From the IMG/VR virus record IMGVR_UViG_3300031520_000005, positions 1-47,341 of that record: a stretch of DNA of 47,341 nucleotides; one strand, given 5' to 3'. Positions within the stretch are counted from its first letter, which is position 1, and every line of letters begins with the position of its first letter. This document shows positions 1 to 47,341 of this stretch, piece after piece. The stretch comes from a virus. Lineage: Duplodnaviria; Caudoviricetes. The notes beneath the pieces were generated by a model, which saw only the letters and a program-made list of their open reading frames with translations, made no database searches and was not told the DNA's origin. The position numbers were made by a program, and so were the translations under genes.

Positions 1-520
1 CGCTTTTGCCTGCCGCGTCCCTCGCGTCTACCGCCAGCACCCGGTACTCGGAGTTAAAGTCCACGCTTTTGTCAAACCGAAACGTCAGCGCGTGCCAGCC
101 AAGCGGCAGGCGGGCGGGCAGAGACAGTCCCACCGTGGCATTGCCGCCGATGCCGCCGAAACTGGCGTCAAAAGCGTCTGCCGTCGTAGTGTTATTGGTG
201 AGCGGCGTCCACGCCCCACCGTCCACTTTCACGCTCCCCTCCTGCTCGTTTTCCAGCCCGTGCAGGCGCAACCAGAGCATTGTTCCCCGCCCGCTCACCC
301 ACACGCGCAGAGATTGCTCGCTTGCCGCCGGGGTTTTGGCCCAAGTGATTTCCAGGGGCAGGGTTTGCGTCAGATTTCGGGCTTGCATAAGATTTCGGGC
401 TTGCATTAGGCGTGCCGGCAGTGGAGCGGCACGGGCCGCGAGGCACAGCGCGATTGTCAAAATGAGGGTCAAAGCGCAGGCAAGCCAGGTGCGGGGCGAG
501 GGTTTGGGGATGTTTTGCAT
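1..520 (-). CDS. N-terminal part of a secreted protein, runs off the left edge; probably the same gene as 46063-47341
   Basis: Not in the ORF track. ATG at 520 opens MQNIPKPSPRTWLACALTLILTIALCLAARAAPLP (signal-peptide-like)...LPLEITW...LWLRLHGLE...FGGIGG...LTFRFD...YRVLAVD, with no stop before position 1. Confidence 0.75.
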   Translation of the reverse strand, partial: MQNIPKPSPRTWLACALTLILTIALCLAARAAPLPARLMQARNLMQARNLTQTLPLEITWAKTPAASEQSLRVWVSGRGTMLWLRLHGLENEQEGSVKVDGGAWTPLTNNTTTADAFDASFGGIGGNATVGLSLPARLPLGWHALTFRFDKSVDFNSEYRVLAVDARDAAGKS

Positions 521-656
521 GGGGGTTCCTAGGGCGAAAAAATAGTTTGGAAAAGGGCAGAAAATAGTTTGCGAAAGAGTGTTTTATGCGTTAAATAATG
601 TACGTTATGAGGTATATTATCAGTATAAGAGAGCAGAGAGAAAAGGACATACCGAA

Positions 657-983
657 ATGACCGCCGCATTGAAAACCATCGCCGCACAAATTGAAACCCT
701 GAAAGCTGATTACTCTGACGAGTACACGTGGGGTGTGCGTTGGGATGATGCCGGCTTGCCGGTCGGTCATGTCTTTAGCGAGTCTCGTGTGTGGGCCGAT
801 GACCAGCCCACCGGTGAGTATCTAAATGGTACAAGCGTGATTGCCGCCAGTGGACTTCGGCATATCAAGGCTGGCAATCATTACATGGGCGTCCCTTACA
901 TCGTTTGCGGCATTGAAACCGGGTACGGCGAAGATGCAGGCGAAGTTATCTTGACCGAGTGCGAAATTATGGCGGCCGCTTAG
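657..983 (+). CDS. Small acidic hypothetical protein (early/accessory operon)
   Basis: ORF 579..983; ATG 657 follows an AAAGGA RBS; AT-rich promoter region at 560-620. Confidence 0.75.
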   Translation: MTAALKTIAAQIETLKADYSDEYTWGVRWDDAGLPVGHVFSESRVWADDQPTGEYLNGTSVIAASGLRHIKAGNHYMGVPYIVCGIETGYGEDAGEVILTECEIMAAA

Positions 984-1016
984 CTAAGTCCATCTCAGCA
1001 AAAGGAGACAACGACC

Positions 1017-1313
1017 ATAACGACTACCGAGACAACCCAAGATTTTGCTTTTGAGACCACCCGCCCTGTCACCGCTGAGGACATGACCCGCTTTGACGTG
1101 GTGGGCGAAAGCACAGACGGCTATGAGATGGACATCTACTGCCTCGTGAGCGAGGGCGGCTATCGCGAGACCAACAATACAGGCATCCAAGTACTGTACC
1201 AGGCCGAAGCAGGACGGGCAGGTGTCATCTGGAGCGGCTCCGACCTCTGGACAGACTGCACCAGCAGCGAGGATGCCGGGCGCCGGTATTTGGCAGGCGA
1301 AATGGTTAACTGA
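1017..1313 (+). CDS. Small acidic hypothetical protein (ATA start at 1017 or ATG at 1083)
   Basis: AAGGAG RBS at 1002-1007 precedes an in-frame ATA at 1017; the frame stays open into track ORF 1083..1313. Confidence 0.65.
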   Translation: MTTTETTQDFAFETTRPVTAEDMTRFDVVGESTDGYEMDIYCLVSEGGYRETNNTGIQVLYQAEAGRAGVIWSGSDLWTDCTSSEDAGRRYLAGEMVN

Positions 1314-1687
1314 TGGACGAAACAACCACGAAGATATGTCGGGGGTGTCAACAGGCACTCCCGCTCCAAGAATATTGGAGAGACCGCAGCCGCCCGGATG
1401 GTTTGGGCAGGCTTTGCATCTCATGTGAGCGCAAACGTGTGCCGCGTAGCGGTCTCCCACCAGGTGCAAAGCCGCACCAAAGAAACTGTGACAACTGCCT
1501 CAATCTCTTTTACAGCCAACTCAGCAGACACAAAGAGCGCAGCCAAAAGCACTTTTTCTGCGGTCGCGACTGCTACGAAGAGTTCCGCCACAAAAAGCTA
1601 GAGCAGCACGATATTAACATGACGCCAAAACCCGCAGAGATGGGCATGATCGTCGTCCTGGAAAACAAAGAGTTAAAAAACGTCTGA
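1313..1687 (+). CDS. Cys-rich zinc-finger protein
   Basis: CxxC pairs CRGC...CISC and CDNC...FFCGRDC; start overlaps the upstream stop. Confidence 0.65.
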   Translation: MDETTTKICRGCQQALPLQEYWRDRSRPDGLGRLCISCERKRVPRSGLPPGAKPHQRNCDNCLNLFYSQLSRHKERSQKHFFCGRDCYEEFRHKKLEQHDINMTPKPAEMGMIVVLENKELKNV

Positions 1688-1700
1688 TGAAAACTGAATA

Positions 1701-1877
1701 ATGATTACCACTCAGCAAGCCGCCGACAAGCTCGGTCTTTCTCTGCGGCGTGTGCAGGCCCTAATCACAGCAGGCAGGCTCCCGGCCTCTAAAGTGGGCC
1801 GGGACTGGCTCATTCGCCCCCAAGATTTGGCCGGGTTGGTTATTCACCCGCACGGCAGGCCCAGGAAAACAAAATAA
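1701..1877 (+). CDS. Excisionase/MerR-like helix-turn-helix DNA-binding protein (58 aa)
   Basis: Below the track cutoff. MITTQQAADKLGLSLRRVQALITAGRLPASKVGRDWLIRPQDL...GRPRKTK is a typical HTH_17 pattern with a GRPRK tail. Confidence 0.85.
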   Translation: MITTQQAADKLGLSLRRVQALITAGRLPASKVGRDWLIRPQDLAGLVIHPHGRPRKTK

Positions 1878-1896
1878 AAAGAACTGCTGTAGGTAT

Positions 1897-1929
1897 GCCC
1901 CCGCTCTGCAAAGAGCGGGGGCTTTATTT
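1897..1929 (+). terminator. Rho-independent terminator
   Basis: GCCCCCGCTCT-GCAA-AGAGCGGGGGC stem followed by TTTATTT, between convergent genes. Confidence 0.85.
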
Positions 1930-1943
1930 CGCGCGAAATGTTG

Positions 1944-2486
1944 TCACGCAATCTGCACATTGCGTTTTAGCGCGTAAACGTCCGTGCAAATGCGCACCAA
2001 GACGCTGGTGTGAGGTGAGCGTGCCGACGGCCCCACGCCGCCATGCGATTCAAACGTGAATCCGCCGTAAACCGCCCATATGTGCCCGATGCCCTCGCCA
2101 CGGCTTCCTGTGCGGCAGAAGCACAGGTACAACACGTCCGGCTCTAAGCCTGCCGTGTAGTCCTGCCCCTGCGCAATAGGGTGGTGCTTAAAACCCTGCG
2201 CCTGTGCCCAGTCATCCTGGCACATGGAGCCGTCCGGCATCAGCGCCTGCCCCGCCGTCGCGTGGTACATGGCCCAGCGCGCAAAACCGGAGCAGTCAAT
2301 CTGCCGGAAAGCGGGCGGGTAATCAAAAGTCGGGAAGCCCTGACGCTGAGGCGCTTTGGCCCCCAGCCGGTACGTCACGCCGTCATGCTCGCAGACAGCG
2401 AGGGCGTCGTGCAGCTTGCCGATGTCAATGTCAAGCGTGGGAAATCCCGGGATTGTAGAGGCGTCTCCGGTGAGTAGGTTGGTCAT
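1944..2486 (-). CDS. NlpC/P60-family peptidoglycan endopeptidase (putative endolysin)
   Basis: YRLGAK...IDCSGF...GHIW...ESHG Cys/His motifs; last gene of the late operon. Confidence 0.75.
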   Translation of the reverse strand: MTNLLTGDASTIPGFPTLDIDIGKLHDALAVCEHDGVTYRLGAKAPQRQGFPTFDYPPAFRQIDCSGFARWAMYHATAGQALMPDGSMCQDDWAQAQGFKHHPIAQGQDYTAGLEPDVLYLCFCRTGSRGEGIGHIWAVYGGFTFESHGGVGPSARSPHTSVLVRICTDVYALKRNVQIA

Positions 2487-2536
2487 AATGTTTTGCTTTC
2501 TTGCTGTCAAGCACGGAAGGGTTTTACGGAAGGGTT

Positions 2537-3520
2537 TTAGTGAGTAAAGAGGGTGTTTTCGGCTTCAATTCGCGCGCGGGCAATGTTGACATAAGTTGCG
2601 TCTTTCTCCATGCCAAGGAAGTTTAGCCGCAAGCGCGCCGCCGCCACGCCTGTTGTGCCGCTGCCCGCGAATGGGTCAAAAACCGTGCCACCGGGCCGTA
2701 CGGATGCCCGCAGCATGTGCTCTAGGAGCGCGGTTGGTTTTTCGCATGGGTGCTTGCCTGCCCGGTACTGCACGGTGTCAAACGTCCATACGTCGGTCAT
2801 GCCCGCCGAACAGGTGAGCCGGAACGGACGGCGCAAATGCTCATACTCACGGCGCAAATGCTCATACTCACGGCGGAGGCACTCGTAATCACGACGCAGA
2901 ATGCCGGGCGGTGCGACGGCTTGCAAGGCGCGGTAGTGCGCCTCTGTCGGCAAAGCCCATTGTGAGCGGGCCGTATAATGCCGCCCTGCCATGCTTGCCG
3001 TGCCGCAAATGCGGTTTAGGTCGTCGGCTTTCCATCCCGCCCGGTTAAATTCTTGCTTTAGCCACAGCCGCAAGGGTTCGTACGCGTCCCCGCGCAAGCC
3101 GTCTTCCGTCAAGGCAAAGTCGCCCGCCTGTCCGTGCTGTTCGGCAAAGACGACGCGCTCAGTTTGGGGGTGGTAACGGCGCGAGCGTTCGGGGCACTGC
3201 CGCTTGTGCGTGCCCGCTACCTTCACCCACACAATCTCATTCAAAACGTGAAAATGCTCGCCGACTTTCATTTGCACACGCGCCGCCATTTGCGGGGACG
3301 CGAACAAATACAAAGAGCCGTTTGGTTTCAAGAGACGCGCGAACTCGGCAAGGCACAGCCCCAGCCAGTCTAGGTACTCGCCTGCTGTTCCCCACTGCCT
3401 ATCCCAAGCTTCAGAAAGTTTTAGTCTGTAGTAAGGCGGGTCGGTAGCAATACAATCTATGCTTGCGTCAGGCAAAGCCTGCATGAGTTCCAGGCAGTCG
3501 CCGTGTCTCAGGTCAATCAT
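2537..3520 (-). CDS. Site-specific DNA methyltransferase (N6-A/N4-C, beta class)
   Basis: GDCLELM...TDPPY...HPCEKP...DPFAGSGTT; RREYEHL repeats; likely ATG at 3520. Confidence 0.92.
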   Translation of the reverse strand: MIDLRHGDCLELMQALPDASIDCIATDPPYYRLKLSEAWDRQWGTAGEYLDWLGLCLAEFARLLKPNGSLYLFASPQMAARVQMKVGEHFHVLNEIVWVKVAGTHKRQCPERSRRYHPQTERVVFAEQHGQAGDFALTEDGLRGDAYEPLRLWLKQEFNRAGWKADDLNRICGTASMAGRHYTARSQWALPTEAHYRALQAVAPPGILRRDYECLRREYEHLRREYEHLRRPFRLTCSAGMTDVWTFDTVQYRAGKHPCEKPTALLEHMLRASVRPGGTVFDPFAGSGTTGVAAARLRLNFLGMEKDATYVNIARARIEAENTLFTH

Positions 3521-3741
3521 GCATTCTCCCTCAGTCGCCCTTCGGCAATGGCTAGGTTTATTAGCATCCCGGCCCCGTACTCGCTTGCCCGCTCGCGCAG
3601 TGCGGCCAAAGCCGCCTCGCGCGTCCGGCCCCACCCCACCAGGCGGAAGTCAGTGTCACAGGGCCGGTACAGCGAAACGCAGTGCGGGCCGCGCGCGGCG
3701 GCAGGCAGATGCACGTAGTCTAGTGTCCAATCAGTCATCAT
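3517..3741 (-). CDS. Hypothetical protein
   Basis: MMTDWTLDY... ORF with an ATGA overlap into the methyltransferase. Confidence 0.55.
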   Translation of the reverse strand: MMTDWTLDYVHLPAAARGPHCVSLYRPCDTDFRLVGWGRTREAALAALRERASEYGAGMLINLAIAEGRLRENA

Positions 3742-3751
3742 AATTCTGATT

Positions 3752-4450
3752 TCATGGGGTTGTTTCTGCGGAGGTATCGCCTGCCCCCGTGCCTGTGATG
3801 CGCGCCATGACGCCTTGTAGCAGGCTCGGCTTGCTGTCCTGCGCCTCTGTGAGGGCAGGCTCCGTCTTGGCGGCCTCGCTGATGGCCTTGTGCCCATCTG
3901 CAATGTCCTGCGCGCTCATGCGCAACTGCGTCATGCTCAAATTGAGCGGCGTGCTGGCAATCTCGGCTTTAAGTGCCTCGGCATGGGCGGTGAGACTGTT
4001 TTTGGCGGCGGCAAGCTGGCTGTTCCAAACCGGCGACAGGTCAGGGAAAGGCGCGGCGTTGGGCCAGAGCGCATGCACAAGTTGGATTGTGGCGGCGGCG
4101 TCCGAGACAGCCTTCGGGGGCAGAGCATTCACAGCGGACTCCGCCCCGGCTTCGGCGGCGCTGCGGGCCGCCTGCGCCACTTGCTGCGCGTCGGCAGCCT
4201 GGGCCTCCTGCGCGGTCGTGTCCGGACCGCCGTTGATGACGCCTGTGCCCGTGCCCGATTTATCCGTTTTCAGCGAGCGCGAAAGCATAGTCACGCCCAG
4301 CCCGAATACCGTGAGGGCTTGCGTGAGCCAGTGGATGCCGGGGAAGGCACTGATGATGGCGGGGGCATTGTTGGCAATCTGCGCCGCCAAAACGACGGCC
4401 CCCGCAAGCGCCGAATGTTTTTGCGAGGGCGTGAGGGTGAGTTTCTTCAA
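3752..4450 (-). CDS. Holin-like membrane protein with two N-terminal TM segments and a long Ala-rich tail
   Basis: Two hydrophobic stretches in the first 60 aa; lies in the lysis block. Confidence 0.55.
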   Translation of the reverse strand: MKKLTLTPSQKHSALAGAVVLAAQIANNAPAIISAFPGIHWLTQALTVFGLGVTMLSRSLKTDKSGTGTGVINGGPDTTAQEAQAADAQQVAQAARSAAEAGAESAVNALPPKAVSDAAATIQLVHALWPNAAPFPDLSPVWNSQLAAAKNSLTAHAEALKAEIASTPLNLSMTQLRMSAQDIADGHKAISEAAKTEPALTEAQDSKPSLLQGVMARITGTGAGDTSAETTP

Positions 4451-4530
4451 TTATCTAGCCTTTCAAGCTTTGGGCGGCGGCGATGAGCGCTACCACCTGC
4501 GCGTACACGGCATTGCCTTTGGCCGCGTGT

Positions 4531-4833
4531 CTAATCTTCGTCCCACAGAGGAATGGCGTAAAACTCCGACCGTCCCTGGCAGCCGGGACAGCCGTCCGGC
4601 TTGTCGCTGAGATACTGCACCACGCCGTCCCGCACAAAAAAGTGGTGCCCGATGCGGCTGCCTGCCGAGCCTTCGTTGATGGACGGCGAGAACGTGGGCT
4701 TTACGAAATCGCCGCTGAACTGCCAGCGTCCATCGCGAGGCACATACACGGTGTGGCCGGGGTGCCCGCTCATCACCCAGCCATGTTCTGTTTCGCATAC
4801 GCGGTCTCCCTGTGCAGGCGTATGTGTCGACAT
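4531..4833 (-). CDS. DUF6527-like small protein
   Basis: W-x-F-x-GD-x-x-KPTFSPSI...HHFFVRDGVVQYLSD motif; GGGGGA RBS before ATG 4833. Confidence 0.65.
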   Translation of the reverse strand: MSTHTPAQGDRVCETEHGWVMSGHPGHTVYVPRDGRWQFSGDFVKPTFSPSINEGSAGSRIGHHFFVRDGVVQYLSDKPDGCPGCQGRSEFYAIPLWDED

Positions 4834-4888
4834 AATTCCCCCCTGTTGTTGTTGTGTTGGGTTGCTTGTGTTTTGTTTGGTTGCAGGG

Positions 4889-5218
4889 TCAGTCGGAGAC
4901 AACAACGTCAAACAGGTCTACAAATTGGGTGATCATCAGCACGCGCAGGACGAGTGATCCATCCCGCACGAGCAGGCGCAAGTCGCCCCCGCCACGCTGC
5001 CGCTTGTAGCGCACCAGCTTGACTATCGCTGCGCTGTCCATAAACGCTACGTCTCTCATGTCAATCGTGACAACGCTGTCCGAGGGCGCCAGTGCGTCAA
5101 TCGCCGTCCCGAACACATCCGCGTTGTGCAGGTCGATCTCGCCCGCACACACGAGGTCAGCCGGGCCAACCTGGTTGAATGCCGCGAGTGTAAACATCGT
5201 GCCGTTATGGGATGCCAT
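4889..5218 (-). CDS. STAS-domain anti-sigma-factor antagonist (SpoIIAA/RsbV-like)
   Basis: GEIDLHNA...IDMRDVAFMDSAAI...VLRVLMITQF matches the STAS signature, including the phospho-Ser context FMDS. Confidence 0.85.
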   Translation of the reverse strand: MASHNGTMFTLAAFNQVGPADLVCAGEIDLHNADVFGTAIDALAPSDSVVTIDMRDVAFMDSAAIVKLVRYKRQRGGGDLRLLVRDGSLVLRVLMITQFVDLFDVVVSD

Positions 5219-5753
5219 TGAGCCTCTCTTTCACGCGGTGGTTCTCCGCTTCGAGTTCGGCTACTCGCTGCTCTAGCGCCGTTATCTTTTGTTTGTCTAG
5301 TTCCCGCTGCTTGTCGTGCGCTGTCTGCAAATCGCTGATACGCCGCTCGTAATTCGCCCGTTCATGGTCAAAATCTTGCACTGTCCGCTCCATGGCCGAA
5401 ACAGAATTAATCAAAACGTCTCGCTCTACCGACCCTGTGTCAATCTGTTTTTGCAATTCCGTGCGCTCTTCCTCGTGCCGTGCCCTATCCGTCTCGCGCT
5501 CGGCCCGCAGTTCGTCGCGTAGCTCGCGCGCCGCCGCTCTGTCCTCCTGCCGGTCTGCCGCCGCTGACCGGGATTGCTTTTCTTCGAGTTCGCGGGCTAT
5601 CTTTTGCGTCTCGGTTGCCAGGCTTTGCGCCAGCTCCCTGGCCTTGAGGTCATTCGTTTTTTGCCCGTTGCGGCCCGCCCAGTAGTTCGCAAGCATGCCG
5701 CCGAACAACCCCGAACACACCGTTGCTAGCCCGTAAATCTCTGGTGTGTTCAT
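5205..5753 (-). CDS. Membrane-anchored coiled-coil protein (holin-like)
   Basis: One N-terminal TM helix followed by a long charged coiled coil; first gene of the lysis block. Confidence 0.6.
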   Translation of the reverse strand: MNTPEIYGLATVCSGLFGGMLANYWAGRNGQKTNDLKARELAQSLATETQKIARELEEKQSRSAAADRQEDRAAARELRDELRAERETDRARHEEERTELQKQIDTGSVERDVLINSVSAMERTVQDFDHERANYERRISDLQTAHDKQRELDKQKITALEQRVAELEAENHRVKERLNGIP

Positions 5754-5807
5754 TTGCTTTCCGAACGGCATGAAGGTTCTAGGCGCATCGTTTGTATCCT
5801 TTCGTCC

Positions 5808-5885
5808 CTAGAGCTATCGTAGGCAAAGCAAAACTAGAGCTATCGTAGGCAAAGCAAAACTAGAGCTATCGTAGGCAAAGCAAAA
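5808..5885. repeat. Tandem repeat, 3 x 26 bp (CTAGAGCTATCGTAGGCAAAGCAAAA)
   Basis: Three exact intergenic copies with no spacers. Confidence 0.95.
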
Positions 5886-5911
5886 GCCGCCCGGCTCTTT
5901 GCCGGCGGCTT
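5884..5911 (-). terminator. Probable terminator
   Basis: AAGCCGCCCGGC/GCCGGCGGCTT stem (one bulge) followed by a T-run on the minus strand, downstream of 5939..6547. Confidence 0.6.
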
Positions 5912-5938
5912 GATTGATGCTTAAGTTTCCCCGGCCGC

Positions 5939-6547
5939 TTAGAACATAGCCGGGCATCCGGGGCAGGGAACGGGCGGCTCCCGTGCCGTGATGACAAATC
6001 GGTTGCTGGGACCGCTTTCCGCTCCTGCGTACACTGCTGTCACATAGGCACTGTTGGGCAGGCCGGTAGCGACGGTGGTGTCTAAAAACTGAAGCGTAGT
6101 AATGCCTGCCTGCCGAAGCGTTTCAGCGCCGGGAGAGCGGCCTACATACAGGTTGTAGCTGTCTGGGGTAAGGCTCCCTGAAAGTTGCCAGGCCCAGTTG
6201 ATAGCGGGCGGAACGGACTGTGCTTGGCCCGTCATGCTGCGCGGGACAGGCAACTCTACGCAAAAGAAAGTGCCATAACTATGGGTATTGTCCCCAGGCA
6301 CGTTGCGGTGCGCGGAGTATAAACCTTTCAAGACCCGTGGTGGCACCGTCACAGTGATTTGCGTCAGGTCGGTGGAGAGGGCGACGGCCCACCCGCTTGG
6401 GTGGAGGCTCTCCGCAACGACTTGCCCTTGACCCCCGCCGTCAGGATGCAGAAACACAACCCAGTCAACGTTGATTGCCGCGGAACCCGCGCCGTCCGAG
6501 ACAGCAGGGAGGGTAAATGTCGTGCCAGGATTGACGGTGGTTGCCAT
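5939..6547 (-). CDS. Fibronectin-III-like virion-associated protein
   Basis: C-terminal W...SYNLY...FLDT...YVTAVY..ESGPSN Fn3 pattern; follows the tail genes. Confidence 0.6.
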   Translation of the reverse strand: MATTVNPGTTFTLPAVSDGAGSAAINVDWVVFLHPDGGGQGQVVAESLHPSGWAVALSTDLTQITVTVPPRVLKGLYSAHRNVPGDNTHSYGTFFCVELPVPRSMTGQAQSVPPAINWAWQLSGSLTPDSYNLYVGRSPGAETLRQAGITTLQFLDTTVATGLPNSAYVTAVYAGAESGPSNRFVITAREPPVPCPGCPAMF

Positions 6548-6569
6548 AAAAGCGCTCTTCTGATATACT
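6541..6569 (+). promoter_or_regulatory. Sigma70-type promoter for a leaderless methyltransferase mRNA
   Basis: TTGCCA-N17-TATACT with extended TGn; ATG 6576 follows after 6 nt with no SD. Confidence 0.7.
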
Positions 6570-6575
6570 AAAAAT

Positions 6576-7331
6576 ATGAAACTCAGACAAACAGGGTTAG
6601 GGCACTTGTTGCCGCGTCCACTTCGGCGGGTTATTGATGCCCGGCGCAGGGCCGCGAGTTTAGACCTCTATGAAGTGCGGGCACAATTGGCAGCCCGCTA
6701 CCTGCGCGGGGCAGGCCTGGAAATCGGCGGCCTCAATGCGCCTCTCCGTGTCCCGCCCGGCGTGCGGGTCGTCCAAGTTGACCAGAAAACCACGGCAGAG
6801 CTGCGTGCCGAGTACCCCGAGCTGTCAGAAACGCCTTTGGCGCAGGTGGACGTGATCGACGATGGGCAGACGCTCCAAACCTTCGCCGGTGCGTCTCAGG
6901 ACTTTATCATCGCAAACCATATGCTGGAGCACTGCGAAGACCCGATCGGCACCCTCAAGCAGCACCTGCGCGTGCTGCGGCCCGGCGGCATCCTGTTCCT
7001 GGCCGTACCGGACAAGCGGTATACCTTCGACCGCGACAGGCCGGTCACGACGCTGGAGCATCATCTGCGCGACCACGCCGAAGGCCCCGCCTGGTCACGG
7101 CGGCAGCACTACGAAGAGTTTTTCCGAGTGGCTCGGCATCTGGAAGGCGACGAACTCCGCGAAACCGTGGAACGCCGCCTCACAACGCCCGGCGACCATA
7201 TCCATTTTAATGTTTGGACACAGCGCGAGTGGCTGGCCCTGCTGCTGTGTGTCGCATCCTATGTGCCGTTTGACATCAAGGCAATGATCAAGAACGGCAT
7301 TGAGATTGTTACCGTGCTTCGCAAAGGCTGA
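6576..7331 (+). CDS. Class I SAM-dependent methyltransferase (Methyltransf_11-like), moron
   Basis: GLEIGG...DFIIANHMLEH...VLRPGGILFLAVPD; on the opposite strand within the tail module. Confidence 0.85.
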   Translation: MKLRQTGLGHLLPRPLRRVIDARRRAASLDLYEVRAQLAARYLRGAGLEIGGLNAPLRVPPGVRVVQVDQKTTAELRAEYPELSETPLAQVDVIDDGQTLQTFAGASQDFIIANHMLEHCEDPIGTLKQHLRVLRPGGILFLAVPDKRYTFDRDRPVTTLEHHLRDHAEGPAWSRRQHYEEFFRVARHLEGDELRETVERRLTTPGDHIHFNVWTQREWLALLLCVASYVPFDIKAMIKNGIEIVTVLRKG

Positions 7332-7341
7332 TGTCAGGCTA

Positions 7342-10300
7342 TCACACGGCCCATTTGGACTTGAGGTAGCTGACTACCTGCCCAAAGTTGGTGCTTGATA
7401 GCACACCCGAATACTGGATCATCTCCCCGATCTGCCCCTGGAACCCCTCCCCGCCGTTGTTGATGTTTTGGCCGACAGCGACGGTAGACGCTGAGATGGC
7501 GGCGGTGTTTGTGCCTGTCTTGGTAGGCGTCGTGCCGTTGCTGACGTTGCCCCGATAGAACGCGTAGTTGCCTGAGCCGTCGTAGGTCATCGCAAGCAAT
7601 ACCCAGGCTCCTGCCGCGATTGCTCCTGTCCCTTCCGTACCGAGTGATGTCCGTCCCTCAGCCAATGCCTCCATGCCGTTGCTGTCTATGCGCAGTTCCA
7701 TGCCGCCAATAGCCTGCGAACCGAATATAGCAAGGTTTGCCCCGCCTGCTGTGGGCACAACAGAGGGCTTCACAACGGCGAACACGGTAAAAGGCAGCAT
7801 CGCGGACGGGGCATTGGAGCTGTAGAATTGACTGCCGCTGAACGCGATGGCGGACAGGCCGTTTTGCGCCGTCGCCACATAGATGCCTGCTTGGTTGCTG
7901 GGCGCAGTCGCGTCGTAGCCGTTGCCGCTGAGGTCCAGCCACTTGAGGACGGGCACAGTGCCTGAGTAGCTCGTCAGCGCGTCGGCGGGGAGCCACAGCG
8001 TACAGCCCGCGATCGAGGTCGGCTGAAAGCCGCCATTGGCGAGCAGGCTGAAGGGCAATTTGGCGAGGCGATACGCACTGCCCGCCGTCTCTACCCCCAC
8101 GTACAGGCTGTCCGGCGTCCGCCCGGCACCGTCGAGCAGATACAGAACGTCACGGGTAGAAGCGGAGGCGACTGGCAGTTGAGTGACAAGCGTGATGCCC
8201 CCACTGCCGCTCCCCGCCGGCGGTACCTGCCAGCCCCCATCCTCCCGCAGAAACCGCGTGCTGCCTGCCGTCGCGCCGGGATCAGGCACAAACCCTGCCG
8301 CGTGGCCTACCCCCGAGGCCCCAAACGGCCCCGGCAGAGCAGGCAAATACCCGGACATGCGGTCAACCAGTGTCGTCAGCGGGCCTCCCACGCCTGCCAC
8401 GGTCAGCACATACGAGTCGCCCTGACCGTTTTGATAGCACAGCGCAAGCGTGTTCCATCCCGGATTCAGAGGCAAAGCATAAGTCTGCGGCACGCTGCCG
8501 CTTGCATCGCTGCCAACCTGCCCGCCGTTCAGCAGCACGCGGCAGGCATTGTCCACTGTGACCGTAATTTGGATGGTTTTCGCCGCCGCGACTTTCAGGC
8601 GCGTGTAGAAAATCACCTTCTGCTCGTAAGCAATCGGCGTTTGGGGCACATTGGCAGTGCTGAGGGCCAAGTCGCCGCCCGGCGTGGTGTACCAGCCGCT
8701 CCATGTCGGCGCGATGTCACCGGGGTTGAAAGCTGCGACCCCACCCGGCGAAGCGTCTATGCCGGCAAGTCCCCACAAAGGCGCGGCTGTGCCAGGGGAA
8801 GTGTCTACCCACCCGCGTACCCCCGCCGTGTTAGAGCCAAGCACCTGCCCATTGGCAGAGGGATTGCCCAGGCCCGGCTCCTTGGCCGTCCAGCTATCCT
8901 GACTGGCCTGCGAAGCATGCGGCGCGGCAGTGTAGGCGTCGTGCAGGGTCGGGTCGGCAGGGCTGGCCTGCAATGTCGTGCGAAACGCCGGGGTTGCCCC
9001 CGACGCTATTCCTGTCCCGCTGTTGCTCTGACTGCTGTACCCGCCGCCGCTTGCGCCCGTCGCCCCCGGCCCTTTTTTGGCAAGCCGGGCGTCAATCATC
9101 GCGTTGATGACCTGCGTCTCGTCTCTCGCCTCGCGCTCAATGTCCAGGGTCGTCAGCAGCGTGTCTGCCCCCGATCGCTCCACGCGGGCAATCGGCAGGG
9201 CCAAGTCCATCAGGGCCGGGCCGTCTGCGCCGAGCAGCAGCAGGCTTTCGCCTGGGTAATAGCGCGTCATGTCGCCGTCAAGGGTAAGCGGCGGGCGCTT
9301 GTACGGCCCCGACCCCCGAAAAAAGTTATCCGCGTAAGCCAGCGCGTCCGCGCGCGTCAGAATGGACTCTTCAGTGACGGGCGACACCTGCGGGCCGTAA
9401 TCCCCGTACCGGCCCCCATAAGTCGCCGCGCCTGCCGGGTAAGCCGTGAGCAGGTCAGCGTCATTGCAGGCCACCACAACTTTGAATGGGCCGTCCGCCT
9501 GGTACGGATCACTTGGCGCAGCGGCGTCCATCGCGGAGAGGGCATCAATCAGGATTTTGCCACTGCCGCGCAGGTTAGCAGACACGCGGGCGGATACTGA
9601 GTCCCCGTGGCCTGTGGCAATGGCCTCGGCGTACTGCCAGTTTGTGTTGTTGGGCTGCGCCAAAACCACGACTTTGCTCGCATTCGTTGACCGTCCGTCC
9701 CCGGCGTAAAACTCCAGCTCGGCCTGCATGCGCGGAAGGGGACCGCTGCCTGCGTTCGGCGAGCGGTAGCGATAGCGAAACCGGATTGTCTGCTGCGGCG
9801 ACACCGGAAAGCGGGCAGCGTGCGCCGGCTGCACCGGCACGTCGTGGTTGTTATCGTCCGCCGCCGTCACGTCTAGATACAGGCAGTAGGCCCCCTCATA
9901 GGCAGCGTCGGCATAAATCCAGTTGATGGCGTTGATGACAGCGCCGCCTTGCAGCTCGGCCTCCATGCCGTCCTGAGACACCTGCGAAGCGTCGTACAGT
10001 TCCGCCGCGTCCAGGTACAGCCCGCCGATGTTGCTGTTGCCCGTCCCCTGCGCGATGTGGTCAAGCTCAAAATGCGCCCGGCAGCGCGCGGCCCCGGCGG
10101 GCGCGATAGCCGTCAGGGAGAAATAATCCCAGGCAATAGAGGCGGGCGTCAGCGGAAACGTCAAGGCCACGCCGATGACAGCATTATTCGCATCCCGCCA
10201 TTCCAGCAGGCCGTGGCCGTCCGCGACCTGGTTGCCGAAGCCTTTGCTCGACCGCACGGCCAAAATGTAATTGCGCCCGGCGACAAAGGCAACGTCTCTG

Positions 10301-11283
10301 ATTTGCTCCGCCAACTCGCCCACATGGTCAAGCTCAATCTGTTGCGCGCCGCTAAAAGGCTGATGCTTGTATGTGCCGCGAAAGTCCGCGTTTTTGTAGG
10401 CGGCTTGCTGCCCGCTCAGCCCGCCCAAAGTCCAGTCTGTCGTGGCCTCAAAGTCGCCGTTTCGGAGCAGGTTGTTGCTCAGGGCCGTGTGGCGAATGGG
10501 CAGGGCAAAGCCTCCGTTGTGCAAAAGCTGCGGGTAATCCGGCTGCCCGCCGGTGATCTGCAAGACCGTGGCAACGCCCTGCCCGTCCTCTTCGCTCCCA
10601 ATCTGCGTCAACTTTTTGGCCGGGGCAGGCAGGGCATGGGTCGGCGGGTCAAGCGGGGCGTTTGCGCGCAGGTACAGCCGGTTGCCGCCCGTGTGCGGGT
10701 CAATGTCGCACCCATGCCCGGCCAGGTTGCCCATGCCGCGCTCCAGGTCGTCTAAGGCCGCGCCCACGGCTGCAAACTCGGCATTCAGGGCGCTGCGCGT
10801 TATGCCGATGGCCGCCGCGTCTATGGTGGTAATCAGCGGCACATTGCCCGGCCCCGGCACGCCCTGTACAAAGTCATTGCCGAGCGCCCCGAAAAACGTT
10901 GCCACGTCGGCAGGGTAGGCTGTGGCGTAGTTTTTGTTTGCGGGGAAGCCCCGGACAAAGTGGATGGCTCCAAACGCCTGCAAAATCACGGTTTCGGCGT
11001 TTTGCTTGCTGCGCGTGCGCCCGGTGATGTAGCCGCGCCATTCCGGGAGCGGCGTTCCGTCCGGCAGGGCAAGTTGCCCCGGCCCGTCCACGTAAATCTC
11101 TACCCGGTCACCTAGCTTAATGGTGGTAAGCTGCGCCAGCGTGGCAGCAGCGGTAATCACGGCGTCCCACATCCCGCCAAAGCGCTGAAAAGACCACCGA
11201 GCAGACAGAGTGACGCCTTTGGGCAGGCGGCGCGGGGTTTGTCCGTCCGGGGACGTGATGACGATGCGGTAGGGAGAGGGCAT
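7342..11283 (-). CDS. Large tail/baseplate hub protein with carbohydrate-binding-like domains and a C-terminal LamG-like domain (candidate receptor-binding protein)
   Basis: 1313 aa, after Dit; NLLRNGDFE and LLHNGGF CBM-type starts; C-terminal LWLPAD...WLDLSGNG...GEMIQYSGVLS...YLKSKW. Confidence 0.7.
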   Translation of the reverse strand: MPSPYRIVITSPDGQTPRRLPKGVTLSARWSFQRFGGMWDAVITAAATLAQLTTIKLGDRVEIYVDGPGQLALPDGTPLPEWRGYITGRTRSKQNAETVILQAFGAIHFVRGFPANKNYATAYPADVATFFGALGNDFVQGVPGPGNVPLITTIDAAAIGITRSALNAEFAAVGAALDDLERGMGNLAGHGCDIDPHTGGNRLYLRANAPLDPPTHALPAPAKKLTQIGSEEDGQGVATVLQITGGQPDYPQLLHNGGFALPIRHTALSNNLLRNGDFEATTDWTLGGLSGQQAAYKNADFRGTYKHQPFSGAQQIELDHVGELAEQIRDVAFVAGRNYILAVRSSKGFGNQVADGHGLLEWRDANNAVIGVALTFPLTPASIAWDYFSLTAIAPAGAARCRAHFELDHIAQGTGNSNIGGLYLDAAELYDASQVSQDGMEAELQGGAVINAINWIYADAAYEGAYCLYLDVTAADDNNHDVPVQPAHAARFPVSPQQTIRFRYRYRSPNAGSGPLPRMQAELEFYAGDGRSTNASKVVVLAQPNNTNWQYAEAIATGHGDSVSARVSANLRGSGKILIDALSAMDAAAPSDPYQADGPFKVVVACNDADLLTAYPAGAATYGGRYGDYGPQVSPVTEESILTRADALAYADNFFRGSGPYKRPPLTLDGDMTRYYPGESLLLLGADGPALMDLALPIARVERSGADTLLTTLDIEREARDETQVINAMIDARLAKKGPGATGASGGGYSSQSNSGTGIASGATPAFRTTLQASPADPTLHDAYTAAPHASQASQDSWTAKEPGLGNPSANGQVLGSNTAGVRGWVDTSPGTAAPLWGLAGIDASPGGVAAFNPGDIAPTWSGWYTTPGGDLALSTANVPQTPIAYEQKVIFYTRLKVAAAKTIQITVTVDNACRVLLNGGQVGSDASGSVPQTYALPLNPGWNTLALCYQNGQGDSYVLTVAGVGGPLTTLVDRMSGYLPALPGPFGASGVGHAAGFVPDPGATAGSTRFLREDGGWQVPPAGSGSGGITLVTQLPVASASTRDVLYLLDGAGRTPDSLYVGVETAGSAYRLAKLPFSLLANGGFQPTSIAGCTLWLPADALTSYSGTVPVLKWLDLSGNGYDATAPSNQAGIYVATAQNGLSAIAFSGSQFYSSNAPSAMLPFTVFAVVKPSVVPTAGGANLAIFGSQAIGGMELRIDSNGMEALAEGRTSLGTEGTGAIAAGAWVLLAMTYDGSGNYAFYRGNVSNGTTPTKTGTNTAAISASTVAVGQNINNGGEGFQGQIGEMIQYSGVLSSTNFGQVVSYLKSKWAV

Positions 11284-11300
11284 TAGGGTAAACTTAAAGA

Positions 11301-11789
11301 ATGAGTAACACTGAGACTATCCAAGAAGAAATTAAAAGGATACAAAAACGTCTTGACACACTTCCCAGAAAAATAGCTGCGTCGCAAGAAAGCATTAAGA
11401 GGTCGCAAGCGGCGCTCGGAAAATACAACCAGGAAATACAAACACGCACACGCCAGTTGGAGCATTTGCAAAATTATGATCCGTTTCCTACCGAAGAATT
11501 CACCGAACAAGAAAAGTCTTGCTGCGCCGCCGAGCAAGAGAGGCGGCGTAGGCAAAAGGAGAAACAGGCTAACGTTATTGCGCGCGGCGAAACACCACTA
11601 ACCCCCCGAATAGGTCTTGACTTTATAGGGTTCACGTTGATAGACGTTTTTACTGAAAAGTACGACTCTGTTGAGAGTTTACTAAACGTGCCGGACGAAG
11701 AACTTTTGGCAATCCCAGGATTAGGGCCAAGTAAGTTAAACAAGTTGCGAGAAGGACTAAAAGAGTTTTTCCGCAGGCACAATGCGTAA
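11301..11789 (+). CDS. Coiled-coil protein with a C-terminal HhH / RNA polymerase alpha-CTD-like domain, moron
   Basis: SVESLLNVPDEELLAIPGLGPSKLNKL; visibly AT-richer than its neighbours; antisense to the tail operon. Confidence 0.7.
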   Translation: MSNTETIQEEIKRIQKRLDTLPRKIAASQESIKRSQAALGKYNQEIQTRTRQLEHLQNYDPFPTEEFTEQEKSCCAAEQERRRRQKEKQANVIARGETPLTPRIGLDFIGFTLIDVFTEKYDSVESLLNVPDEELLAIPGLGPSKLNKLREGLKEFFRRHNA

Positions 11790-11801
11790 GGGAGCGCTTA
11801 C

Positions 11802-12557
11802 TTATTGGTATTTTTCCTGCCAACTGATGCTTGCCGCGCCCGCGCTTGCCCCGCCCGCCGTCGTGAGGGTGAGCGTATTCGCGCCCGGCGTCAGCCCTAA
11901 AAGCTGGCTGCCCGGCGCAAGACTCGCCCATCCGTCCGAGCCGTCCGGGGCCGTGACTGTCTCGGCCAAAGCGTCAAGCGCCCATGTTCCCACCTGCAAA
12001 GGACGCAAAGTCCAAAACTTGCCGTCGCCGCGCGTGAGAGTTATTGTGCCCCCGGCAGGCGCGGCAGTCACGTTGACAGTAACGATAGGAGTCGCCGCCC
12101 ATGTCCCCACGGACGTGAGCGCATTTGCCCCTGCCGCAAGCGCCGTCGTCGTGCTGGCCGCACTGTATTCCAGCCCGCCCGGACACAAAAACGTCGCGTC
12201 ATAGTTCAGCCAGCAATCCGCCACACTGTCCCCTTCGGTTACTCCCTCCACTTCGCAGGGAAAGTAGCTCGCCGCGTCCGCGCGCAGCACAAGAGGTCGC
12301 AGCGGGCCAAAGGGCAGCCCGGCCCAGAGTTCGCGCCGGGCGTCGGCGAGGGTCTGCCCAGGCGTGGTGACGACCTTGCCGCTGACGGTAATGCGCTTTT
12401 CGGCGGGGAGTGGCCCCTGCGAATAAACGCCGGGCAGTCCCGCAGGCGTGGACACGCGGGGGCGCGCGCCGCGCGTGGGAACCGGCAGTTTGAGGACGTT
12501 CGGCAGGGCAAAACCGCCGAACGACGTAATGCTCGGCACATAAACAAACAGGGCCAT
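11802..12557 (-). CDS. Distal tail protein (Dit)-like
   Basis: Directly after the tape measure gene; RITVSG...ATFLCP...LTPGANTLTL pattern. Confidence 0.7.
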   Translation of the reverse strand: MALFVYVPSITSFGGFALPNVLKLPVPTRGARPRVSTPAGLPGVYSQGPLPAEKRITVSGKVVTTPGQTLADARRELWAGLPFGPLRPLVLRADAASYFPCEVEGVTEGDSVADCWLNYDATFLCPGGLEYSAASTTTALAAGANALTSVGTWAATPIVTVNVTAAPAGGTITLTRGDGKFWTLRPLQVGTWALDALAETVTAPDGSDGWASLAPGSQLLGLTPGANTLTLTTAGGASAGAASISWQEKYQ

Positions 12558-12560
12558 GGA

Positions 12561-15500
12561 CTACCCTAGCCTTTGGCGCAGGACGGTTGCTAAATCCTCG
12601 CTGCCGCTGCCGCTTTGCGTGGCGTAGTGGTTTGTCTGGTTGACCTCAATCGGGCGGGCTGCGCCGCCTGTCATGCGCTCCATAGCGTCTCCAATTCGGT
12701 CTAGCCTGCGGTGCGTGCCGCTTATGTCGGCGGGGGCAGCGTGCTGCACATTGGTGATAAACGAGGGCGGCAGGGCAGGCGGCGGGGCCGTGCCTGCGAG
12801 CATGGCCTGACTCAGCACCACCTCGCGGGGCATGAGCATGGCAGGCACGCTGTCCTGATTGCCTTGTCCCGGCACGACGCCGCCATTCGCAAAGTGGAAG
12901 ATATGCCCCAGTCCGCCGAGCACCTTGCTTGCCACGCCTCCACCGGGGATAAATGACGCGGCCATGCCCGCAAGTCCCAGCAGTGCGCCGCCCTTGCCGC
13001 CGCCTGCGCCGGGCGCGCTCCCCATTACAATTCCGCTTCCCATCAGCCCCGGAGCCATGCCCGTGATAAAGACCGGCGTCGGCCCGCCCGCCTGCGCGGC
13101 CGCTCCGGAAGTCGCGGGGTGTTTCTTGTGCGTGAACATGTCCAGGATAGACAGCCCGGCCCCAAAGAGAGACAGCCCGGCCCCAATCGCTCCCCCTTGC
13201 CGCCCCATCATCGGAGCAACAGAGGCCGCTGTGCCAAGCCAATCCGTGCCGCCGCCGCCCCTACTGGGCGCGATACCCGGCGTGGCAGCAAGCCCCTTCC
13301 CGCCGCCGCCTTTAGTCAGAGTCTGACTTTTTGTCGCCGAGTAAATGGACAGGCCCGCAGATAGTAGAGAGCCAAAGCCCCCGCCTGCGCCGCTACCCCC
13401 AAAACCGCCAGAGGGCGATGCTGCCGGGTCATTGGGAGCTGTCGCGCCGGGGGCATTGGGCGGGGCCGCGCCGGGCTTGTTTCTGCCAAAGTCCAGCCCG
13501 CCCCCAAAACGCGAACCGAACAACTGTGACGAGGCCCACATAACGGCAAGATGCCGAATGATGCCTGCCACTTCGCCTTCCCACGCTTTCAGCCCATCTT
13601 TGTAAGAGTGGGCTTGTTCTAAAGCGCTGGAAAAGGCTGTTTTTGCGCCATCGGCAAGGCTGTTGAACGGTGAGGCGGCCCGGCGCTGGGCGTCAATCTC
13701 GTCAAGCTGGCCTTTAAGCGCCATATACTGCTCACTGACAATTCCTTTTGCGCTGTCAGCATACTTTTTGGTCAACGAAAGCTGACTTCCCAAAAAGCCC
13801 CTGTACTGACTCAGGCTAATGCCGTGCTGTTCTAACTCAAAACGTTGGCTACCTTGCAGAGCAGTGCGCTCGGCATCGGCCTGCTGACGGCTCAGGCTGG
13901 AGAGTTTCGCGGCAAGCCACGCATTTGCCGTCGCCTTATCCTGCGTCGTTCTCAGGAGTTCAACAGACGCGGCTCTCGCATCCTCTCGCAAACCCTTGTA
14001 ATAATCACGCGCTGAGGCAAGGCCGTCTTTCCAGCCGTCGTGATTGAGCGTCACGATTTCTTTACGGGCGGTGGCAATGGCGGCAGGCACGGCGCGCAAC
14101 TTCCCTAATTGCTCGGTGTAATCAGCAAACTCCTGAGTGTCCTGCCCGAACTTCTTTTGCTGGCCGGTCAGGTACTGGTCATAAGCGCCTCGCGTGCTGA
14201 GATGCGCGTCAAATTGGGACTTTGCTTTTTTGTCTGCCTCCGTGCGCGTCTTATCTGCCGCCGCCTCGTTATGGGTCTTGAGTTTGTCATTGACGGCATC
14301 TAGCGCAGCATCACGGGCATCGCTGAGCACCTTAATCTGCGCCTGCTGCCCGGTGCTGTAAAGCCCCCACGAGGCTTGCACGGCCTTGACGCGGGCGTTG
14401 TATTTGGCAAGCACGCCCGCCCGCTCTTGGCCGATCTGCACACCCTCCGGGTCTAAGTCGCCCCGCGCCTGCGCAAGTGCCGCCGTCGCCATGCCCTGCC
14501 GCTTCTGCTGGCCCGTGGTGACAGTCAGGGCGTGGCGGGCAATCGCGTTCATGCGCCGCACGTGGGCTTCTAGGGCCGTCTCTGCGTGCTTGTGAGCCGT
14601 TTTCTGTGCTTTGGCTTCTTTCGTGTCCGCATTGGCCTCTAAGCGGGCCATAGCCGCATGGTAGGTGGCGGCACTGATTAAGCCTTTGGCGCGGGCGGCA
14701 TTCAGGTTGTGCGTTTCCCGCTCCTGGGCCGTCATGCCTACCGTGTCGGCAAACTTGCCCGCCTTGCTCCCCGCTGCTGTTTTGGTAAACAGGGCCGGGT
14801 TAAATTCAACCGAATTATTAAACGGCACGCCGCCGCCATGAGTGTTAAAACGATAAACAGACGCATGGGCAGCATCATACATCGCCATTGTGCGCTTGAC
14901 ATTATTGCTTGATTGCGCTATCTGCCCACTGCCCATTGATACGCCGACGTGGTAGCCGCTTCTCTCGCCCCCGCCCTGCCGCGCCCCATAACGCGCCCCA
15001 TGCCAAACAACCAAGTCACCCGATTGCGCCTGTCCGGTCGGCACTTGCTTTGCCCCGTGAGACACGGCATAGTCACGCAAGCCTTTTGCGCCGGCAATGA
15101 CGGGCACGGCTTCGCCCATCTTCGTGAGCAACTTAGAAGCGAACAAGGCGCACGGCGCTTTGGCTTCGGGCGTATCTATGCCCGCAACAAGCCCCTTGAC
15201 AACGGCAGTCGCCGGGTGCGCTGCTGCCGTAATCCCTTTAATCACGCCTTGCTGCTGATGCAAAGAGCCAGTCAGTGCCGCCGCATCCGCATACTCCTTG
15301 CGGATGCGGGCCTGCAAATCTTTGTACCGCCCCGATTGCTGCACGGGGCCGGTGAGAAGCTCATAAGGCTTGTTCTCACGGGGCATATCCGCAAGTTTGG
15401 CTTTGTCTGCTTTGATGCCATCACGCAGGGACGAAAGCGCATTAACAATATTGACAATCGCGCCGTCGGTGCGCCTTTGCAGGTCGCCGTCCCTGCCAAG

Positions 15501-17624
15501 AGAAGCATCAGAAGCTGCCGCGCTTGCGTAAGTCTGCTTTGTTTCTTTGGCGGTGTCAAAGTCCTTTTTGAGCAGGTACACATCCAGCCCCACCCCAAGT
15601 GTGACAATGCCGCCTTTGAGTAGGAGCTGGCCGAGCGAACCTTGGGTCATCGGCGAGGTCAGCAGGTCTTTTAATCCGCCCGCAGTCGTTTTGAGCGTGC
15701 CGATTTCTGCGCCTGCATCTTTGGCCCCGCCTTCAACCCCTTTGAGGCCGTCTAAAACGCCCTTCATTTCCTCGGCGGTTTTCAGCAACTTGAATGCGCC
15801 GACTGCGCGCGTCATGAAGCCGACCCCGGTCACAACGCCCCCCAGCACGCTGACAACCGGCCCCGCCGCGATGGTGACTGCCAGGAACTCCAATGCGCCT
15901 TGCTTGACCGGTTTGGGCAGCTTGGCAAAAGCGTCGATCCAGCCATTGACGGTGTGCAGTAGGTGTTCCGCGTCCGGCTCCATTTTCTTTAGTGTCGGCA
16001 GAAGCTCGTTGCCAAGCTTGACCGCTGCGAGATTTGCTTCATGCTGGATGTCTTTGAGAGATTGCGCAGTGTTGTCTGTGGCCCGTTTATACCGCTCGCC
16101 CGTTGCTGTGTTGTCGGCATAGGCTTTATCTACACGCCCCAAAGCCTTGGACAAGTCGCTTCCTGCACCGGAGGCGCGCAGCATCGCATCAATTTGCAGC
16201 TTGTTTTTGAGGCCCAAGGCGTCCATGACCGGGATTAAGTCAACATGTTTGTCGTGCAGTTTTCCAAGACCCTCGATGAAAGAAACCAGCGCGCCGGCCG
16301 CGTTTTCTTTGAATGCTTTTTTGAACTGGTCAGCAGACATGCCTGCCACGTTGGCAAATTGCGCCAACTTCGCGCCGCCCGCATTTGTGGCCCTGTCGAT
16401 TTGGATAATGGCGGTGGAGATAGCCGAGCCACCTTGCTGGGCACGCACGCCGACCCCAGCGAAGGCGTTGGCAAACGCAAGTATCTGCGGGCCGCTCAGG
16501 CCAGCCACATGCCCAACGCCGCCGATGCGCAGCGCCATTGCCAACGCTTCATTAGAAGTAGCTTTGCTGTCTTTGTCCAGTTCCGAAATAACCGAACCGA
16601 GTCGTCCGATGTTCTGCGCTGGCTCGCCGATGGAGTTGGCGAACTTGACCATCGCCATTGCGCCCGTATCGGTGGTCAGCTTGGTGGCGACATTGAGTTG
16701 GATAATGTCTTTGGTGACGTTTTTGACTTGATCGCGCGCAACGCCAAGCTGGCCGACCATGGAAGCAATGTCTGTAATCTGCTTAAATGCTACCGGCATC
16801 CCCTTTTCCGTGGACAATTCTTCCAACTGCGCACGCAGGGCTTGCGATTGTGCTGCTGTTCCTACAGTCGTCTTTTTGACGTTGGCAAAGTCCGCTTCGT
16901 AATTGATTGCCTGCTTGATAGCGTATCCGCCCGCCGCCGCAACCGGCGCAGAATACCCGTAGGTCGCGGCTTGTCCTGCTGCACGAATGCCGCCGCCGAC
17001 ACTTGAGATTGCCCCGCCCCGCGCCACCAGCGCCGCGCCGCTGAACGCGCGCGCCTGCCGATCAGCGGCCCGCTTTGCCTCTGCCGCCTGCTTTGTCGCC
17101 TGCCGGGTGTTTTCCCGGTCAATTTCCAGCAGTGCCCGCCCGGTATCCTGCGCCTCGCGGAGCAAAACCAGTTTTGTTTGCTGGGCTTCGCGGATCCGCG
17201 CGCGCGCTGCGTCGGCGTCTGTCTTGCTAATCTGGCGGGCATCGTCTTGGGCCTGCCGCACAAGCTGGTTGCCGGTATCCGTAGCATCGCGCAGGATTTG
17301 GCGCTGCACGGCCTGCGCGCCGAACCGCTGCCTGTCCAGCGCGTCATTTGCGGCTTTGGCAGCAGCAACGATGCCGGAAGCATCTGCCAGCATCTTGATA
17401 TTGACGGTCTGCTTTCGGACATTTTCCAGCGTGGCACGGGCGCGGTCGGCGGCGTTTGTGACGGATTTATCATCAGCCGTCAGCGCGAGAGACGGCGACT
17501 TCTGTCCGGCAAACCGCTTGACCTTCTCGTCAGAGCGCTTCAGCACCAGGTCAAGCTGACGGTCGTCTCCGCCAATTTCCACAACCAAAGAGGCCGCCAC
17601 AGCTTGTTCTAAATTGAAGGACAT
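12561..17624 (-). CDS. Tape measure protein with an embedded NlpC/CHAP-like peptidoglycan hydrolase segment
   Basis: About 1687 aa, Ala-rich; TP901-type core (YEADFANVKKT...GQLGV); internal CALFAS...GDLVVW...HVG; C-terminal FANGGVVPG...DSVPAML. Confidence 0.92.
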   Translation of the reverse strand: MSFNLEQAVAASLVVEIGGDDRQLDLVLKRSDEKVKRFAGQKSPSLALTADDKSVTNAADRARATLENVRKQTVNIKMLADASGIVAAAKAANDALDRQRFGAQAVQRQILRDATDTGNQLVRQAQDDARQISKTDADAARARIREAQQTKLVLLREAQDTGRALLEIDRENTRQATKQAAEAKRAADRQARAFSGAALVARGGAISSVGGGIRAAGQAATYGYSAPVAAAGGYAIKQAINYEADFANVKKTTVGTAAQSQALRAQLEELSTEKGMPVAFKQITDIASMVGQLGVARDQVKNVTKDIIQLNVATKLTTDTGAMAMVKFANSIGEPAQNIGRLGSVISELDKDSKATSNEALAMALRIGGVGHVAGLSGPQILAFANAFAGVGVRAQQGGSAISTAIIQIDRATNAGGAKLAQFANVAGMSADQFKKAFKENAAGALVSFIEGLGKLHDKHVDLIPVMDALGLKNKLQIDAMLRASGAGSDLSKALGRVDKAYADNTATGERYKRATDNTAQSLKDIQHEANLAAVKLGNELLPTLKKMEPDAEHLLHTVNGWIDAFAKLPKPVKQGALEFLAVTIAAGPVVSVLGGVVTGVGFMTRAVGAFKLLKTAEEMKGVLDGLKGVEGGAKDAGAEIGTLKTTAGGLKDLLTSPMTQGSLGQLLLKGGIVTLGVGLDVYLLKKDFDTAKETKQTYASAAASDASLGRDGDLQRRTDGAIVNIVNALSSLRDGIKADKAKLADMPRENKPYELLTGPVQQSGRYKDLQARIRKEYADAAALTGSLHQQQGVIKGITAAAHPATAVVKGLVAGIDTPEAKAPCALFASKLLTKMGEAVPVIAGAKGLRDYAVSHGAKQVPTGQAQSGDLVVWHGARYGARQGGGERSGYHVGVSMGSGQIAQSSNNVKRTMAMYDAAHASVYRFNTHGGGVPFNNSVEFNPALFTKTAAGSKAGKFADTVGMTAQERETHNLNAARAKGLISAATYHAAMARLEANADTKEAKAQKTAHKHAETALEAHVRRMNAIARHALTVTTGQQKRQGMATAALAQARGDLDPEGVQIGQERAGVLAKYNARVKAVQASWGLYSTGQQAQIKVLSDARDAALDAVNDKLKTHNEAAADKTRTEADKKAKSQFDAHLSTRGAYDQYLTGQQKKFGQDTQEFADYTEQLGKLRAVPAAIATARKEIVTLNHDGWKDGLASARDYYKGLREDARAASVELLRTTQDKATANAWLAAKLSSLSRQQADAERTALQGSQRFELEQHGISLSQYRGFLGSQLSLTKKYADSAKGIVSEQYMALKGQLDEIDAQRRAASPFNSLADGAKTAFSSALEQAHSYKDGLKAWEGEVAGIIRHLAVMWASSQLFGSRFGGGLDFGRNKPGAAPPNAPGATAPNDPAASPSGGFGGSGAGGGFGSLLSAGLSIYSATKSQTLTKGGGGKGLAATPGIAPSRGGGGTDWLGTAASVAPMMGRQGGAIGAGLSLFGAGLSILDMFTHKKHPATSGAAAQAGGPTPVFITGMAPGLMGSGIVMGSAPGAGGGKGGALLGLAGMAASFIPGGGVASKVLGGLGHIFHFANGGVVPGQGNQDSVPAMLMPREVVLSQAMLAGTAPPPALPPSFITNVQHAAPADISGTHRRLDRIGDAMERMTGGAARPIEVNQTNHYATQSGSGSEDLATVLRQRLG

Positions 17625-17707
17625 GAGGGTATTCGCGCACCAAAAAAGACGCTCCGTAATTAACGGGCGTCCTAACAATCTGAACTGCTAAATCTAAATA
17701 ATTGTGC

Positions 17708-18013
17708 CTAAACTTTTTCCTTGCAGTAGGGGCAAAAGAACAAAGTTCCTTCGTAATACTTCCCGCAATGCGGGCAAAGATGCGCGGCGGGCTTGTTAAG
17801 GCTTTGCCCGCCTGCCAATGTTTGCGAACGCTTCGCAAGATAGTACGGAAACATGAACAGCCACAAAAAGAGACAGGAAAGAAACCACGCCGCCGCTCCA
17901 TTGTTTAGGCTGTATTCTTTTCCGTCAATAGGTACGCGCTGGGCCGAGGCATCATAAGCAACCCAAACCGTCGTCATTATCACAACAAGGGCTAGTAAAG
18001 TTGTCAGTTCCAT
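17708..18013 (-). CDS. Small membrane protein with a C-terminal zinc ribbon (moron)
   Basis: Two TM segments; CPHC...CPYC. Confidence 0.7.
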   Translation of the reverse strand: MELTTLLALVVIMTTVWVAYDASAQRVPIDGKEYSLNNGAAAWFLSCLFLWLFMFPYYLAKRSQTLAGGQSLNKPAAHLCPHCGKYYEGTLFFCPYCKEKV

Positions 18014-18053
18014 GCCGCGCTTGTTCGGCGGCGTGTTCGCTTAATCCTGCCCA

Positions 18054-18089
18054 ATAAAAAAACTTCACGAAGGGGTGAAGTTTTTTTAT
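18054..18089. terminator. Bidirectional terminator-like hairpin
   Basis: ATAAAAAAACTTCAC-GAAGGG-GTGAAGTTTTTTTAT, a perfect 15-bp inverted repeat. Confidence 0.7.
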
Positions 18090-18105
18090 GATCTTGTTTA
18101 CATTT

Positions 18106-18262
18106 AGGACAGTAGGACAGTTTAGGACAGTTATATAGGGTATTTGACATATAGCGCGCATATGTATAGGCTAAAACCTGGAAAACTGTCCCAACTGTCC
18201 ATTCCCATCTAAAAAAACTGTCCTGGACAGTTGTAAACAGGACAGTTTCAACTGTCCTGTTT
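18106..18262. repeat. Cluster of nine GGACAGT/ACTGTCC motifs with two perfect palindromes
   Basis: Motifs at 18106, 18114, 18124, 18185, 18194, 18217, 18225, 18239 and 18251; AACTGTCC-T-GGACAGTT and AAACAGGACAGTT-TC-AACTGTCCTGTTT. Confidence 0.9.
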
Positions 18263-18337
18263 CTTGCTATTCAGGGGCTTTCTTAGACATTGGCGGCTCA
18301 AAAGTGATGTAGTACCATTGTACCCGAAAAGCAGCTT

Positions 18338-18595
18338 TCAGTGCCCAAGCTGCCGTAGCCGGCGCGCTTCCGTAGCCGCCTTGTCTTTTTGTTCTTCCCG
18401 CTCAATCTCCGCGGCTTCCGCTTCACAGGCTTGCACGGTCAAAGCCACGCTTTTCCAAAACAACGGCATGGCTTCAATCTCAACAGGCGTGCAGTGGTAA
18501 TGCCTTGCGGCTCGGTCAATTTTGTACCAACTTGGACAATACCCGCGCTCCCCTTTGCTGACTATCCACCCGGTGAGGGCGCGGGCTTCGGAGGG
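18338..18595 (-). CDS. Tail assembly chaperone frameshift extension (gpT-like, -1 frame)
   Basis: Not in the track. Open -1 frame PSEARALTGWIVSKG...CPSWYKIDRAARHYHCTPVEIEAMP...LGH* overlapping the end of the chaperone gene. Confidence 0.7.
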   Translation of the reverse strand, partial: PSEARALTGWIVSKGERGYCPSWYKIDRAARHYHCTPVEIEAMPLFWKSVALTVQACEAEAAEIEREEQKDKAATEARRLRQLGH

Positions 18596-19071
18596 TCAAC
18601 CGAGTTTCCCGCCTCGTTGATGCGTTTCCATATCTCGGTTAAAAGCGGATACGGAATATCGGCGGCAATCTTTGCCTTTTCCAGCGGAAAAGGCGAGCCG
18701 TCAGCCTGCGTCATATCCCAAGAGGCCAAGGCATCCGGCAACTGTCCGGCCAGGTAGACAATGCGATCCCGCACGCGAGACTGCGCGAACTCCGTAATGG
18801 CATCTTCCGCCGCAATCAAAGTCGCTTCTGCGCTGTCCAGTTGCTCGCCTTCAGCCAGTTCATAGGCTTTCAGCGCAATTTCCAGGACGCGGGTCAGTTT
18901 GCGTTCACGGCGATCTGCCGCCTGTTCTGTTTTGCTTTCGGCCAGTGCAATCTCTGCCAGCCGGTCAGAGGAATAGCGCGCGAAAAGATACTGTGCGCGG
19001 AGCGTCTGCCCGCCAAACGCAACTTCGATAAGCCGCGTGGCCGCGCTGAGTTGATAGGGGTCAAATGCCAT
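18562..19071 (-). CDS. Tail assembly chaperone (gpG-like)
   Basis: Lies between the tail tube and tape measure genes; LASWDMT..DG.PFP motif. Confidence 0.75.
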   Translation of the reverse strand: MAFDPYQLSAATRLIEVAFGGQTLRAQYLFARYSSDRLAEIALAESKTEQAADRRERKLTRVLEIALKAYELAEGEQLDSAEATLIAAEDAITEFAQSRVRDRIVYLAGQLPDALASWDMTQADGSPFPLEKAKIAADIPYPLLTEIWKRINEAGNSVDPPKPAPSPGG

Positions 19072-19080
19072 TGTTGTTCC

Positions 19081-21375
19081 TTATGCGCTCACGCCGCACG
19101 ACTCAAGCGGGATGAGGGCCGTCGGCTGCTGCGCGGCAATCAAGGGAGTGCCTGCTGCCAGGAGGTTCGGGGCCAGCGTGCCATCAACATCAACCAAGAT
19201 TTCCAAAAAGCTCCGGCTCGCGCTGTCATAGATGGCTTTTAGGTCATACTGGCCCGCCGTCACGTTTTCCGTATTCGCGCGGCGCGGGTTGCGGAAGTTG
19301 AGCGGATAGGTAATCTGGATGCGGTTGCGATACGTGACCCCGCCCACCGTCTCAATGTCCGGGCCGCAGGCGACAATCCGGCACCACTTCTGCGCTTTGG
19401 CCCTGAGCGCCCCCATGACCTGCTGCTGCCCAAACGCGTCCTGCTGGATGTTGATCGCCCCCAAAATGTCGTTCTTCTGCTCGGCAAACCCGTTGTAAGA
19501 GGGCTGGGTGCTGTCGCCGACAAACACCGGCGCGAAGCGATTGTTCATCGCGATGGACGTTTCGTAGCAATCAGTCAGCTTCGCGGCATCCACAAACCCG
19601 GCGAGGGTATCGGCAATGTAGGCGCTCCAATCGTCGCCGTCCACAACGACTAGCGGCACATCATTGACGGCGGTGTCTGCCGCCAAAGCCACGCCATTTT
19701 CAGCGAGCCGCTGGGCAAACCCGCTGCCGCCAAAGACAGGCTTGTCACGGGCAAAGGTGAGGGAGAAAGAGGCAAGAGCGGCGCGGGCGGCGCGGGCGGC
19801 GGCCCCCAGCCCATAGCCCCAGTCCAGGGTCGTCACGTCAACCTCGTCAGCCGTACTCGGAGATGGGCGGAAAGCATAGCGCTTCGTTTTGACTGCCGCC
19901 GCCCCGCCTGTGCCCGGCGTGGTGACGACCGCTTTGCAGAGACACATGTCCAAAGCGACAATCGTGTCAAAGTAAGCCATCGTGCCCGATACGGCGAGCG
20001 TGGTGTGCTTGCCCTGATGAGACTGCGTGCCGACCGCAACCTTAAAGCCGGAGGCGTCCACGTCATCCATCGGCTCTACGGGCGTCGGGGCCAGCGTCAA
20101 GGAAAGCAGGCGGTTTGTCGCGTTGACGCCCTGCGCAAGAGTGGCCTGGGTCGTGGCGTCATGGACGCCGTACCGAAGCTGCTCTAAAATGGCGGATCGT
20201 TTAAGGTTTGTTCCTGGCACGATGAGTACTCCTGAGGTGATGAGAGCGCTGACGGCACCGACTGTTGAGCCGACCGCGTTGTTTGCCGTCAGGCGATAGA
20301 AATAGCCCGCGCTCGGCGAAACGGTGTCGCTGAACGTGGCGGCGGGGGTGACGGCCAGCGCATCAGCCGCAAAGGTTCCCGGTGAACCTGCAATTGCAGG
20401 CGCGCGGTACAGGTCATAGGACGTGGCCCCGCCTGCGAGGGCGGGGATAATGACAGGGATGCGGGTTGGGGTCGGCGTGCCGAACGTCGGCGCGGCAGGG
20501 GCCGTCGGGGCGGGGATAGGCGTTGAAACCTGCGCCGACGGGCCGGTTGTCGTGCCCCCAGAACCGACGGCTACCAGTTGGTAGGCGTAGGTCGTGCCGG
20601 AAGCAACAGTCGCGTCGGCAAAGACCGTCGAGGGCGGGACGCCCGTGCCGCCCGTGACAGTCGCGAAGGCCCCAAGAGTCCCGCCCGTGACAGTCGCCCG
20701 CTGAAGATTGTACGACGTGGCATTAGCAGTCAGGGCCGGGATGTTAACCGGGACGCTGCTTGCCGTCGGAGTGCCGAATGTCGGGGCAGGCGGCGCAGTT
20801 GGGGCGGTAACAATGTCAAACAGGCCATAAGCGTTTGTGCTATTGCCCATCAGCAGTTCTAGCGCGTACCCAACGCCGAGAGCCGTACCCGTATTTGCCG
20901 TCACCGAGAAAACCGGGTTCGTGTACGAACCCGGTGGAATGGTTGATGTTTGGCCGGTGTTTGTGACTGTGAAAGTGCCAAGCGTTATGCTTGCACCTGC
21001 CGCCGGAGCAGGCGTGGACGCGCCGATGAGCGCGCCCGTGGACGTAACAATCTGTAGATTGTTAACGACTGTTGGCTGCGAAGTTCCCGGCCCCGCGCCG
21101 GTAGTAGTAAACGGTACATTAACAGGGCCAGCGCCAACTGCTATTTGGATGTTTGCCATATGTTTAATTGCCTTGTCATGCTTGAGTACCCGACGCTGAC
21201 GACGCCTGATTACCCAGTGCTGACGAGTTGCTGCTTCATGTCGTGCCGGTTTGCCCGACATCAGTTGATGAGGGTGTAACGACGTAAAAACGAGAGGCTT
21301 GTGCTGTTGGGAGAAAACGAGTTGGGTAGCGAAAACGAACGCGAGAAACAGGGCGACTTTACTGCCTTTTTGCAT
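19081..21375 (-). CDS. Major tail (tube) protein with N-terminal Fn3/Ig-like extensions; alternative start ATG 21159
   Basis: Two Fn3-like repeats (SYNLQR...YAYQLVA; SYDLYR...YFYRLTA) precede a ~375-aa tube-like domain; gene lies before the chaperone. Confidence 0.7.
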   Translation of the reverse strand: MQKGSKVALFLAFVFATQLVFSQQHKPLVFTSLHPHQLMSGKPARHEAATRQHWVIRRRQRRVLKHDKAIKHMANIQIAVGAGPVNVPFTTTGAGPGTSQPTVVNNLQIVTSTGALIGASTPAPAAGASITLGTFTVTNTGQTSTIPPGSYTNPVFSVTANTGTALGVGYALELLMGNSTNAYGLFDIVTAPTAPPAPTFGTPTASSVPVNIPALTANATSYNLQRATVTGGTLGAFATVTGGTGVPPSTVFADATVASGTTYAYQLVAVGSGGTTTGPSAQVSTPIPAPTAPAAPTFGTPTPTRIPVIIPALAGGATSYDLYRAPAIAGSPGTFAADALAVTPAATFSDTVSPSAGYFYRLTANNAVGSTVGAVSALITSGVLIVPGTNLKRSAILEQLRYGVHDATTQATLAQGVNATNRLLSLTLAPTPVEPMDDVDASGFKVAVGTQSHQGKHTTLAVSGTMAYFDTIVALDMCLCKAVVTTPGTGGAAAVKTKRYAFRPSPSTADEVDVTTLDWGYGLGAAARAARAALASFSLTFARDKPVFGGSGFAQRLAENGVALAADTAVNDVPLVVVDGDDWSAYIADTLAGFVDAAKLTDCYETSIAMNNRFAPVFVGDSTQPSYNGFAEQKNDILGAINIQQDAFGQQQVMGALRAKAQKWCRIVACGPDIETVGGVTYRNRIQITYPLNFRNPRRANTENVTAGQYDLKAIYDSASRSFLEILVDVDGTLAPNLLAAGTPLIAAQQPTALIPLESCGVSA

Positions 21376-21469
21376 GAGAGGGTTCGTTTTCTTGGGGGCC
21401 TATGACCCCCTAAGAATACCCTGCACGCTTGGCTGTTTATTTATTCTCTTTATTTATCGGCGGGAGTTG

Positions 21470-21739
21470 TCACGCGGGCGGCGCGGCGACAACCGGGCGC
21501 ACAGGCGCGGGCGGGGCGGGGGCTTGATTGGCCTGATTATCGGCGGCGTCCCGCGCGTCTTTGTCGGACTGGGCTTTGGCAGCTTGCTGCTGCACAATCT
21601 CGGCGTCTCGGGTTTCCGCATGGACGGCGCGGCTGAGCGCTTGGTACGCGCCGGGGCTTTCAATCTTCACGTTCTGGCCAGGCCCATAAGTTTGGCCGTC
21701 GTAGGTGTATTTTTGGTCAAGGTTAAGCGTGTCTGCCAT
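21470..21739 (-). CDS. Hypothetical structural-region protein
   Basis: AGGAG RBS; 89 aa. Confidence 0.65.
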   Translation of the reverse strand: MADTLNLDQKYTYDGQTYGPGQNVKIESPGAYQALSRAVHAETRDAEIVQQQAAKAQSDKDARDAADNQANQAPAPPAPVRPVVAAPPA

Positions 21740-21754
21740 AATATTCTCCTGTTG

Positions 21755-22240
21755 TTAGGGGTAGGTCTGCAAAAAGAAACGGAAGCGCCCGCCAATGTGC
21801 AATGTTCGCACCGGGGAGCCGCCTATTTCTTCGCTGGTCGTGTAAAATATCGGGTTTTCTCGGTGACTGCCTTGAATGGCAACGCCAATGCTCTGGGCAT
21901 CTATGGGCGGGATAATCACCTGCCCGACGCGGGCGCACAGCCGGTTGATGGCCTGCACAAGCGCGCGGGTTGCCGGGAAGGTTGGGTCAAGGTTATCCGC
22001 CATCACCTTGACCTGCACCAGTGGGCGCGTGTGGCTGACTACGCCGCCGGAACTGAGGCTGTCGGGGCTTGAGGCGAGGCTGACAGCGACAAACGGTTTG
22101 GGCGTGTTCTGCGGGGCCGTGCCGTCCAGCCAGGCGCGGGCAGCAATTGTCGGGTCGGCGCACAGGCGCGCAAGCAGCCAGTCCAGAAACGGTAGCAGTT
22201 CGTTGCCGCCTTTTGGCCCGTCCTGCGCTGTATCGCTCAT
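21755..22240 (-). CDS. Tail terminator-like protein
   Basis: Synteny; AP..TPKPFVAVS...LVQVKV pattern. Confidence 0.6.
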   Translation of the reverse strand: MSDTAQDGPKGGNELLPFLDWLLARLCADPTIAARAWLDGTAPQNTPKPFVAVSLASSPDSLSSGGVVSHTRPLVQVKVMADNLDPTFPATRALVQAINRLCARVGQVIIPPIDAQSIGVAIQGSHRENPIFYTTSEEIGGSPVRTLHIGGRFRFFLQTYP

Positions 22241-22404
22241 GAGCAGGTTTTTGCTTCGCCAATTATCACTTGGGCATCAAAGCCGTTCACGTGGATGCTT
22301 TCAATCTCCATCGGGTCTCCGTAGGAAACCGCAAGTACAGGCAAGTTGCCGTTCCCTGCGTTTATTAACTCCACCAGTTTTTCAGCAAGTTCTTTGACTG
22401 TCAT
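22237..22404 (-). CDS. Hypothetical protein (55 aa)
   Basis: Not in the track. MTVKELAEKLVELINAGNGNLPV..., with ATGA overlaps at both ends. Confidence 0.65.
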   Translation of the reverse strand: MTVKELAEKLVELINAGNGNLPVLAVSYGDPMEIESIHVNGFDAQVIIGEAKTCS

Positions 22405-22838
22405 CTGCCGTTCGCTCCCTGTTTTGCCCCAGCCCTCACCGCGCCTGCCACAGCCTTGACAAACTCCGGGCGCTGGCTCTCTACGGCAGGCACGGCGAAC
22501 CCTTGCGGGGCTTTGCGCGAGCCGCCCATCTCAATCTCCTGCGCATGCGCCGCCGCCCAAGCCACAATGCCCTGCGTGTCGTGGGTAGGCCGCTCCACTT
22601 CGGGCAGGATTTCTACCTTTGGATTGACCCCCTGCGATGCGGCCACGGCCTCGCCATAGGTGCTTTCGGCGGTCGTCAGCAGGTAGGGGCTTTTGACCAA
22701 AGACGACGTAAGGACGGGCGTAAGCGGCGCGGCGGCATCAATAATGCCCTGAAGCTGGCGAGGCACTACGGCCACAAGGGCTTTGTGGATGGCCGGGCCG
22801 ATGCGCGGCAGATGGTTGCGCTCAATGCGGATTGCCAT
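22401..22838 (-). CDS. HK97 gp10-like tail completion/neck protein
   Basis: TPVLTSSL..S...A..IEMG....PQGFAVPAVE motif and synteny. Confidence 0.65.
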   Translation of the reverse strand: MAIRIERNHLPRIGPAIHKALVAVVPRQLQGIIDAAAPLTPVLTSSLVKSPYLLTTAESTYGEAVAASQGVNPKVEILPEVERPTHDTQGIVAWAAAHAQEIEMGGSRKAPQGFAVPAVESQRPEFVKAVAGAVRAGAKQGANGR

Positions 22839-22842
22839 TAAC

Positions 22843-23286
22843 TTAATCTCCGCCTTCGGTTTTGCAGAAGCAGGTCAGCACAAACACGTGGGAAGCTCCG
22901 GCGTTTGTGCCGGTCACGTCGTAAATGATGCCCGTGCCTGTGCGATTGCCGCTCGCGTCCAAATCGTACACGCGCAGGCGGTCGGTCGAAGGGATAATCG
23001 CGGTTTCCAGCGGCACGAACACCCGCCACTCATTGGTGTCTACCGGACGGCCTGCCAGCTCAAGCTCGCGCCCGCTGCTGCGCCCCAGCCCTTTGGCAAC
23101 CGAGCAGGGGAGAAACGCGCCAAACACAACTTCGGCACCCGGCGCGGGTCGCCCGTAAGCGTCTAGGACCGTGCCCTTGCGTAGAATGCTGCACGAGCGG
23201 TTAAAGAGCTGACCTTCTGCCTGCCGCCCTTTCGCAAAAGCCGCGCCTATCTGCGCCTGAATGTTTAGGGCCAAACCTAACCCCAA
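22843..23286 (-). CDS. Head closure/head-tail adaptor protein
   Basis: DAYGRP...TDRLRV...YDVTG pattern; synteny. Confidence 0.6.
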   Translation of the reverse strand: MGLGLALNIQAQIGAAFAKGRQAEGQLFNRSCSILRKGTVLDAYGRPAPGAEVVFGAFLPCSVAKGLGRSSGRELELAGRPVDTNEWRVFVPLETAIIPSTDRLRVYDLDASGNRTGTGIIYDVTGTNAGASHVFVLTCFCKTEGGD

Positions 23287-24101
23287 TTGCCGAGAAGTGG
23301 ATACAGCGCATAGTCCAGCAAGACCGCGCCGTAGTCAAAGCCATAACCACTACCATAGCCGCACTGGTTGTGCCCGGAACGCCCGTAATGGTGCGTGTTT
23401 TGCCGCACATTGCCGAACAGTTTCACGCTGCCATTCTTTGTTGCCCTCTCCGTGACAATAAATGAGATACGCGCTATCGCCTCCTGCCCCTCTTTTATCA
23501 ATGCCGGCGGGTCGGCATAAACGGGGCCGCTCCACACAATCTTTGCCCCGTCTGCATCAGTCAGCCCGGTAATCACGCCCGCGCCCATGGCAATGCGCAA
23601 AGGCGACACAAGGCGAGCGGCAACAAAGCATCCGAGGGCGTACCCAGTCAAGAATATGTCGGGGCCACTGAGGGCGGCGAGGTTGGCAAACCCCGGCGAC
23701 TGCCACACAAGCAGGATTTCGGCGAGTGTCAGCTCATCGCTAAATGACGCGGGCAGGTCAGCCAAAGCAAGGCCGAGTTTGGCCGCGGCAGTTGCTTGTG
23801 CCTGCGTAAGCAGGGAGGGCGGCGGCAGGCTTGCGGCGGCGGCAGCCACAAGCGCGGCGGCATTCACGGGGCCACTCACGGGCTGCCCGCCCCGGCCATC
23901 ATCAAACTGCACAAAGCCCGTGCTGAAACTATCGGGCAGGGTCAATACCGCGCCGTAGTTGCCGCCGCCCAAATTGATAATGCCCGCCGTTGTGCGCGGC
24001 AGGATTACCGCCTTTTGCGCGTCAAGCAGGGTCACGCCGACCGTGATCAGTCCAGGGTCGGAGAAGCCGGCTTGAAAAGCGAATGTGCGCGGGTTACTCA
24101 T
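23277..24101 (-). CDS. Putative head-tail connector protein
   Basis: Synteny after the capsid block; 274 aa. Confidence 0.5.
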   Translation of the reverse strand: MSNPRTFAFQAGFSDPGLITVGVTLLDAQKAVILPRTTAGIINLGGGNYGAVLTLPDSFSTGFVQFDDGRGGQPVSGPVNAAALVAAAAASLPPPSLLTQAQATAAAKLGLALADLPASFSDELTLAEILLVWQSPGFANLAALSGPDIFLTGYALGCFVAARLVSPLRIAMGAGVITGLTDADGAKIVWSGPVYADPPALIKEGQEAIARISFIVTERATKNGSVKLFGNVRQNTHHYGRSGHNQCGYGSGYGFDYGAVLLDYALYPLLGNWG

Positions 24102-24135
24102 GGTTTTAGGGTTGCTTGCGGGATTACGGCGAACG

Positions 24136-24426
24136 TCAAATCATTGGGTGTTTCCGGCTCATACTGCGCCCCGACTGCTCCCACTGACCCGACTGCTCCC
24201 ACTGACCCGATTGCCAGCCGTTGCCTGCGCTTGTGCCCCGGTAGATGTGCGTCAGCGCGTCGTCGGCCAGGCCCAATTGATTGGGGGCAAGGCGCACGAC
24301 GTTTGCCACGAGGTCACTTTCGCGGGCCACATGCCGCTGCGTCTGCACGCCGCTTGTGGCGGTTTGGGCAGACGCACAAATAGGCAGCAGGAACAGGGCC
24401 AATAGAAGGGGGCGACAGGGGTTCAT
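24136..24426 (-). CDS. Hypothetical protein with a signal-peptide-like N-terminus
   Basis: MNPCRPLLLALFLLPICASAQ; QSGQWE 18-bp duplication. Confidence 0.5.
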   Translation of the reverse strand: MNPCRPLLLALFLLPICASAQTATSGVQTQRHVARESDLVANVVRLAPNQLGLADDALTHIYRGTSAGNGWQSGQWEQSGQWEQSGRSMSRKHPMI

Positions 24427-24431
24427 GGAGG

Positions 24432-24986
24432 CTAGGCCACAGGCGTCGCAACAAACGTCCCGTCCGGGTTGACGGCTGTGACCGTGTGGGCAACAGGCGC
24501 GGCGGCAGGGTCGGGGCCGCTTGTGACCGTCACAGGATCACCCACCGCCGCTGCCGGGTCGCCTGCGTTCGGCGTGATCGTCACCGTGCCGTCCGGGTTG
24601 CTGACTACGCTCTGCCCCGGCGTTGGCGACACAGTCTGCCCGCCAGCAGGCGCAGGAGTCGTGTTGTGCAGCAGGTCATTATTTGCCTTAATGGTTTGCA
24701 AAGCCTGCGTCATAGCGGCGTCTTTTGCGTCGTTTTCGGCTTGCAGGTTTTTGTTGTGCGTAGTCAAGTCAGCGATAGTCGCCGCGTCTGCCTGCTCCTT
24801 GGCGACTTCAGCTTGGGCCGCTTCGGTGTTTGCCCTAGCGGCTGTCAAAAGGTCATCGGTAATTGCCATAATGTTCTCCGTGAGTTTGTGTAGTGTATCG
24901 TGAGTCAATGACGTGCCCCCAAAAGACACGTCCACAGTCCCCGCCGCTGTGCATTCAATGGTGAGTGTTATGATGGGGTGTTTCAT
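24432..24986 (-). CDS. Hypothetical coiled-coil / Pro-Thr-rich protein
   Basis: 184-aa ORF in operon order. Confidence 0.6.
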   Translation of the reverse strand: MKHPIITLTIECTAAGTVDVSFGGTSLTHDTLHKLTENIMAITDDLLTAARANTEAAQAEVAKEQADAATIADLTTHNKNLQAENDAKDAAMTQALQTIKANNDLLHNTTPAPAGGQTVSPTPGQSVVSNPDGTVTITPNAGDPAAAVGDPVTVTSGPDPAAAPVAHTVTAVNPDGTFVATPVA

Positions 24987-25010
24987 CAGAGTTCTGATTT
25001 CAATGATGGG

Positions 25011-25193
25011 TTAGGCTTTGGGCACAGCGGCGGTGGCGGCTTTTGCCGGGTCAGCAGGCGGGGCGGGCGGCACTTCTTCGACAGGGAGTTTATTCACGTC
25101 CGTGATAAACTCTTCGCCGACCATGACGCTTCCGCCGTCTTTGATAATCTGCACCATATCCTCATGGGTCAGTTTGGTCTTTTTGTCTGCCAT
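25011..25193 (-). CDS. Small capsid-associated hypothetical protein
   Basis: 60 aa, directly after the major capsid gene. Confidence 0.65.
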   Translation of the reverse strand: MADKKTKLTHEDMVQIIKDGGSVMVGEEFITDVNKLPVEEVPPAPPADPAKAATAAVPKA

Positions 25194-25259
25194 CGTTTTA
25201 GTCTTTGCCTTTCACGCGGTCAATTTACAAGGTGCAAGCAATTAGTAGCAAGCAAGCAA

Positions 25260-26384
25260 TTAGTAGCAGGTGAGACACGCCGATGCAGGCTCCCAGTGCT
25301 TGCGCGGGAACCCGCGCTGCACGGCCCAAAGCACCTGTCCGGGCGGGTTGCCTTGCAAGTTTGCAGCAGTGGCATAAGCCACCGGCCCCGCCTGCTCGTT
25401 TGCGAACCCGCCACCGATAATTCCCGGAACCATGCCGGGAATTGTCTCCGGCACAATCGCGTTGGCAAAGTCCCAGCAGGTAAAACTCCCCCACTGCGAG
25501 CTATCAGTCAAGACAGCCTTGTTCTCCGGCTGGAACCGGGTCGTTACGCGCGTGCCGTCGGGCAATTCTTCATGCGTGCGCCGGTCATAGGTTTCCACCA
25601 TGAGAGAGAGCATATTGCCCAGCACGTTGCTGGCATAGACAAGGTTTTGTCCAGAGACGTTCGCCGTGATATTGGCAGGCATGCCCGCCCCACGATACAG
25701 CGGCTCAAGGGCACGGTACTCGGCGCTAGCGATAATGTACCGAAGCTCTTGCGTGGAGATTGTCAGAGTGTCGTACTCTTCGCCATACAAAAAGCTGCCT
25801 TGCTGCTTGAGGCTGAGAAAGTCGGAGACGGGAGTCGCAGTCGCGGCGGCGGTGTGCAGCACCGCCGGGGTCACTTTCAGCGTTGCGGGCATGCCCCAAT
25901 TGACGCCTGCCATCACAATGCCGTAGCGGTTGTATGCCGCGCCACTTTCCGTAATCATCTGGTTAATCAGCAGCTCTACACGATCAGACACGCCGCTGCT
26001 CAGGCGGCGCAGGCTGTTTGCTACGTAGTCGTCAAAGAAATTCGTCTCGCTGGTGGTGGCAAGATTGGACTCAATACGCATAATAAGCAAAAGCATAGTT
26101 TCGCTCATCATCTGCCCGTGCTTGATCTTGGGGATTTCACTTTGTTGCAACCGGATTGGCTCGGCTGAATGAATAACGGCGGCTTGGTCGGTCTCAATAA
26201 TGTCGGCGGCGACTACCTGCCCCGCCATGCGCGCCATAATCTCGCTATCCATTGCGTCTATGACGGGCACGCGGTCGCTCCAAAGGCGGCGGCCCGGCAA
26301 ATCGTTCTCTTCCACAATCTCTTTGTAAATCGCCCGAATGCGCAGGATCGCCAGCGGCCCCATGCCCGAATATGTTGATGCCAT
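25260..26384 (-). CDS. Major capsid protein (lambda gpE-like arrangement)
   Basis: 374 aa, after protease, scaffold and decoration genes; AAGGA RBS. Confidence 0.8.
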   Translation of the reverse strand: MASTYSGMGPLAILRIRAIYKEIVEENDLPGRRLWSDRVPVIDAMDSEIMARMAGQVVAADIIETDQAAVIHSAEPIRLQQSEIPKIKHGQMMSETMLLLIMRIESNLATTSETNFFDDYVANSLRRLSSGVSDRVELLINQMITESGAAYNRYGIVMAGVNWGMPATLKVTPAVLHTAAATATPVSDFLSLKQQGSFLYGEEYDTLTISTQELRYIIASAEYRALEPLYRGAGMPANITANVSGQNLVYASNVLGNMLSLMVETYDRRTHEELPDGTRVTTRFQPENKAVLTDSSQWGSFTCWDFANAIVPETIPGMVPGIIGGGFANEQAGPVAYATAANLQGNPPGQVLWAVQRGFPRKHWEPASACLTCY

Positions 26385-26454
26385 GTTTTTGTTCCTTTTC
26401 TGGGTGCTGTTAGTTTTTTCTGGGTACTGTTAGTCAGATTCTGACTTTTAGTCA

Positions 26455-26907
26455 CTACACAAGCAGCAGGCGCGGGAATACGGCGGCGAGCGTGGCGTTC
26501 CATGTTGGCACATAGGCCCCGGCAGCGAGCGCTTTAATGCGCGCTTGAAAGACGCGCCCGCCCTCAAACACGCCCGGCACATAGTCCGAGTGCGGGTCGG
26601 TCTGCACATACGTATAATTGACAAGATAGGCCGCGCCACGGGCGAGCGTCTGCCGCCCGTCTAAGGCTGCTGTGTCATACGGGCCGAACAGTCCACTGGC
26701 GGTAATCTGCGTTATCACCGTGCCAAACGGGATATAGTTCGTGCCCGCTTTGACAACGTAGCCATCAGGGAGAGTAGTATCGGCGACGTTTGCCGGGACT
26801 GTTGACCAGTCAATTGTCACGCCGCCCGCTTTGTACTCGGGAACGCCATCTGCCGAAGCCGGAACCGATCTCCCAACATTTAGAATTGTTTTGGGGCCAA
26901 AAGCCAT
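26455..26907 (-). CDS. Head decoration protein
   Basis: GTVITQITASGLFGPYD...DGRQT motif; precedes the capsid gene. Confidence 0.75.
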   Translation of the reverse strand: MAFGPKTILNVGRSVPASADGVPEYKAGGVTIDWSTVPANVADTTLPDGYVVKAGTNYIPFGTVITQITASGLFGPYDTAALDGRQTLARGAAYLVNYTYVQTDPHSDYVPGVFEGGRVFQARIKALAAGAYVPTWNATLAAVFPRLLLV

Positions 26908-26937
26908 TGTTTTATTCCTCTCTTGTCAACGTGGGGG

Positions 26938-27516
26938 TTAAGACTTCTTGCCGCGAGCCGAGCCAATCCAAGACTTGCCGCGCGTTCGCGCGGCAATTGT
27001 TTTGGCGTGTACTGCCATCTGCGTCTCTGCCATGTTTCCCGCCGCATCAGTCGCCGGCTCAATATCACTGCTTGCGGCTGCGCTTGTCTGCCGGGGCCAT
27101 CCGGCAGCAGGAGCAACCGCTTCGGCCTTAATCTCGTAAGCCTCCGCCAGCATGGTGAGTGCCTCTCCGCTAGCCGCATCAATACGGCCCTCAGCCGCCG
27201 CAAGCCCCGCCGCGTCCATGCCAAACGCGAACCTGGCAGACGCTTTGGCCTCAGTGCGCTTTGCGGTCAACGCAGTTTCTTGTGCGGCGGTGTGTGCGGC
27301 CTCAAAAGGTTTCAGCGCGTCCCGCTCGGCGGTGAGGGCGGCAACCTGCGCGGCGAAGTCATGCGAGATCTCCGCGTGCTGCTTCATGGCGGCGAACTTC
27401 TCCGGGGTGTTGACCCCAGCATCAAACGCGGCGGCAAGCACCGGGTGGGTCCGAGCGGCAGCCAATTCTTCTGCATCTTCTTCCCATGCTGGCTTCTTGG
27501 CAGAAAAGAGTCCCAT
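26938..27516 (-). CDS. Capsid scaffolding-like protein
   Basis: Ala/Glu-rich helical protein after the protease; AAGGA RBS before ATG 27516. Confidence 0.6.
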   Translation of the reverse strand: MGLFSAKKPAWEEDAEELAAARTHPVLAAAFDAGVNTPEKFAAMKQHAEISHDFAAQVAALTAERDALKPFEAAHTAAQETALTAKRTEAKASARFAFGMDAAGLAAAEGRIDAASGEALTMLAEAYEIKAEAVAPAAGWPRQTSAAASSDIEPATDAAGNMAETQMAVHAKTIAARTRGKSWIGSARGKKS

Positions 27517-27563
27517 ATCATTGTCCTTTCGGTCATGCCCTCGCGTTAATGCTCGGGGAGTAA

Positions 27564-28409
27564 TCACTTCAATTTAATGGCGCGCAGTTCAGCCATCGCA
27601 ATATCAAACGTTGTCACCTTATCCACAAGACCCATGGCGCGGGCCTCAGAACCGACATGCACGCCCGCGTCTTTTATCGGTGTCATTTGCGCGTCCGTGA
27701 GGCTCCGCCCCTTCTGCACAGCAGCGAAGAACTGTTTGCCCACCACGTCAACACCCGCCTGCAAGCTCGCCTCTTGCTCCGGGGTGATTGCCTGCCCCGG
27801 ATAGCCCGCCGCCTTGAGTGCGCCCGTGCTTGCAAAAACGTAGCGGTTGCCTTTATCCTCTTGCTTCTTGCTGTCGTCAAGCAAGCCGCCTATCACGCCC
27901 ACACTGCCCACGTGTGCCGTGCTGTTGCAATAGACCCTGTTACACTGGCTTGCCATGAGGTAGCCGCCCGAACAGCCGCAATCGGAGATATAGGCGAATG
28001 TCGGCTTTGCGTTGGCGAGATTGGCAATATCGGCGGCAAGCGCAAACGCCCCGGACACAGTCCCGCCGGGGCTGTCTATCACAAGCATGGCCTTCTGCAC
28101 GGCAGGGTCGGCTTTCGCCTGCCGCACGAAGCCCTGCAAATCCTGCATGCCCCACAGCCCAAGCGATGGCGCGCCCTGCTTACTCAGCATCCCTTCAATG
28201 CTGATAACTGCAACGCCATTGTCAACTCTGTACGGCAGATCATAATTCTGATTATCGTTGTCGCCGTCGCCGTCAGTAGCGGCCTCAGCCGCGTAGTAGG
28301 CGCGAAGGTGTGCCCGGTCATTTATCTGTTCTAGGGCGGCGGCAAACGCTTGGAACCGCGTGCCCTCTACCATGTACGGACCGACGGGGATAAAAGCGGC
28401 TAAGTTCAT
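27564..28409 (-). CDS. S49-family prohead protease
   Basis: IDSPGG...CSGGYLMAS...VGSVGV motifs. Confidence 0.9.
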   Translation of the reverse strand: MNLAAFIPVGPYMVEGTRFQAFAAALEQINDRAHLRAYYAAEAATDGDGDNDNQNYDLPYRVDNGVAVISIEGMLSKQGAPSLGLWGMQDLQGFVRQAKADPAVQKAMLVIDSPGGTVSGAFALAADIANLANAKPTFAYISDCGCSGGYLMASQCNRVYCNSTAHVGSVGVIGGLLDDSKKQEDKGNRYVFASTGALKAAGYPGQAITPEQEASLQAGVDVVGKQFFAAVQKGRSLTDAQMTPIKDAGVHVGSEARAMGLVDKVTTFDIAMAELRAIKLK

Positions 28410-28419
28410 GGATAATCTC

Positions 28420-29901
28420 CTAAGCCGCTCCTGCGGGCGGCGCCTGCTCCGACCCCGGCTTCGGTGCGGGATTGGTATTCGGTGCGGGATTGGTATTCGG
28501 TGCGGGATTGGTATTCGGCAAGGCAGGAACGGTTGCCTTAACTACAATCGCCGCCATTGCGTCAAGTTTGCCCACGTCCACGGGGTTGTGCCCGTGCAGC
28601 ACCTCGCCGACGGTATCGCTGTCAATCAATCCCACCACATAATCACCTAAGACGTTTGTGCGCTCAATGGCGCGGGCTTGCTGCTCTACCAAAGCATCCA
28701 GCGGGGCCATCGGGCGCACGTCGGCGCGGGCACGAAAGGGTAGGCCTAGCAGGCGCAGGTGCTCGGAAGCCACCCACTCGACTATGCCGTTGACAATGTG
28801 CCGCACGGTTTCTAACTTGTGGCGCGTGATGTTATACTGCGACACGGCGTAGGCTTGCGTGCCGCCGTCGGTTTCCCCCATCATGGCGGGCAGTTGGTCA
28901 AGCGAGGCATACAGGCGAAACCGCTGCGCTTTTAGCGGGTCGGACAGGGCGGCAAGTGCCCCCGCGCCAGAGAGTATCCCAAGCTCAGCCCCCTCTAACT
29001 TGATGAAGGTCTTTTCTTGGGACTGCCCGGCCAGCACTTTGGCGAATGCGTCAAACTGCGCAAGTGCCCAATCTGCCGCTGAGAGCTGTCTGCCGTCTTT
29101 GTCAGTAAACATGCCCGAATTGAGTGGGTCTTTCAGCGACTCAAGGGCGAACTGGTACAACGTTTGCAACGGGAAGTTTGCCCACTTTTGGGGCCACACG
29201 GCAGTATCAAACGCGTCATCGGCCCTACGCTGATTGGCAATGTCTCTTAACCCCGGCGTGAGGGCTTGCGCCAGCTTCGGCTTGCCGTAGGGATTGTCGC
29301 GGTCAGGCCAAAGCGCGTTGTACCGGCACCACTGCGCGTCAAGTTCTTTCGGCTGCCCGCCCTGGCTTTGCTTCAACACGTACCCGCCCGCCGGGTCTTC
29401 GGCAAAAAGGCAGGTGAGCGGATCAAACGGATAAACGGCCTCTAAGCCCCGCCCGCGCACGCTCGGCACAATCTCTACCGGAGACGCGCCGCCCCACGCG
29501 AAGGCATCATAGCAAAGGTGCTGAAAACCGAGCAGGCCGCCATAGGGCGCAAAGAGGCGGGGCAGGTCGGCGTCAAGCACGGCAGTGGCGTTGCGGTCAA
29601 TAATGTTTCGCCCGCGCAGGTCTTTGTCATTGCCCACCGCCACCACATTGGTATCGCCGGGGGCAAAGCCAAGCGCAAGGTCATTGGAGCGGGCCAGCGC
29701 GAAATACTCATGCGAGGCGTGCAGGTACCTCAGCAGGCGGTTCGGGGCGGTGAGTGACCACAGACGAATACCCTCAACGCCACTTGTTTGCGCCGCCAGC
29801 AAGAAGCGTTCGGTGTTAGTATCCCATCCGCGCCGGGGCACGATGCCGAGGCCCGTTGCGCCGTAGGCATTGATGTATTCGGGGCGCGTTGTTGGCAGCA
29901 T
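28420..29901 (-). CDS. Portal protein
   Basis: 493 aa, between TerL and the protease; DNPYGKPKL motif. Confidence 0.8.
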   Translation of the reverse strand: MLPTTRPEYINAYGATGLGIVPRRGWDTNTERFLLAAQTSGVEGIRLWSLTAPNRLLRYLHASHEYFALARSNDLALGFAPGDTNVVAVGNDKDLRGRNIIDRNATAVLDADLPRLFAPYGGLLGFQHLCYDAFAWGGASPVEIVPSVRGRGLEAVYPFDPLTCLFAEDPAGGYVLKQSQGGQPKELDAQWCRYNALWPDRDNPYGKPKLAQALTPGLRDIANQRRADDAFDTAVWPQKWANFPLQTLYQFALESLKDPLNSGMFTDKDGRQLSAADWALAQFDAFAKVLAGQSQEKTFIKLEGAELGILSGAGALAALSDPLKAQRFRLYASLDQLPAMMGETDGGTQAYAVSQYNITRHKLETVRHIVNGIVEWVASEHLRLLGLPFRARADVRPMAPLDALVEQQARAIERTNVLGDYVVGLIDSDTVGEVLHGHNPVDVGKLDAMAAIVVKATVPALPNTNPAPNTNPAPNTNPAPKPGSEQAPPAGAA

Positions 29902-29964
29902 GATAGGTGAGTCAGACTCTGAATGATAGGTGAGTCAGATTCTGACTTTAGGCAGGAGGAATAA

Positions 29965-31467
29965 TCACTGCGCGGCCCCGATGAGGCGGCTCATGCCATA
30001 AGCGGGGCGTTTGGCACTCTCGCCGCAGGTAGTCAGTTCGGTGAACGCATCGCTTCCGCTGTCTACAATGTCATCGTTTCTGCCGTTTGGGAAAGCGCGC
30101 AATTCGGCAATCACAACAGCGTTCCACGACGCGCGAAGCATCTTTACGTTCCCGGCATTCACCTGGCTAGCAAAAGCCCGCGCCCGCACTTCTTTACTGC
30201 CGCTTATCGGCTCGGCCTTCACAACGTACCCCGCAAGCATACGCACAAGTGCTGCCGCATCGCGCTTGCCCGCACTGCCGGGGTCTTGCGCAAGCCGAAT
30301 AGTCACGCCGCGCCCGTCAAGAGCGGCAGTCTGTTTTATCTCGGCATCGGCTTCGTCCGGCCCCCACTGCCCGCGCCGAAGGTCGGCAATGTAGTACCTG
30401 CCCGCGCCGTCCGTTTGAAGCTGAAAGCCGCTTGTAAAGTCGCCCTTGCCGACGCTTGCCGCAATATCCCAGCCGCGACACCCGCGCAGCCCAGCAGGCA
30501 AAGCGTCAACAATCTCAATTTGTGCGGGCTTGAAAAAAGAGCCTTCCGGCACGGTGGGATTCTGCTGGTACAATGCTTCCCAAGAGCGTTCGCCTTCGTT
30601 TTGCAGCAGCACCCCTTTGATACGCGCAAGGGCAGCAAGGTTGTACCGCTCAGGCCACAACGCCGCGCCGGGAGCGCGGCCTATCGGGTCATCATTGCCT
30701 GCGATGGCCGGGAGCTTGAGTACCGTCCATCGCCCCGGCTCAGAAGCAACGGCACGCGCACCGATGTCATCTTCCTGCCATAGCGTCATAATCAGCACAA
30801 TCGCCCCGCCTGGCTCTAGGCGGGTATAAAGGTCATCGGTGTACCAATCCCACACCGACTCGCGGTAGGTTTCGCTGTCTGCATCTTGACGGCGGCGTAT
30901 CGGGTCATCAACAACAATACGCTGAAAGCCTGTTCCTGTTGGTGGGGAACCGACGCCACGCGCCATATACAAGCCGCCCGCGTTAGTTTCCCACTCATCA
31001 GACGCGCTTTTGCCTACGGCGACTAACCCGCGCACTTTGGCAAGGTTACGGGTGCGCCGCCCGAACTTGCGGGCAAACCGCTCGTTATAGCCCGTGACAA
31101 GCACGTTGTCTGTTGGGGTGCGCTCTAAATGATACAACGGGTAACGATACGTGACGCTTTCGCTTTTTGCATGGCGCGGAGGCATGTGAATAGCAAGGCG
31201 GTCTATCTCGCCGCGCTCTACTGCGTCAAGATGCTCTGCTATCAGGCGAATGTGCGCCGGGTCCGCCGTCCATCCTGACGGGAGAGTAGCACGGAGGTAT
31301 GACAGGTAATCGGGCGAGGGCAGCTCAGTAATAAAAGGCGGCGGGCTTTGCGTTACGGCCCGCTGTTCGTACACGGCTTCAAGAGCCGCTAGGAGCTTCC
31401 GCTTGCCCGTCACTGGTAAGGAGCGCCAAGAGCTTGGCAATTCTGGTGTCGATATCAATCTGACCAT
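29965..31467 (-). CDS. terL: Terminase large subunit
   Basis: MPPRHAKS (Walker A), IVVDDP (Walker B), GWDIA and NDDIVD nuclease motifs. Confidence 0.95.
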   Translation of the reverse strand: MVRLISTPELPSSWRSLPVTGKRKLLAALEAVYEQRAVTQSPPPFITELPSPDYLSYLRATLPSGWTADPAHIRLIAEHLDAVERGEIDRLAIHMPPRHAKSESVTYRYPLYHLERTPTDNVLVTGYNERFARKFGRRTRNLAKVRGLVAVGKSASDEWETNAGGLYMARGVGSPPTGTGFQRIVVDDPIRRRQDADSETYRESVWDWYTDDLYTRLEPGGAIVLIMTLWQEDDIGARAVASEPGRWTVLKLPAIAGNDDPIGRAPGAALWPERYNLAALARIKGVLLQNEGERSWEALYQQNPTVPEGSFFKPAQIEIVDALPAGLRGCRGWDIAASVGKGDFTSGFQLQTDGAGRYYIADLRRGQWGPDEADAEIKQTAALDGRGVTIRLAQDPGSAGKRDAAALVRMLAGYVVKAEPISGSKEVRARAFASQVNAGNVKMLRASWNAVVIAELRAFPNGRNDDIVDSGSDAFTELTTCGESAKRPAYGMSRLIGAAQ

Positions 31468-31855
31468 GCCCCACGCCAAAACCACCCTCAACAGCAGGCG
31501 CGACAATCTCAAATGCCCATTTCGCGGGGCCACGCTTTGCCGAGCGAACCGACTTTTTGACAATCACCTTGCCGTCGGGAAGGATTGTGCTTTCCTCGCT
31601 TTCCCAAACCTCCGTCACGCCGTTCATAGCCGCAATTATCTTTTGGCGGAATACCTCTTCCACTTTGTCAAGGTCTGTTTTGGCAAACGCCCGCCTCGCG
31701 CGCGTGACTAGGTCAGAAAAGTCAGGTTTTTGGAGCCATTCATAAAATGTTTCCTTGCTGATGCCTGCCGCTTCATACGCCGCTTTTTGGGAGCCGGTGC
31801 GTGTAAGGACGCGGACAATCACCTCGTTGATGTAGGCGTCCCCATATTTAGTCAT
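31379..31855 (-). CDS. terS: Terminase small subunit (HTH)
   Basis: KAAYEAAGISKETFYEW..PDFS HTH; overlaps the TerL start. Confidence 0.8.
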   Translation of the reverse strand: MTKYGDAYINEVIVRVLTRTGSQKAAYEAAGISKETFYEWLQKPDFSDLVTRARRAFAKTDLDKVEEVFRQKIIAAMNGVTEVWESEESTILPDGKVIVKKSVRSAKRGPAKWAFEIVAPAVEGGFGVGHGQIDIDTRIAKLLALLTSDGQAEAPSGS

Positions 31856-31908
31856 AACCCTGCCTTATTTAGTCATAGCCCTGCCTTATTTAGTCATAGC
31901 CCTGCCTT
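31845..31908 (-). repeat. 3 x 21-bp tandem repeat spanning the TerS start
   Basis: Minus strand reads AAGGCAGGG(C/T)TATGACTAAAT three times. Confidence 0.9.
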
Positions 31909-32288
31909 TTTCGCTCGTCACGATAAATCAAGGCCGGGTTAGACTTCCCAACATTGTCATGGATCACCTCATGGCAGTCGGTACAGAGTGAGAGACCGTT
32001 AGAAACCTCAAGGCGAGTTTCGGGGCTTTCGGAAATGGTCAGCAGATGATGGGCGATAATCTTGCCGTCTCGTGTGCCGCACATCTGGCAAGCGTGGTTG
32101 TCACGGTTTAAGACAGCCAGTTTCCACCGCTTGTAATCACTCCCTTGCGAATTAAGTCGCTGCTGCTTGTGCCAGCAGAGAGGCGAGCAAAAACGATGGT
32201 TGGCGTTCCTCTGGGCGAAGAGATTGGAGCATTTGACATAACCACAGGTGGCGAACATGATGCTGAAGAAAACCTTCTCTGCCGGCAA
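31890..32288 (-). CDS. HNH endonuclease (terminase-associated)
   Basis: VLNRDNHACQMCG...AHH...NGLSLCTDCH..IH. Confidence 0.88.
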   Translation of the reverse strand: MPAEKVFFSIMFATCGYVKCSNLFAQRNANHRFCSPLCWHKQQRLNSQGSDYKRWKLAVLNRDNHACQMCGTRDGKIIAHHLLTISESPETRLEVSNGLSLCTDCHEVIHDNVGKSNPALIYRDERKRQGYD

Positions 32289-32347
32289 CTGGCCTGCTTA
32301 AAGTCATCGATTGTGTTCAGATGTTTTGGCATTAAATCCAATCCCCA

Positions 32348-32605
32348 CTAAGCCCTCAGCCTTCGCCACCCGCACCGCTCCCACCCAACCCGCTCCAAGA
32401 GAGGTGTCATCATAGTTCCGGTTTTTATCAGCTTGCCGGGCGCATCGGCAATCACCCGCGAGTTAATCCGCGTTTCGGCCTGGCTAAGCTGCTGCTCTAG
32501 AGCTTCCAGGCTCAGCCCCAAGCGCAGGGCAATGAGTTCCGGCGACTGGTTCAGGCGATGCAGGGCTTCCCAAAATCTTAAATCCCACTCGCGCGGGGTG
32601 AGCAT
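32348..32605 (-). CDS. Sigma region-4-like HTH protein (candidate late activator)
   Basis: MLTPREW...ELIALRLGLS...QAETRI; sits just before the packaging genes. Confidence 0.55.
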   Translation of the reverse strand: MLTPREWDLRFWEALHRLNQSPELIALRLGLSLEALEQQLSQAETRINSRVIADAPGKLIKTGTMMTPLLERVGWERCGWRRLRA

Positions 32606-32615
32606 GCGCAGTATC

Positions 32616-32852
32616 CTAAAGCGGCTTGCCGTTGGCGCGGGACTGCGCGGGAAAGGCAAAGCGTCCGGCGTCCGGGATTTGCTTGCCCAGTGCGTTCGGC
32701 TCGTGGATTGACCAGTCTTTCTCGCCGTGCGGGGTATAGGGCACGCCTTTGTATTGCAGCTTTGTCTGCTCGCAAGCCACTGCCAAAGCCTGGTCATACT
32801 GCCGGACGGTTTGCCGCTGAGCGTTTCGGCGGGCACTACGCGGGCTGGGCAT
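32616..32852 (-). CDS. Hypothetical protein
   Basis: AGAGGA RBS before MPSPRSARRNAQ. Confidence 0.5.
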   Translation of the reverse strand: MPSPRSARRNAQRQTVRQYDQALAVACEQTKLQYKGVPYTPHGEKDWSIHEPNALGKQIPDAGRFAFPAQSRANGKPL

Positions 32853-32963
32853 GGGGACAATCCTCTGGGGGCAGACAGACAAAAACCCAGCGCATATGCT
32901 TTTTCAAGCGGCTGGGTTACGGAGTTTAACGTCTCACGCATTGGACGCGGGGTTGTTCTATAT

Positions 32964-33236
32964 TTATCTTACGAGAGTTTGGGCGCCCGTGTCAACGCTT
33001 TTTGTCTTGGTTTCCTTCGTTTCGGAGGATTTCAAGCCGAGCCGCCTTAGTTGTTGCTCTGACAGCCCGGTTTCCTCTGGCAAGTTGTGCAGCCGGGGCA
33101 GAGGAACGGCGGGGTGGTTTTGCGCCCAATACGCTTGATACTCAGCCCAGACCTTGCGCGGCTTTCTGTATTTGCAGAACTGCGCCCCCCGGCTTTCATA
33201 GCCGCCCGTCATGCTGATTGTCGGCGCGTCATTCAT
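32964..33236 (-). CDS. Hypothetical protein
   Basis: ATGA overlap with the upstream gene. Confidence 0.55.
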   Translation of the reverse strand: MNDAPTISMTGGYESRGAQFCKYRKPRKVWAEYQAYWAQNHPAVPLPRLHNLPEETGLSEQQLRRLGLKSSETKETKTKSVDTGAQTLVR

Positions 33237-33652
33237 AGGGGGTTGCGTTTTCGCTTGGCCCTCGAACGCGCAACGCCTCTTGCACTTGCCTTAGCCTGCC
33301 TGCCCCCGCCGACCGCCTTGTCGGACGCGAGCCTCGAACGCGCAACGCCTCTTGCACTTGCCTTAGCTCTGCATTCAGCGCTACAAATGATTTGACGGCC
33401 ATGGGTTGCTACGAACGAGTTGCCGCAGATTGTGCAGCCGACAACGCTAGGTTCTTCAGGTAAGAGGGGCCAAACAATGGGGAAAAATACTTCCCCCCAC
33501 ACGTCTACCCACCCTCCTTCGGGTTTGCTAGAGCGGCGACAGATTACCTGTTGAATAATTTGAGGGTATTGCTCAAAGCTTCCATAGCAAAGGATTGGGG
33601 CGTCGCTGTTTGTCGGTGCAGTTGCTATAAGTTGCCACGGGGTTTGCGTCAT
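33233..33652 (-). CDS. Hypothetical protein (WQLIATAP N-terminus, zinc finger) carrying an in-frame 72-bp repeat-spacer insertion
   Basis: CTIC...CSAEC followed by AKASARGVARSR-LASDKAVGGGRQ-AKASARGVARSR. Confidence 0.7.
   Translation of the reverse strand: MTQTPWQLIATAPTNSDAPILCYGSFEQYPQIIQQVICRRSSKPEGGWVDVWGEVFFPIVWPLLPEEPSVVGCTICGNSFVATHGRQIICSAECRAKASARGVARSRLASDKAVGGGRQAKASARGVARSRAKRKRNPL
33260..33367 (-). CRISPR. CRISPR-like repeat-spacer-repeat unit (36/36/36 bp) with a non-canonical repeat; the spacer matches this phage at 44309-44344
   Basis: Repeats 33260-33295 and 33332-33367 are identical (CCTCGAACGCGCAACGCCTCTTGCACTTGCCTTAGC). Spacer CTGCCTGCCCCCGCCGACCGCCTTGTCGGACGCGAG is identical to 44309-44344. 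Confidence 0.75.
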
Positions 33653-33711
33653 TGGTTTAGTCCTGTCCCAGCATCAGCGAGGGCGTGCAGAGCGGCGCGG
33701 TAAAACATCCC

Positions 33712-33748
33712 GTTGCACCCGCCTCTAGGGGCGGGTGAGGATTGAAAC
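33712..33748 (+). CRISPR. Solitary type I-C-like CRISPR repeat (37 bp)
   Basis: GTTGCACCCGCCTCTAGGGGCGGGTGAGGATTGAAAC: GTTGCA start, CACCCGCC/GGCGGGTG stem, 11-nt AGGATTGAAAC 3' end; intergenic and abuts the dnaB stop; no second copy seen. Confidence 0.85.
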
Positions 33749-35146
33749 TTAAAATCCATCCTCTTGCCAGTCGTCAAAACGAGCAAAGCCGGGGGCAAAG
33801 CCGAGCTTGACATGTCCGGTCGGGCCGTTGCGGTGCTTGGCGAAGATAAGTTCCGTTTCTTCCAGAGCCGCGACGGGGGGCGCGTCGCCCAGCGCTCCCT
33901 TGCGCCGGTAATAGCTTTCGCGGTACAAAAAGCACACCAGGTCTGCGTCCTGCTCGATGTCGCCCGACTCGCGCAAATCAGACAGCAAGGGCCGCTTGTT
34001 TTCCCGGCTTTCCACACTGCGCGAAAGCTGAGACAGCGCCAGCACGGGCACGCCGAAGTCGCGGGCAAGCTGCTTGAGACCACGGCTGATACTGCCGACT
34101 GCCTGCGTCCGGTTCTCGGTTTTCTCATCGGCCTGCATGAGCTGCAGGTAGTCCACGACAATGAGCGACAGCGGCGCAGTGCGTTCCAAGCGGCGGCACT
34201 CGCGGGCGATGAAGGCGGGCGTGGCGCGGGTGTCATCGCAGATAAAGAGCGGCGCGTCGTAAAACTCATTGGCGGCAATATTGGTCTGCTCAAACTGGGC
34301 GGGCGTGAGCCGCCCCGCATTGAAGGCTTGGCTCGGCACCTCGCCCCGGCTGCAAATAATCCGCTTGGTGAGCTGATCCATGGACATTTCAAGGCTGAAT
34401 ACGGCGACTGTTTCGCGGCGGTCAATGGCAGCGCGCAGGCCAATCTCTAGGCCCAAAGCGGTCTTGCCCATGCTCGGACGGGCGGCCAGTATCACGAGGT
34501 CTGAGGGCTGCAGTCCCCCGGTCATGGCATCAATGTCCCGGAAGCCGGTGGGCAGCCCCATCATGCGCCCGCCCTGCTCGGCGTTCGCTTCTGCCTGCTC
34601 CATCAGGCGCAGAACGGCGGAAGCCAGCTTTTCGCAGGCGGCGGCACCGCGACGGGTTTCAATGGCGGCAAGGCGGCTTTGGGCGGCAGACAACACCGCG
34701 CCGCTCTCAGCGTCATGGGCAAGCGCGGCGGACTGCGTGGCCTGGGCCGCGTCAAGGGCCTGCCGCAGAACACTTTTCTCCCGCACGATCCGGGCGTAAT
34801 GCTCAACGTTAAGGGCCGTGGGCACGGTGTCAAACAGGGCTGTGAGAAACACGATCCCACCGACGCGCTCTAACAGGCCCCGCCGCGATAGCTCTGCCTG
34901 CATGGTCAAGAGGTCAACGGGCCGCGCCTGCCGGGTGAGGTCAAGAATAGCGGAAAACACGGCGAAATGCTCGGACCAGTAGAAGTCGCTCGCCGTGACA
35001 AGGGCCGTCGCTGCGTCTATGGCGCTGGCTAAGATCAGCATGGAGCCAAGTGTCGCTTGCTCAGCTTCAATGTTCTGGGGCGGCAGGTACGGCTCGGGGG
35101 TAGGCAAATTGGTTGCGGGCAAAGGGGCATATTTGTTTTTGGTCAC
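33749..35146 (-). CDS. dnaB: Replicative DNA helicase
   Basis: PPQNIEAEQ, ILAARPSMGKT, FSLEMS, VVDYLQL, LSQLSR, DLRESGDIEQDAD, KHRNGP. Confidence 0.97.
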   Translation of the reverse strand: MTKNKYAPLPATNLPTPEPYLPPQNIEAEQATLGSMLILASAIDAATALVTASDFYWSEHFAVFSAILDLTRQARPVDLLTMQAELSRRGLLERVGGIVFLTALFDTVPTALNVEHYARIVREKSVLRQALDAAQATQSAALAHDAESGAVLSAAQSRLAAIETRRGAAACEKLASAVLRLMEQAEANAEQGGRMMGLPTGFRDIDAMTGGLQPSDLVILAARPSMGKTALGLEIGLRAAIDRRETVAVFSLEMSMDQLTKRIICSRGEVPSQAFNAGRLTPAQFEQTNIAANEFYDAPLFICDDTRATPAFIARECRRLERTAPLSLIVVDYLQLMQADEKTENRTQAVGSISRGLKQLARDFGVPVLALSQLSRSVESRENKRPLLSDLRESGDIEQDADLVCFLYRESYYRRKGALGDAPPVAALEETELIFAKHRNGPTGHVKLGFAPGFARFDDWQEDGF

Positions 35147-36150
35147 TGGGCGGCTCCTTCGGCAAGGGCGGGGCTTGGTTTGGCAAGGGCGAGGCTTGGT
35201 TTGGCAAGGGCGGCGTCGGATTTAGGAAAGCGGGAGCGGAACGGCTGGGTCACAATCGGCACGCCCCCTGTTGCTGGGCTTCGGGCATCGGGTTCCGGCT
35301 CATCGCGCCATGCCCCGGCGTTCAGGTAGGTTGCCGGGTGCGGGATAAACGCCCCGCCATCTTTTGTCCAGGCACGGCTGCACTTTTGCCAGTCCAGGGC
35401 CGCCAGCATTGCCGCCAGCATGTCGGCATCGGGCTTTAGTTTCACCCACGCTTTCTCAGCGTCCGCAGGGTGCTTTTTCTTGGGATAGGCGCCGTAAAAC
35501 GCATCAAAGCGAAGCAGCAGAGAACTTCGCACCTTCACAGGTTCTTGTTCCGGGGTTGCGTGTGAAACAACTGTACACTCCGGCTCCGCAGGGGCCGTTC
35601 CCCCCCCGGGGGGGTTAGGGGGGTCTTCTCTTACAGAAGGAGTAGGAGAAGGAGTAGGAGAAGGAGTAGGAGAAGGAGTAGGAGACACGCGCGTGTAATG
35701 CTGTTCCTTGCCGTTCTCTGCCGATGCTTGCTGTTCCTTGCCGTTCTCTGCTGTTTGGGAGGCAGAATACTCTAAGAATTGCTGGTTAGGCGGGTAAAGT
35801 GAGCCTTTATCGTTTGTGCGCTTGCTGATATTGATATAGGATTGCCGTTTGAACCATGCGTCGGGCGGGAAGGCAATATACTGTTTGTCGCCGACTTCAT
35901 AGCGATCCCAGAGTCCCAGCCGTGCGATCTCGCTTAACACAGCGTCAATTTCTTGCTTTGGCGTGTCAAAGCCGGGGCAAACCAGCATCTTAAACTCGCG
36001 CGGGCTGCCTGGGAGCCGCCCCCAGTCGTCAGCTTGGGGAATTGCCATCATGTAAAGGGCGACGGCGAGGTATCCCTGCTCAGACTCGGAAAGCTCGGCA
36101 ATGCGCTCATCATGGGAAATATCACTAGACATGTCACGTTTTCGGCTCAT
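35143..36150 (-). CDS. Phage replication initiator / replisome organiser
   Basis: N-terminal ADDWGRL motif; central repeats (AENGKEQ x2, PTPS x4); C-terminal FDAFY.AYPKK...FIPHPATYLN; directly upstream of dnaB. Confidence 0.8.
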   Translation of the reverse strand: MSRKRDMSSDISHDERIAELSESEQGYLAVALYMMAIPQADDWGRLPGSPREFKMLVCPGFDTPKQEIDAVLSEIARLGLWDRYEVGDKQYIAFPPDAWFKRQSYINISKRTNDKGSLYPPNQQFLEYSASQTAENGKEQQASAENGKEQHYTRVSPTPSPTPSPTPSPTPSVREDPPNPPGGGTAPAEPECTVVSHATPEQEPVKVRSSLLLRFDAFYGAYPKKKHPADAEKAWVKLKPDADMLAAMLAALDWQKCSRAWTKDGGAFIPHPATYLNAGAWRDEPEPDARSPATGGVPIVTQPFRSRFPKSDAALAKPSLALAKPSPALAEGAAQ

Positions 36151-36222
36151 GTCGTTTCCTCCGGTTTTCTGTCAGTCTCGTTTTTCTTCAGCGGGCACTG
36201 CGCCTGGTGCTCCAGCTTGCCC

Positions 36223-37008
36223 TCACTCACAAGGGCCGGGATGGTAAAGCACTTGCAGCCTCTCGCCCACGCCGCGCGGCTGCCGGGTTTCAGCATCCAG
36301 CCAGGACGCACGCGGCGTACTTTGGGGGCTGTCATGGGGAGGTTTGTCATGGGGAGGTTTGTCATGGGGAGGTTTGCATGGGGCGAGCCTCCGGTACACA
36401 ATCACCCACACCCAAGGATTTTCAGCCCAGCCAAACCCGCGCTTTGCGTTGATCCTGTCCCACAGTTTGCCAAAGCAATACAAGGGCCAGTCCTCGCCGC
36501 CGTTCGTGTCAACGCCTTCGGCGAGTGCGTCGTGCTCAGTGATGTCCTGCACCCGTTCCACGCGCACGCTGACAATTTCCAGGGTCAGGCGTGATGCCCA
36601 GCGCGGCATGTGGATGGAGGGTTTCCATCGCGGCTGATAAATAGCACCATCCAGCGACGGCGACGGGCCTTCCCAGCCTGCGTCTGCCTCGCGCGTCGTG
36701 CCGTCCGGGTATTCAATCTCATAAAATCGCTCCAACCGCGCTGACGGTCGCCATCTCTCGCGCACCCAAAGCCTGTCGCCCGCCTGCCCATAGGGACACG
36801 GAATGCGCTTATAGCGCTCTGTGTCGTAGCCCTCAGGTTCGTCCGGTGCATGACGATAAGGATAGCCCTCAGAAATCAAGTCCGGCTGGGGCTTTATCAC
36901 GCGCCGGGTTTGGGTTTTGATGTCAGCTAGGGTTGCCCGTACCATGTCACCCTGCATCAGCAGGGGCCGCTCTTTGGCGTCTGTCATCTGCGCTTTAGTA
37001 TCTGTCAT
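36223..37008 (-). CDS. Conserved phage protein (ASCH/PUA-like, KTQTRR family)
   Basis: KTQTRRVIK...CPYG..GDRLWVRE...WKPSIHMPRWASRLTLEI...NPWVWVI. Confidence 0.8.
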   Translation of the reverse strand: MTDTKAQMTDAKERPLLMQGDMVRATLADIKTQTRRVIKPQPDLISEGYPYRHAPDEPEGYDTERYKRIPCPYGQAGDRLWVRERWRPSARLERFYEIEYPDGTTREADAGWEGPSPSLDGAIYQPRWKPSIHMPRWASRLTLEIVSVRVERVQDITEHDALAEGVDTNGGEDWPLYCFGKLWDRINAKRGFGWAENPWVWVIVYRRLAPCKPPHDKPPHDKPPHDSPQSTPRASWLDAETRQPRGVGERLQVLYHPGPCE

Positions 37009-37282
37009 AGTCACGCCTCAATCCCAAAGCCTGCCGGAATATGTCTTTAATCAAAGCCACCTCTGCCCTGTCCCGCCGCGTCTGTGCCATGCTGTCACCA
37101 CGCTCGCCCCTGAGCCTTGCGCCAAGGGGGACTAACTCGCCCGTGCCATAAGACGCCCCTACCCTGCCGTCTGGATACCAGTAGAGGGTTTGGTCACTGC
37201 GGGCGGGGTTGACAAGCTGCCAGTCCTTCGGGCCATGCTGAATGAGTGTCCAATGAGCATAGGGGTGAGTGGCCGCGAGCAC
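36995..37282 (-). CDS. Hypothetical protein
   Basis: GGAGG RBS before a GTG in track ORF 36995..37390. Confidence 0.45.
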   Translation of the reverse strand: MLAATHPYAHWTLIQHGPKDWQLVNPARSDQTLYWYPDGRVGASYGTGELVPLGARLRGERGDSMAQTRRDRAEVALIKDIFRQALGLRRDYDRY

Positions 37283-37286
37283 TTGT

Positions 37287-37553
37287 TTAACGTCCTCCCA
37301 CCAGCGTCGTCCACAAATAGCACCCAGCCCAGCCCGCCGCAAACGCCACGGCCAGGAACAACCCGCCCAGCCAGTTGGGGCCGGGGTCAAAGTCGCTGTC
37401 CAGGGCGTCGTTGTAAACTATCTCTGCCAAAGCGTCTGGCTCTGCGTCCTGGTACAGGCATCTGGCTGTGGCTGAGTGATAATCAGTTTCGTGCAGGTCA
37501 TAGGCGCGGTCGTCTAGTTGCTGGGCTAAATAGCGAGGAAGGGGATTGCTCAT
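37287..37553 (-). CDS. Small protein with a C-terminal TM helix
   Basis: Hydrophobic C-terminus; overlaps the upstream gene. Confidence 0.55.
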   Translation of the reverse strand: MSNPLPRYLAQQLDDRAYDLHETDYHSATARCLYQDAEPDALAEIVYNDALDSDFDPGPNWLGGLFLAVAFAAGWAGCYLWTTLVGGR

Positions 37554-37834
37554 CTATTGCCTCTCAGTCTGTGGATATGGACATGCAGGACGCCGACGCG
37601 CTTGTAGTTAGGGCAAAGCCGCCGCATCGCTAAAGGCGTCAAATCGCAGTTTGTGCGCCCTCGCGCCGTCCTGTCAGTGACGGTGACAATCACGCGCCTG
37701 CCGTTCGCCGCCACAATCCTTAACCGGCTATGGAGCGGATACACGCGCGAGGCGCAGGCCAGCGCGCATGGATTAAAGCGGTGCCCATTGGACATACGGC
37801 CTGCCGATTGGGTGTAAAAAGTTGCGAGACTCAT
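37550..37834 (-). CDS. RlpA-like double-psi beta-barrel (lytic transglycosylase/expansin-like) protein
   Basis: ATFY...MSNGHRFNP.ALACAS..YPL.SRLRI...NGRRVIVTVTDR...DLT..A. Confidence 0.75.
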   Translation of the reverse strand: MSLATFYTQSAGRMSNGHRFNPCALACASRVYPLHSRLRIVAANGRRVIVTVTDRTARGRTNCDLTPLAMRRLCPNYKRVGVLHVHIHRLRGNR

Positions 37835-38267
37835 TTCGGCCCCTCCGTTGTCCAGTGTATGTTGTGGGCGTAGGTCCCGCCCACGTCGCCGCTTTCGGAA
37901 ACGGGGGCTTCGCACGGGCATTAGCATCAACCTCCACTCCTGCTGCCTCTGCCTCGCCTGCCATTGCCTGCCGGACATACACGCCGATCGTGCGGCACAT
38001 GTCGGCAAACGGCAGGGCCACAGCCGCCTCGCCGGGTATCTCCAGCACAAGCAGGGCGTTAGCCAGCCTCGGATCGCGCGTGTTGATAATTTCTGCCGTG
38101 TTGATAATTTCTGCCGTGTTGATAATTTCTGCCGTGTTGATAATTTCTGCCGTGTTGATAATTTCTGCCGTGTTGATAATTTCTGCCGTGTTGATAATTT
38201 CTGCCGTGCCGGTATGGAGCATCCGTTTATCCGTGTCGCTCACATTTTGTTTGTTTACATGGCTCAT
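37773..38267 (-). CDS. Hypothetical protein with seven TAEIIN repeats
   Basis: ATG 38267; internal 18-bp tandem array. Confidence 0.55.
   Translation of the reverse strand: MSHVNKQNVSDTDKRMLHTGTAEIINTAEIINTAEIINTAEIINTAEIINTAEIINTAEIINTRDPRLANALLVLEIPGEAAVALPFADMCRTIGVYVRQAMAGEAEAAGVEVDANARAKPPFPKAATWAGPTPTTYTGQRRGRNESRNFLHPIGRPYVQWAPL
38080..38208. repeat. Tandem repeat, 7 x 18 bp (GTGTTGATAATTTCTGCC)
   Basis: Exact copies, in frame. Confidence 0.95.
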
Positions 38268-38899
38268 GTTGCCACTTTGCCCCCTTCGCGAAAGGCCCCA
38301 CCCGCCTGTACTGCGCGCCCCCGTGCGGTTTTCTGCCCAACTAGCCGCGCGGCGAGCAGACGGAGCGCGGCATTCGCCGTCGGCGGACAAAAGAGGCACC
38401 AGTGCCCGGCCACTTGTTTGTAGGTGGCAACGCAGTGTTCCCCGCGCGCCAGCAGCCTCCGGGGGGCGTCCTCGGCAGTGAGGGCTATCGCGCACCAACG
38501 CTCTCCGCTTGGCCCTTCCTGCCGCACAAGCAAAAACCCCCTTCCAAACACGCTTTTGCCCAGGGCAATGGCGGCATGCCGGGAGTAGAGGCTGCGCCTC
38601 GCCGCACGGTTTTGCTCCGCATGAGCTGCATACTGCGCTCGGTGCAATGCGTGCGCTTTGTCCGGGTTGCGCCTGCGCCAAGCCTCGCGTGCCGCCCGGC
38701 ACCGCTCCGGGTGCTTGCTGGCATATCGCCTCTTGACCTCTGCCCGGTTTGCAGCTTGCCCCGCCTCTCGGCAGGTATCGCCGCAGTACCAGGAACCCCG
38801 GTGAGAGGCTGCAAACATCTCTTTGCACAGACGGCACACACGAATAAAGCCCTCATCGCCTCTGCCTGTTTGCCTTGCCGTTTGTGGGGTCGTTTGCAT
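38264..38899 (-). CDS. Zinc-finger, Arg-rich hypothetical protein
   Basis: CRLC...YCGDTC followed by a basic helical region. Confidence 0.55.
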   Translation of the reverse strand: MQTTPQTARQTGRGDEGFIRVCRLCKEMFAASHRGSWYCGDTCREAGQAANRAEVKRRYASKHPERCRAAREAWRRRNPDKAHALHRAQYAAHAEQNRAARRSLYSRHAAIALGKSVFGRGFLLVRQEGPSGERWCAIALTAEDAPRRLLARGEHCVATYKQVAGHWCLFCPPTANAALRLLAARLVGQKTARGRAVQAGGAFREGGKVAT

Positions 38900-39435
38900 C
38901 ACGCTGCCCCCGTTTCGCCGCACCCGCAGGCGCGCAGGCTTTGGTATCCACCCGCCCCGCAAAACATCCACGCCGTCCACGCCGGCCCGCCGCACAACGG
39001 GCAGCCTGCCCCCGGCCCGCTTGCCCAACGTAGTTCAGCCGAGGCCGTGCCCGCAGGGAGGGCTGCCTTTGCTGCGTCAATCGCTTGCATCAGGCCGGGG
39101 AGCAGGGCGGCAAGGTTCCGGGCATGGCGGCAGTCTGGAGCCAATGTCGCCCGCCCAAACGCGCCTTTGTAGCAGCCGCAATCCTGCACGCAGTACCCGC
39201 CAGGGTCGTTGCACGTCCCCCAAATGAGGTTGTATGTGCTGCAGCTTGTGCCGCTCGTCACCGTGGCCGTCCCGTCGGGCCGCACGGTGTAAAAGTCCGG
39301 CCCTGCTTTGGGTTTTATTAGTTTGGGTTTTGCTTCTTTGGGCACGGCGAGGGTTTGGGGCATGATGGTTTGGGTTGTCACTGTTTTATTCCTGTCGCTT
39401 TGGCAATGACAGCCGCCCTGAAAGGTGTTGCTCAT
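38899..39435 (-). CDS. SWIM zinc-finger protein
   Basis: CGC...CRH SWIM motif plus a C-terminal CPLC/CGC. Confidence 0.6.
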   Translation of the reverse strand: MSNTFQGGCHCQSDRNKTVTTQTIMPQTLAVPKEAKPKLIKPKAGPDFYTVRPDGTATVTSGTSCSTYNLIWGTCNDPGGYCVQDCGCYKGAFGRATLAPDCRHARNLAALLPGLMQAIDAAKAALPAGTASAELRWASGPGAGCPLCGGPAWTAWMFCGAGGYQSLRACGCGETGAA

Positions 39436-39436
39436 G

Positions 39437-40066
39437 TTAATTCTTGCCCTTCTGCGTTTTGTCGGCAAGCAACTCAAGCAGTTTTTCACTCGCCGCCGCA
39501 CTCGCCGCATCCCTCGCCGCCGCACTCGCCGCATCCCACGCCGCATCCCTCGCCGCATCCCACGCCGCAGCACTCGCCGCCGCCCACGCCGCAGCAGAAA
39601 CGGCTTCGCCGTTAATCGCCTGCAAATGCAGGCTGGCAACGCCCTCAATAGCCTTGCGTTGCTGCTCATCAATGTCCCCCTGAACAAACCGAATCACACC
39701 CCCGGCAGGGTCAACCAACAGCCAATGCAAAAACTGATGGTAAACAATGGTGAGGTCTGTGCCCACAGGCAAAGCCTCTATGAATCTTGCCGGAAACATT
39801 TTTGCACTGGCTTCCGGCAGCGCCTCAAACAAGCTATCAATGAGATAAGCCAGCCATAAAGGAATGCCAATTTGCCGAGATAGCGCCTCATGGCTGTTAG
39901 TACCGGAATGCGCAAGACAGCCGATGGCGCACCCTTTCCAGCCAGTCGCCCCGACCGCCTTGCCATAAGTCCCTTTTATAAAATCGTCATCCTCCCGGTG
40001 CTTTTTTGCCCGTGCGAGATAAGTTTTCTTGAGCTGAGCGTCGCCGTAAAATGTCAGTGTTTCCAT
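39437..40066 (-). CDS. Conserved phage hypothetical protein with AASAAAW/DAA repeats
   Basis: KGCAIGC motif; 12-bp-unit low-complexity repeats. Confidence 0.7.
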   Translation of the reverse strand: METLTFYGDAQLKKTYLARAKKHREDDDFIKGTYGKAVGATGWKGCAIGCLAHSGTNSHEALSRQIGIPLWLAYLIDSLFEALPEASAKMFPARFIEALPVGTDLTIVYHQFLHWLLVDPAGGVIRFVQGDIDEQQRKAIEGVASLHLQAINGEAVSAAAWAAASAAAWDAARDAAWDAASAAARDAASAAASEKLLELLADKTQKGKN

Positions 40067-40067
40067 G

Positions 40068-40487
40068 CTAGTTTGCCTCCGCGTTCGTGTCGCAAACGCA
40101 CTGGACTCGTCCGCAATCGTAGCAGGCGTCCATGCGCGTCATGCGTGCGTGGTACATCTGCGCCGCCTCGCGGTAATCCCACTCGCCATGCTCAGCGGCG
40201 GGCGCGGTGTCTATGAGCCAGCACTGGCGCCCGTGCGCCGTGGTTTCGTGCTTGACAATCGCCACCGTCTGCCCGCCGATGTCATCAGTCCCGTTTTTGT
40301 CAAAGCGGTACGACGTGCGCGGCCCCCACTCGTCGCGGGTCAGGCGGATCGCAGTCACGGTGTGCGTGTCCAATATCTCCCGTGCGTTATCCTGGGCGCC
40401 ATGCACTGACTGCACGGCGCTCTGCGTGTCGGTGTCCAGTAAGGTTTTTGAGGTGAGCATGGTTCGGGTTGGCATCATGGCGGGCAT
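40068..40487 (-). CDS. Hypothetical early protein
   Basis: AGGGAG RBS; promoter-like GTGCGA-N17-TATATT upstream. Confidence 0.6.
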   Translation of the reverse strand: MPAMMPTRTMLTSKTLLDTDTQSAVQSVHGAQDNAREILDTHTVTAIRLTRDEWGPRTSYRFDKNGTDDIGGQTVAIVKHETTAHGRQCWLIDTAPAAEHGEWDYREAAQMYHARMTRMDACYDCGRVQCVCDTNAEAN

Positions 40488-40526
40488 TTGTCTGTCTCCC
40501 TGTGCGGTTCGTTTGGCTACAGGGTT

Positions 40527-40897
40527 AATATACCACAATTTACGATATATCGCACAACGATAACAAAATACTCAAAAAAATAATTCGGCTTTTTTCAGGC
40601 TGCAATTGGCTACTGGTTAACACATTTTGTCAGGGTATCTATGTCAACGCCCAATGCGGTTGCGATGCGCAGAGCTTTGCTCAGAGTCGGCTCAAAGCCG
40701 CGCCCCTCTAAATCGTACCAGTACGAGGGGGAAATGGCCGCTTTGCGCGCCGCTTCCTGAACGGAAAGCCCTGCCTCAAGCCGCAGATATTTGAGGTGTG
40801 TTCCAAAGTTCATCTTGCCATGATAGCACATTTCACGGTATTTCGCAAATAGCACCCTTTTCGTTCGTTACGATATGTCGCAACTTTTGGGTACATT
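40527..40897. promoter_or_regulatory. Immunity-region promoters and three operator-like sites
   Basis: TTACGATATATCGCA (40540), TCACGGTATTTCGCA (40833) and TTACGATATGTCGCA (40868). The first two overlap the -35 boxes of minus-strand promoters GTGCGA-N17-TATATT and TTGCGA-N17-TATCAT; the third overlaps a plus-strand TTACGA-N18-TACATT. Confidence 0.7.
40610..40813 (-). CDS. Cro-like XRE-family HTH regulator (leaderless)
   Basis: MNFGTHLKYLRLEAGLSVQEAARKAAIS...EPTLSKALRIATALGV; divergent from the repressor. Confidence 0.9.
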   Translation of the reverse strand: MNFGTHLKYLRLEAGLSVQEAARKAAISPSYWYDLEGRGFEPTLSKALRIATALGVDIDTLTKCVNQ

Positions 40898-40927
40898 CGG
40901 TGTCAACAGTAATTGGGGACGAAATAT

Positions 40928-41845
40928 ATGGTGACAGCTTTGGTAGACACGCCTGAAATAGAGCCGCTGGACTTCGGGGGCTGGGTCAAAAAACGAATGG
41001 AGCAGGCGGGTGTTACTGCCGCGCAATTGTCTACTGAGACAGGCATTTTGTATCCTAACGTATTGCGCCTGCTCAACAGCGGCAAGAACGGAAAACCCAT
41101 TCGTCCCGACCACGAAACTATTGAGCGTATCGCCACTACACTGGTTAGGTTAGATGTTATACAGGACAGGCGCGATGCTTTTGTGGCGGCAGGCTACGTC
41201 CCAAAGGGCTACAAAGTTGTCCGCGAGCAGTCTCAATCCCAGCGCCAATCGAATATGGTGCACGAGCATCCGATCTATAACTATTTGGACGGTCAGACCC
41301 CGCCCCACATGGACACAGCACTACGCATTTTGGAGGCGGCGCTACCCAACAACAACGCAGAAAACGCCATCCAGCAGCAAACAACCAGCAGCCCGCCCAC
41401 GCAAGCCGCCGACAGCCCGTCCCCGGTGACACAGCGAGAAATTATGGTGACACAGCGAGAAATGCGGATGCGCGCCACCCGACTCACCAGCGAGGTGCGC
41501 GCCCGCGATTTGCGTGTCGCCCTCGCCGAAGCCGTCATTTGGACACTGGACATGGAGGGCCGCTTTCTGCTGTCCGAGGGGGAGGGCTTGAAGCAAGCGG
41601 ACATTTCTCCCGGCGAGGCGGTCGGCCTGCGCATTTGGGATGTGTACAAAGGCGAGACGGACTTCCTCGAAAAAGTTCGCATGGTGCTGGCAAGCGACGG
41701 CCCCCTGGAATGGACAACTACCGTGCGCGGGACAGCCTGGCGGTGCATGACGGAGCCGCTCAGGAATGCCAATGGTGTGAAAGTGGGGATTGTCGGCACG
41801 TCACTTGCTGTGCCGACGATTTCAGAAGGCCAAAAACAAGCATAG
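40928..41845 (+). CDS. CI-position repressor: N-terminal XRE HTH fused to a C-terminal PAS domain
   Basis: FGGWVKKRMEQAGVTAAQLSTETGI...RPDHETIERIA; C-terminus VIWTLDMEGRFLLSEG...VGLRIWDVY...PLRNANG..VGIVGT. Confidence 0.8.
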   Translation: MVTALVDTPEIEPLDFGGWVKKRMEQAGVTAAQLSTETGILYPNVLRLLNSGKNGKPIRPDHETIERIATTLVRLDVIQDRRDAFVAAGYVPKGYKVVREQSQSQRQSNMVHEHPIYNYLDGQTPPHMDTALRILEAALPNNNAENAIQQQTTSSPPTQAADSPSPVTQREIMVTQREMRMRATRLTSEVRARDLRVALAEAVIWTLDMEGRFLLSEGEGLKQADISPGEAVGLRIWDVYKGETDFLEKVRMVLASDGPLEWTTTVRGTAWRCMTEPLRNANGVKVGIVGTSLAVPTISEGQKQA

Positions 41846-41886
41846 AACCGACACGACCTCGCGCGCATGGTAGAGAGGATATCGGC

Positions 41887-42741
41887 ATGAGACAAGCAAT
41901 AGTGTTATTGGCGGCAGGATTAATGCTTGCGGTGGCGGCAACAGATGCACCGCCAAAAGCAAAAACAGCCTTCCACGCTAAACCATCAGTCAAAAAACCT
42001 GTCACCGCGCCTACCAAGGCCCCTTCTGTTACGCCGGGCCTTTCTATTGCAGACACCAAAACGTTCTTTTTAGACTTTATCAGCAAGAGCAAACCCCCAG
42101 AAAAGAGCGAGTTTGAGACCGATACAGATTATCAAAAACGGCTGCCGCCAGCGTTTGACACCAAAAAGGTCATTTATTTTATCGCCGAAATGCAGCCGGA
42201 AACAGACAAAAACTATAAGTACGACATTGCCACCAAAACATTGAGCGTTTTGGGAGGATGGCAACAGTATAGCGATGACCGCAAGTCTATTCCGTCAGGG
42301 GCCACAAGTATTGCCATCCGGCAGGATTATAAAGATTTAGGAAGCTATAACGGCACAACAGCGGGCGGCGCTAATGTGTCAGTGAGTAAGGCTTCTTTTC
42401 TCACATTCGTTTTGGACTTTCGTAATCAATCCGCGTGGCCTGTAGCCGTCTGGAACGCCTTAGACGCAAAGACCAGCAACAAGCACTTGTCCGTTTCTGT
42501 GCCAATGGAACCCCTAGAGGCCGAGGCATTAAGTAAGCATATTGAGTTGGTGATTGGAGTGACATTGGCAGGTTACAGCAACACTGACAGCGAGATTACT
42601 TTTCGCACAACACCTACTTTTGATGATCCAAGTGATCTTGTGTCAACCACTGTTTCGGCAGAGGCAAACCTTGTCAGTTTAACAGTTCTTGATACCGCAA
42701 GCAAAAAAATAATCACCCAAGTTTTTGTGAAAGGTTTGTAA
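41887..42741 (+). CDS. Secreted/periplasmic hypothetical protein (possible lysogenic conversion or exclusion)
   Basis: GAGAGGA RBS; MRQAIVLLAAGLMLAVAA signal peptide; KSEFETDTDY..RL motif. Confidence 0.75.
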   Translation: MRQAIVLLAAGLMLAVAATDAPPKAKTAFHAKPSVKKPVTAPTKAPSVTPGLSIADTKTFFLDFISKSKPPEKSEFETDTDYQKRLPPAFDTKKVIYFIAEMQPETDKNYKYDIATKTLSVLGGWQQYSDDRKSIPSGATSIAIRQDYKDLGSYNGTTAGGANVSVSKASFLTFVLDFRNQSAWPVAVWNALDAKTSNKHLSVSVPMEPLEAEALSKHIELVIGVTLAGYSNTDSEITFRTTPTFDDPSDLVSTTVSAEANLVSLTVLDTASKKIITQVFVKGL

Positions 42742-43157
42742 TGCCGGAAAAGCCGTGGGCGGACGCAAAGCGCGATTTTGAGAGCCGGGAAGACGCGGAC
42801 TATCACTTTTACGAAGGCAGCCTCAGCCCCGAAGAAACTCGAACGGCGCGGGCCGAAGCCAAAGCGGATCACCCGGAACTTGATGAGGTCTTAGAGGATT
42901 TGCTGGCAACTTATGATTACCTGCTGATTGTCCATCGCCTTACCAACCTGATGCGCGATACGCCGCATGGGAAAGCATTTTTGGCGAAGCAGGCTCAGAT
43001 TGCCAGCATTGCCGAGCGCGAACAAAAAGAGAGGGAGATGCAGCGCCAAATGGAAGTTAGGCGACGCGAAGCAGAAGTTAGGCGACGCGAAGCAGAAGTT
43101 AGGCGACGCGAAGCAGAAGCCAGGCTAGGCGGCACGCCCAAAGGCAACCGCCGCTAA
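42741..43157 (+). CDS. Hypothetical protein with EVRRREA x3
   Basis: Coupled to the upstream stop; 21-bp repeats at about 43052-43118. Confidence 0.6.
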   Translation: MPEKPWADAKRDFESREDADYHFYEGSLSPEETRTARAEAKADHPELDEVLEDLLATYDYLLIVHRLTNLMRDTPHGKAFLAKQAQIASIAEREQKEREMQRQMEVRRREAEVRRREAEVRRREAEARLGGTPKGNRR

Positions 43158-43176
43158 CCGTGCAGCAGCGACTCGC

Positions 43177-43395
43177 CTACAGAGGCAGCAACTCGCTGGC
43201 AGAGTACCAGTCATCACACTGGATGGCTGTGATGAGTTTGTCAAGCGCCGGGTTATCCGTGCGCATCCTCTCGGCTAAAAACGTGTTGATTTGCACTGAG
43301 GCAAGTAATCCTGCGTAACCGGCCAGGTCTTTTATGAGTTCTTGCGCGGCAGGGCGTACAAGATTGCTCGGTGCTGCTAAGTTGGTTGCATCCAT
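43177..43395 (-). CDS. Small hypothetical protein (leaderless)
   Basis: Perfect TATAAT (43408-43403, minus strand) 7 nt upstream of the ATG. Confidence 0.6.
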   Translation of the reverse strand: MDATNLAAPSNLVRPAAQELIKDLAGYAGLLASVQINTFLAERMRTDNPALDKLITAIQCDDWYSASELLPL

Positions 43396-43784
43396 AACCG
43401 GAATTATACCTTATGAAGCCGTTGCCCGCTCTCCTGCTTGCCCTGGCCCTCGCCGCCTACGCCCTAGCCTTTCGCCCGGCCCCACCCCTTGTCATTCGCG
43501 GCCCGCGACGTGCGCCTCCGCCCCCACATTCTGCGCGAAATACCCCCTGCCGCCGAACTGCTTGCCGTAAAGGGGTTATTGCACGTCTAAACGCGGCGTG
43601 CATTGGCGTGTCTAGACGTGTATTGGACGTGCAATTAATAAGCACGAGGCAGAACAGCCGTTTGTTCTCGGTCTTTTGGCGTGTCCATCGCAGCCAGAGT
43701 CTACAGTAGACACCTGGTAAGAGTGGTAGACAGGGCGCAGGTCGGGCGAACGGGGCGGGCTTGGGCCATCTCACGCGGTGTTTG

Positions 43785-43812
43785 GTGGTTAATAATCCTG
43801 ATTATGTCAACT
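43785..43812 (+). other. dif-like XerC/XerD recombination site
   Basis: GTGGTTAATAA-TCCTGA-TTATGTCAACT in 11-6-11 layout; right arm matches the E. coli XerD arm TTATGTTAAAT at 9/11; intergenic. Confidence 0.75.
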
Positions 43813-43876
43813 GCGCGGCAGGGGTAGACGCCTGGCACGCCCGTCAAACCTATTGTCCAATTGCCGAAAAACTACA

Positions 43877-44467
43877 ATGACAGATATTGCCCCGCCCCCA
43901 ACAGATATTGCTCCATTGCAACAATCTCGCAATGCTGAGCAGCCCCCCGCTGATTTACTGACGCTCAAGGAAATCAGCGAGCGGCTGGGCGTGGCCTACG
44001 GACGCCTGCGCGGGTTTGCCGAAACGCCCGGCGTGGCGGAATACGTCGGAGCCGTCAAGGTGGCCGGGGTCAAAGGCGTACGTTACCCTGCCGAGGCTGA
44101 GGGGCAGTTTGCCCGGCTTGTCCAGGCCCAAGACGCAGGCATTGTGACGCCCAAAACAGCCCGTGCGTTCCTCGCCAGTGCCAGTGTTGCGCCATTACAG
44201 CAATTGAGCAATGACGGAGACGGCAGAGTTATTGTCCCATTGCAACAATCTCGCGAAGGGACGGCGGTGGCGGCTATGGAGCGATTGTCGGATATGTTGT
44301 CCTCGCGCCTGCCTGCCCCCGCCGACCGCCTTGTCGGACGCGAGGAAGCCGCGCAGCTTCTGGCCTGCAAGCCCGGCTCAGTGGGGCGGTATATACGTCC
44401 GGTGAGGCGTGGGGCATGGCGGCATTCGGACATCCAAAGGTACATTGCGGCATTGTTGAAACGATGA
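43877..44467 (+). CDS. Protein with two MerR/excisionase-like HTH domains (candidate plasmid maintenance regulator)
   Basis: LLTLKEISERLGVAYGRL...RYP and RLVGREEAAQLLACKPGSV; contains the protospacer 44309-44344. Confidence 0.75.
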   Translation: MTDIAPPPTDIAPLQQSRNAEQPPADLLTLKEISERLGVAYGRLRGFAETPGVAEYVGAVKVAGVKGVRYPAEAEGQFARLVQAQDAGIVTPKTARAFLASASVAPLQQLSNDGDGRVIVPLQQSREGTAVAAMERLSDMLSSRLPAPADRLVGREEAAQLLACKPGSVGRYIRPVRRGAWRHSDIQRYIAALLKR

Positions 44468-44497
44468 AATGAGACGCAACGCGGGATTGCAGCATTG

Positions 44498-44526
44498 TTG
44501 ACTTTGCGCAATGGATGTTGTATACT
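44498..44526 (+). promoter_or_regulatory. Strong sigma70-type promoter of the second replicon operon
   Basis: TTGACT-N17-TATACT. Confidence 0.8.
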
Positions 44527-44697
44527 AAATTATATCTCCGCACGAGTTGCTCACGAGGCCGGGACTGAGAGCAACAATGTCCTGGCAAGCACTCACAAGC
44601 CAAATAAACCACACACGAAAACCCCGCCGTCGCTGGACACGACGAACGGGGCCTCTGCTCAAATTGAGCAACAATGCGCATAGGAGGCGCACTGCCG

Positions 44698-45099
44698 ATG
44701 CCCGAATCTTACCACGCCACGTCCGAAACGTCAACCCCCACCGTCGCCGCGCTTGCGGCAGAAATGCGCTGCACACGCGGATATGACCGGCGCAGGGCTA
44801 TTCATGCGCGGCTGGAAATCCTGTCTGCCCATCTTCGCTCGCTCCTGCCGTTCGCCACAAAAACCGCCTATGCCTATAGCCCGCGCGAAAGCGCGCGTAG
44901 TGGCGGGGGCATCCACTTGGTTGTCGTAGACCCAATCAAAATCGGGCGCATTGCCCGCAGCCCCGGCGAAACTCTGTGCAAAGGGGCGTTCTGGGGGCTG
45001 GTAGCCTGGGATAAACCCATGGACAGGGCAGACTGCCTAAAATGTCTTGCCGTTGCCGAGCGCTTTGCAAAACACGCGGAAAGCGAGGCGGCAGAATGA
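44698..45099 (+). CDS. Hypothetical protein
   Basis: AGGAGG RBS; His/Cys residues (IH...LC...CLKC). Confidence 0.65.
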   Translation: MPESYHATSETSTPTVAALAAEMRCTRGYDRRRAIHARLEILSAHLRSLLPFATKTAYAYSPRESARSGGGIHLVVVDPIKIGRIARSPGETLCKGAFWGLVAWDKPMDRADCLKCLAVAERFAKHAESEAAE

Positions 45100-45341
45100 G
45101 CAAAATATCCACTGTACCCACAACTGCCGAATGGGTTGTGCCTGATAACGTGCATATTACCGAGGCCAACCTGCCGGGCCTGATCGCGGCTGTTGTAGAG
45201 ACGCTTGGCAAGCGTATTTATGTTTATGAGGATGGCTCGAACGGCAGGCTGCTTGTGACCGATAAACGCAAGCGCACACCCAATATCGCATGCGAACTGC
45301 TGCTAATCGCGTGGCCGAAAAAGACAGGGGGCAAAAAATGA
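45096..45341 (+). CDS. Hypothetical protein
   Basis: ATGA overlaps at both ends. Confidence 0.6.
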   Translation: MSKISTVPTTAEWVVPDNVHITEANLPGLIAAVVETLGKRIYVYEDGSNGRLLVTDKRKRTPNIACELLLIAWPKKTGGKK

Positions 45342-45919
45342 GCCGTCCTGTTTCGCGCGAAAAACCTTTGCATGAAAAGGCCGATGCGCCGTACATCCAA
45401 GTACCACTGAGCCTCATGTCACGCAAGGACATAAGCCAGACCGCCAAGCTGCTGTACGGGCTTATTGTGTGCCTCTCGCACCAGGCCGGGTACTGCTATG
45501 CCTCCGATGACTACATAGCCGAACGGATTGGCGTCAGCAAGCGGCAGACGCAGCGAGCCATTACCGAACTTGAAACTCTGCGGATCGTGCTCATCACGGG
45601 GGCAACAAGCCGTCGCCATATCCGGCCAGCTAACGACAAAAACGGCGTGAGTTACCCCAAGACTGACGACGTGCTAACGACAAAAACGTCACAAGATAGC
45701 CCCCCGCTTACGACAAAAACGTCGTCAACTAACGACAAAAACGGCGCTATAATAGAAAAGGGAATAAAAAAGAAAATAGAAAAGATATTGCCTGCGGCTG
45801 TTCAGGAGGCAGAGCGGCCGCAGGCAGTCCGCGCCGCCCAAAGCATACTGGAGACGGCAGACACGGCGTTCGCGCGGGCACGGCGGCAGAAGGCTGCGCA
45901 GAAAGGCGGGGCCGAATGA
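45338..45919 (+). CDS. Winged-helix (HTH_36-like) replication initiator
   Basis: YIQVP..LM.RKDISQTAKLLYG...GYCYASDDYIAERIGVSKRQTQRAITELE; contains iterons. Confidence 0.8.
   Translation: MSRPVSREKPLHEKADAPYIQVPLSLMSRKDISQTAKLLYGLIVCLSHQAGYCYASDDYIAERIGVSKRQTQRAITELETLRIVLITGATSRRHIRPANDKNGVSYPKTDDVLTTKTSQDSPPLTTKTSSTNDKNGAIIEKGIKKKIEKILPAAVQEAERPQAVRAAQSILETADTAFARARRQKAAQKGGAE
45630..45789 (+). other. Iteron-type replication origin
   Basis: CTWACGACAAAAACG at 45630, 45674, 45707 and 45729 (spacings 44, 33, 22 bp), followed by an A-rich tract at 45748-45789. Confidence 0.8.
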
Positions 45920-46008
45920 TTGACACCAGTGATGGACGAGAGTTTCGGTGGCATAACGCTGATTTTGTCGCGGTAGCTGACGATCTCGGGTTTTTCAGCA
46001 CTTGATGT

Positions 46009-46042
46009 AACCAGCCTGGCCTTAATCAAGGCTAGGCTGGTT
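46009..46042. terminator. Strong hairpin between convergent units
   Basis: AACCAGCCTGGCCTT-AATC-AAGGCTAGGCTGGTT, 15-bp stem with one G-U pair and no U tract. Confidence 0.5.
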
Positions 46043-46062
46043 CGCTTCGCCAATTGGCAGCG

Positions 46063-47341
46063 TTAGGGCTTGAGGCTCTCCCCACCAAAGCCGGGCCAAA
46101 TCGTCTTATCCCAATCCGCCTCTTGTGCCAGCAGGCCGGGGTCAACGCCCACTTGTGCCAGGTCAACTAATGTCTCGCGCTGCATGTTTTCCAGGCTGTC
46201 TCCGCCATATAGGATTTGCCCCTGCCCCTGCGCGCTGGCGCGCCACTCGGCAGGCGTAAACTGCTGCATCTTGTCAAACTGCGCCTCAGCCACAGCCGTC
46301 GCAATCTGTGCCCATGTTGCCGCGCTCAGCCCCGGCTCCGGGATGCCGGCGTGCCAGTAAAAAAAGCGCACGTCCCCGGCAAAGTGCGGGAACCAGCCTG
46401 TCGTGGTGTTCAGCGTCCCGTCCGTGTCGCTTTGTTGCATGGCCTTAATCAGCATCGCGGTCATGCGGAGGCGCGAGGGCGCGCCCGTCGCCTGGTACAG
46501 ATCACCCGTGCGCCCAATCGCATAGCCAAAGTCCACCGGGTGAAACCCGTTGCGGTGCCGGTTGCCGCTGTTGAGCACCATCTGCACCGCGTACCACGCG
46601 TTCGTCAAATACTCGTATTTCCCGCGCCCAAACAGGCTGCCGTCCTCGCGCACGCCGACAAAAGCAGGCGAGACCAGAAAGGCCGCTTCAGACAGCCACG
46701 AGCGGCTTTCTCCGGGCGCCCCCGCGCCCGGAGCGGTCGGATAAATCAGCCCGGCATTACCCTCTAGGTTATATTCCTGCATCATCTCCCAGTTTTTGAC
46801 CAGCAGCCACTGCGCCGTGCTTTCCATCCCCTCCTGGTACAACGCCGTGCCGTCGCTTTGCGCCCCGCGCGCATGGATAAAATCGCTGTAATCCTGCCCG
46901 CTCCATGCCCCCAGCATCTGCGGCAAGACCGCGCCAGGGGCGCTTGTGATAAACGCATGGTAGCCTGCGTCGGGGTTGCTCAGGGCAGCGCGCAGGCTGG
47001 CGCTGCCAAACCGGCTTGGGCCGTTCCCATCATAGAACCGGGCAAAGGCGCTCTGCGTAAACGTGTCGCCCCAGGCGTCAATAGGGGCAATGCGCGGCAA
47101 CCAGTGGTTCCAGTCAGGAAGCTGAAGGGCAATGGGCAGCTCGCGCATGTTGAGCGTGTCGCCCGCCCCGATGCCGTCTTTGTCAGACGGATTGTAGGTG
47201 ATTCCGCGTGGGAACAGATACGGCAGCATGTCGCTGTCTTTGGGCAGCACAGCGCCCAGCCCGGCTCCTGCCGCCCAGGCGCTCAGGGGCTTCTTGTCTA
47301 GGCCCGGCCCTGGTTGGTAGGGCGGGTTCCAGGGCCTGCCT
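46063..47341 (-). CDS. C-terminal part of a large secreted protein, open at the right edge
   Basis: Frame is open to the edge: GRPWNPPYQPGPGLD...WAAGAGL.AVLP.D..ML..LFP...LQLPDWNHWLP; extends track ORF 46063..47250. Confidence 0.8.
   Translation of the reverse strand, partial: GRPWNPPYQPGPGLDKKPLSAWAAGAGLGAVLPKDSDMLPYLFPRGITYNPSDKDGIGAGDTLNMRELPIALQLPDWNHWLPRIAPIDAWGDTFTQSAFARFYDGNGPSRFGSASLRAALSNPDAGYHAFITSAPGAVLPQMLGAWSGQDYSDFIHARGAQSDGTALYQEGMESTAQWLLVKNWEMMQEYNLEGNAGLIYPTAPGAGAPGESRSWLSEAAFLVSPAFVGVREDGSLFGRGKYEYLTNAWYAVQMVLNSGNRHRNGFHPVDFGYAIGRTGDLYQATGAPSRLRMTAMLIKAMQQSDTDGTLNTTTGWFPHFAGDVRFFYWHAGIPEPGLSAATWAQIATAVAEAQFDKMQQFTPAEWRASAQGQGQILYGGDSLENMQRETLVDLAQVGVDPGLLAQEADWDKTIWPGFGGESLKP

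Follow-up and report, generated by a model that had tools for sequence, protein, structure and literature searches.

The question raised by this locus is how a 36-nt segment of one phage gene came to be present a second time, unchanged, inside another gene of the same genome about 11 kb away, flanked there by two identical 36-mers. The window analysed is the whole of IMG/VR record IMGVR_UViG_3300031520_000005 (47,341 nt), a tailed-phage genome in which ORF profile searches identify terminase, portal, capsid, tape measure, DnaB and repressor genes. We propose, from sequence comparisons, that the unit is very probably the product of off-target integration by a type I-C Cas4-Cas1-Cas2 complex, and that it persists as a tolerated in-frame scar.

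Structure of the unit

The unit spans 33260–33367 and is assigned to the minus strand. It consists of the leader-side copy of a duplicated target site (33332–33367), a spacer-like insert with its PAM-proximal end at 33331 (33296–33331), and the second copy of the target site (33260–33295), the orientation being taken from the PAM and from the leader weight matrix described below. The target site is ordinary coding DNA; its two copies are identical over 36 nt and the sequences flanking them differ on both sides, so that no extension is possible. The insert is an exact copy of 44309–44344, and the match comes to 38 nt (33294–33331 with 44307–44344) if a shared GC is counted; the two copies show zero divergence. 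The putative protospacer (44309–44344, minus strand) lies on the complement of the coding strand of gene 43877–44467, and it is followed by GAA at 44345–44347, so that on the minus strand a TTC PAM stands directly 5' of the protospacer and is missing from the insert. This geometry had been set out in the earlier note and is confirmed exactly.

Self-comparison of the window confirms the match and identifies it as the sole long dispersed exact repeat; all other exact repeats longer than 18 nt are tandem or near-tandem, and a repeat-insert-repeat arrangement of this kind occurs only once in the phage. Chance pairs of 38-mers are expected in the window at ~1e-13. TTC occupies 1.1% of phage positions, and a PAM lying exactly at one end of the insert is expected by chance in 2–4% of cases. 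There is no junction microhomology at the PAM side and 2 nt (GC) at the other, which has a 13% chance expectation.

The phage is present in two rock-metagenome runs, X1 and X2, of which X1 is the probable source sample; the Logan contigs of X1 come from a different assembler. The X1 graph breaks exactly at the 36-nt repeat and at the source, giving a left-junction piece (33266–33323, 58 nt, depth 6.9) and a right-junction piece (33302–33361, 60 nt, depth 11.1), with depths of 20.2 for the 36-nt repeat node, 16.6 for the 38-nt shared node, and 13.4 and 12.1 for the flanks. Both junction words are present in X1 reads at half to full flank depth, in pieces that carry 28–30 letters a side (below a 31-letter bridging bar) and of which no single one covers the unit from end to end; some of the molecules may be empty. 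Run X2 contains identical pieces for 33022–33230 and 33403–33558 and none across the site. The X1 graph has a second branch point of 30 nt at 43633–43662, without a TTC or GAA flank, which may stem from a further spacer, a repeat or a variant.

The interrupted gene and the source gene

The unit lies in a minus-strand gene (33233–33652) for a small protein with a zinc-ribbon-like CxxC...CxxxC module, assigned from the sequence and module matches, followed by a basic tail. As the earlier note had it, the 72-nt gain keeps the frame: the product is 139 aa long with the unit and 115 aa without it, and the 24 added residues fall in the basic tail. The only full-length homologue of the target protein, P0001, is 115 aa long and 79% identical; aligned with it, P0001 has the repeat-encoded peptide once and no insert, and constitutes at the protein level the empty allele that the earlier note expected among relatives. 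A search of 1.84 billion representatives with the target protein added only matches to the zinc-ribbon module, and profile and homology searches gave nothing on its function beyond these. Viral sequences were scanned for empty-allele DNA with four proteins, the duplicated 26-mer and the solitary repeat described below (exact and loop-variable), without result; the matches listed in a metagenome scan for P0001 comprised only the contig of the window itself, and GenBank phages gave no match.

The source gene (43877–44467, plus strand) encodes a predicted DNA-binding protein with two helix-turn-helix (HTH) motifs, with weak PHROG hits and 11 homologues. The peptide encoded by the source segment (P-x-D-R-L-x-x-x-x-E/Q-A-A) aligns in all 10 homologues compared, and D150, R151 and L152 of the source protein are invariant in them. 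The insert is taken to be derived, because P0001 lacks the 24 residues and the source segment is conserved coding sequence in these homologues; copying is accordingly read as running from 44309–44344 into the target gene, and as recent because the copies are undiverged. We infer that the host belongs to the phylum of G001 (an Armatimonadota record), because the source-gene family occurs in 6 of its 401 genomes and a prophage in G056 has a terminase with 62% identity to that of the phage, the search having covered this one phylum only. The G056 prophage also has portal and protease in common with the phage, and is without the target gene and without a solitary repeat.

A solitary repeat and arrays of the type I-C family

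A solitary 37-nt CRISPR repeat is located on the plus strand at 33712–33748, 345 nt from the unit and in a single copy in the window; it has a hairpin z of −3.1, its 3' end abuts the dnaB stop, and it lies antisense to the early operon between that stop and the target gene. The earlier note had described it as a genuine type I-C repeat, and typing of the repeat family from neighbouring genes (41 selected proteins in 10 genomes) agrees: eight genomes are type I-C (Cas3c, 5c, 8c, 7c, 4c, 1c and 2c), one is type III and one is without a cas subtype. There are 3 mismatches to the array repeats of L001 and L003, and the 21-nt tail of the repeat is found in 70/401 genomes of the phylum of G001. It is a single intergenic full-length match to an I-C repeat, which is the sequence definition of a solitary repeat unit (PMC10651486), and is a candidate RNA anti-CRISPR or empty leader-repeat unit. 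The 10 nt upstream bear a partial resemblance to a leader (top 0.7% when all arrays are used, 15% for the phylum set); a consensus scan found no plus-strand promoter for it, and the phage has no TTC-flanked site that a guide from either flank of the repeat would match. Two variations on this family are noted elsewhere: in G241 an array of the family (L057) adjoins type III-B genes and not I-C genes, and G001 has several leaders with single- or two-repeat units away from its long arrays (L001:124–160, L012, L015), including two near-identical leaders.

The insert is of I-C spacer length, as had been proposed. Among 260 distinct spacers of the repeat family from other genomes (a set without the noisy array L005 and the window's own contig), 49 are 36 nt long, 226 are 34–38 nt and the mode is 35 nt (68 spacers); with L005 included, the mode of the repeat period is 72 (61/278). 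The family repeat is strictly 37 nt, with G first in 477 of 479 copies and C last in all 479. Comparison of 278 spacers from other genomes with the phage gave only one 23-nt chance match.

An X1 contig of depth 14.3 joins the last 21 letters of the family repeat, followed by two letters, to phage sequence from 40869 onward (joint 33748->40869). It points to a plus-strand array-spacer protospacer with its TTC PAM (40864–40898, PAM at 40864–40866, the spacer being read from 40867) and a mismatch at spacer position 2, which may be an escape change; the site lies between the repressor and a divergent gene and covers an operator-like palindrome, of which another copy is found at 40541. This joint shows X1 to hold a putative TTC-PAM array of this I-C repeat family that targets the phage and is about as abundant as it, the PAM being read from one spacer in a short joint with 21 letters on the repeat side. 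The TTC is in register at the phage target and matches the PAM named in the earlier note. A pattern search for the array spacer gave no match.

Proposed integration by a type I-C adaptation complex

These features are likely to reflect integration of the phage's own DNA into the phage by a host CRISPR adaptation complex. The complex would have taken a prespacer from 44309–44344, from which Cas4 would have removed the PAM; joining of the non-PAM end would then have taken place at 33367|33368, beside DNA that is similar to a leader end, and that of the PAM end at a distance of 36 nt on the opposite strand, with gap repair duplicating the 36-nt target. The scar would have persisted since a gain of 72 nt leaves the reading frame intact and the extra residues lie in a basic tail. 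Type I-C Cas4 is described as cleaving directly upstream of GAA in vitro (PMC6519985), about 90% of I-C spacers are reported to have TTC, with +1 slips in about 2% (PMC5602111), and I-C integration is described as polarised, the leader-repeat junction receiving the non-PAM end (bioRxiv 2022.05.30.494039). From polarised integration and a Cas4 cut at GAA together, the unit is predicted to be on the minus strand and to have its leader side at 33368.

A position weight matrix was built from the leaders of 22 arrays (18 from the phylum of G001), with three degenerate or gapped starts dropped, and was applied to ~94,500 positions of the insert-free phage. At the PAM-predicted junction the −10..−1 window ranks in the top 1.7% and 0.8%, that window plus the first G in the top 0.5% and 0.25%, −15..−1 in the top 4.5% and 7.3%, the repeat alone in the top 10–15% and −10..+10 in the top 20–22%, and the opposite orientation ranks at 53–88% in all 20 tests; the windows were picked after the motif had been seen by eye, and by leave-one-out 10 of 18 real leaders fit the motif and 8 do not. 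The candidate leader-like end beside the integration site (33368–33377, minus strand), a weak, post hoc and partial motif match over 10 nt, lies on the predicted side and lends modest support to integration. The target is identical to the family repeat at 14 of 36 positions, a value reached by 6% of positions. For P. furiosus Cas1-Cas2, the in vitro use of off-target sites that have only 43% identity with the repeat is described, at a spacing of 30–31 for a 30-nt repeat (PMC6698737). It seems that a short leader-end motif matters more than the repeat for I-C target choice.

The duplication is at most 36 nt, one base short of the strict 37-nt repeat of the family. The earlier note had called the duplication repeat-length without remarking on the difference. 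Either the second cut would have fallen one base short, or the family may duplicate 36 nt and take its last C from the PAM. In a calibration scan of 870 kb from two I-C-bearing genomes (G002 and G308) there was no clean unit outside arrays, with one tandem-looking 38/31 case and one array-terminal unit found, and the scan shows the repeat-insert-repeat geometry to be rare. Off-target I-C integration, which the earlier note had proposed, is supported by the empty allele, the conservation of the source, the junction words, the typing, the spacer lengths, the TTC spacer and the leader-like end, and is at odds with the length of the duplication. Priming of this acquisition by the mismatched array spacer is plausible but unsupported, since the new spacer and the putative priming spacer (40867) are on opposite strands, and opposite-strand spacers are a minority class (17–36%) in I-C priming (PMC5602111).

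Alternative explanations

The same enzyme could have produced the unit with different bookkeeping, in which a 36-nt duplication is completed by a C from the PAM and followed by a 35-nt spacer, its acquisition having slipped by one base (TCC). The last G of the repeat likewise comes from the PAM in E. coli type I-E. This variant accounts exactly for the 36-nt duplication, and the insert starts with C and would then be of modal spacer length; however, type I-C Cas4 is described as taking off the whole PAM in vitro (PMC6519985), +1 slips make up about 2% of I-C spacers (PMC5602111), and the array data fit both readings alike, so that we count it as an unlikely form of the integration proposed here. 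A more distant possibility is repair-templated insertion, whereby a stalled fork or break at 33295 jumped to 44309 across the GC and, once 36 nt had been copied, went back to a point 36 nt upstream; the TTC and the CRISPR-like sizes would then be due to chance. The GC common to one junction, the abundance of tandem duplications in the phage (periods 9–33 nt) and a duplication of 36 rather than 37 are in its favour. Against it, one end or the other would show 2 nt of homology by chance in 13% of cases, and there is no homology at the return junction. Chance would also have to yield a terminal TTC (2–4%), an insert of spacer length, a duplication of near repeat length and a leader-like end on the same side, and no such unit is seen in the 870 kb of control DNA; we regard a repair origin as very unlikely.

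Two further explanations concern whether the unit is real and whether it was selected. An assembly artefact, or junctions that lie on different molecules as reciprocal products of an 11-kb rearrangement, would agree with there being no X1 piece over the whole unit and no X2 piece across the site, and X1 is possibly itself the source sample. It is nonetheless extremely improbable: the graph of a second assembler breaks at the repeat and at the source with both junction pieces at half to full flank depth, the reading frame is kept, and the deletion of 33296–44308 would take out dnaB and the immunity region. Hardly more probable is a selected regulatory element, either through early mRNA antisense to the 43877–44467 mRNA or through processing of the unit into a guide. 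The target gene is on the minus strand and the source gene on the plus strand, giving 36–38 nt of perfect complement, but this antisense geometry follows from orientation alone and the complement is deep in the coding region on both RNAs. Zero divergence and the absence of the insert from the homologue suggest that the event was recent, shuffled sequences fold as well as the duplicated 36-mer does, and a loaded guide would self-target. Nothing supports the antisense regulatory link that the earlier note had suggested, nor is there any sign of selection.

Function of the unit

The duplicated 36-mer has no repeat-like hairpin (folding z −0.01 and +1.08) and no hit in Rfam, and a consensus scan found no promoter adjoining the unit. 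Its assignment as a true CRISPR repeat was rejected on the 14/36 identity, the folding z of −0.01, the Rfam result and the presence of the repeat-encoded peptide in P0001. A functional CRISPR mini-array was likewise rejected, as the repeats neither match nor fold like the I-C family repeat and there is no leader promoter. No guide RNA is predicted to arise from the unit, and a working guide is unlikely because there is no repeat-like hairpin and because such a guide would cut the phage's own intact PAM-protospacer; the working neo-array of the earlier note is set aside on the same grounds, its target with intact PAM being still in the phage. Among the runs listed, no RNA dataset holds phage sequence. 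The unit is probably without function.

Relationship to known systems

For type I-E in E. coli, Nivala, Shipman and Church reportedly described in 2018 both off-target (non-canonical) integration of spacers and neo-CRISPR arrays. Off-target integration giving neo-CRISPR units in E. coli over-producing Cas1-Cas2, and circumstantial evidence for the process in two further species, are mentioned in PMC7054753 and bioRxiv 148544. The phage unit shares with the E. coli units, in the form summarised there, a spacer-sized insert, an approximately repeat-length duplication of non-repeat DNA and a PAM at the source. It differs in being natural, probably of type I-C with Cas4 and without over-produced Cas1-Cas2, and in that a phage genome received a spacer of its own and the unit is apparently kept in the population. 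The in vitro products described for P. furiosus Cas1-Cas2 (PMC6698737) are similarly full-site, at ~40% repeat identity and with repeat-length spacing within one base, whereas the phage unit would have arisen in vivo and in another subtype, with gap repair and inheritance. Virus-borne mini-CRISPR arrays, as described in PMC6858448, also place repeat-spacer-repeat in a viral genome; here, in contrast, the repeats are coding DNA unrelated to the host repeat and inside a gene, and the spacer is self-targeting and without a promoter.

The solitary repeat at 33712–33748 has its own parallels, in viral crlRNAs (bioRxiv 2024.10.29.618823) and in the solitary repeat units and RNA anti-CRISPRs, including RacrIC1, outlined in PMC10651486. 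As with the latter it is intergenic, solitary and of the I-C family, and sits on a phage targeted by a matching array; unlike the RacrIC1-type units described there, it is antisense to an operon, with no consensus promoter upstream and no acr neighbour recognised.

In the literature searched, from which subscription papers and supplements fell outside the scope, there was no report of natural off-target integration in a phage genome. It is well supported that the unit is a natural variant of a known misfire, one otherwise known mainly from the laboratory, and that what is new is its being type I-C, phage-borne and self-derived. In nature, CRISPR adaptation would thereby be able to write into the genome of the invader itself and act on phage genes as a mutator that makes small in-frame changes; in this one case the source, the PAM, the empty allele and the cognate array are all visible. 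The biological weight of the unit is moderate, the reaction being known and the event single and probably neutral; it provides a substrate for asking what the type I-C integrase needs at its target, and about the 36 versus 37 duplication.

The solitary repeat as a possible decoy

The location of the unit permits a further suggestion, namely that Cas4-Cas1-Cas2 was drawn to the leader-repeat-like unit at 33712–33748 and inserted an anti-phage spacer at a distance of 345 nt from it, and not into the host array. We consider this quite unlikely; it is raised because a random site would lie this close to the solitary repeat in only 1.7% of cases, a figure that is less striking if only dispensable genes are counted. 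The unit and the solitary repeat face away from the same 344-nt stretch. If the suggestion is correct, solitary repeats would be DNA decoys against adaptation and not only RNA anti-CRISPRs, and decoy integration would be a route to the birth of viral mini-arrays; the closeness of the two makes a decoy role testable by a survey of genomes.

Other features of the phage genome

The phage genome is probably circularly permuted. At the window ends (1–~580 and 46063–47341, minus strand) one secreted-looking ORF apparently spans both ends with its frames 1 base off, and the genome seems to be circular with a small gap or overlap there. The earlier note had spoken of a plasmid module, which is unproven, and the ORFs scanned gave no integrase or partition protein hit; a Rep-like HTH gene is present at 45290–45919. 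Possible origins are located at 38079–38208, 45627–45746 and 5808–5885; they comprise perfect tandem arrays with units of 18 nt and 26 nt and, inside the Rep-like gene, four iteron-like repeats. A dispersed motif of ~20 nt (families D6/D11; at 13311, 26429, 29907 and 29930, and at 3735, 24983, 28237 and 32407) is found upstream of or within late genes, and its copies are possibly late-promoter or regulator sites.

Follow-up and report, generated by a model that had tools for sequence, protein, structure and literature searches.

A solitary type I-C CRISPR repeat against the dnaB stop of a phage, read as a possible scar of recombination with a host array

In a phage of a rock microbial community, represented by the virus record IMGVR_UViG_3300031520_000005, positions 33712-33748 of the plus strand are occupied by a single CRISPR repeat identical to the repeats of bacterial type I-C arrays. 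The whole record, 47,341 nt, is the window analysed here. On balance we favor the reading that the repeat is the scar of a recombination with a host array, in which phage DNA was replaced and a PAM removed, and that it probably yields no working RNA today. This reading starts from four observations: the identity with array repeats, the subtype, junctions that are exact to the border, and two protospacers on the phage that are flanked by TTC.

Results

A single repeat meets the end of dnaB

The 37-mer at 33712-33748 is the sole match in the window at up to three mismatches, and none of 100 shuffles gave a match. With up to 13 mismatches allowed, a search for full-length copies across 8 kb to the left and to the right on the window's own metagenome contig turned up neither another repeat nor a decayed one. 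As a single copy in a viral genome, with neither an array nor cas genes, it is a solitary repeat unit (SRU) and not a viral mini-array, which has two repeats around a spacer; no second full-length copy lies within 8 kb. Solitary repeat units are a known kind, to which this locus adds an exact type I-C one. The repeat folds into a hairpin of nine pairs at -18 kcal/mol (z of -3.5), and none of 200 shuffles folds equally well. Rfam gave no match, and a search of viral contigs returned no exact copy of the repeat. Read antisense, the hairpin did not score as a terminator.

The dnaB helicase gene (33749-35146, minus strand), recognized by PHROGs and Pfam hits and by alignment to homologues, ends directly against the repeat. 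Its stop codon, TAA, occupies 33749-33751 and touches the last base of the repeat at 33748. The dnaB C-terminus is complete, reaching the end of all eight aligned homologues; because this end and the end of the repeat are both intact, the junction lies exactly between the two. The repeat is antisense to the dnaB operon. Scans of ORFs in the window (65 against PHROGs, 30 against Pfam and 18 against NCBIfam) found no cas family and no integrase. An earlier note, made from the sequence alone, had described one intact 37-bp repeat at the dnaB stop, antisense to the operon, in a window free of cas genes, and the present searches agree with it on all of these points.

Subtype, matching arrays and probable host

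Six metagenome loci contain the exact repeat. One of these, L116, is the window's own contig; the other five show array or leader context, with zero-mismatch copies in the arrays of L113, L114, L115 and L117 and, in L112, after a leader. Zero mismatches in five of the six loci fits a recent copy. The L112 stretch encodes cas3, cas5d, cas8c and cas7 (Pfam PF09704, PF09709 and PF05107, and Cas3 domains), followed by the leader and the identical repeat, and this placement identifies the repeat as type I-C. We regard that assignment, made from gene content beside the identical copy, as settled. No cas1, cas2 or cas4 was found in the 8-kb stretch of L112.

A gapped pattern was used to gather the wider repeat family and found 99 genome loci; the nearest are four Armatimonadota loci at three mismatches. 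The best named matches to the phage dnaB are from Capsulimonadaceae, and array L115 has next to it an RsgA gene with 89% identity to that of a genome in the class of Armatimonas. Taken together, the nearest repeat loci, the dnaB matches and the RsgA identity indicate that the host probably belongs to the Armatimonadota, class Armatimonadia. Searching the 37-mer against known repeats, as the earlier note had advised, therefore returned exact matches to real array repeats together with a subtype and a host group, confirming both its type I-C assignment and its expectation that the repeat would help to identify the host. No spacer matching the phage occurs among the 1105 distinct spacers of the repeat family or in the identical-repeat arrays, and the genome closest to the array carriers (G038) yielded neither the repeat nor cas1 nor a related prophage with the queries used. 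As a separate observation, a whole SnoaL-like gene with its ribosome-binding site lies between two repeats at the old end of the L114 array (8343-8828), where it resembles a 486-nt spacer; it is missing at the same array position in L115 and L117.

The upstream flank resembles the tail of a phage gene

The sequence GGTAAAACATCCC is present upstream of the repeat and had been taken, in the earlier note, for a possible leader or -10 remnant. Neither leader comparison nor a promoter scan bears this out. When the flank is compared with three leaders from arrays of the identical repeat, its last 12 nt give seven matches (background fraction 0.07) and lengths of 20-40 nt stand at background (0.47-0.57), while a consensus scan, of a kind that can miss promoters, found no sigma-70-like promoter on the plus strand in 32800-33711. 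The flank looks closer to the 3' end of a phage gene than to a leader. The 59-nt flank with its overlap (33649-33711, minus strand) has 20 open codons and an ATGA overlap with the next gene, and it contains, as read from the sequence, the ribosome-binding site of that gene; by codon usage it is likely the 3' remnant of a phage gene. The 60 nt upstream of the repeat have a minus-frame coding score (LLR) of +1.83, compared with an in-frame mean of 2.2 (n=138) and an out-of-frame mean of -4.4. None of 100 stop-free off-frame pieces reached this value. Among 616 intergenic pieces 5.7% reached it, as did 10.9% of the 320 that are stop-free and, of 5000 shuffles, 2.7%; against these stricter controls the coding signal is moderate.

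Four neighboring gene pairs of the operon overlap by 4 nt, and the gap from dnaB to the next gene is 96 nt. A 36-codon frame (33649-33759, minus strand) begins within the 3' end of dnaB, stays open across the whole repeat and overlaps the start codon of the next gene; it could keep translational coupling. Atlas returned no hit for this frame, and neither a homologue search nor Atlas gave a usable protein match to the 20-codon tail. The simplest reading of these frames would be a small coupled gene whose middle has been replaced by the repeat with the frame kept.

An ectopic spacer near the repeat

A Cys-rich ORF of 139 aa (33233-33652, minus strand), with weak HNH-like PHROG hits, carries an in-frame insertion of 24 residues. 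The 72 nt inserted consist of a 36-nt spacer at 33296-33331 (minus strand; family D16), identical to 44309-44344, plus one copy of a 36-nt target-site duplication whose two copies lie at 33260-33295 and 33332-33367 (family D19). At the source protospacer (44309-44347, minus strand) a TTC lies directly 5' (44347-44345), against a background TTC frequency of 0.011 per position. The one non-self homologue found of the Cys-rich ORF, P0121 (115 aa, 79%), is without exactly those 24 residues, so the insertion is the derived state. Its length fits the spacers of the repeat family, 1067 of 1105 of which are 33-38 nt long, and the duplication of 36 nt (34-36 with boundary ambiguity) compares with a repeat of 37 nt. 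The duplicated target does not resemble a leader-repeat sequence, with 12 and 14 of 36 matches (background fractions 0.67 and 0.28). Both junctions of the insert are covered by contigs of a rock metagenome run, X1, at depths of 6.9 and 11.1 with 28-30 letters on the short side; the phage population is possibly mixed for the 72-nt insert.

The nearby ectopic spacer to which the earlier note had pointed is thus upheld by the insert, its duplication, the TTC at its source and the shorter homologue. That 33260-33367 represents off-target integration, by Cas1-Cas2, of the phage's own DNA, as an event separate from capture of the repeat, appears well supported by these features; the spacer probably derives from the same conflict. 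The 'neo-CRISPR' off-target units described by Nivala 2018 (per 10.1101/148544) are similar in having a spacer-length insert within a repeat-length duplication of ordinary DNA, and in the present case a PAM stands at the source as well. Unlike the units described there, the phage case is natural, belongs to type I-C, took up the phage's own DNA, sits in frame in a gene, and has a duplication of 36 nt against a 37-nt repeat in a target unlike the repeat.

CRISPR targeting of the phage

The repeat-linked spacer and the ectopic spacer, both with TTC, are read here as traces of a type I-C system that has acted on this phage. The former comes from an X1 contig (depth 14.3) in which the 3' end of a repeat is followed by two letters and then by the window from 40869 onward. 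The spacer starts at 40867, differs from the phage at position 2 and has TTC directly 5' of its target at 40864-40866; TTC and protospacer together (40864-40898, plus strand) are placed between two divergent HTH-type regulator genes. On the short side of this contig just 21 letters fit, at 85% likeness, and the array may therefore have a variant form of the repeat or come from a different organism. For type I-C the canonical PAM is TTC, a mismatch in the seed still allows priming, and I-C priming favors uptake from the 5' side (PMC5602111). The source of the ectopic spacer (44309-44344) lies on that 5' side of the 40867 site, on its own strand, a position that fits priming without proving it. 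Similar, operator-like motifs occur between the divergent HTH genes at 40540-40557, 40833-40850 and 40868-40884. The repeat-linked spacer overlies one of them, where a mismatched Cascade could affect the lysis-lysogeny switch.

The assembled junctions

Of the runs listed as containing the region, X1 ranks best and may be the source run of the phage; no RNA run was among them, which has no bearing on expression. A further run, X2, contains short identical phage pieces that cover neither repeat junction. An assembly chimera, formed through two host spacers flanking a repeat, would find some encouragement in the depth of the repeat, a hub at about 270 in the sample against 12-13 for its flanks, in the 29-30 repeat letters carried by the junction contigs, below the bar of 31 letters set for a bridge, and in the relation of X1 to the phage, which perhaps makes X1 not independent. 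However, in X1 each junction is carried by a long piece that has no branch and a depth like that of the phage (33338-33740 at 12.1 and 33719-35664 at 13.1). The contigs do not break where such spacers would depart from the phage path, as they do at the spacer at 40869, and no other path for the phage is seen. We hold a chimera to be extremely unlikely. In the same run, a 2292-nt contig (record 7, depth 11.2) has a two-mismatch repeat at 411-448, possibly another lone copy in a host.

Discussion

Origin of the repeat

By the scar reading, a I-C system would have targeted the phage and taken several spacers from it. A piece of its array, spacer-repeat-spacer, with spacers that match the phage on either side of a gap, would have served as a repair template, and the repeat would have replaced the phage DNA between the two protospacers, giving junctions exact to the border. 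The end of the repeat would now stand in the former right-hand PAM, marking the dnaB end as self, and the product would survive since dnaB, the start of the next gene and the frame between them stay intact. The last ~35 nt of dnaB would then be the right-hand protospacer, with the repeat in PAM position. Deletion of phage DNA and loss of a PAM we infer, as we do the origin as a scar, since no DNA of a repeat-free relative was found in the searches; a plain insertion of the repeat without deletion is possible.

Recombination between spacer and target, joining phages and arrays, has been published (Varble 2019 and Watson 2018, cited in PMC8616872). In those cases, as here, homology between spacer and phage joins the array to phage DNA at repeat borders. 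The products reported in that account are transducing particles with cas loci, whereas here a viable phage would have kept one repeat. Among titles and abstract openings in the literature, a scope that takes in few of the subscription papers, none presents a lone repeat as a PAM-erasing scar or as an adaptation decoy.

The flanking spacers predicted by the scar reading were found neither among the 1105 distinct spacers of the family nor in the identical-repeat arrays, and X1 shows no contig branch where they would join. No TTC lies 33-38 nt left of the repeat; an ATC triplet 36 nt to its left was rejected as PAM evidence, not being significant. No relative of dnaB or P0121 was confirmed among 36 and 23 pattern hits, respectively, in viral contigs, and GenBank phages gave no match to 33233-33800. 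In 71 genomes of an Armatimonadota class, all of the matches listed to 31300-36200 are to dnaB or to repeats (45 more matches lie beyond those listed), and the Cys-rich ORF was matched in none of 401 genomes of the phylum. Looking up PAMs at other lone repeats returned, for L006, only the locus itself, its twin and homologues of 33-59% among the 80 loci kept, and, for L012, only the locus itself and no close relative.

In favor of the scar reading, repeats of this family interrupt genes at other loci. In L006 (3817-4071, minus strand) and L010 a small phage gene contains the repeat in frame; homologues of that gene are too distant to reveal what the repeat replaced. In L056, by our reading of the flank, a lone repeat cuts off a cas3-like HD coding sequence precisely at the repeat border, which suggests a deletion joined there.

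Possible functions of the repeat

The earlier note had proposed that the repeat might work as an RNA anti-CRISPR (Racr), which would mean a plus-strand transcript cut by Cas5d that ties up Cas5d and Cas7. The repeat is perfect and its hairpin is of the right subtype; the phage is under I-C pressure and persists, despite a matching spacer, at a depth like that of the repeat-bearing contigs; and RacrIC1 is an example of a I-C Racr that works (PMC10651486). RacrIF1 is driven by a promoter of its own, and RacrIC1 is transcribed together with acrIC5, which precedes it (PMC10651486); neither layout is seen at the phage repeat, which lies antisense to the operon and, by a consensus scan that can miss promoters, has neither a sigma-70-like promoter of its own on the plus strand in 32800-33711 nor sense co-transcription. 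Twelve viral loci hold the repeat family, nine of them with a single mid-contig copy, eight of these distinct; by a reading of their ORF lists, seven of the eight repeats are sense to their neighbors, unlike the phage repeat, and one (L009) is antisense, like it. The handle, presumably the last 11 nt of the repeat after cutting by Cas5d, is predicted to pair with the bases that follow. No neighboring gene hit an anti-CRISPR family in PHROGs, Pfam or NCBIfam, libraries that are not specific to anti-CRISPRs, and the position-2 mismatch of the matching spacer could by itself explain survival. A working Racr thus appears unlikely from the layout of the locus, and the proposal in the earlier note is not supported by it. 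Compared with viral SRUs and Racrs, including RacrIC1 (Camara-Wilpert 2023, PMC10651486; Faure 2019, per PMC8616872), the locus is alike in its single host-type repeat between genes, intact hairpin and matching subtype; it differs, from what those accounts describe, in having no promoter or sense co-transcription found, an antisense orientation, no acr neighbor detected and a flank like that of a cut gene, so that any such activity would be a candidate one. In L003, L038, L041, L064 and L012, lone repeats of the family stand in sense orientation just before a ribosome-binding site or start codon, where they are possible Cas5d-cut mRNA leaders.

A related idea, which we judge very unlikely, is a self-made guide, in which the repeat and the sequence of the dnaB end would be made into a crRNA against sister phages that retain the PAM. 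Under the scar model the geometry would fit, the phage's own copy lacking a PAM, and viral mini-arrays do target related viruses (PMC11656645). On the other hand, searches for a promoter or terminator on the plus strand and for a second repeat came up empty, handle and seed are predicted to pair, and a sister target was likewise not found. For a Cracr, nine or more PAM-proximal matches are required (10.1101/2024.10.29.618823); none of that type was found for the downstream or upstream candidate guide in L112-L115 and L117, where the cas promoter tested is not that of the phage's own host. An 11-nt match of the upstream candidate to window position 4423, with TTT, was rejected, since by our estimate about one is expected by chance. 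The locus resembles viral crlRNAs and Cracrs (10.1101/2024.10.29.618823) and mini-arrays in having a host-type repeat on a phage with a possible guide sequence adjacent, and differs from them, as there described, in having neither a second or pseudo-repeat nor a match of at least nine PAM-proximal letters to the L112 cas region.

Two further explanations look beyond RNA. The repeat might be an adaptation decoy, as the earlier note also suggested, drawing Cas1-Cas2 onto the phage and soaking up or misdirecting new spacers. The only spacer-like scar in 47 kb does lie 344 nt from the only repeat, a closeness expected by chance about 2% of the time, for one case judged post hoc. The strict form of the idea is not supported, since the ectopic spacer is not at the repeat, which is itself unexpanded, and this argues against a true decoy. 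The flank, moreover, is unlike the three known leaders, the ectopic spacer is oriented opposite to the repeat, off-target integration happens without any planted repeat (Nivala 2018, per 10.1101/148544), and both events could cluster where the region tolerates insertions or where Cas3 cut. We therefore consider a decoy quite improbable. Closeness is the sole argument for a looser version, in which Cas1-Cas2 is drawn to the captured repeat and, finding no leader, fires into nearby phage DNA; this we view with the same strong doubt, although if true it would mean that priming adds its spacers to the phage and not to the array of the host. The repeat could alternatively be an attP-like crossover site, left over from a phage that once lay in an array between two repeats, departed with one and may re-enter. 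Such a role would suit a phage with no integrase among its scanned ORFs, long inserts do occur in the lineage, as in the SnoaL gene of L114, and integration through recombination between an SRU and an array has been proposed (PMC8616872). But the contig runs intact through the repeat and breaks elsewhere, integration at the repeat would cut dnaB off from the genes downstream of it, the contig is possibly incomplete, with an integrase perhaps outside view, and an array flank joined to phage DNA is not resolvable from the contigs. We give the crossover idea little credence.

Under the scar reading, the locus looks like a fresh capture, with its exact repeat, its junctions at the precise borders and its cut gene. 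As such it would represent a point from which Racrs evolve, and so bears on how phages first gain the lone repeats that may turn into Racrs; not every solitary repeat should be counted as a Racr. One phage carries three footprints of one I-C system, namely a spacer directed at it, a misplaced spacer in one of its genes and a captured repeat, and the host group concerned is little studied.

Other features of the phage genome

The PHROGs scan of ORFs places head, tail, terminase, replication and repressor-type genes in the window. Family scans with PHROGs and Pfam, together with a look at 36223-37014, identified no phage recombinase in the window, a point against the scar reading; the ORF at 36223-37014 was rejected as a candidate, being unrecognizable as one, and yields a weak ASCH lead. 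The two contig ends, 2-520 and 46063-47340, both lie in minus-strand open frames with no family hit, and the left one resembles a secreted protein in its N-terminal part. From these frames, the two may be halves of one secreted protein, the contig being a circle opened within a single gene, with a gap. A plus-strand module at 43853-45919, which contains the source of the ectopic spacer, has an excisionase-like HTH gene, small ORFs and a second replication initiator, and is possibly a satellite or a plasmid-like part. In the structural gene region a palindromic motif occurs three times, at 13312-13335, 26430-26453 and 29931-29954, and its copies are candidate late operators. Perfect tandem arrays occur at 38061-38226, 39462-39605 and 5808-5885, with units of 18, 12 and 26 nt, respectively.
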